Program-made: the position numbers and the translations under genes | NCBI GenBank assembly: GCA_033442325.1 | Contig: JAWQFM010000003.1 | Span: 1,270,473 to 1,334,472, forward strand | Reading direction: 5' to 3' | Source: Salpingoeca rosetta | Lineage: Eukaryota > Protista > Choanoflagellata | DNA: 64,000 nucleotides | Shown: in pieces, positions 1-64,000 of the stretch | How positions within the stretch are numbered: position 1 is the stretch's first letter | How the letters are laid out: each line of letters starts with the position of its first letter | The notes under the pieces: generated by a model | The model's database searches: none | What the model saw: only the letters and a program-made list of their open reading frames with translations | Told to the model about the DNA's origin: nothing

Positions 1-628
1 GGCATCATCCGGTGTGTGTGTGCGCGTGTTTGTGAACTTGCATCAAAGATGTGTGTGCTTCTGCACCACGACTGCAGCCCCGGTGTCGTTGTGGCACTTG
101 CAGCATTCACTTACGCAGCCAACTTTGCCGTTGCTGTGTTGTGTTTTGATCAGGGTACAAGACATTCGCTCCATCGAGCGCAACAAAGTTGCCGTGTACA
201 CATCCTTCCGCCCTGGCGATATCGTTTTGGCACGCGTGGTACGAGTTGCTGTTGCTGTCTCTCGGTTGCCTGCGTGTGTATTGCGAGTTGCAAGAGCAAG
301 ATGTACACGAGTTTGCGAGAGCGTGTCCAAAATGAGCAGGAGGGGTGTGTAACCATATGAAATGGTTACCTTCACAGCAGCCACCCACCCCACTCATCGT
401 CACGGGTATGTTGGCGCTGTGCTGGGCAGATCTCGCTCGGTGATGCGCGCAGCTACTACCTCTCCACTGCGGAGAAGGGCTTTGGTGTCGTGTCGGCAAG
501 AAGTGAAGCTGGTGGGTTGCACTTCTGCGCGCGTGCATGTGTGTGTGTGTGTTGTGTGTGTGTTGACGTATGCGCGTGCGCATGTGTGTGCACGTGTGAA
601 CGTTCGTGTGTGCATCCATTTATGGACA

Positions 629-703
<75 letters not shown>

Positions 704-1080
704 TTCGTTTCCCCATTTCATGCCAACCCATCGTGTGAATTGCAGGTGTGTTGATGAAACCTGTTGCGTTGATGGAGATGGAGTGCCCAAAGACAAGGGC
801 GAGGGTAAGTCTAATCGCTGCTGTGCGCCAATGCGTGCTGGGTGCTGTGTGTGCATGTGTTGATGCTCGTGTCAGTTTGTGTCTGGCATGCTTCGTATGT
901 GCGTGTTGTGCACGTGTGCGCGTGCGCAGCCCCTCTTGTGTGCATTTCTGGAGGTCAGGTGACATGTGTGACGACCACGCTGGGGCACAGAAAGCAGCGA
1001 AAATCGCGCTAATTGCGGAAGACGACACGGCGGAAGAAGAGAGCGATCGAGCCATGGATACCAGCACCACCACGTCGTAA
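1..1080 (+). CDS. CSL4: Exosome complex component CSL4/EXOSC1, 3' part (5' end outside window), multi-exon
   Basis: Exons join as GIIR | VQDIRSIERNKVAVYTSFRPGDIVLARV | ISLGDARSYYLSTAEKGFGVVSARSEA | GVLMKPVALMEMECPKTRAR | KAAKI...TTTS*. This matches the S1 domain plus C-terminal zinc-ribbon of Csl4 (SFRPGDIVLAKVISLGD...M.CPKT). Stop TAA at 1078-1080. Confidence 0.9.
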
Positions 1081-1496
1081 ACAGTCGGTGCGGGTGGCAA
1101 TGCACGTGCTCGTGTTGAACAGTAAAGCAAACCAAGCCACAGTTTATGCTCTGATGCCCCCGAAACGGTATGAAATGCAACCGCACAGACACCCTCCCCC
1201 CCCCCTCTCCTCGTGCAATTGTTTGTCCCCGAAACAACAAAGCACACCCCGAAACTAGAATGGGCCAAAAAAAAAGCCACCAGCACCACCATTAACAGCA
1301 GCAGCAGCAGGGGGGGGGCACCAACCCTCAAAAAAAATTAATGAAGAATGAAAGCTACAAAGGCGAAACAGCAGCGCTCAAAGAATGCATGCGACTGCAA
1401 GTGTGTGAGCGAGTGCGAGTGCGAGTCTGCATGTGCGCGAGAGGCAGAGACAGACGTGCGTGCGAATGCGCGAGTGCGTGCGCGTGCGTACGCGTG

Positions 1497-1731
1497 CTAG
1501 AGTTTGTCGGCAGCGGCAGCGGCGATCTGCTTGATGTCGCGGAACGCGCGGGGTTTGTGGTGCTGCGAATACTTGAGTCCAAGCAGATCAGCAACCTGAT
1601 CGCGTTGGCCCAAGTGGAAGTTGGCAAGGGGGGGGGGGCAACAACAGGAGTGTGCATTGTGTTGGCATGTGGGCATGTGAGCAAGGGTTAATTGATTTCA
1701 GGCAATAATGCCACGAAACAACAGAACACGG

Positions 1732-1808
<77 letters not shown>

Positions 1809-3446
1809 CACACACGCACGTGCACACCCCAGCAGACGAACATCATCACGGCCACGATGGGGCACCACCACCGCCACCGCCACCACCACCAACGACGACA
1901 ACAACAGTCGCAAAAGCAGCAGCATCAGCGCACCTCGTCAAGCGCCTCGCAGCGCCTGGGTCGAGCTGCTCGCGCGTGTGCGACGCAAAAATACAGAAAG
2001 CGGACGCGGGACTCGACAATCGGGGGTGGGCGGGTAGCCGACGACGACAACAGAATGCGCGCTTCTTCNNNNNNNNNNNNNNNNNNNNNNNNNNNNNNNN
2101 NNNNNNNNNNNNNNNNNNNNNNNNNNNNNNNNNNNNNNNNNNNNNNNNNNNNNNNNNNNNNNNNNNNNNNNNNNNNNNNNNNNNNNNNNNNNNNNNNNNN
2201 NNNNNNNNNNNNNNNNNNNNNNNNNNNNNNNNNNNNNNNNNNNNNNNNNNNNNNNNNNNNNNNNNNNNNNNNNNNNNNNNNNNNNNNNNNNNNNNNNNNN
2301 NNNNNNNNNNNNNNNNNNNNNNNNNNNNNNNNNNNNNNNNNNNNNNNNNNNNNNNNNNNNNNNNNNNNNNNNNNNNNNNNNNNNNNNNNNNNNNNNNNNN
2401 NNNNNNNNNNNNNNNNNNNNNNNNNNNNNNNNNNNNNNNNNNNNNNNNNNNNNNNNNNNNNNNNNNNNNNNNNNNNNNNNNNNNNNNNNNNNNNNNNNNN
2501 NNNNNNNNNNNNNNNNNNNNNNNNNNNNNNNNNNNNNNNNNNNNNNNNNNNNNNNNNNNNNNNNNNNNNNNNNNNNNNNNNNNNACACACACACGCACGC
2601 ATGGGGGAGGTGTCAAGGGGAGTATTACCAAAGGATGCAAACGGAGGGGACTGCACACATCCAAGAACCCCCCCCCCGCATGCACACGTACACATGTGTG
2701 CTCACTCACCGCTGGCTGTGGGAATGGGCGCGAATGCGGTCAATAATGACCTGCGAAATCAACACACGATGCAGGTGAGCGGTAACGACAGCAGGAACGT
2801 CGTACCGAATGCATGTGTACACGAATATGTGCACACACACACACACGTACACACACGCGCACGCACACATCATTCCCCTTCGTCTCAACACATGAACAAA
2901 ATTATTGACACCATCACCAGCAACCCTTCACCTCCCTTTCCTCCTGTCCTCCTTCGTTCCATCTCACCTTGTCTGCGGCAATGTAGCCACCAGCGCCCCC
3001 AAAGCTCTTGGTAAACGTGCCCATCATGATATCGATGTCATTCACGTCGCAGCCAAAGTGCTCCACAACCCCGCGACCGGTTGGGCCGAGCGCGCCGATG
3101 CTGTGCGCCTCGTCCAAGTACACATACGCGCCGTACTTCTTCTTCAGGCGAATGACCTCCGGCAGGTTCACCAGCGAGCCCTCCATGCTGTACACGCCCT
3201 CCACCACAATCAGAATCTTGCGCCAGGGGCGGTGCGTGCGTGGCTGGCCCTCGATGATGGACGTGCGCAGGATGCTCTCAAGATGCTCCATGTCTGATCA
3301 GCGTCGGTGGCGTATTGACCATGGTGTTGGTGGCAGCGGTGGTGGTGACGGTGGTGGCAACGGCAACGCACGTGAGCATGCTTTGGGTGCTGAGGCGGAA
3401 TGTGCATTTACAGCACACATGTACGCACACACACACACACACACAC

Positions 3447-3477
<31 letters not shown>

Positions 3478-4882
3478 AATGCAAATGCACGAACAGCAGG
3501 CTGCACTGCCCAACCAACCGTTGTGGCGGAAGACCTTGATCTTTGCGCCGGTGAGGCGGGCGCCAAGGACGAGGGAGGCATGGTTCAACTCGTCGCTGAT
3601 CAGCAGACACCCCTACACGAACACATGCACATGCATACAGTGCAAGCATGGTTGTGGGTGGATGGGTGAGTCGTGGGTTAGAATGAGCGCACACACGAGA
3701 AAGGAAAATGCCAATCTGCCGAGCACCAAAACAATGGAGGCACACAGACACAGATACAGGCACATACACACACACATTTACACAGACATACACGCGCAAA
3801 GGTGAGCGAGCAGCCATGGCATTGAGCACCTTGCCGACGAGGACGGGCATGTTTGTTGAGTTTGTTGCGAATCCCATGCCAAAGACCATTGCATCCTCCT
3901 TGCCAATGAAGCGAGCAACACAGTCCTCAAGCTCCTTGTGAATTGTACTCGTGCCTGAAAGAGTGGCGACGAAGGGGGCACAAGCCGTGGTAATTCTGTG
4001 AGAAGGTGTGACGACACCACGATGCAAACTGGCACCAGTCGAGGGACAGAAGCAGGGGGAGAGACAGACGGATAGAGTAACACATCGACACATGCATGTA
4101 CACACACACATGCACACACACACACACACATATGAGGCAGGCCAAAACGAACCGAGCTCAGCGCGTGGGCTGGAGTAGGTGACACCGTACTTCTTGATGG
4201 CATCAATGGTGGCGTCGGCACAGGGGCCTGACGATGACGATGATGGTGGTGGTGGTGGTAATGGTGATAGCAGTTAGCATGTGCATGACAAGAAAGTGGA
4301 TGTGACTGCACCACTCACGAACAACTGCACTGTTGTTGTGGCGCTTGTTGACACGAGTGCGAGCCACTTCATCACTCACACACTACCATGTCCATGGCCT
4401 GCCCAACAATGACGCGCAAGGCGTAAACAAACAAAAGTGGACCACGCACCCTTGTTCTCGGCAAAGCCAAGGTAGTTGTATGATCCGAGGTTGATGTACG
4501 ACTTCTTCTCACCCGTGGGCCTGCACCAACCAAAGCAAATGCGTGTGAGAGCTTGTGGGCGTACTGTCACCGGTTGCTTTTGCTTGCAGCGTGCGCTGCG
4601 TTGAGTGTGCATGTGCGCTCGTGTGTACATGTGCAGGTGACATGCTGTGTACATGTGTACGTGTGTGAATGCGTGCATGCACAAAACTGTGCGGTTGTCT
4701 GGGCAAAGTGTGTATCAACGTACTGGAAGGTCCATCCGTGGTCCTTTGATTCGCGCTCGACAAGGGTGAAGGTGGAGCCAGGCGTGCTGCAGATGGGGCG
4801 GTTCCAGCAGTCGCGGATGCGGCGGTACAGGTTGCGGGTGTAGAACGCCTCAAAGTCGCGGTACAGTGGCGGGAAGCTCTGG

Positions 4883-4949
<67 letters not shown>

Positions 4950-5692
4950 GCGTGCGTGCGTGCATGTGGTTGTGGTGTTGGCAAGGCGTGTGAGATTTAG
5001 CAGAGCAGCAGGGGAATGAGCAAGCAGCGCGGCAATCAGAAAACAGCGGCTGACTGGGGCGGGGGAAACACGCACACACCCTCGCAGACAACACTGTTGC
5101 AGACACCCTCGCAGACAACACTGTTGCAGACACAAGCGCAGCATCACAGACACACACACACACACACGGACACAGACACAGACACAGACCCACACAGACA
5201 GCCACATGCTGGCAGCACTGAGGCTCACCTTCATCTTGCTCATTTCCTTGGCGGTCTTGGACTGCTCGAAGTTGTGGTTGCGCATAAAGTCGCGAAGGCG
5301 GCCGTACAGGAAGAGCACCGCGTATCCAAGGTACGTCATCACCGCCACCCAAAAGGGCGTTGGCTCAAAGTCCTGCATGCACAGCGGCGCGGGAAACCAA
5401 AACCAGGCATACAGCATGGCAGCAACAAAGTTTGCATGAGCGTACACAATACCAGGCGCACACAAGACCTGGACAACCGGTTACTGGCTGGCACTCCTGA
5501 CATGCATGTCATTGCCTTCCAGCACACAAAACAAAGTACATGCACCGCGCGCACACATACATACACAGACAACAGCACACACACACACACATACACACAG
5601 ACATACACATACACAACACGCACCTCCTGAAAGACAGCGCCCTCCTCCTGCTGCTGGCCTTTCTTGGCCTGCTTCTTGGTTGCAGAAGCCAT
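1497..5692 (-). CDS. SPTLC2: Serine palmitoyltransferase subunit 2 (LCB2), multi-exon, interrupted by gap 2069-2584
   Basis: Exons include [98 protein letters not shown] and the PLP-lysine motif MGTFTKSFG. Last exon [11 protein letters not shown]...DKL* at 1497-1595. The exon near 1933-2068 ([22 protein letters not shown]) shows frameshifts next to the gap. Confidence 0.95.
2069..2584. other. Assembly gap (N run)
   Basis: Run of n inside SPTLC2. Confidence 1.
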
Positions 5693-5900
5693 GGTTGTTG
5701 ATGCGGTGGGTCGGTGGCACAACACACAAAGCGAAGAGGCAAAACAACAACAAGGTGTTGCGCTTGCTTTTTTTGGCACACAGAAACTGTCACAGGCGAG
5801 ATAATTCGTGTACATCTCCTACTTATTTTCCGTGCCCGCAACACTTGAACACTGAAAACCATCACGAAGCGGTGAGCGAGCGAGAAGCTGAGAAGCAGGA

Positions 5901-6021
<121 letters not shown>

Positions 6022-6045
6022 CAGCAGTACATCAGCGGCATCATC

Positions 6046-6432
6046 ATGGCGGAGAAGAATGTGGTGCACAAGCGCATCGTGTATGGAAACACGGCACACA
6101 TCATTGAACGATCGCCAGACTCGCCACACACGCACGAGTGGAAGCTTTACGTCCAAAGCGCAACCAACGAGGTACGGTGTGTGCGCGCGGCGCATGCTCG
6201 AGCTGATGATGCGACCCTTCAAGTCCAGACACACAAGCCATGTATGGATGCGTCCAAACACACAGACCATGGGTGTATGTGTAATCACTCACACGCGAGC
6301 ACCTCTTCCACTCACACCCAAACACACACACACACACACATGTGCAACCATATGTGCAGCCACTGGAGAACTTTGTGAAGAAGGTGACATTCACGTTGCA
6401 CCCCAGCTTCAAACCCCCAACACGAGGTCGTG

Positions 6433-6465
<33 letters not shown>

Positions 6466-7609
6466 CAATGAGCATATGTGTCCTAGTGATTGCGTATCCA
6501 TGTGTTTTCTACCGCAGACTCATGTTGGTGATTCTACATTTGTACGCAGTCGTGGATAAGCCGCCCTTCCAAGTTGTGGAGAATGGCTGGGGCGAATTCG
6601 AGGCACAAATCAAAATTCAGTTCCACCCAACAACCCTCAAGTCGGTGAGTCCAGTGGGTTTATGTTGTGTGGATGTGCGTGTGTGTGTATTTTTGCGTGT
6701 GTCTGTGTGTCTTTGCGTGTTTGTGCATGCCTTGATTTGTGTTGGACAGTCGTGTCGCTTGAATGACATATGTTTTCGCTTTCCTTCTTGTGTCCGTAAT
6801 CTCCGCTCTTCGCCGCACCCGCCTGCAGATGACGCTTCGACACATTGTGCGGCTGTTCCCGAGCGACAAAACCATCACCGCCGACGACAACTCCGTTGTC
6901 GCGGAGAGCTTTGACGAGCTGGTGTGTGTTTGTGCTTGTGTGCGTGTGCTTGTGCATGCGCCTGTGGGTGGGCAGCTGGTTCTTAGCTGCTGTTTTCTTT
7001 CTTGCTGCTTGACGGCTTGTCAGCGCCTCATCTGCTCACCTCATACACATCATACACACGCACACACACGCACACGCACACACACACACACACGCACACA
7101 CACACGCACACGCACACACACACACACACACGCACACATCACACCTCCTCTGATTTGTTGTGAACCCATGCTGCCAGGTGTTTTCCAACCCTTCTGATTC
7201 CATGGCCAAGTACCTCAACAAAGAGCCGAGCCCCATGCTGCAGCCCCGCGCTCGTGATTGTATGTTCTTGCGTCATTTGCGGACAAGGAACAGCCAAGTG
7301 TTGTTGAACTTTATCTTCCCCCCCCCTCTTGCCTCCCCGCGTCCGCTCAACTGAGCATGTAGTTATCACTTGTCCATCTACTCCTGACGTGTCTGTTTGT
7401 TCATTTGCATGTGTGTGTGCATGGCACAGATGCCGCAGTGGAAACGCAGCAGCTGAAGGCAATACAGGCGGCGAAAGCAGACTTGGAGGCGCAAATGGCA
7501 GCCGTACAAAAACAGCACAAGGTGCGTACACAAGCGCTTGTGCGTGTTTGCGTGTGTTTGCATTTGTGTGTTTGCATTTGTGTTTTTGTAAGTTTGTGTT
7601 TGCGCGTTT

Positions 7610-7648
<39 letters not shown>

Positions 7649-7943
7649 CGTGTGCGTATGTGTGTGTTTGTGTGTTGTCTACAGCTGGTGTTGTCGTGGT
7701 ACAACCATGATTGCCAGATTGCAACAGCCCGACAGCGTCTCGTTCTTTGTGTGACACACTCAGCCTTCATCATGCTCCAAACTCAGACTATCACATGCAC
7801 GCACTCTCATACACGCATATGCACACACACACACACACACACGTGCACGCACACACGCACACTGCGCACCTTGTTTTCAACAGGCTTTGGAAGAGGAATC
7901 GGTTGCCTTGAATCAAGAGCTGGCACAGTTGCAGCGTGAATGA
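6046..7943 (+). CDS. YEATS4: YEATS-domain protein (GAS41/Yaf9 type), 7 exons
   Basis: RIVYGNTA..HTHEWKLYV | PLENFVKKVTFTLHPSFKPPTR | VVDKPPFQVVENGWGEFEAQIKIQF | ...ESFDEL | VFSNPS, then a C-terminal coiled coil ending ELAQLQRE* (TGA 7941-7943). Confidence 0.92.
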
Positions 7944-8573
7944 CTGCTCACCCCCCCCCCAAACACACATCTTTTAACTGACGTGCAATGTACATACATC
8001 CATCCATACATACACATACATGACTGGATAGCTGGAGCATGGACACGAGGCAAGTGGAGAGGGGCAGTCAAGAAAGTGGAGGGGAGCGGCAGAGAAGCAG
8101 GCCACATCAAGGGAGCAACAACACACAACAGCCACAACCACAACAACCACAACAGCAACAACATGCCATCTCCGCAGAAGAACCACCCCCACAAGCTTTG
8201 TTCATGAGCGATGCCGTTTGATTTTCTTTGACAACTTTCTCCGTTCCTCCCTGCACCGCCTCCCACAAACAAAAAAAAAAAAAAAGCCGCGAAAGCACAC
8301 ACAAGAGCAAACAACACATCATCAGTGCAAGGCGTTTGGGGGCTGTGCTTGTGTTTGTTGCCACTCCCACACACCCCTTCTTGTTCTTTCTGTGCATTCA
8401 CACAACACCTCTTCACTTCTTATTGTTATTTGTGCACGAGCGAGTGAGCCAGCGAGCAGCAACGTTTGGGTTTTGTGTGCGTGTGCTTGTGGTGAGGAGC
8501 AGTCGGTGTGGTCAGCAACCCAGTCAACGAAGGACGCCTGTTTTGCTCCCCGTGACGACTTGACTCGTGCATC

Positions 8574-17815
<9,242 letters not shown>

Positions 17816-18670
17816 TTGCGCCGCGTGCAACCTCACCCAATTTAGTGCGGGCACAAACACCCTGCGCACGCTGATTGTTCTCTTTTGGTTTCATGCCAGT
17901 TGTGTTCCCCCCCCCTTCCCCCAAATGTCTTCGCGAGGGCGTGTCGTCCTTCCCACTTGCCTATTGCTTGTTTCCCACTGTATGCTGTTGCACCACACCC
18001 CTTTGTGTCTTATGGCTATTTCTCTACACTCTCTTCGTGTGCGTTTACTCTGTGCGTGTATGGTGCAAGTCCTTGTTCATTGTGAGCCCTCCCCGATGCG
18101 CGCTTGCGTCGGGCACCGTGTGCACAGTGCTCCTGTTGACTCATCAGTCACACGTGCATGCAAAGTATCCCAGTTCTTGGTCACTCGAATGACAGGGCAA
18201 CTGGGATGTTTCGTGCTACTCGTTTTTTCTGTTGTTTGCTGCTTGTGTTTTCGTTTCTTCGAAGCAGTTTGGGCCATGGTTTCATGCTGGTTTCTTGCAA
18301 CACCCCTCTCTTGCTTTCCGCTTGTAGCGCTATTGTTTGGCCGTTTGTGATGCATATGTGTGCAGGTGTGTGATGCGTGTTGAGGACATTTTTGTCCGTA
18401 CTCGTCGCTGGGGCCGCATCACATCACGTGTTGACATTGACACCAGCACAATACAGTTCTTGTTGCTGCGGTTTATTCACACGTCTCATCGTCAGTACAG
18501 GCCATCATCGTTGGCTTATCAAATGTACACCAGAGTCGTTCAGCAGTCACCTCGTTACAAACCCGTTGGGTGTGAGGCTGGGAGCAAGAGTCATTGATTG
18601 GTATGAACAATACGGGACGTAGCCGATCGCACACACACACACACACACGCACACACACACACACGCACAC

Positions 18671-18764
<94 letters not shown>

Positions 18765-18769
18765 TGGCT

Positions 18770-27021
<8,252 letters not shown>

Positions 27022-27638
27022 GGTGTCGAGGTGAGAGGTCGGCGGAGGTTCGTGGCTGCAGCACGGGTGTCCGCAACCATCAGCTCACACACTACCACGT
27101 CTTTGCACGCGCGCACAAAGCGGCGTCGTGGATAGTGAGTGCAATGTAACGTGGGCGCTGCTTGGCGATGAACCTGCCCGCCCAGTGTCCACTTTCAGCT
27201 GCTTGCCGGTGCTATATGTGCTGTTGGGTGGGTTGTGCTTGCGAACAGATTTCCCGCCAGCTTGAGAGTGTCCTTCACTGGCCTGTGCACTGTTGGTGTT
27301 GGTTATCTCTCTCTCTCTTCTCTCTTTCTTGTCGTCTTGTCACCTCTCTCAACCACTCCTGCTGCTGCTGCGTCTCCTCCCCCTCTGTTCTTCTCCCTTT
27401 GTGCTCCTTTGTGTCGATCCTTCCGCTCAAACACCAACCACCAGCCCCACACACCCGCCAACACAATCGTCGCTGGAATTGAGATTTGCGCGCGAACCAG
27501 TCTCGAATATTATGCGTATTTTCAGCTAATTGTCAACAAGCACCGCAGAAAAAGCGGACGGTGTGTGTGTGTGTGTGTGTGTGTGATGAGTGTGCGTGTG
27601 TGTTGAATGTGTGTGTGATGTGTGTGATGTGTGGTGCA

Positions 27639-27647
27639 TCAAGACGC

Positions 27648-27721
<74 letters not shown>

Positions 27722-28856
27722 GGTCTGAACCCAGGATGCCATCGGCATGATCAATGTGTCGTTGAATCTCAGCAGCCAAAGACTCGCGCTGTTGAATCTG
27801 CTCCATCAGCATCACCTTCACGGTTTCCATGGCCTGGCATGTGTGTGTGTGTGTGTGCATGCATGCAATGCGTTTGAGTTGTGACTCGCAATGGACTGTC
27901 GAGTCGAACCGCAATACTAGAGAGGGGAGTGCTTGCTTCTGCTGCGAGCGTCGCACCTGGTGAGGGCGGAATTCGTTGACGAGGTGATGGATGTTGAAGA
28001 AGATGACGCGTAGCCGCTCCAACGCCGCATTCCTCTGAGCAAGGAAAACAAAATGAGTGCGCACGCACACACACACACACACACACACACTCGCAAGTAC
28101 AGAGCAGCACACACTCACACAATCACTAACTAACACACACACACACACACACACACACTCGCAAGCACAGAACAGCACACGCACACGCAAGCACAGAACA
28201 GCACACGCACACGCAAGAGTACACGCACGCACTGGCTTTCAGGCATAAACACACACACACATACACACACGCACACGCACACATACCTGATCAATAGCAC
28301 CGGCTGTTGCATGGTCCAACACCTCAAGAAAAGCCTTGAGCCCCTCCTTATTCAGCCGTTTGATTTCCTGTGCATGAGCTTGAGATTGGCATATCCAGTG
28401 ACAGGTGCGTGACACGTATTGTCAACTGCATTGTAAGCTACACTGCAACAGATTGTGCCGACAAGAATTCTCAAGCGTGCAGTAACATCAACACACGCAA
28501 ATATACACACGCACACAAGTACGAGGGCACCACGACACAAGCAAGCAAACCAACAAACAAAGTGCACAACCAACATACTTGAGTGTTCCAAGTCAGCCAT
28601 GACCGGCAATCCACTGTCCTTGAGAGCAGGCAACATCATGGTCTCCAGCTGACAATCACGCGGATAGCATAAATGACACGGCAGGAGTAAGCGGACGCTG
28701 CAATCAAGGAATGCAAACACTGTCCATGGGGCCACAGCAGCAGTGCATGCATGAACACTGTCAAGCTTATATTGCCGTTGGCACACACATGCAACCACGG
28801 CAAGACACATATAGGCTGGAGCGCACAAACACGAAAGCGCACACTGCACGCGCATA

Positions 28857-28926
<70 letters not shown>

Positions 28927-29321
28927 CGACACAGGTGACACTTTTCAACCATCGCACGCTCCATTACATTCACGGGTTGGCCGTAGAGAAGGAACTGTGG
29001 CCCGGGAGGTGCAGGCGGCGCGGGCGCCGTGCCATTTTCAACGGCTACAACCCCACCATCGGGTGCGGACACGCGAACATCATCGCGCGCACATCAGACA
29101 ATGCCAACCACGCAAGCATCGAAGTGTCATGTCAGTGTCGCAGCCAAGGTCGCGGTAACGTTCACCGCTTGACGTTCATACAAACACGAAGAAGGATTGC
29201 CACCGAAACTGGAAATTGCACGCATACACACGAGCCACTGCGCAGCCTTCAAGCCCTCAACCCACGCACCTTCATCTGTGTACTGTTGGTAGAAGACTGG
29301 CGGTGCCGGGAAGTCACCCAT
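27639..29321 (-). CDS. MED7: Mediator subunit MED7, 6 exons, C-terminal polyQ
   Basis: MGDFPAPPVFYQQYTDE, PPAPPGPQFLLYG, EIKRLNKEGLKAFLEVLD, signature IFFNIHHLVNEFRPHQ | AMETVKVMLMEQ. Confidence 0.93.
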
Positions 29322-29495
29322 GGCGATGGATGACAGCGAGCGAGAGCAGCGATGACGTGCGAGAGAAGTCAAGCAAGAACCAGCCAGCGGACGTTTGATG
29401 CGGTTGTGGATGATTTGTGAACGTTTTCTTTCTATTTTCGGCACAACGCGGTCCGTGCTCACTTCACACACCAACAACACACACGCACGGCAGCC

Positions 29496-30347
29496 ATGTC
29501 GAAGCGGCCGCGTGTGGAGCGGCGCCCACGGCTTGGGCCAGCGATATACGACAATGCCAAGCGGTTGAGACAGAAGCAGAGTATCTTGGACACGCTCATG
29601 AAGACAAGTACGTCGCTGCTGGTCGCGTGCCTCCTCACGCACGCTGGGAACGTTCCGAGTCACACATGTGGTGCACATGTGCTTGTGTGGATGTGGTGTG
29701 GGGAGGGGGGTTGCAACGCGCTGCGAACATGAACAACTTTCCTGACAACGCACACGCACACACACACACACACACACACATACACATACACACACACGCA
29801 CACGCACACGCACACATACACACACACGCGCACACGCACACGCACACGCACACGCACACACACACACACACATACACATACACACACACGCACACGCGCA
29901 CACGCACACACATGCACACACACACGCACACACGCGCATACATACATAACTTTGTGCGCTTGGTGGACGGTTTGCGTTTGCGTTTCGCAGAAGCCTTCAC
30001 AGAGTCGTGGTCCTACTTGCAGCGATTCGGCATTACTTGGCATGTGAGTGTGTGAAAGGCAGACATGCGCTTGCTGTCAAGCTACCATTGCGAGCGTGAT
30101 GGCTGTGTGAAGAGCTCCTGGAAGCAAGCCGCGTTAGCCGCCTTTGACGACTGCGTTTGCGCTCACCCATTGTTCCTTCCTGCTGCTTGTGAACAGTGGA
30201 GAACAAAACCATGGCTGGTTCCCGAGTCCGAGGACCGCGACTACATGAGTGCAAACGAAAAGGTACGTTCAATGAATACCTGCCCTTGTGCGTCTGTGCG
30301 TCTCTGTGTGTGCGTGTGTGGGTGGGTGGGTGGGTATGTGCTTGCGC

Positions 30348-30406
<59 letters not shown>

Positions 30407-32042
30407 CTGCCCTCTCCTTAAATTCTTAGTGGAAAGAGAGGTGGCATGTGCTTAATATCCGATGCAAGATACAACTAATGTAAAGATCTCGTAAGCCTCG
30501 CTATGTGCACGTAATTCACTCGAGCAGATTATTTTTTTTTTGTTATGCTGAGACGTGCCGTTATAATCTATTAAAAAAATANNNNNNNNNNNNNNNNNNN
30601 NNNNNNNNNNNNNNNNNNNNNNNNNNNNNNNNNNNNNNNNNNNNNNNNNNNNNNNNNNNNNNNNNNNNNNNNNNNNNNNNNNNNNNNNNNNNNNNNNNNN
30701 NNNNNNNNNNNNNNNNNNNNNNNNNNNNNNNNNNNNNNNNNNNNNNNNNNNNNNNNNNNNNNNNNNNNNNNNNNNNNNNNNNNNNNNNNNNNNNNNNNNN
30801 NNNNNNNNNNNNNNNNNNNNNNNNNNNNNNNNNNNNNNNNNNNNNNNNNNNNNNNNNNNNNNNNNNNNNNNNNNNNNNNNNNNNNNNNNNNNNNNNNNNN
30901 NNNNNNNNNNNNNNNNNNNNNNNNNNNNNNNNNNNNNNNNNNNNNNNNNNNNNNNNNNNNNNNNNNNNNNNNNNNNNNNNNNNNNNNNNNNNNNNNNNNN
31001 NNNNNNNNNNNNNNNNNNNNNNNNNNNNNNNNNNNNNNNNNNNNNNNNNNNNNNNNNNNNNNNNNNNNNNNNNNNNNNNNNNNNNNNNNNNNNNNNNNNN
31101 NNNNNNNNNNNNNNNNNNNNNNNNNNNNNNNNNNNNNNNNNNNNNNNNNNNNNNNNNNNNTCATGACAGTGTGCCTGCAGACAAGTGACCTCTCATACTT
31201 GTTTCGTCGTGCAGTTGCGGTTGTTGAGTTGTTGGGTGCTATTTGCAGGTTGAGGAGTGTGCTTGGCTATGGGACCCATTGCGAGCTTGTTTCTCCTTCA
31301 TTACCCTCTGTACGTGCACTGCCTCCCTCATTTTCTCGCGGACTCACGCACGCACGCACTCGTTCGGTTGCTGCTGCCAGCGGAGCAAATCGAGGGCCCC
31401 TACATGGACGCGGCACGGTTGCACCTTAAGCGATATGTCCTTCGGCAAAAGCAGATGAAGCAGGTGCTGAAACGGAGCACAGTTTACCGCAAGTGGGACG
31501 CACAGGGCGGCTGCGTCAGAGTGAACTCGCGTGCCTACAAGTACCACGTGCTCACAAAGCCGTGGCTGCCGTCGTATGCGCAGCGAACCGTGTTTCGACC
31601 GCACTCACACAAGAAGCTGAACCTCTGGCTCAGTCAGAAACGGCGCAAGGTGCGACAACCCAAACCAAGAGCACGGCCCAAGACGGCACGGCAACCCAAG
31701 CCCAAAGCAGCACGACAACCCAAGCCCAAGCCCAGGCCCAAGGCGACACGACAGCCCAAGCCCAAGCCCAAGCCCAAGCCCAAGCCCAAGCCCACGCCAC
31801 CAAAGACAGTGCGCAAGCCCAATCCCAATCCCAAACCCAAACCCAAACCCAAACCCAAGGTGGTGATCGACTATGTCATCTCTTCGGACTCATCTGATGA
31901 CGATGATGGCCGGGCTCGTGACACTGGCAACAACGGCCGTGGTGGTGATGGTGGTGGTGATAAGGGTGGTGATAAGGGTGGTGATGGTACCCATGGCGGT
32001 GCTGTTGCCGGTGATGGAGACGACGGCGCGGCAAACAAGTAA
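29496..32042 (+). CDS. Hypothetical basic protein with (PK)n tract and acidic/Gly-rich tail; spans gap 30582-31160
   Basis: Phase-consistent GT-AG exons: [12 protein letters not shown]...MKT | [18 protein letters not shown] | [10 protein letters not shown]...NEK | [20 protein letters not shown] | [10 protein letters not shown]...AANK*. No family recognised; the link across the gap is assumed. Confidence 0.6.
30582..31160. other. Assembly gap (N run)
   Basis: Run of n. Confidence 1.
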
Positions 32043-32121
32043 CGGAATCGCTAATGCATTGATGAGACGTGCCAGAACATATTGCTTGCGTGGATGACTA
32101 TGTTGTCGTTCACACACACAC

Positions 32122-32207
<86 letters not shown>

Positions 32208-32281
32208 ACACCACACCACGCAAACGACGACTGTAAGCGACACCATTAAAAGTAGTCGACTGCGCGCAACGAAAAGCAAAG

Positions 32282-32942
32282 ATGGTGAGAGCAGTGGCTG
32301 GCTTGTGTGGACGGGTGGATGTGGAGGGTGAGTGGAGCAGAGCGGCTTCGTCGTGGAGGCTTTGTTCCTCTCCCCCACCTACCCGCCCCGCTACTGCCAA
32401 ACTCACACATGATGAACACGGGTTTCCTGGTTGCCTGGTTGCCACGGCTGTTGTACTAGATTCAATTTGTGCTGATGTTCAGCCGGCAGGGCAAGCTGCG
32501 CATGCAGAAGTGGTACGGGGCGGCATCACAAGTAAGTCTACTCTGAGCTGGCGCAGACGCGCATTCAGCTCTGCCGCTTGGTGTTGGTGTGGGTGGGTGT
32601 CTGGGGTCTGGCGTACTTCGGCCTCTTCCGTTTTGCACCAACATGTTGTTTGCTCGCATGTATGCTTTCAGTGGCCATCTTGTGTGTTTGCATTTGCAAT
32701 GGTACAATGCTCGTTCTTTTCACTGCTCGTGGTGATGGTGACACCGTGTGCTCGCTTTATTGCGTGTCTTGTTCTTCGCAGAAAGAGAAGAAGAAGGTCA
32801 CACGTGAGCTCATCACGCTCATCTTGGCGAGGAAGACAAAGATGTCAAACTTCCTCGAGTGGAAGGACATGAAAATCGTGTACAAAAGGTGCGTACGTGT
32901 GTGTGTGTCGCTGTGTCGCTGTGTGTGTGTGTGTGTGTGTCG

Positions 32943-33037
<95 letters not shown>

Positions 33038-33897
33038 ACTGTTGACAACAATACCGCAGCACGCGACCGTTCAAGCTGAAAAAGGCAGGCAAGCACTGAC
33101 GACACACACTGTCTCTCGATTCACACGTTGCTCGCGATTGCGATACTTCCCCCGCCCGCGGCTGTGTGTGCGCTCCAGATATGCCAGTTTGTACTTTGCG
33201 TTTGCAGTGGGCAACGACGACAACGAGTTGATGGCGCTTGAGCTGATCCATCGCTATGTCGAGCTCCTGGACAAATACTTTGGCAGCGTAAGTTGCGGTG
33301 TTGAGAACGCAAGCTCATGGTCTGCCTTGCGGTGTTGTCTTGTCTTGGTTGTTGACACGGTCATGGATCTTGCTGTGGGGCAAGGCGTGCGCACTCACTG
33401 CGGGTGTTCTTGTTTTGTCTCGGCCTGGGGCGGGCTGTCGGTTCAATGGCCGATGCATATGCAGGTGTGCGAACTGGATATCATCTTCAACTTTGACAAG
33501 GCAAGTCCCGCCGTGGTGGTGGTGTTGAGTGATGGGCGTGTTGGTGGTCATTGATGCGTTGAACACGTGTGCATCTGTGCTTGCAGTCCAGTTGTTGTTG
33601 CCGTACGTAGAATGACTCTTGCCACATCAATGCCGCACGCCCACACATGCAACACCCATGCAACACGCGAGCACACACGTGTACACACACGCAGAGACAC
33701 GTGCGTGTTCCATGCCCTAACCCTCAATCATGGCGTGCTTCTTGCAGGCATACTACATCCTGGACGAGCTGCTGCTTGGCGGGGAGGTACAGGAATCAAG
33801 CAAAAAGGCGGTACTCCGGGCGGTGACGAGCCACGACATCTTGGAGGAGCACGGCGAGGCCGGTCGCGCTGCCCTTGAGGACATTGGCGTGCTCTGA
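32282..33897 (+). CDS. AP1S: AP-1 complex sigma subunit, 6 exons; first coding exon is only the ATG
   Basis: M | [19 protein letters not shown].. | [36 protein letters not shown] | YASLYF...[17 protein letters not shown] | [12 protein letters not shown] | [20 protein letters not shown]...GVL* (TGA 33895-33897). Confidence 0.95.
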
Positions 33898-34301
33898 TGC
33901 GGCCGTTTGCTTTCATGGCGCTGGTGGTGGTGGTGGTGTGCTCGTGCTTCTGTGTGTGTGGGTTGATACTGAGTGGCGTGTTGTGTTGTTTGCGCCACTG
34001 ATTGTGCGATTTGATGTGTGCGTGTTTTTTTTTCTTTTGTAGTTTGTTGTGGAACATAGTCCCTTCTCCTTCTCGTCATCGTTGTTGCTGTTGGGTCATG
34101 TTGCGCTCGAGCACCTTGTCTTCGTGTGCTTGTCCGAGGTACCCTGTATCCCTCCTTCTTTGCTTCCCTTGTGTTTCACTTTTGTGTTTCACTGGTTCTT
34201 CTTTTTCCGTCTCTTGCGGTTGACAATACAGCCCTGTTATTCCCAAACCACCGGGCATGGTTGTCATTGGTAATCTTTACGGACCCAACCACCACGGGCT
34301 G

Positions 34302-35048
<747 letters not shown>

Positions 35049-35148
35049 NNNNNNNNNNNNNNNNNNNNNNNNNNNNNNNNNNNNNNNNNNNNNNNNNNNN
35101 NNNNNNNNNNNNNNNNNNNNNNNNNNNNNNNNNNNNNNNNNNNNNNNN
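35049..35148. other. Assembly gap (100 N)
   Basis: Run of n. Confidence 1.
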
Positions 35149-35224
35149 ACGTGCTGCACATGCACCCACTCATTCAGTTAACATCATCATCACCACCACC
35201 ATCATCATCATCATCATCACCACC

Positions 35225-35324
<100 letters not shown>

Positions 35325-35360
35325 GCGGCGGCAGCAGCAGCAGCAGCAGCAGTCGTCGTA

Positions 35361-35480
35361 TCACCGCGCTGCTGTTGTCAGCAGCTCAACAGCCGCCTGT
35401 CCACGTCAGGCAGCATCATGGTGATGGTGAGGCAGAAGAGTGAGCCGCAACGCACAACAGCAACCCAAGCACATGTCACA

Positions 35481-35513
<33 letters not shown>

Positions 35514-36540
35514 GCACGCACACGCACACGCACGCACATAACAAAAACAGCTGAGCAATGGCGCAGTGCTCGCCAGCCAACCTGGAGGTCGTTGCCTGTC
35601 TGTGTGAGCGCCCAGCGTGCAGACTCCTGCGGAAACCCCATGGCCACGAGGGCAGCAATGTTGTCCTGTGTTGGCGGTCGCTGCCGCCGCTGCCGCCCGC
35701 CCGCACCAAGCAGCTGCTCAGCATACCGCGCCTGGTGTCACGTTTGAAAGGGGAGAGGGCGTGGTGGAAGCGGGGTATGGTTGCGATGGATGAGCATGCG
35801 ATGAGTATGGGTTGAGGTATCGTGCTTCAAGGAGTTGTTATGGCTGTTGCGAGTACAGACATACAAAGCAATACACACACACACACACATCAACACACAC
35901 ACATCAACACACACACACACACACACATAAACACATTATACACACACATCAACACACACACACACACATATAAACCAATGATACACACACACATGTCCTA
36001 CATACCCCAGCGCCGCTGGTCTGACGGACGCGTCCCGGCTGCTGCTGCTGATGACGCGGGCGCCACTCCTCCTGATGTCGAAGAGGAGTAGTGAGATCAT
36101 CTTCTTCATTCAGAAACACTGCTGTCGGGGGAGTCATCTGCTTGCTTGCTTGCNNNNNNNNNNNNNNNNNNNNNNNNNNNNNNNNNNNNNNNNNNNNNNN
36201 NNNNNNNNNNNNNNNNNNNNNNNNNNNNNNNNNNNNNNNNNNNNNNNNNNNNNGGTGAAAGCGTCCTGCGGAAGAGCACCACCCGCCAAGAGGAGGTGGA
36301 CCAAGCTGGCGGGAACCCATACGTGCTCGCTGAATCGAACGCCAAACAGCGAAACATCCACGCCAGAGGGCACGTACTGCAGATACAACAGGCCAAGCGC
36401 CGCCACAACAGCAATGGGGCCTGTACAAGTACGCACACAAACAGGGTTGGAGTGGACGATGGGTGAGATACAGGGTGCGTGGTAAGTCTCCACCATTTCA
36501 ACACACAGCAACGAAAACGGCGCAAGCTCGAGCAACCACG

Positions 36541-36572
<32 letters not shown>

Positions 36573-37624
36573 TGCAAACCTGTGGATGCTGCGGTGAACG
36601 CGGCCGTTTTTAGGACGTGCACAAGTGATAGCAACAAGAGTACGGCAGCCTGTGCAGGGGTGCAGGGGTAGGTGGCATGAGGTCCGTGAGACGGTCATTG
36701 TGTTGCAGCGAGCATGTACCTCAGCGTAGGGGTCAAGAGGCACATGGAGACACCATCACCGAGCACCGAGCACATTGCCACGTTGCCCTTGTATCAGCAT
36801 GTGCAGCCCGTGACGTACCCCATACTTGCGGCTACCCAAGTAGCGCTCCAACTGCCGGAAAGCAAGCAGGCATACGCTGCCAATCAACAAGCTTGGGTAA
36901 GACGGGTATGCTAAGCTGCTCACCTATCCAGCCGCGTGTGCGTGTGTGCGTGTGTGTGCGTGAGCGTGTGTGCGTGTGTGCGTGTGTGTGTATGTGTGTG
37001 AGCGACCTTGTAAAGCTCGAACATTGCATCGTGAGGCCGCAGACGCTCGTCCTACCGTTTGCACGCCAAGCCACATTCAGTGCCACACAACACACCACAC
37101 CACAACACACCACACCACACCACACCACAGCACAACACAACACAACACAACACAACACAACACAACACAACACAACACAACACAACACAACACAACACAA
37201 CACAACACAACACAAACATCATCAAACAGACATAAACAACACCGTCAGGCTACGCACGGGAAACGATTGACACAGGTGCTGTGAGGCTGCGCCACCAACG
37301 CGCGACAAGCACAGCCACGTCGACAGGCCTGACGAGGCCAACAGGACCTGGAAGGCATATCGGGAACAGGGATTGCGGAGCCAATCACACCCAGCAAAGA
37401 TGTGATGCGATGTGGGGTGATGGCGTGACAATGATGATGTTGGGGGAGAAGAACAAAACTAAGGCAGGAGAAACGAGACAGGCTCAAGACATGATGAGGA
37501 AGCCTAGCTGATACAAACGCACACACGCACGGTGCAAGCAGCACCAGCGCAGTACCATGTCAACAACCACAAAAGCACGTACCTTCGTCAAGGTGCACCC
37601 TTGAAACGCAGCCAGCCCGAACAT
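35361..37624 (-). CDS. UBAC2: UBAC2-like protein (rhomboid-like membrane domain plus C-terminal UBA), multi-exon, spans gap 36154-36253
   Basis: MFGLAAFQGCTLTK; LIGSVCLLAFRQLERYLGSRKYG (cf. UBAC2 FR.FERR.GSRKF); GPIAVVAALGLLYLQYVP; UBA domain NIAALVAMGFPQESARWALTQTGNDLQ | AAVELL. Confidence 0.8.
36154..36253. other. Assembly gap (100 N)
   Basis: Run of n. Confidence 1.
37087..37214 (+). repeat. (CAACA)n/(CACCA)n pentanucleotide repeat in a UBAC2 intron
   Basis: Seen directly. Confidence 0.9.
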
Positions 37625-37932
37625 TCCCACGGGCCTCAGCTGTTGGTGGTTGCTCGGTCGGTTGGGGTGGTTGTCATCGGCTGTCGGCGTTGTTGGCTGG
37701 TCAACTGTTTACGACAGCATTTAATTCACTGGCCGCATCTGCTGCACAACAACAAGCAAGCAACAAGCAAGCAACAAGCAACAAACACTGATCGATCGCC
37801 ACACCCCCTCCTCCTCCTGCCCTCTCTCTCTCTCTCCCTCTCTCACGCACACTTACGTGACACTCTCAGCTTCGTTTGTGGATGGGGCGCCGACGGTCTG
37901 GGTTAGGCCGAGTTCGAGATTTACGAAGCAAC

Positions 37933-40900
37933 ATGGAGTTGGAGCCACTCAACACCAACAACGGGGGTTCCTCCACAACCACCTGGATGGAAGATCCGCC
38001 TGGGTTTTCGGACGACGGCGATGACATGACACGCAGCAGCAGCAGCGGAAGCGCAGAGCAGTACGTGCCGGCCAAGAAGCAGTTGACGGAGCACACAAAG
38101 CCAGTGCACGCGCTCGAGTTTGCCTCTGACGGCCGCACCATCATCAGCGCGAGCGCAGACACCCTGGCCAAGATCTGGGACCTGCCATCCGGCAAGTGCC
38201 TGCACACGCTCACGGGCCACACGGATGCCGTCACCTGCGCAGCCATCAGCCAAAACGTCAAGTTTGCAGTGACCGGCAGCAAGGACGGCACGGCCCGCGT
38301 GTGGAACGTGGAAACGGGCGCGTGTGAGACCGTCATCAAGCAGGCGAACACCGCCGGTCGCGCCGTGCTCTCCATCAACATCACCCCGGACGCGAAGCAC
38401 GTCATCTTGGGCTCCAACACGGGCACGGTCAGCATCCACGAGCGGCAGGGCGGCGCCCTCGTCGCCAAGCTGGAGGGCCACGCGGAGGCCGTGCTTGGGA
38501 TTGCCGTCTCGCCAAACGGTGCCTTCATCATCAGCAGCAGCGAGGACAAGACCATCCGCGTGTGGGACGCAGACACCACCGTGTGCCTGCGAAAGATGAC
38601 GGGCCACGGTGGCAGCGTCAACGCCGTCGTCGTCAGCCCAGACGGCCAGTTCATCGTCAGCGGCAGCAAGGACGAGACCATCAAGGTGTGGAGCCTGGCC
38701 ACGGGCGACTGCCTGCGCTCCATGAAGGGCCACGTCGACGACATCTACGACGTTGCCATCACCCACGACGGCCTCTTTGTCGTCAGCGCCAGCAACGACG
38801 ACACCGTGCGCGTGTGGAGCTTCCACACCGGCGCCTGCCTGCAGGTTCTGCGCGGGCACACGGACGTGGTCCTCAGCGTGGCCGTCAGCCCCGGTGGCTG
38901 GCACATTGTCAGCGGCGGCGGCACCAAGCTGCACCTCAAGGACACGTCCGTGCGCGTGTGGAGCCTGGCCACGGGGGCGCGCCAGCGGGTGTTGCACGGG
39001 CACACGGCAAGCGTCAAGGCCGTCGCCGTCAGCCAGCGCTCAGACCTCGTTGTCTCCGCCAGCAACGATGGCACGGCAAAGGTGTGGGACCTGGCCACGG
39101 GCGCGTGTGTGCACACGTTTGACGGTCACACGGACTACGTGCGCGGGGTTGCGCTCAGCCCCGACGACAGCTTCACGGTGACGGGCAGCTGCGACACGAC
39201 GGTGCGCGTGTGGGACAACGCCACGGGCGCCTGCATCAAGGTGCTTGAGGGCCACACGTTCACCGTGGCGGCGCTCGCCGTCGCCGCAAACAGCAAGACC
39301 ATCGCCAGCGGCGGCTGGGACAGCACCATCAAGCTGTGGTCGTGGCCGGACGGTGCATGCACGCACACGCTGCAGGGCCACGGTGGCAAGATCCTGGCCC
39401 TGTCGCTGGGGCCAACGCCTACCACGCTCCTCAGCGCAAGCGAGGACTGCACCGTGAAAATGTGGGAGATGAACACGGGCCGCTGCTCCCTTACGCTCGA
39501 GGGCCACACGGACGCCGTGAACGGGGCCGTGGCCACACCGGACGGCAAGTTCGTGGTGAGCGGCAGCGACGACGGCAGCCTGGTGCTGTGGGACCTGGAC
39601 ATGGGTGGCGCCCCCGTGCGCAAGCTGCTCGGGCACGCGGGCCGCGTGTACTCCGTGGACGTGAGCCGTGACGGCAAGTACCTGCTCAGCGGGTCCTGGG
39701 ACAAGACAGCGAAGGTGTGGGATCTGCAGAGCGGCGAGTGCCTGCGCACGTTTGGGGAGCATGGCGACCGTGTGCGCTGCGGCGTGCTGAAGGGCAGCGA
39801 CGTGGTGGTGCTTGCGGTCGGCAGCAAGGCCCGGTGCGCCACGCTCAACCTGTGCTTCGACTACCCGACCGTCGCCTACAACAAGGAGGCCAACATGGAC
39901 GGCTTCCTCACAGACACGGACCAGCACGTGGACGCGTACTCGCTCAGCTTCGTGCAGCCGCTGCTGGCCGAGGGCGCCAGGCAGGGCCGCGTGGACAACA
40001 TTGCGTCGCTCACGGACCGCAACCCGCCCATTGCCATCGACTTTCGCTCCCTGCTCAGCGCCGCGCTGGACTCGCACGCGGAGGACGCGGTGCGACTGGT
40101 GGTGGACCTCATCATCCAGGCCATCCGCCACACGCTGCGTGGCGAGCCGGGCCTGTTCTGGTCGCCCGAGGTCAACCACAGCATCCACATTGAGCTTGCG
40201 CGGCTGGTGCAGCGGTTCCCGTCGCTGGTGGAGGTGCTCATGACCTCGTGCCCGCTCGTGCCCTCCAGCGCAGCCGCCATCTCCTTCTTCTCCGTGTCGG
40301 AGTTTGTGGGCAGCGAGCAGGACAACGCCGGCTACATGGAGTTTTGCCCCTGCGACTACCTCGACTACCCAGCCTGGTCTCGCATGCAGGCGAAGGAGAG
40401 CACGACGCGCGTGGAGCTCCGACCCGTTCTTCCGCGCCCGCCAACGGCGCTGCGGCGCAAGAAGACGGTGACGCGCAATAGCCTGACCACGCCCCCGCTG
40501 CTGGACCCGGACGATGCTGGGCACCAGCAGGCCATGACCACCGTGGAGAACCTCGTGCTCCCCTTTCCCGATTTGGCAGGCAGCGAGGCGTGCGGCGTGG
40601 ACTTCCTGCACGAGCTGCTGCGCACGGGCCGGTCGGACACGTTTGCCGGCATTGTGCCGCAGATGCTGGTGGAGTACCGCTGGCGCTGCTTTGGGCAACG
40701 CATCCACTTGCGCAACCTCCTCGTGTACATGGTCGCCCTGGCCCTGTTTGTCACCATGGGGTTCCTGGGCCAGTACCTGGAGGGCACCTCTGTAACCGAC
40801 TTCAACGAGGGCCGGCGAGACGAGGCCAAGCCCGCAGCCATTGTCGTGGGCGCGTGTCTGCTCGCCGTGACCACATACCACGCGGTGCGCGAGATTCGCC

Positions 40901-41787
40901 AGGCGTGGATGGAGCGCGCTGGGCTGTACTACCTCAAGTCTGTGTGGAACTGGCTGGACATGCTTCGCATCATCATGTCGTACGTGGGGGTGATTGCGCT
41001 CTTTGTGGACGCGCACAAGACCTCCCGCTTCTTCTTTGCCATCGGCAGCTACGTGTTCTGGTTTGGCATCCTGTTCTTCCTGCAGGCCTTCTCCTCCACA
41101 GGCCCGCTGGTGCGCATGGTGATTGAGATTATGGTTGGCATGCGCTGGTTCCTGCTCGTGCTGGGCATTGCGCTGCTCGCCACCGCCAACGTGTTTGTGC
41201 TGCTGGTGGAGGAGACGCCGGCACCAAACGGGTACGAGGACGTGGCCGACGTGCTGCTGACCATGTTCCGGCTACTTATGCTGTCGGACCTTGAGCTGCT
41301 CAACTTCTCCGCGGGCTCGTACACCATCCCGCTGAAGCTGGTGTGGGTGCTCACCATGATCCTCGTGCCGATTGTGCTGCTGAACCTGCTGATTGCCCTG
41401 ATGAGTGACAGCTACGAGCTCATCCAGGACAAGGCCGTGGTGGAGTTCCAGCGCCTGCGCGCACAGATTATCCGCGAGCAGGAGATTTTCTTCGACAGGA
41501 GCGCGTTCCAGCGCAAGGACTGGTATCCGCGCTTCCTGCACGTGCTCCTGCCGCGCGGCCGCAACACCGGCGGCGCAGACTCGTCGCAGTGGCAGGGCGT
41601 GCTGCACGCACTCCGCGGGGACATGCACGAGCTGGCGACGACAACCAATGAGCGCATTGATGCCACGGAGGCGAAGGTGGACCGCTTGCTTGAGAAGGTG
41701 AACAGCGCCAACGAGAGGCTGACGCAGCAGCTCAACGACATCCGTCTTCTTCTCCACAGGCCCAGCACCCGCGCCCCGAGGACGTGA
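37933..41787 (+). CDS. Intronless WD40-repeat / TRP-type cation channel fusion (~1,284 aa): 14 WD40 repeats, helical linker, six TM helices with pore, TRP-like helix, coiled coil
   Basis: One ORF from MELEPLN. GH...W[DS] repeats at ~38083-39850. Pre-S1 QMLVEYRWRCFG; S3 WNWLDMLRII; S4-S5 linker LQAFSSTGPLVRMVIEIMVGMRWFLLV; pore LLTMFRLLMLSD; S6 IVLLNLLIALMSDSY; post-S6 helix EFQRLRAQII; coiled coil ~41625-41755. A short upstream in-frame extension is possible. Confidence 0.93.
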   Translation: MELEPLNTNNGGSSTTTWMEDPPGFSDDGDDMTRSSSSGSAEQYVPAKKQLTEHTKPVHALEFASDGRTIISASADTLAKIWDLPSGKCLHTLTGHTDAVTCAAISQNVKFAVTGSKDGTARVWNVETGACETVIKQANTAGRAVLSINITPDAKHVILGSNTGTVSIHERQGGALVAKLEGHAEAVLGIAVSPNGAFIISSSEDKTIRVWDADTTVCLRKMTGHGGSVNAVVVSPDGQFIVSGSKDETIKVWSLATGDCLRSMKGHVDDIYDVAITHDGLFVVSASNDDTVRVWSFHTGACLQVLRGHTDVVLSVAVSPGGWHIVSGGGTKLHLKDTSVRVWSLATGARQRVLHGHTASVKAVAVSQRSDLVVSASNDGTAKVWDLATGACVHTFDGHTDYVRGVALSPDDSFTVTGSCDTTVRVWDNATGACIKVLEGHTFTVAALAVAANSKTIASGGWDSTIKLWSWPDGACTHTLQGHGGKILALSLGPTPTTLLSASEDCTVKMWEMNTGRCSLTLEGHTDAVNGAVATPDGKFVVSGSDDGSLVLWDLDMGGAPVRKLLGHAGRVYSVDVSRDGKYLLSGSWDKTAKVWDLQSGECLRTFGEHGDRVRCGVLKGSDVVVLAVGSKARCATLNLCFDYPTVAYNKEANMDGFLTDTDQHVDAYSLSFVQPLLAEGARQGRVDNIASLTDRNPPIAIDFRSLLSAALDSHAEDAVRLVVDLIIQAIRHTLRGEPGLFWSPEVNHSIHIELARLVQRFPSLVEVLMTSCPLVPSSAAAISFFSVSEFVGSEQDNAGYMEFCPCDYLDYPAWSRMQAKESTTRVELRPVLPRPPTALRRKKTVTRNSLTTPPLLDPDDAGHQQAMTTVENLVLPFPDLAGSEACGVDFLHELLRTGRSDTFAGIVPQMLVEYRWRCFGQRIHLRNLLVYMVALALFVTMGFLGQYLEGTSVTDFNEGRRDEAKPAAIVVGACLLAVTTYHAVREIRQAWMERAGLYYLKSVWNWLDMLRIIMSYVGVIALFVDAHKTSRFFFAIGSYVFWFGILFFLQAFSSTGPLVRMVIEIMVGMRWFLLVLGIALLATANVFVLLVEETPAPNGYEDVADVLLTMFRLLMLSDLELLNFSAGSYTIPLKLVWVLTMILVPIVLLNLLIALMSDSYELIQDKAVVEFQRLRAQIIREQEIFFDRSAFQRKDWYPRFLHVLLPRGRNTGGADSSQWQGVLHALRGDMHELATTTNERIDATEAKVDRLLEKVNSANERLTQQLNDIRLLLHRPSTRAPRT

Positions 41788-41910
41788 GACGATGATGGTG
41801 GATGGGTCGATCGATGGTTGGATCGATGGATCGCGTGCATCTGTATTTTTGTTTTGAAATGGACTTGCTTGTTTCTTTCCAGAGTCGCGATTCTTGTTTA
41901 TTTTGTCTCT

Positions 41911-41941
<31 letters not shown>

Positions 41942-42048
41942 AGGAGAGAGACTGCGTGTGTGTGTGTGTGTGTGTGTGAGGGAGGAGAGAGACTGTGTGT
42001 GTGTGTGTGTGTTTGTGTGCATGCTTCGTTTTGCTGTGTGTATTTGTT

Positions 42049-42343
42049 TCAGAGTGGCACTTTTTTCTCAAACGCGTGGTTTTTGGGATATTGGTCTCTT
42101 ATTCTGTTCAGTTGTGCCAGGGCAGTAAAACGCTGCCAACGCATGCATGACGCATGAAGACGATACCGCGAGTGATATGATGTGTGATGTGTGTGTGTGT
42201 TGTGCCAAGTGTGTTGTTGACTGGAATTCACACACGCACGAGCATGAGGTGTGTGATGAAGAGCACACCACAGGCACCAAACAGCAATAAATAGAGCGGT
42301 TCCCCAAGAAACTCAATCTGGTACGCAATTGCCAACCACAAAC

Positions 42344-42416
<73 letters not shown>

Positions 42417-43498
42417 CTCATATGGATGTGTGTGTGTGTGTGTGTGTGTGTGTATGGCTCATGTGGAACGTCATATTCCACTGACAAAGGGGGCACAAAG
42501 GCAACAGACACAATGGCACAGGCGAGTCGATGGAACATGCATGCGGACCTGTGCTGCAAACCAGGCGACGATGGTGGAAAGAGCGACGCGGCGAATCACC
42601 AGACACAGGAACGGGAGGAACCAGAGAAAGTACTGCACACAACACACGCGAGCACAAGATAGCCGACACGCAGTCAGTTGCCATGGTCGCAAGCAAGGAA
42701 TAAGGAACAGGGAACAAAGGGATTCATGGTAGAGTTGTGGGCGGGCTGTCGTTGTTGAATGAATAACAACAACAGCAAAGACATCATCGCAACAGCAGTG
42801 TCGTGTCCAACCCACCTGGGAGGTGAACACTTTGTTGAAGGCAACAAACAGCACAGTCTACATGGCACAAACAAGACGCAACAGACAGGGAAGCGCGTGA
42901 GAGTTTTAAAACGCGTAGATGAACCGGGCAAGAGAGTTTTGGTCATGTGCTGCATCTCGTCACAGACAATGGTGTGCACGCGCCTGCAAACATTGTCGTA
43001 AAATGCATGCAAGCACAAGAACAAACACGCCGTCTGATATGAACAGACACAAACACGCAGTCGCAGGTGCAAACAAACACGCAGTCGCAGGTGCAAACAA
43101 ACACGCAGTCACAAGTGCATACAAACACACGCACACGCATGCGCGCACACGAACTTGGACGTAGGCGCAGAGGACAATGTCTCGTGAAAAGCGCAGGGCT
43201 GTGGAGAGTTGTACAATGGCCTGTGGAAGAAACGTGCTCAGGCGCTGCCACAATGACAGCTGTGTTGCCGTGTTTGCTTGGAGATAAAGGGCATAGAAGT
43301 ACACGGAGAAGTTGTGGCGGATATCGCCGCGCGAGAAATGATACAAGTACGCCTCGTGCAAGAACTCAAAGCCGTACCTGTGGCAGGGCCAACCACATGA
43401 AGAGCCAACGTTGCACAGGAGAGCGGAGCGGTGAGTGGTCGACCTCAATGCCGGCACACACACACACACACATATCCACACACGCGCGCACACACATA

Positions 43499-43531
<33 letters not shown>

Positions 43532-43559
43532 GCACACACACACACACGCACACACACAC

Positions 43560-43596
<37 letters not shown>

Positions 43597-44654
43597 AATC
43601 ATGTCACAGCACAGACACAGCCCCCCCCCAGCGCATGTGTGGCTTACAGGGAGTAAAAGTAGGTTGTGGTGAGAGCCATGGTGCCGATGCATGCCACGAC
43701 GAGCTTGGCACGGGCAGCAGTGATGCGCCAGAATGGTGCAGCAGGGGACGCTTGAAGGAATAAGGGCAGGCTGTAGATGATGGGGTACAGCTTCAAGTGC
43801 ACGGCCAAGCCAAGTGCAGCGCCCGCAAGCACGTGGTGCTGCTTCTTGGCAGCGTACATGCACAGCATGACCACACAGAGGATCAGAGACTCTGCGTTTC
43901 CGCGTGTGGATACGCCGAGGGTGATTGGATTAAACAGCCACAGCAGGACCGGCAGCAGCCTTGCATCCCGCAAAACCCACAGCCACGCCAACAACGCCAA
44001 CTGTTGCTGTGAAGGCCCTGGTACCGGTGACGCCGGTGCGTCTGCTGTTGACAAGGCTCGTGCTTGCGCTGACGAAGCTGATTGTGCGGGTGGTGAATGC
44101 AGAGCATGGTTTCTCTGGTGGGGTTTGGGTTGCTGCGTAACGGTGACGTCGGCATCCTCCTTCTCCTTGCCATCCACAGTGCTGTGCTCTCCCTCGTCGT
44201 CGGGTGCGAGGTGGTAGATGAGCACACCGACAGCGATGTCAGCGCAGGAGAAGAGCAGCTTGCCAAATGGCCGCCAGAGCCAGATGTTGGGGAGGCACAG
44301 GAAGGCCAGCAGCGGCGTGTAGCGGTACGTGTGTCGGAGAAACGGGCTCTGGCCTAACCACACGTGCCGCGCGGCGTCGGTAAACACGTGGTAATCAACG
44401 TCCGTGTACTGCACCCTTCCTGGCCCACTGGTGGTGTGTTGAGCGGCATCGATCCCGCTGCCTCCAGCGCTGCCTTCGCTGTTGCCAGGCCTGGCAGGAT
44501 CCTTGCTGCCGTCTTCCCACACATACACGCTCACCAGGATCAGCGCCACCCTTGCCACCAAGGCCACTGCGCTCGCCATGCCAAGCACAGCACGCCTGCT
44601 GAGTGCGCCTTCCTTCCTCCTCAACCACAACACACCTTCCTTTCCACTCGCCAT
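42049..44654 (-). CDS. PIGM: GPI alpha-1,4-mannosyltransferase I, multi-exon
   Basis: YTDVDYHVFTDAA (DxD), SPFLRHTYRYTPLLA, STRGNAES, GLAVHLKLYPIIY, YLYHFSRGDIRHNFSVYFY, FVAFNKVFTSQ | YFLWFLPFL. The last exon (ending EKKVPL*, 42049) is less certain. Confidence 0.93.
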
Positions 44655-44935
44655 GACACTTTCAGCCAGCAAGTGAAGCGAGTGAGCCAGCTAGCCAGCA
44701 GGCCAGTGAGTTTGGGAGTGAGCCAGGCAGCCAGGCAGCGCGCCAGCCAGTGTGACTGCCTCGGCACTGTTGTGATGTGTCCGGTGCGCGCCCAAACCAA
44801 CAACAACAGAAACGGCTGAAAGAAGTGTCACTATCCACCGCACGGCCGCTTTGGAGAATTTGCTGTGCGAAACATGCGGTGGTGCGCATTTATTACACGC
44901 GAGCGAAACAAAAACAACAACAAGAGGGGACCACC

Positions 44936-47657
44936 ATGGAGCAGGCAGCGAAGAAGGCCAAGTCGGCTCCCACCAAAGCCAACGGCAACGGCCATGGGGA
45001 GCAACAGCACCAACAGCAGGAGCTGGTGAGCCACGAGAGTGTGGTGGTGGTGGTTACCGTGCTCGACGTGCTAGTTGAAAGCAGGGGTGGGGGGGGGGAC
45101 ACCGCACGGGCTTGTGTCCTTGCTCTCATGCTTTCTTTCTCTTTGAGTGACATGATGGTGATGTTGTTGTTGAAGGCGCACGTGGTTTCGCAATAGTTTT
45201 GGGGTGTCGGGTGTGGATGGGCATGGTTGGAGTGAAGGGCAGCCAGCCTCCACTGCTTTACTTCCATGCCACGGGTTATGGTTAGTGTTGTGTTTTGGTT
45301 AACGTTGCCTTCGTGACTGACACAAGACACAAACGCCATGTGCGGCTGTGGGTGACAGTGGCCTTCCGTGCGCGCCTCGTTCACAGCCATGAACACGGTC
45401 AACCCCATCCGCGACCTCGTGGACACGATGGATATCAAGGGCAACCCCGACAAGAGGATGATTGCCCTGTCCATTGGCGACCCCACCGTGTTTGGAAACC
45501 TTCCAAAGTCGCCGGCTTCCACCAACGCTGTTATAACAGCGCTCAAGTCTGGCAAGTGTGACGGTTACCCTCACTCTGCAGGTATAGCTTTTCGTGTTGG
45601 TGTGCGTGTTTGTTTGTTTGTTTGTTTGTTTGTTTGTTTGTTTGTTTGTTTGTTTGTTTGTTTGTTTGTTTGTTTGTTTGTTTGTTGTGTGTCTCAGTGT
45701 CTGCGTGCGTGCGTGTGTGTGCTTGCTGTTGTTTGCTGTTTGTTTGTTTGTTTGCTGTTTGCTTGAGCCTGCGCGCCTGCTTGCTTGCTGGGCTGCTCGT
45801 TTATGTTGTGAACTGGTCTGCTTGCTCGGCTTGCCCGCTCCTCACCTTCTTACCCCCTCCCCTTCTCCTACCTCCCTTGGTCAGGGTATCCTGCCAGTCG
45901 CAAGGCATTGGCTGAGTACTTCTCCACAGACGGCCTCAAGTATGACCTCGAGGTAAGCACATCTGCCAATGGCGTGTGCACGTGTGTATGTGTGCACGCA
46001 TGCTTTTGGGTGGATCTGAGAGTGTGTGCGCGCATGCCCTCTCTTGCCACCGCTGAGGTCGCTGCTGCCCATTGGCTTTCATGCACTCACATACACACGA
46101 TGCTGCTCCATTGGAATTCGTTGTTGTAGGACGTTGTCATTGCCAGCGGCTGCTCGGGCGCCCTTGACCTTGCTATTGAAGGTGCGGATCATCCCATCTT
46201 ATGAACGCCAAACATATATGTGAATTTTTGCGCCTGTCCATTCTTTCCGTACTTGTGTATGTGTGTGTGTCTGTCTGTGTCTTTCTGTTTGTGTGCTCTT
46301 TCATGTGTGTGGCTCGTGTGCACGACATGCATTCCTCACGTGTCCAACGCGACTTTGCAGTGTTCAACCGCGTTGGCGGGAACATGCTCATCCCAGAGCC
46401 GGGGTTTTCCCTGTACAAGACCCTTGGCATTGCCAAGGGGCTTGACATGCGCGCATACCAGCTCCTGGTACGTACCTTGCTCGTGCTGCGTGTGCTCTTT
46501 GCCCTGCGTTCTGTGGTTGCACGGGCACGTGCATCATCTTGGTGCCAACACAGCCTGTCTGTTGCGCACCCGGCTGTCATGCACACCCCACTGTTCCACA
46601 AGTAATACGCACGGGCGCAACTACCGTCCCCATACCCACTGCAGTGTCTGCTCACGCACGCACACACGCACACACACACACACCCCTTCCTCTCCCCGCC
46701 GCAACCGCCTATGCGCTTTCGCTGCTGGCATGTTCAGCCCGACAAGAGCTGGGAGATTGACCTTGCAGACATGGAGGCGAAGATTGATGAGAACACCCTC
46801 GCCATCATCGTCAACAACCCATCGAACCCTTGCGGATCCGTCTACTCTGAGGAGCACATCAAGGCTCTCATCGAAGGTACGTGTGTGTGTGTATGTTCCA
46901 GTTATTGGTGTTTCCATGCGTGCTCGTGATGATGTTCTTGCGTCTGTGTACATGCTCTCCCCCCCCCCTCTCTCGCCCACTCACCCTTGTGCTGTTTCGT
47001 ACGAACACGCGTTGCTCGCTTTGCCTGCAGTCGCTGCACGCCACAAGGTGCCCATCATTGCCGACGAGGTGTACGCCAACATGACCTTTGGTCGCAAGTT
47101 TGTGCCCCTCGCCAGCCTTGCCCACAACGTCAGTGCACTTTGCATCTTGCACTCAACAAGCTCTGCTTTGTCCTCTGCGATTGTTGTTGGCCAAGTGTCC
47201 ACACACCTGATGCATCCCTACTTCGACAACACCAACAGCAGCAGCAGCAACAACAACAACAGCATCCATCCATCCATCCACTGCTCGTTGCTTGTACTCA
47301 CGCTGCACTGCTGTGTACAGGTGCCTGTGCTGTCGTGCGGCGGGCTTGCCAAGCGCTTCCTTGTGCCAGGATGGCGCGTGGGCTGGGTGCTGATTCACGA
47401 CCCCGTCAACGCCTTCACAGAGAACGTTCGCCCTGGCCTCCTCAAGCTGACCCAGCACATTCTCGGTGCGTGCGTGCGTGCGGCTGAAAGGCGTGCTCTG
47501 GCAAGTGTGTTGCTATGCCATGGAGCATGCATGTGCGAAGGGAGGGGGTGGGTTGGTTGATGTTCTTCGCCGTCTTGACTTTGTGCTCACCTCACATGAG
47601 TTGTGCTGTGGTACTCCCACCCACGCTTTATGTCACCTCTGTGTGTGTGTTTGTGCG

Positions 47658-47740
<83 letters not shown>

Positions 47741-48497
47741 TGTCGCTATCGACAGGCGCCAACAGCTTGATGCAGGGTGCCATCCCGTCCATGCTCAAGG
47801 ACACCAAGCCTGAGTTCTTCTCTTCCGTACTCTCCCACCTCAAGGTATGTGATACCTGCTTCTTTGCCTGCACATCTGTTGTGTGTGTGTGTGTTTGTGC
47901 ACTCACTGTGGTTGTCTGCTTTTGTGCTCATGCAAAACTTTGACACCACCCTCGCCAATACACAACTGACAGGAGAACGCAGAGCTGGTGTGCAGTATGC
48001 TGGAGCAGGCACCCGGGCTGACCCCCATCATGCCCGCTGGCGCCATGTACCTTATGGTGAAGCTTGAGCCGAGCATGTACAAGGACATCAAGGACGACCG
48101 CGACTTTACGCAGAAGCTCATCACTGAACAGAGCGTCTTCTGCCTGCCGGCTTCAGTCTTTGGTTCGCCCAACTTTTTCAGGATTGTCACAACCATCCCA
48201 AAGGTGTGTGTGGGTGTGGGTGTGGGTGGGTGTGTGTGTGTGGGTGTGTGCGTGCGTGTGCGTGTGCGTGCGGTCGCGTGGTTGGGGTCGAGAGGGGGAA
48301 TGGTGGTGCCGTGCGGAGTTGTCTCCATGCAGGGTCAAAACTCCTTTCGCTTGGTCCTCGTCCTCCTCTTTACTCACGCGTTCTCCTCCCCGAACACACA
48401 CACACACACACACACACCATTTCTTGACCTGCAGGCACAGATGATGACTGCGATGGAGCGGATCATCGAGTTTGCAAAGGCGCATGCAGACCAGTAA
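44936..48497 (+). CDS. TAT: Tyrosine aminotransferase (class I PLP enzyme), about 12 exons
   Basis: [58 protein letters not shown]-lysine motif [33 protein letters not shown]; stop TAA at 48495-48497. Confidence 0.95.
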
Positions 48498-48821
48498 ACT
48501 GCCTCCCGGACTAGTTTGCACGACTTTCTTCTATCCACCCCGCTATTGGCCAGCAGTGTTGCGTTGGTGATCAGTGCTGTTCTGCAACCGTTTTGTCGCG
48601 TGACGGTGCCCTCGCCATGGGCGGTTCACACGCGTGTGCCGAGTGTCGCTTACTGTTTTGCTGCTTGTTCTTTTTGCTTTGAGGCTAGGCATACCCCCCC
48701 CACCACCACCTTCCTGTCCACTGTGTGCCGCTTGTCTTGAGTGCCGTGCTGGCCGGCTACACGTGATTTCCTCAAGTGGCTCTGAGACACACATCCCATC
48801 CCTGATGGACTGTCCTGGTCC

Positions 48822-48958
<137 letters not shown>

Positions 48959-49975
48959 CGTGTGTGCGTGCGTGCGTGCGTGTTGTGGGCCAGTAGGAGG
49001 GATATCCTTTGGTTGCCTAAGCCAGCTTCTTTACTTCTCTGTGTCTTGCCGTCGTCGTCGTCGTGTGCATGTGTGATTGTGTGATTGTGTGTGTGTGTGT
49101 GTGTGACTTATTTCAGCAAGCAAACAAAGGGGACAGAAGCAGTGGAAGCAGAACAAACACACACCATCACCGAGCAAGCAGCAATCGCAGCACCAGCAAC
49201 ATCAACAATCACACCACTGACCAGCCACAACACCAAAATGTGCCACATTTCACATGTTTGTGCATGACGTCATCGTTGTCCAATCGGTGAAAATTAGGTT
49301 GCGTCACCAGTCCACGTGTCTTCCTAATTGTTGTTCGTTGCCAAGTTTCGAGGTTTATCCATTCCGTTCACTGGCAGATATTCGTTTTGCGGGTGTTCAC
49401 GCAGCCTACACAACGACTAGACAACCTTTGGTCTGCAAACTGGGGCACCCAAAGAGCCGTGGGTGATGGGAACAAAGTCACGGCCAGAAGAGAAAGAAGT
49501 GTTGGGGGGGGGGGCAACAAGCAGCGAAAGTGTGTGGTGATGACAATGTGCACAAACTCGCGTATGGTCACGTGTCACTGATACCAAGCTTTGATGTGTA
49601 TTGCTTCTCGCTGGTGGATCACACGCGTCCCATGACAAGGCAGGGTGTACGTGCATGTGCATGTCCAGTGGCAGAATAACAGATGCAAGCACAAAACTAA
49701 CGGGGATGAGCAGGGGGCCATCGAGTGACGGGCGATTGCAAGTGCACGGGGCACACGCAATGGTGCTCGTGCAGCTGAGCTGAGCAGGGCACCCCTTGAG
49801 GCCTCCAGCTATGATGCATGAACAACGGCGTGCTTGCGGGGAGGAGGAGGAAGGTCAACGTGGAGGAAGTAGGGTCAGCAAACAGAGAACGGACGCGCAG
49901 GTGTGAAGAAGGACACGACACCCAGTTCAACAAACCAGCAGCACAACACACACACACACACAACACACAACACAC

Positions 49976-50010
<35 letters not shown>

Positions 50011-50163
50011 GCACACACATGGCCTCATCAAGACTTCGCTATGGGCAGGGAAGCAAACTTAAAGGGAGTCAGCAATAACTCAGAGAAAGGGAAAGTCGGC
50101 CGACTGAAGGGCAGCTGGCTGGTGCGTAAACACAGCAGCACAGAAAAACACCCCCCCCCCCCC

Positions 50164-50252
<89 letters not shown>

Positions 50253-50256
50253 ACAG

Positions 50257-53049
<2,793 letters not shown>

Positions 53050-53555
53050 CCGTGCAGCAAGGGAAAAGCAGGCCAAGACGGGGTTGTGTGCTGCCGGCGC
53101 AAACAGCGACAATGGCGCGTTTCGGCTGTGCCTGCAGGCAACTTAAATTGAACCAAACCAACAAGCCAAACCGATGAAAGTGGCTGCTTGGCTGTCGTTG
53201 TTTTGTGAGGGAGGGGGGGGGGTTGGGCTCGTAGTTTGAGGGCAAGGATCGCGAGTGCGTCACCGGGGAGAGGAGCTGGACCGAAGGTCAAGCAGCCAAA
53301 TCACGACGGCCAGATGCGGTTGATGGAGGAAGTGTCACAGGGGAGATGTGGGCAAAGTGCGTCAAGAAGGGGGCAGTATGGGGTGAGCAGGCACGCGCGT
53401 AGATCCAGCCACGAACAGACGATGAATGGAGAAGTGTGTTGTTGCGTTGTGTGCTTGTGGTGACAGGAATGGAGAGTGGGTCAGCTGTGGGAATATGCGC
53501 TGGCTGGCTGCTGGCGTGAAAGGAATGGCACACAAGATGGTGCACATAGGCAAAG

Positions 53556-53558
<3 letters not shown>

Positions 53559-53644
<86 letters not shown>
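53559..53644 (+). repeat. (GA)n microsatellite upstream of the zinc-finger gene
   Basis: About 85 bp of perfect GA repeat, the only long one in the window. Confidence 0.95.
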
Positions 53645-53648
<4 letters not shown>

Positions 53649-56027
53649 AGGCGGTGGTGTTGTGGGGAGAGGCGAGAGGGTTGAGCCCACAACAACAACA
53701 ACAACAACAGCACCCGCAAGCAAGCGACAGAGGAGGAACAACAGCGGGAGGACAAGGCTGTTGACACACGCGTCACAGCGTGGAATGAAGGTGGAACACA
53801 AGAGGGGGGAAGTGCAGTGAAAGTGAGACAAAGGAAATCATCAACACAGCGTGCGGAGGTTGAGCCTTGGTTGGAATGGAACCGGCAGACAAGCGGGTCG
53901 TAAGCAAGCAGGGAAGGCAAGGGTAGGCAGTAATCACAAGAAAACCAAAGGGGGAGCATGCAAGCGCGTAAAATGAATGAGGGTGCTGGGCCGGAGTGAT
54001 GTGCTCGGACAAGGTCGAGCTGACGACCGGCAGTAAGCAAGCGAGTGAGCAAGCAAAGCAAAGGAAGCGCAGAATCAGCTGTGGTAACACAACTCCCAAC
54101 GCCCAACCAACGTGGTTGTGTGTGAGTTGAAACCGAAACCAAAATCCGCAGTGTGGCAAGGACAAAGTGGCACACAACAACGGAAGTGGCGCGCGTTGGC
54201 GGCGGTCAACCCAGCCAGCCTAGCAAGCAAGCGAAACAGAGGAGGGGGGGGAGAAGCGAGGCAAGACACTCTCAAGAAAAAACTGGAGGAGGTAAGTGGG
54301 GTGATGGTGATTGAGGGGAGAGGGGGACAACCAGCAGCCATACACTTCCAACGACGTGTTTGCTTGTGCATCCGGGTGCGTGTGTGTTTAGTCGGTGTGA
54401 TTCAAGGCAAGGCCGGAGATGGCGCAAGGCAACACGCGCGTTTCTGCGTTTGGAGTGGCCTTGCCACGGCGACATGTGGGATGCGTACCTTGTTTTGATG
54501 ATGGTGCCTTGTTTTGTTTGGCACTGTTGTGGTCTTGTGACAGTTGTCAGGGAGCTCGGCAAGTGTCTGCGTCGTGAGATCTGATGATGAAAGAGGAGGG
54601 GGGGACAACAAGAAGACAAGGCAAGACTGCAGCAGGAGCACCAAGGGGAGAAATGGCAATTCAGTGGCGGGTTGACGTTTCCGTTTGTATGTGAGAACGT
54701 CAAAGGATATCGTTGTTGTTGTGTGGTGCGATTGGGGGGTTGTGTCATGCGTGGCAGGGGTGCAGGGGTGGCTCGTGTTTTGTTACGGTTTCTCTCAGCA
54801 GGCTCTCTCAGAGCAAATGTATCGTCTTCGTTTGTTTGGAGGCGTTTGAGACGTGGCATGTGGTGTGATGATGATGTGACAAAAGACGTTGTGACATGAC
54901 ACATTGTGCTGTAGTGATGCGAGGGGGTTGAAGACGTGGCAGCAACAACAAACAAAAAAGGATGGACATGCAACGACCCAGCGCCAACCCACCAACCAAC
55001 CCACCAGTTCAAGGCAGCGCTGTCTATCGTCACTGCCCCAGGTGCATCAATGCTGTCAGGCAGGACCCTGGTCTCGCTGTGTGCTGTTGGATGAAACGTG
55101 CTGCTGCTGTTGTTGTTGTTGTTGTAGTTGGTGGCGGCGCAAAGGCAATGGGCGCTCCTTCTTGTTGGATTGCTGTGGACGCTCGCTCGCACGCTCGTGC
55201 TGTTGTTGTCGCCACCAGGAAGCGTGCTCGCCCTTTTTGGTTGCTTGGTTGCTTTGCGTCAAGAAGCCTGGGTCGTCACGTCTTTTCTGCTTGCTTCTTG
55301 GAATCCACTCGTGCACGCCGCATGGCAGTTGACGCGCTTGAGGTGCGATTGATTGCTTCGCAGCCTCACTTTTGCTTCGCTACTTCCTTGCTGCTGTCCA
55401 GCCTAACCGATGACGCCCAAATAATCGCACCGCTCGCTTCTCGCGACGTCGGATGGTGGCCTTCGAGACACCCTTCTCCTGCTTCGGTGGCGTACGATCG
55501 GGGCAAAACTCACCGCCGAGCAAAACACGAAAGGACAAAAGAACAAAGCCAACCCCAAACACGCTGACGTGGGTGACCACCCAACACAACAGAAACAAAA
55601 CAAACAAGGGAGAATTTGCTGGAGACGGTTGTCGCGACGCAGCAAGTAACGTGGGCATGGGAGCTGTGGGAACACGCGTAAACGCTATGTCCAAATCCGG
55701 TGGAGAGCAGGAGAGCAAAGCAGGCACAACACATTACTCGTGGTTTCCAGCGTCGCGGGGCACTTTTGACCCGTGTGCTAGGCTCAAAAGTACACGCGGG
55801 ACATGGGAGCGAAGTAACACACGTGTGTCATGACATGCGGCACAAGAATCAAGCAATGTCGCAAACAACACAAAACAAAACACACAGGCACACAAAATGC
55901 GCAGCCCTGCCTAAACGCCGGATGCGGCGTGGGAACTTGCAATCCCCAAAGTGTCAAGGCGCGATATCGCCAACATGGATGAATGTTTCGACTGAATTCA
56001 GTACTTTGTATTTCATGCTGTCGCGCA

Positions 56028-56100
56028 ATGGTCCGCTTCAAGTCGAGGTGTGTGTCTGTCTGTGTGTGTGTGTGTGTGTCTGTGTGAGTGTGTGTGTGTG

Positions 56101-56136
<36 letters not shown>

Positions 56137-56197
56137 TGTGTGTCTGTGTGTGTCTGTGTGTCTGTGTGCTTGTGTGTGTGTCTGTGTGCTTGTGTGT

Positions 56198-56228
<31 letters not shown>

Positions 56229-56230
56229 CT

Positions 56231-56276
<46 letters not shown>

Positions 56277-57526
56277 TGTGTGTGTGTGTGTGTGTGTGTG
56301 TTTGTGTTCCTTTTTGAAAAGTCCACCAAGTCCACTCATGATCACGCATGTGCCCACACGATCCCATTGCTTGAGCAGGTACTTTTTGGTCTCCATCCAT
56401 CCACAGCAGTCGTCCAAGCCGTGGAAGCCGTTTACCGGCAAGAAGTACGCGCTTGCTTTGCTTTGCTTTCCTTTGACTCCTGGTTGTTGTTGTTGTTGAA
56501 TTGTGCTTGCTTCCTATATCTGAGCGTCACGTTCCGTGCACTGTTCCGTGCACTGTTTGGTGCACTGTTTGGTGCGCTGTTCCGTGCATTCGCACCAACC
56601 CACACACACGCACACACGCACACACGCACGCACGTACACACTGACACACTCCCCACCACACACACCCTTCTCGGTTTCAGGTTGCTGTTTGCGTTGAGAG
56701 CTGCTGTTAGCAAGTACTTTGGTGACTTCGGCGTTGGATCGCTGCTCCAAACACTCGCAGGTGCGTGCTCATTGCACTTTTGAAACCCGTTCATTGTCTC
56801 GATGACCGTGTGTCTGCTGGTTGGACGGTGCATCTTGCTTCACACTCTCGCTGCCCTGCCTCACCATGTAAACAGTGTTGTACACATCTCCCTCCCACAT
56901 GCTCCCTCCCACATGCTCTCTCCCGGCGCCCTTGTTCTCCTCCTCTCGCAACACACAACCTCGCCTCCTCCCCCCGCTCATTCTGTGTGATGCCTCGCTG
57001 ACGTTCACAGTCAAGTATTACTGCGATCGCACGCGCCACTGCATTGTGCGCTGCTGCCGTGAGCACATGGACATCTTGTCCACCACACTCACCCTCATCA
57101 CCTCCCTCAACGGATCCGCGTGCTCCCTGCAAATCCACCACGCCGCAGGTGCGCCGTTCACACCATTCTACATGCAACTGGTCGCTTCGTTGCTATGCGT
57201 TGCCTCCTACCGCCAGCAGTGCTTCTCACGCCATCCAATGCACCACAAACACACACACACACACATGCGTGCAGGGACGATTCGCTCGTGCCAGCGTGCG
57301 CTTGTGAAATTCAACGCTTCGCAACTGAAATCGCTCCTCGCCACGTGCACCCCTACAGGTTGGATGGACAAGCGCTGTCACTGCATCGCATTCTCACGTT
57401 GCTGCTCTGTGTGTCTGTGTCTGCCCACATGTGTGTGTGTATGTGTCTATGTGTTTCTACTGTCTTTCCGCCCCTTCCTTTCCTCCCCTGTCTCTGTCGC
57501 TCTCGCGCTCCTTTCACACTCTCTGT

Positions 57527-57557
<31 letters not shown>

Positions 57558-57675
57558 TTATAAGGTAGTAGATTCGTATGTGTGCTCAGACGACAGACCT
57601 CTTAGAGCCGTAAGGGGTGATTGTATCCAGACCAGTAACCGACTTTCCGTCCTAATTGATACAGCGCCTGTCTAA
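56028..57675 (+). CDS. POP5: RNase P/MRP protein subunit POP5, 5 clear exons; last exon uncertain
   Basis: MVRFKSR | YFLV.. | LRAAVSKYFGDFGVG | VKYYCDRTRHCIVRCCRE..LITSL | GTIRSCQRALVKFN..LLATCTPT (ends 57358). A phase-compatible terminal exon at ~57590-57675 lies in compositionally atypical sequence. Confidence 0.85.
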
Positions 57676-57916
57676 GACTGCAAAAATTGAGTCTCGCGTA
57701 CGGATGGTACCCCCCGGACAAATCTATATTCACTAACGTCTCGAGTGAAACAAAGTCCTAAAAGTAGCGGGCTCCCAAGAATCATTTAAGACTATGACTG
57801 TGATACATTCACACTCACACACATACACACACACTCAAACTGCACATTCACACACACACACACATTCACACACGACATACCATCACACTCACACATACAT
57901 CCCCCGACAATGGCAG

Positions 57917-58126
57917 GATCCCAGCCCAATGAGGAGACGCGAGCCAAGCAGTTGGGAGGCGTGGAAGCAGCTGGTGATTGCATATGCGCAGGCCAAGCGA
58001 CTGAACCACCTGGTTGTGAGCCAGTGTGCATCCATGGATCTCTTCAACAACAAGCAGCTTAACCGCGCCCTCAGCACAGACGCCATCGTCACCGTCCTCG
58101 ACTTTATGCAGCAGTCCGGTGCGTGC

Positions 58127-58176
<50 letters not shown>

Positions 58177-58875
58177 GTGTGTGTGTGTGCGTGCGTGCGT
58201 GTGTGTGTGTGTGTGTGCGTGTGTTTATGTAAGAGCCAATGTGCATGCGTCAAGCAGTTCTACGAGCGTGTGCACCTGTGCGTGTTTCCAAACGTGGTGC
58301 GCATGTTATTGGTTATCATCTTGCGCAATTGCTTGTTACACCGTGGTGTTCCTCATTCGTCGTTGCGCACGGCAACAGGCCACGTTGAGTGGAAGGACGC
58401 ATCCAAGACTGAGTGCGCCGTCTTCTGGCAAAGTCCAAAGCAATGGGGAGGCATCATCTACAAATGGGTGCGTGCATGTGCACGTGTGTGCGGATTTATG
58501 TGTTTGTGTTAATGTGTTGATGTATGCATGGGCCTGCATGGGCCTGCATGGGCCTGTGCACACATGTTTGCTATCGCGGCGCTTGCTCCACTGTTGTCTC
58601 CTTGTCTCATCGTGTCTCTGCTGCTCATCTTTGTGGTGCTGGCGTGTGTGATTGCTCTGCGGCTTCAGGCGGTGGACACGGGCAACACGGACACGGTGTG
58701 CACGTTCTTTGAGTTGCTGGAGGGCGAGACGGGCGAGGGTCAGGAGTTTCACAACATGGACAGGCACGTGTTCAAGCGCGCATTGCAGCAGCTGCAAAAG
58801 GAAGGCAAAGCGGAGGTGTTTTCGTCCGGCGACGAAGCCGACGACACAGATGGCGTCAAGTTCTTCATGCAGTAA
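57917..58875 (+). CDS. VPS25: ESCRT-II subunit VPS25; first exon not found, two apparent 1-bp insertions in exon 2
   Basis: IQPNEETRAKQL-EAWKQLV..LFNNKQLNRALS | GHVEWKDASK..FWQSPKQWGGIIYKW | TVCTFFELLEGE..EFHNMD..RALQQLQKEGKAE..GVKFF MQ* (TAA 58873-58875). Confidence 0.9.
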
Positions 58876-59213
58876 ACACACACATGTACACACGTACATC
58901 CACACATGCATAAGTACACACGTATACACTGCTGCTGTTGACGTGACGCGAGGCAAGCGGTCGGACCAGGGTGGGTGTGAGAAAGCAGTGTGCCGAGAGC
59001 AGTGTGCCCTTGCAAGCGCATGCACACACGCACGCTGTCCATTCATAGAATTTGTGTTGTTTAATGTAAACATGGTACACTATCCTAGAGGCAAGGGAAA
59101 TAAGCTGTGGGGAAGGACATGGTAACAGCCAGCAACTGCAATGGCAAGTGGAGAACGAGGATGGGGAGAGTCAGAGACACACAGACACACACATCCACAG
59201 ACACAGACACATC

Positions 59214-59249
<36 letters not shown>

Positions 59250-59251
59250 CG

Positions 59252-59311
<60 letters not shown>

Positions 59312-59412
59312 GACACACACATACAGACACATACAGAAACATCCACATGCACACAGACAAACACGTCTACACACACACAGACACACACACACACACAGAA
59401 GCAATGTATACA

Positions 59413-60945
59413 TCATCTGTTGTGGCGCAGCCCCCACCAGCCCTCCAGATCTGCCAAGCGATTGATCTCGTGCTCGGCGTGCTGCAGCTGTAGATCACGA
59501 TCATCGACATCGGACATGACTGTCAGCGCCAGTGCAAAGTGCAGGCCCGCATGCGCGTGCTCCCGAGCGAAACTTATGCTCTTGACGGCGTGGAGAAGCG
59601 CACGCCGCATGGTGACCCGCTGCTCGCGCGGTGTTGCGTGTATGGCCTCGAGTTCCCGCCACAGCGCGCCTCGGCTGCGCGCGTTGCGCACGTGGCGCGT
59701 GAATGACGCGTAGTCGAGGAACTGGGCAAAGGGGAGCGGCTTGAGTGGCTCAAAGATGACGGGGATGCAGCCAACCATCATGGCGTCGAAGAAGCGCTGG
59801 TCCGTGAGCGAGTCGCCCATGGGCATGATGCAGTAGTGGCAGCGCGAGTACAGCCTGCGAGACTCGTCCGGTGACAGCTTGGTGAACATGAGCTGCGTGC
59901 GGGTGGAGCGGCAGCTGCCAAACACAAAGCTGTCGTTGCGCGCACGCAGCACCTCTGCGATACTCGTGCGCTGCTGGTTGAGAAGCGTGCCCTGGAAGCA
60001 AAACTCGTAGTGGCGCGCCCACTCCGGCGCAAACACGTGCTCCGGGATGTTCATGAGCAGCGGCGGCTGCTGCACGGCCACGTGTCTGCGCAGGCTGCGG
60101 CTCTGCCGGCGATTCGGGTGGCGGAGGTCCTGCACCTGCAGCGTCCGCACCTCGGGCGACCACACCACCATGTCGGGGTAGCGGTCCAGCAGCGTCTGCG
60201 TGTTCATGCGCAGCAGCGTGAGCGCGTTCCAGGGCCTCGCCGTAAACAGGATGAACCGACGGCCCAGCGGCTGCACGGCCCGGAACACCTGGTCGAAGCT
60301 AACATGCTGGTCAGCCACGTCCACGCCGCACGTGTGCACGGTGAGGAAGGGGATGTAGATCCACTCCGCCTGCGAAGGGTCCATGACAATGCTGCCAGTG
60401 ACGTTGCTCCTGAGCAGCAAGTGCATGACGCGCTCAGGGAGGTCGGCGGTCCCTGGTGCACACGCCTCCTCCCGCTGGTTGAACACCGCCCACGCCTCCT
60501 TCTCCGCGATGTAGATGCGTGGCGGTCGATATCCGATGCGCGCCAGCTCCGGCGGTATTGGCAAGGGTGATGGTGGTGAGGACCGGGAACCGCTCGTGTC
60601 GCCGTCTTTCCGCCTTGGCTGCTGCTGTGGCTGCTGTGGCCATCCGTGCCCGCCGCCGTCCCTGATGCTTAGCGTTGGCACAGGCACGTTTGCCGTGTTC
60701 ACGCCTTCCACGTCGGTTGGGAAGCTGCCTGCCCGCACCTCCCTGCACGTGAACGGGTGCAGCAGCAGGCCCACGTCCTCCGCCACCTTCAGCTTCAACT
60801 GCTCGCTCGTGCAGCACACCCACACCATGCCCAGCCCGACCGCAACGGCCACTGCCACCGCTGCCACCGCCACGCGGCTGCACCTGCGCCGCCCTGGCGC
60901 TGCCACTGCCACACCGCGCGTCTTGCGGCGTCGCGCCACCGTCAT
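59413..60945 (-). CDS. Intronless exostosin-family (GT47) glycosyltransferase, type II membrane topology
   Basis: Basic N-terminus, then a hydrophobic anchor (VAVAAVAVAVAVGLGMVWV). GT47 C-terminal motifs FCFQG, YCIMPMGDSLTDQRFFDAMMVGCIPVIF and LPFAQFLDYASF; DPSQAEWIYIPF corresponds to DP..AD.F.VP. Confidence 0.85.
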   Translation of the reverse strand: MTVARRRKTRGVAVAAPGRRRCSRVAVAAVAVAVAVGLGMVWVCCTSEQLKLKVAEDVGLLLHPFTCREVRAGSFPTDVEGVNTANVPVPTLSIRDGGGHGWPQQPQQQPRRKDGDTSGSRSSPPSPLPIPPELARIGYRPPRIYIAEKEAWAVFNQREEACAPGTADLPERVMHLLLRSNVTGSIVMDPSQAEWIYIPFLTVHTCGVDVADQHVSFDQVFRAVQPLGRRFILFTARPWNALTLLRMNTQTLLDRYPDMVVWSPEVRTLQVQDLRHPNRRQSRSLRRHVAVQQPPLLMNIPEHVFAPEWARHYEFCFQGTLLNQQRTSIAEVLRARNDSFVFGSCRSTRTQLMFTKLSPDESRRLYSRCHYCIMPMGDSLTDQRFFDAMMVGCIPVIFEPLKPLPFAQFLDYASFTRHVRNARSRGALWRELEAIHATPREQRVTMRRALLHAVKSISFAREHAHAGLHFALALTVMSDVDDRDLQLQHAEHEINRLADLEGWWGLRHNR

Positions 60946-61102
60946 CTTTTGCTATTGCTTGTTGTTGGTGGTAATGCACAGTCAGATCAGGCCTCACTTT
61001 TCGCACCAGCAACACAGCGAAACGACAAACGGACACGCACGGCTGCTGCTGCTGATGATGATGGTGAGGATGACGACGATGGGTCCGGCCACCACAACAG
61101 GC

Positions 61103-61810
61103 ATGGCGCTCATGCGTACGACGCTTCGGCGTGTCGGATATCTGAGCCAGCGTGGTGGTGTGGCGGCGCGCGCGCACTCAAAGCTTGCAGCACCTGCTGT
61201 TGCAACAGGTGCGACACGCGTTGCAACATCACAACAGTGTGCACGCGCGCTAACGACGAGAACGCTGCTGCGGATGCGCCCTCGGCGTGTGCATGCGATT
61301 CTGTCGTCCGTTCGCATGCTGCACAGCAGTTGGAGAAGCAGCAACGGCGGCAGCACCTTGAGCGAAGCAACAGAGAACAAGCCCTTTGACAACGTCGACG
61401 TGGACTGCTCCATGGTGGCCCACCTCAACCAGGAACAGGTGCGTGCGTGGTGTATGTGTGTGTGTGTGCCTGTGTGCGTGTGTGTGTATGTGTGTGTGTG
61501 TGTGTGTGTGTGGTGTGGTGTGGTGTGGTGTGTGTGTGGTGTGTGTTGTACACATCATGCGCTTTCATGCGCACACCATCCTTGCGCTCACAAGCACACA
61601 CTCCGTATGCCCACAAGCACACACTCCTCGTGCTCACAAGCACGCAACTGCTCAAATATGCACCTGCAACACCATGGCGCTCTCTGTTCCCTCTCTAGTT
61701 TGCGTACGAGTTGAGCGAAGCCGTGTCACATTGGCGCCAGAACAACGTGGCTGCCGCATGGCTTACGGTGCGCTGCACATACATGTGCTCGTCATGTGTT
61801 GCAGTGTGTG

Positions 61811-61857
<47 letters not shown>

Positions 61858-62800
61858 CGTGCGTGTTCATGCGAGTGTGTATCTGAGGGCCCATGGCGTG
61901 TGTGTTTGTGTGTGCTTGTATGGGAGTCTTGCCTCCTGAACGGCTGTGCGCGTGCCGTGGTACCCATCGGTTTGGCAAGCGGATGGTGTTTCTGCTTCAT
62001 GTCACCGCACTTCAAAGAGCGTTGCATTGCTGCGTTTGTACCGTTGTACTGAGCACTCGCGTTCCCTAATCCCACCTCCCGCCGACCCCTCCCTGTGCAC
62101 CACCGCCCAGGTCCCTGTGACGAGCGCGTGGATGGCAACGGTGGCCAACGAGGAGGGCTTTGTGCTCCACCATGCACGCAAGGGCATCATCAAGATGCTG
62201 CGTTGGCTAGACGAGTCGCGGCCGTGTCAGGTGCCACCGTACAACACGCACCAGGTTGCTGTGGCTGGCCTCATCATCAACGAACGCAAGGAGGTGCTGG
62301 CGATTAAGGAGAAGATCCAGCGCGTGGCCGGCTACAAGCTGCCTGGCGGCCGCGCAGACCCCGGCGAGAACTTTGGCGAGGCTGCGGTGCGCGAGGTGTT
62401 TGAGGAGACGGGCATTCGCAGCCGTTTCCACTCTGTTGTCGGCATTCGCCACATGCACGGGTTCCGGCACGGCGCGTCCGACATCTACGTCATCTGCCGG
62501 TGCATCCCGGAGAGCGAGGAGATCACCATGTGCGAGGATGAGCTGTCCGAGGCGCGCTGGATGCCGCTGGAGGACTACATCGACGACACCATGCCGCTCA
62601 ACCAGATCTTCATGCACAACATCAAGCGCAGCGTGGACGCTGCCCGCGGCCGCCACAATGAAGTGCTCCTGGACGTGGACCTGCCGGAGATTGTCATGCC
62701 ATCCCCGTACCGCGCCAACCAGCTCATGCATTTCTACCACGCAGGCGGGCCCCGCCCGCCGCCTTCTTCCACTGACGACGACGGCAGAGGGGATGACTGA
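61103..62800 (+). CDS. NUDT6: Nudix hydrolase, NUDT6-like, 3 exons, probable mitochondrial presequence
   Basis: Nudix box GGRADPGENFGEAAVREVFEETGI. The N-terminal domain (WLTVP..GFVLHHA..MLRWL..VPPYNTHQVAVAG) is typical of NUDT6. The N-terminus is Arg-rich and acid-free. The start may be an upstream ATG near 61055. Confidence 0.88.
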
Positions 62801-63150
62801 AACAGTGGCATCACCGCCACGGAACGTGCGCGTGGTGTGTGTGTAGTGATATGTGCGCGCGTGTTGTGTGTGTGTGTGTGGTGATATATATGTGTGTGTG
62901 TGTGTGGATGAGATGAGGGAGAAGAAGAGGGAGCAGAGGTGTATACGTGTGTGTGTGCTCTGTGTGTGTGTGTGTGTGTGTGTGCGTGTGTGTGTGAAGT
63001 GCAAGACATGACATGCAGCAGAGGTGCATGCTCGTGTTTGTGTTTGTGTTGCTTTTTGTGGTCCTGTGCCGAATTGTTACCACACTGCCATACAATTTTC
63101 CCCAAACAACGGCACTGGCTGGCTGGATGGAGGAAAGACAAACAACAGTG

Positions 63151-64000
63151 ATGACGAGCGTTGGCGTCAACAAGGTGGCTGCTGCTGTGGCGGTGGTGCT
63201 TGCCGTTCTTGGCCTGGCTGGCACTGTACATGCTCAGCTGCACAAGGGAGACTGGCCACAGTTTGGACGCACACCCAACTTTCACAGGTCTAACTGATGT
63301 GGCGTGTGTGTGTGTGCGTGTATGTGCGTGTGTATGCGTGTGTATGCGTGTGTGCTGCCCCAATTGTAGTCAAGTCCCACTGAATGTTGGTGGCGTGTGT
63401 TTCATCCAATCACTTGCTTCAACTGCTTGTGTTCATGACAGCTTCAACGATGTGGGAAACAACGGAGGACACGCCGAATGGTCGTACAACGTTCACAACA
63501 GGCAAGACAACCATGGTGTGAATCGTAATAACACATTGTCGAAACACAACTGCAATGGGAGGTGTGGAGGATGGTCATTGCGTTCTGGCTCTGCCTTGCC
63601 CTTTTGTTGTCTGTGGCATTGTGTGGGATGTCGAGAACAGTGACCGCTCACGTGTGGAGGGGTGAATTGTGCGCCAACCCACGAACTGCAGGGTTGTTGC
63701 CTCACCGGCTGTGGGTGGGGGCAAGGTGTTTGTTGGCTCTGACGACTCCAAGCTTTACTGCTTCAACCAGACATCGGGCAAGGTGCTGTGGACATTTGCC
63801 ACGGGCAACGCCGTCCGCAGCAGCCCTGCCCTGGCGCAGGATGGATCCGTGGTCTTTGGCAGCTATGACGGCCATGCCTACCGTGTCTCTGGCGAAGGCA
63901 AACTGCTTTGGAAGACCCAGATTGGCGGACACGTACGTGCCCACCACTTGTGTGGCTCGAATTGTCCCAGACGCACGTTCGTGTGTGTCGCGTGTGACGT
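63151..64000 (+). CDS. Secreted PQQ-repeat/BamB-like beta-propeller protein, 5' part (continues beyond window)
   Basis: Signal peptide MTSVGVNKVAAAVAVVLAVLGLAGTVHA, then DWPQFG. Repeats WSYNVHNRVVASPAVGGGKVFVGSDDSKLYCFNQTSGKVLW and TFATGNAVRSSPALAQDGSVVFGSYDGHAYRVSGEGKLLW. Confidence 0.82.

What the first reader, a model, noticed from the sequence alone, without database searches (positions are those of the whole stretch)
37933..41787. TRP-type ion channel with a double WD40 beta-propeller in place of ankyrin repeats: candidate sensory receptor class
Seen: one uninterrupted ORF joins 14 WD40 repeats (12 clear, repeats 3 and 14 degenerate; enough for two 7-bladed propellers) to a complete six-TM channel. 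The channel has pre-S1 YRW..FG, S3 WNWLD, S4-S5 TGPLVRM, S6 LLNLLIALMSDSY, a TRP-like helix and a C-terminal coiled coil. S4 lacks the repeated Arg of voltage sensors. Known: these S3, S4-S5 and S6 motifs are hallmarks of TRPA/TRPV/TRPN channels, which in animals carry N-terminal ankyrin repeats; no canonical animal TRP subfamily has WD40 propellers. Inference: a tetrameric cation channel with eight cytosolic propellers that couples ligand or protein binding to ion flux in a unicellular relative of animals. WD40-TRP fusions may already have been noted in choanoflagellates (I recall the name TRPW, unverified), so novelty must be checked.
Basis: partly seen in the sequence, partly recalled or inferred. 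Interest (0 to 1): 0.92.

Follow-up and report, generated by a model that had tools for sequence, protein, structure and literature searches.

The report
Known choanoflagellate TRPW channel gene (PTSG_02433)
This is a real, expressed, intron-free gene of the choanoflagellate Salpingoeca rosetta for a TRP-type ion channel with two WD40 propellers, but two 2026 studies already list this exact gene (PTSG_02433) in the named family TRPW, so it is not new.

Summary

Stranded RNA-seq covers the gene continuously with no splice joints. One 4.2-kb transcript contig spans both halves, so it is one gene.

The genome is Salpingoeca rosetta. The channel domain is verbatim in Coyle et al. 2026 (bioRxiv 10.64898/2026.06.15.732144) as EGD81722 = PTSG_02433, classed TRPW. 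Mannsaker et al. 2026 (PNAS, PMC13663828; preprint supplement S3) also list PTSG_02433 as TRPW.

- It is not TRPW1. I infer TRPW1 to be PTSG_01562.
- It belongs to a separate, conserved double-propeller lineage, with orthologues in Hartaetosiga balthica and an ENA contig.
- Both arginines that hold the fatty-acid carboxylate in TRPW1 are replaced here (E1065, Q1178).
- A degenerate ankyrin-like domain lies between the propellers and the channel, so the WD40s are added to, rather than replacing, the ankyrin/linker module.

This scan has already flagged other TRPW paralogues of this genome and judged them known.

The parts
37736..42145 (+). Transcript (approximate ends): 5'UTR from at or before 37736, 3'UTR to a poly(A) site near 42145
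   Evidence: stranded raw RNA-seq (X19, X20) covers bins 37734-42242 on one strand with no joints. Contig X1 record 2 (4184 nt) spans 37736-41894. A loose A9 end lies behind 42145.
37882..41787 (+).
   Evidence: P0001, 1301 aa, 100%; the papers' numbering (ali_from 970) fits the 1301-aa form.
38056..38964 (+). WD40 repeats 1-7 (aa 42-344): first seven-bladed propeller; repeat 3 degenerate
38965..39852 (+). WD40 repeats 8-14 (aa 345-640): second seven-bladed propeller; repeat 14 degenerate
39943..40284 (+). Helical linker domain (aa 671-784), three helix pairs, ankyrin-like remnant; no Pfam hit
   Evidence: pLDDT 80-98. (model residues from ~30 align to TRPV1 from 226 and TRPV3 from 242). (hhalign 75%, E 2.5e-5 to the Ank_2-bearing region of P0081). 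negative by Pfam and PDB sequence.
40285..40506 (+). Predicted disordered loop (aa 785-858)
   Evidence: pLDDT under 50 for model 145-219
40540..40707 (+). Pre-S1 region (aa 870-925): beta strand 871-875, short helices, YRW..FG motif at 915-921
40708..41094 (+). S1-S4 bundle (aa 926-1054), WNWLD in S3, S4 without an Arg ladder
41095..41127 (+). S4-S5 linker (aa 1055-1065), TGPLVRMVIE; E1065 stands where TRPW1 has R950
41128..41412 (+). Pore domain (aa 1066-1160): S5, pore helix 1104-1116, filter L-S-D1119-L-E1121, S6 with LLNLLIALMSDSY
41425..41487 (+). TRP-like helix (aa 1165-1185, VVEFQRLRAQIIREQ; F in place of the canonical TRP-box W)
41536..41553 (+). C-terminal beta strand (aa 1202-1207, LHVLLP); its position matches the strand that pairs with the pre-S1 strand in TRPV channels
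   Evidence: E563-568; alignments run to model residue 570
41581..41757 (+). C-terminal long helix, predicted coiled coil (aa 1217-1275)
   Evidence: H578-636, pLDDT about 90; family feature

Best explanation
The gene is PTSG_02433 (EGD81722) of Salpingoeca rosetta, one of the 17-18 members of the TRPW family named in 2026.

Each subunit carries, in order: two cytosolic seven-bladed WD40 propellers; a degenerate ankyrin-like helical linker; a six-TM TRPV/TRPA-like channel domain with a two-acid selectivity filter (D1119, E1121) and the conserved S6 Asn; a TRP-like helix; and a C-terminal coiled coil.

By analogy with TRPW1, whose cryo-EM structure is a domain-swapped tetramer and which is a ligand-gated, Ca2+-permeable, ruthenium-red-sensitive non-selective cation channel, four subunits most likely form a cation channel. 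Eight propellers would hang below it as docking platforms for cytoskeletal, flagellar or signalling partners.

Gating would come from a membrane-embedded ligand at the vanilloid-like pocket between S1-S4, the S4-S5 linker and the TRP helix. The ligand is probably not the TRPW1 fatty acid, because both carboxylate-binding arginines are replaced.

Shown here: gene structure, expression, domain anatomy, fold, family membership, purifying selection.
Inferred: tetramer, ion conduction, ligand gating, the role of the propellers.
For: Identity:
- The genome holds PTSG_10886 at 100% identity.
- The channel domain is verbatim under EGD81722 and EP00044_P009493 with 'best_subfamily=TRPW'.
- EGD81722 = PTSG_02433.
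- PTSG_02433 is listed TRPW/TRPW, WD40+, Ion_trans+, 6 TM.

Expression: stranded RNA-seq is continuous with no joints, and a 4.2-kb contig spans both halves.

Fold:
- C-half AF2 model: pLDDT 78.9, pTM 0.75.
- VIA Z 19.3, rmsd 2.7 A over 286 residues to the TRPV1 TMD.
- Foldseek to TRPA1, Nanchung-Inactive and TRPV3 at E about 1e-10.
- Family profile against PDB: Inactive 1e-50, TRPV3 1e-48, TRPA1 1e-40.

Propellers.

Phylogeny (85 TMDs, rooted on two TRPV-like ankyrin channels):
- The gene is nested in a 44-row clade (99/94) that holds TRPW1 and all S. rosetta paralogues tested.
- Its sisters are P0002 (100/99) and H. balthica m.42663 (100/100) (m.42663 is classed TRPW).

Selection against the P0002 orthologue: dN/dS 0.22 in the TMD, 0.33 in the WD40 region, 0.34 overall.

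The filter acids and S6 motif are conserved across the family. The function of the family's type member is given.
Against: - No functional data exist for this paralogue. It is unknown whether it was among the seven TRPWs tested by Coyle et al.
- Mannsaker et al. caution that channel function of TRPWs needs experimental confirmation.
- Five of the seven TRPW1 pocket residues differ (E828->N, Q927->F, R950->E, R1063->Q differ; W891, R898 and I949 are kept).
- The TRP-box Trp is Phe.
- The tetramer prediction gave no answer.
- My trees contain only two outgroup sequences (TRPV-like). Exclusion from TRPA/TRPM/TRPC therefore rests on the published trees.
- The cRFXa-mutant change is modest (log2FC -0.83), so a flagellar role is not indicated as strongly as for TRPW1 (-2.27).
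Confidence: 0.9

Rival explanations
1. It is a TRPW-family protein that no longer conducts ions. In this reading it is a membrane-anchored WD40 scaffold (pseudo-channel) that organises partners at the flagellum or collar.
For: - No function has been shown for this paralogue.
- The TRP-box W is replaced by F, and the filter reads L-S-D-L-E against the family's G/A-D-F/Y-D.
- Mannsaker et al. note divergence in the pore regions of TRPWs.
Against: - The TMD is the most constrained part of the protein (dN/dS 0.22, 78% identity to the orthologue).
- Both filter acids, the S6 LLNLLIALMSDSY gate motif and the TGPLVRM linker are kept.
- The TMD model superposes on open and closed TRPV1 at 2.7 A.
Confidence: 0.08
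2. It is a member of an animal-type subfamily (TRPA, TRPV or TRPN) that secondarily gained WD40 repeats, rather than a member of a separate family.
For: - The best solved-structure matches are insect TRPV (Inactive), TRPA1 and TRPV3.
- An ankyrin-like remnant precedes pre-S1.
Against: - Relatives bearing WD40 match at E 1e-40 to 1e-104, against 1e-15 for TRPV/TRPA.
- In the rooted tree the TRPV-like outgroup lies more than 4.5 substitutions per site away, and the gene is nested with TRPW1.
- Two published phylogenies that include this gene, together with S. rosetta TRPA, TRPV, TRPC and TRPM, place it in TRPW.
- There is no Pfam ankyrin hit.
Confidence: 0.02
3. The long ORF is an assembly or annotation artefact that joins a WD40 gene to a separate channel gene.
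For: None was found. The only prior reason is that fusions of this kind are sometimes chimeric.
Against: - RNA depth is continuous at 15-120x on one strand across the junction, with no joints.
- Single contigs from two independent studies span 37857-41894.
- Orthologues P0002 and P0003 and many relatives have the same architecture.
- P0002 is also one uninterrupted ORF on its own contig.
Confidence: 0.005

Closest known systems
TRPW family (Coyle et al. 2026, bioRxiv 10.64898/2026.06.15.732144; Mannsaker, Burkhardt & Colgren 2026, PNAS, PMC13663828)
   Same: This very gene (PTSG_02433/EGD81722) is in both papers' TRPW sets. It shares the N-terminal WD40 propellers, the type I TRP-like 6-TM domain, the TRP helix and the C-terminal coiled coil.
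   Different: Nothing at family level. The papers do not discuss this paralogue individually in the text I could read.
TRPW1 of S. rosetta, inferred here to be PTSG_01562/EGD80980 at G000:C2 ~2.75 Mb. All seven published residue numbers fit this locus and its sequence is in Data S1.
   Same: Same family and overall plan. W891/W1005, R898/R1012 and I949/I1064 are conserved, as are the filter Asp and the S6 motif.
   Different: - Only about 30% identity in the TMD, and a different subclade.
- TRPW1 has one resolved seven-blade propeller, against 14 repeats here.
- TRPW1 has a ~40-residue hydrophobic insert after the TRP helix that is absent here.
- Pocket residues E828, Q927, R950 and R1063 are N, F, E and Q here, so the 15M-9E and RS 39604 pharmacology cannot be transferred.
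TRPV channels (TRPV1/3/6; insect Inactive-Nanchung) and TRPA1
   Same: - TMD fold (Z 19.3, rmsd 2.7 A to TRPV1).
- S6 LLN(L/M)LIALM motif.
- The S4-S5 linker/TRP-helix arrangement that forms a vanilloid-type pocket.
- Pre-S1 and C-terminal beta strands.
- A coiled coil, as in TRPA1.
   Different: - Sequence identity is only 12-20%.
- WD40 propellers are absent from all animal TRPs.
- The ankyrin domain here is reduced to an unrecognisable (Pfam-negative) remnant.
- It belongs to a separate clade.
Tandem seven-bladed WD40 proteins (Nostoc 2ymu, AIP1 1nr0, Utp21, Apaf-1)
   Same: The N-terminal 600 residues model as two consecutive propellers. The match to 2ymu is 34% identity at E 1e-50.
   Different: Those proteins are soluble scaffolds or sensors. 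None is fused to a channel.

Membership tests
TRPW | Voltage-gated-superfamily 6-TM ion channel domain (Pfam PF00520) with a type I TRP fold | tested here: met
   - PF00520: 50.8 bits, cut-off 25.
- Six hydrophobic segments.
- VIA Z 19.3 with rmsd 2.7 A over 286 residues to TRPV1.
- Foldseek to TRPA1 and TRPV at 1e-10.
TRPW | One or more N-terminal cytosolic WD40 beta-propellers on the same polypeptide | tested here: met
   - PF00400 x12, E 7e-122.
- 14 units.
- AF2 model with 55 strands.
- Tandem-propeller matches.
- One transcript.
TRPW | TM domain groups with the TRPW clade and not with TRPA/V/C/M | tested here: met
   - Nested at 99/94 with TRPW1 and all S. rosetta TRPW paralogues, rooted on two TRPV-like channels.
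- The same sequence is labelled best_subfamily=TRPW in Coyle Data S3 and TRPW/TRPW in Mannsaker S3.
- Caveat: I could not add TRPA, TRPM or TRPC outgroups myself.
TRPW | TRP helix after S6 and a C-terminal coiled coil | tested here: met
   AF2 helices at aa 1168-1184 and 1217-1275 with high pLDDT. These are predictions, not experiment. The TRP-box Trp is Phe.
TRPW | Domain-swapped homotetramer | tested here: inconclusive
   Complex prediction on 4 copies of aa 1060-1284 gave 'no answer'. The tetramer is known only for TRPW1.
TRPW | Ligand-activated, Ca2+-permeable non-selective cation conductance | not testable with these tools
   This has been shown only for TRPW1. Here, only the conserved filter acids D1119/E1121 and the S6 motif are visible.
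TRPW1-type lipid receptor (orthology to TRPW1 itself) | Pocket residues E828, W891, R898, Q927, I949, R950 and R1063 that bind RS 39604 and 15M-9E | tested here: not met
   The aligned residues are N928, W1005, R1012, F1042, I1064, E1065 and Q1178, so 3 of 7 are kept and both carboxylate-binding Arg are lost. The gene is in a different subclade.
TRPA / TRPV / TRPN | N-terminal ankyrin repeat domain recognisable by sequence | tested here: not met
   - No Pfam ankyrin family in the whole protein or in aa 620-920.
- No PDB sequence hit for the linker profile.
- Only a weak remnant (hhalign 75%; structural superposition).
TRPA / TRPV / TRPN | TM domain inside the TRPA, TRPV or TRPN clade | tested here: not met
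   The TRPV-like outgroups P0020 and P0021 are distant. Published trees put the gene in TRPW.
TRPM | N-terminal SLOG/LSDAT (MHR) domain | tested here: not met
   No such Pfam family among the 60 hits, which are all WD40/propeller types plus Ion_trans.

The most novel reading that the evidence does not exclude
PTSG_02433 and its orthologues (H. balthica m.42663; ENA contig protein P0002) may form a conserved, single-copy, double-propeller TRPW lineage that is functionally distinct from TRPW1. Its vanilloid-like pocket has swapped the two carboxylate-binding arginines for Glu and Gln while gaining R1061, R1174 and R1176 nearby. It would therefore sense a different chemical class, or be gated through its propellers by a protein partner. 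[quoted passage not shown]
Probability: 0.4. Interest if true: 0.35.

Novelty: already known. Interest (0 to 1): 0.15.

Why it matters
TRPW channels show that a sensory TRP family with a vanilloid-type lipid pocket predates animals and was later lost in them. That point has already been made in print, using this gene among others.

The residual value here is practical:
- The single-exon gene model and its expression are confirmed.
- The published gene (PTSG_02433) and the TRPW1 locus (inferred PTSG_01562) are placed on this assembly.
- This paralogue is flagged as a good second target for de-orphanisation, because it is conserved across choanoflagellate genera yet has a re-charged ligand pocket and twice the propeller mass of TRPW1.

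Tried and rejected
1. I first thought the window was not S. rosetta, because the S. rosetta hits were only 36-39% identical. That was wrong. The window's own protein has its name withheld, and PTSG_10886 is in the same genome at 100%.

2. Is it TRPW1? No. The seven published residue numbers fit only the C2 ~2.75 Mb locus.

3. Outgroup hunt. The ORF in L019 looked TRPV-like against PDB but turned out to be PTSG_10899, itself a WD40-bearing TRPW. That used one large search without giving an outgroup. P0016 ('Nudt9 protein') was expected to be a TRPM outgroup, but its TMD falls in the TRPW1 subclade. Only P0020 and P0021 (TRPV-like) could serve as outgroups. Named TRPA, TRPM and TRPC sequences were not obtainable as tool references, and I did not paste the papers' FASTA.

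4. Homotetramer prediction of aa 1060-1284 x4 gave 'no answer' (score 0.01). It is not evidence either way.

5. The linker domain alone has no Pfam hit and no PDB sequence hit.

6. The repeats are regular 42-mers but only 33% identical on average (maximum 52%), so there is no sign of recent repeat homogenisation.

7. Rows left out of the second tree: eight long-branch or fragmentary rows (P0139, P0110, P0131, P0113, P0141, P0094, P0096, P0049). S. rosetta paralogues whose TMD is split by introns or only partly matched (C24 at 1.20 Mb and 101 kb, C17, C2 at 39 kb) were also left out.


Full report
**1. Observation**

The + strand is open from 37876 to the TGA at 41785-41787. Two in-frame ATGs are possible. 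37882 gives 1301 aa, identical to the database gene call P0001. I number residues from 37933.

All quoted motifs are present: YRW at 915, FG at 920, WNWLD at 1005, TGPLVRM at 1056, LLNLLIALMSDSY at 1149.

A hydropathy scan gives six TM segments:

| Segment | Residues |
|---|---|
| S1 | 926-949 |
| S2 | 967-986 |
| S3 | 1007-1028 |
| S4 | 1031-1054 |
| S5 | 1066-1095 |
| S6 | 1129-1160 |

S4 has one Arg only.

Pfam finds 12 significant WD40 repeats (E 6.8e-122) and many propeller families, and Ion_trans at 50.8 bits.

**2. One gene, expressed**

Two 2026 stranded RNA-seq runs cover 37734-42242 continuously at about 15-120x on one strand. There is no joint inside the ORF.

Transcript contigs from two further studies span 37857-41894 in one piece. 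One of them (4184 nt) reaches back to 37736. A short A-run loose end marks a poly(A) site near 42145.

So the gene is a single exon, and the WD40 and channel halves are on one mRNA.

All four runs read G instead of C at 38294, which changes Ala121 to Gly.

**3. Whose gene it is**

The window's genome (55.4 Mb, 68 contigs) contains S. rosetta PTSG_10886 at 100% identity. Earlier notes of this scan also call the genome S. rosetta.

It holds about 14-17 loci with related channel domains.

A literature search found two 2026 studies that define the family TRPW, meaning TRP channels with WD40 domains.

Searching their supplements for short peptides of this protein found its channel domain verbatim in three places:
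- Under transcript EGD81722 (Coyle Data S1).
- Under EukProt EP00044_Salpingoeca_rosetta_P009493, with 'best_subfamily=TRPW' and coordinates 970-1185, which fit the 1301-aa form.
- Data S4 equates EGD81722 with PTSG_02433 and gives a cRFXa-mutant log2FC of -0.83.

Mannsaker et al. Supplement S3 lists PTSG_02433 as TRPW by both network and phylogeny, WD40-positive, Ion_trans-positive, with 6 TM.

The finding is therefore an already catalogued member of an already named family, in the species where that family was defined.

**4. Structure**

*Propeller half.* AlphaFold2 of aa 41-660 (17-row alignment) gives pLDDT 85.9 with 55 strands and a soft hinge between repeats 7 and 8. Its best PDB matches are tandem seven-bladed propellers across the whole length: 2ymu (E 1e-50, 34% identity), UTP proteins, Apaf-1, AIP1 'two seven-bladed', Utp21.

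*Channel half.* AlphaFold2 of aa 640-1284 (46-row alignment) gives pLDDT 78.9 and pTM 0.75. It shows, in order:
- a confident helical domain (aa 671-784);
- a disordered loop (785-858);
- a beta strand and pre-S1 helices;
- S1-S6 with a pore helix (1104-1116);
- a TRP-like helix (1168-1184);
- a beta strand (1202-1207);
- a long C-terminal helix (1217-1275).

Foldseek puts TRPA1, Nanchung-Inactive, TRPV3 and TRPV1 on top at E about 1e-10. VIA-align gives Z 19.3 and rmsd 2.7 A over 286 residues to the TRPV1 TM domain. Longer alignments run from model residue ~30 to ~570 against TRPV1 226-748 and TRPV3 242-739. That range covers the last ankyrin repeats, linker, TM domain, TRP helix and C-terminal strand.

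A family profile matches PDB TRPV3 from residue 157 to 710.

*The linker.* The linker of this orthogroup has no Pfam hit and no PDB sequence hit. It does align by hhalign (75%, E 2.5e-5) to the Ank_2-bearing stretch of relative P0081. In that alignment, 'LLSAALDSHAEDAVRLVV' lies opposite 'TALHIAAEHKLADAVTIIL'.

I read this as a degenerate ankyrin/linker module. The propellers are added in front of it and do not replace it. This fits Coyle et al.'s remark that some TRPWs keep ankyrin repeats between the WD40s and the channel.

**5. Place in the family**

An exhaustive HMMER scan with aa 880-1284 found 2405 relatives at E <= 1e-3, of which 47 were at <= 1e-30.

Many long relatives carry 10-17 or more WD40 repeats by an HMM built from this protein's own repeats. 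They align to its whole 600-residue N-terminus. Several that my HMM missed still have propeller families by Pfam.

I built an ML tree of 85 TM domains (LG+C20+F+G4, ultrafast bootstrap/SH-aLRT). It was rooted on two ankyrin-bearing TRPV-like channels: P0020 (E 1e-56 to Nanchung/TRPV6) and P0021 (E 1e-35 to TRPV6). The results are (unrooted version):
- The gene groups with P0002 (100/99), then with P0003 (100/100).
- That trio sits inside a 38-row clade (98/89).
- The 38-row clade is inside a 44-row clade (99/94) that also holds the TRPW1 subclade and every S. rosetta paralogue I could include.

P0003 is Hartaetosiga balthica m.42663, classed TRPW by Mannsaker et al..

The main S. rosetta expansion (PTSG_10886, PTSG_07515, and loci on C2, C6, C16, C20 and C3 at 1.88 Mb) is a separate 16-row clade (100/99). 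PTSG_02433 is therefore a lone S. rosetta representative of an older lineage.

P0002 is a single uninterrupted ORF on an ENA contig. Against it, dN/dS is:

| Region | dN/dS |
|---|---|
| TM domain | 0.22 |
| Propellers | 0.33 |
| Linker | 0.48 |
| Overall | 0.34 |

All parts are under purifying selection.

**6. Relation to TRPW1**

The seven residues that Coyle et al. name (E828, W891, R898, Q927, I949, R950, R1063) fit, with one constant offset, only the locus at G000:C2 ~2.75 Mb. That locus encodes a 1200-aa protein, consistent with the stated 129 kDa.

Its channel domain appears in Data S1 as EGD80980 = PTSG_01562. So TRPW1 is a different gene, about 30% identical in the TM domain.

The pocket residues align as follows:

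| TRPW1 | This gene |
|---|---|
| E828 | N928 |
| W891 | W1005 |
| R898 | R1012 |
| Q927 | F1042 |
| I949 | I1064 |
| R950 | E1065 |
| R1063 | Q1178 |

R950 and R1063 form the salt bridges to the fatty-acid carboxylate, and R950D kills TRPW1 activation. Both are lost here. Other arginines lie nearby (R1061, R1174, R1176). I therefore do not transfer TRPW1's ligands to this paralogue.

The filter keeps both acids (D1119, E1121), and S6 keeps LLNLLIALMSDSY.

**7. Mechanism**

*Shown:* a transcribed single-exon gene; two propellers; an ankyrin-like remnant; a TRPV/TRPA-like TM fold; a TRP-like helix and coiled coil; TRPW membership; purifying selection.

*Inferred from TRPW1:* a domain-swapped tetramer; Ca2+-permeable non-selective cation conduction; gating by a membrane-embedded ligand at the S1-S4/S4-S5/TRP-helix pocket; propellers as partner-docking platforms, possibly at the flagellum.

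A tetramer prediction gave no answer.

**8. Verdict**

- The novelty is refuted.

This scan has also already judged other TRPW paralogues of this genome as known. Interest is low. The only open angle is the distinct pocket and double propeller of this conserved lineage.

Noticed in passing
window 38294: All four RNA data sets (two raw-read runs, two contig sets from other studies) read G where the assembly has C. This turns codon 121 from GCC (Ala) to GGC (Gly) in WD40 repeat 2. It is either an assembly error or a strain difference.
   Followed up: partly
window 37581-37635: A 55-nt segment is covered only by reads of the opposite strand sense, with loose ends on both sides in both raw runs and in a 904-nt contig. 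It is an internal exon of a spliced minus-strand neighbour, about 100-150 nt upstream of the TRPW transcript's 5' end.
   Followed up: no
window 37798-37856 and 41895-42027; L022:1-80 and 4149-4300: The 5'UTR is (CT)n-rich and the 3'UTR is (GT)n-rich. The orthologue's contig has the same CT-rich leader and GT-rich trailer although the sequence itself is not conserved.
   Followed up: no
L021:1365-4967 (G000:C2:2747864-2751466): This locus fits all seven published TRPW1 residue numbers and equals EGD80980/PTSG_01562 in Coyle Data S1. I infer that it is TRPW1. It has a ~40-residue hydrophobic insert after the TRP helix that the other TRPWs lack.
   Followed up: partly
L014 (G000:C36:~585 kb) = P0016: The S. 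rosetta 'Nudt9 protein' has SLOG and NUDIX domains, but its TM domain falls in the TRPW1 subclade (100/100). It is probably PTSG_11274, which the two papers classify differently (TRPW clade versus divergent TRPM). My tree supports a TRPW-type TM domain, which suggests domain shuffling.
   Followed up: partly
L019:58-2667 (G000:C25:~781 kb): PTSG_10899 is a very divergent WD40-bearing TRPW. Its best PDB sequence matches are TRPV1, TRPV4 and TRPV2, and it joins the TRPW1 subclade on a long branch.
   Followed up: partly
G000:C3:1875260-1876363 (same contig, about 540 kb beyond the window): Another TRPW paralogue (728-aa open frame) lies on the same contig. It belongs to the main S. rosetta expansion, not to this gene's lineage.
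   Followed up: no
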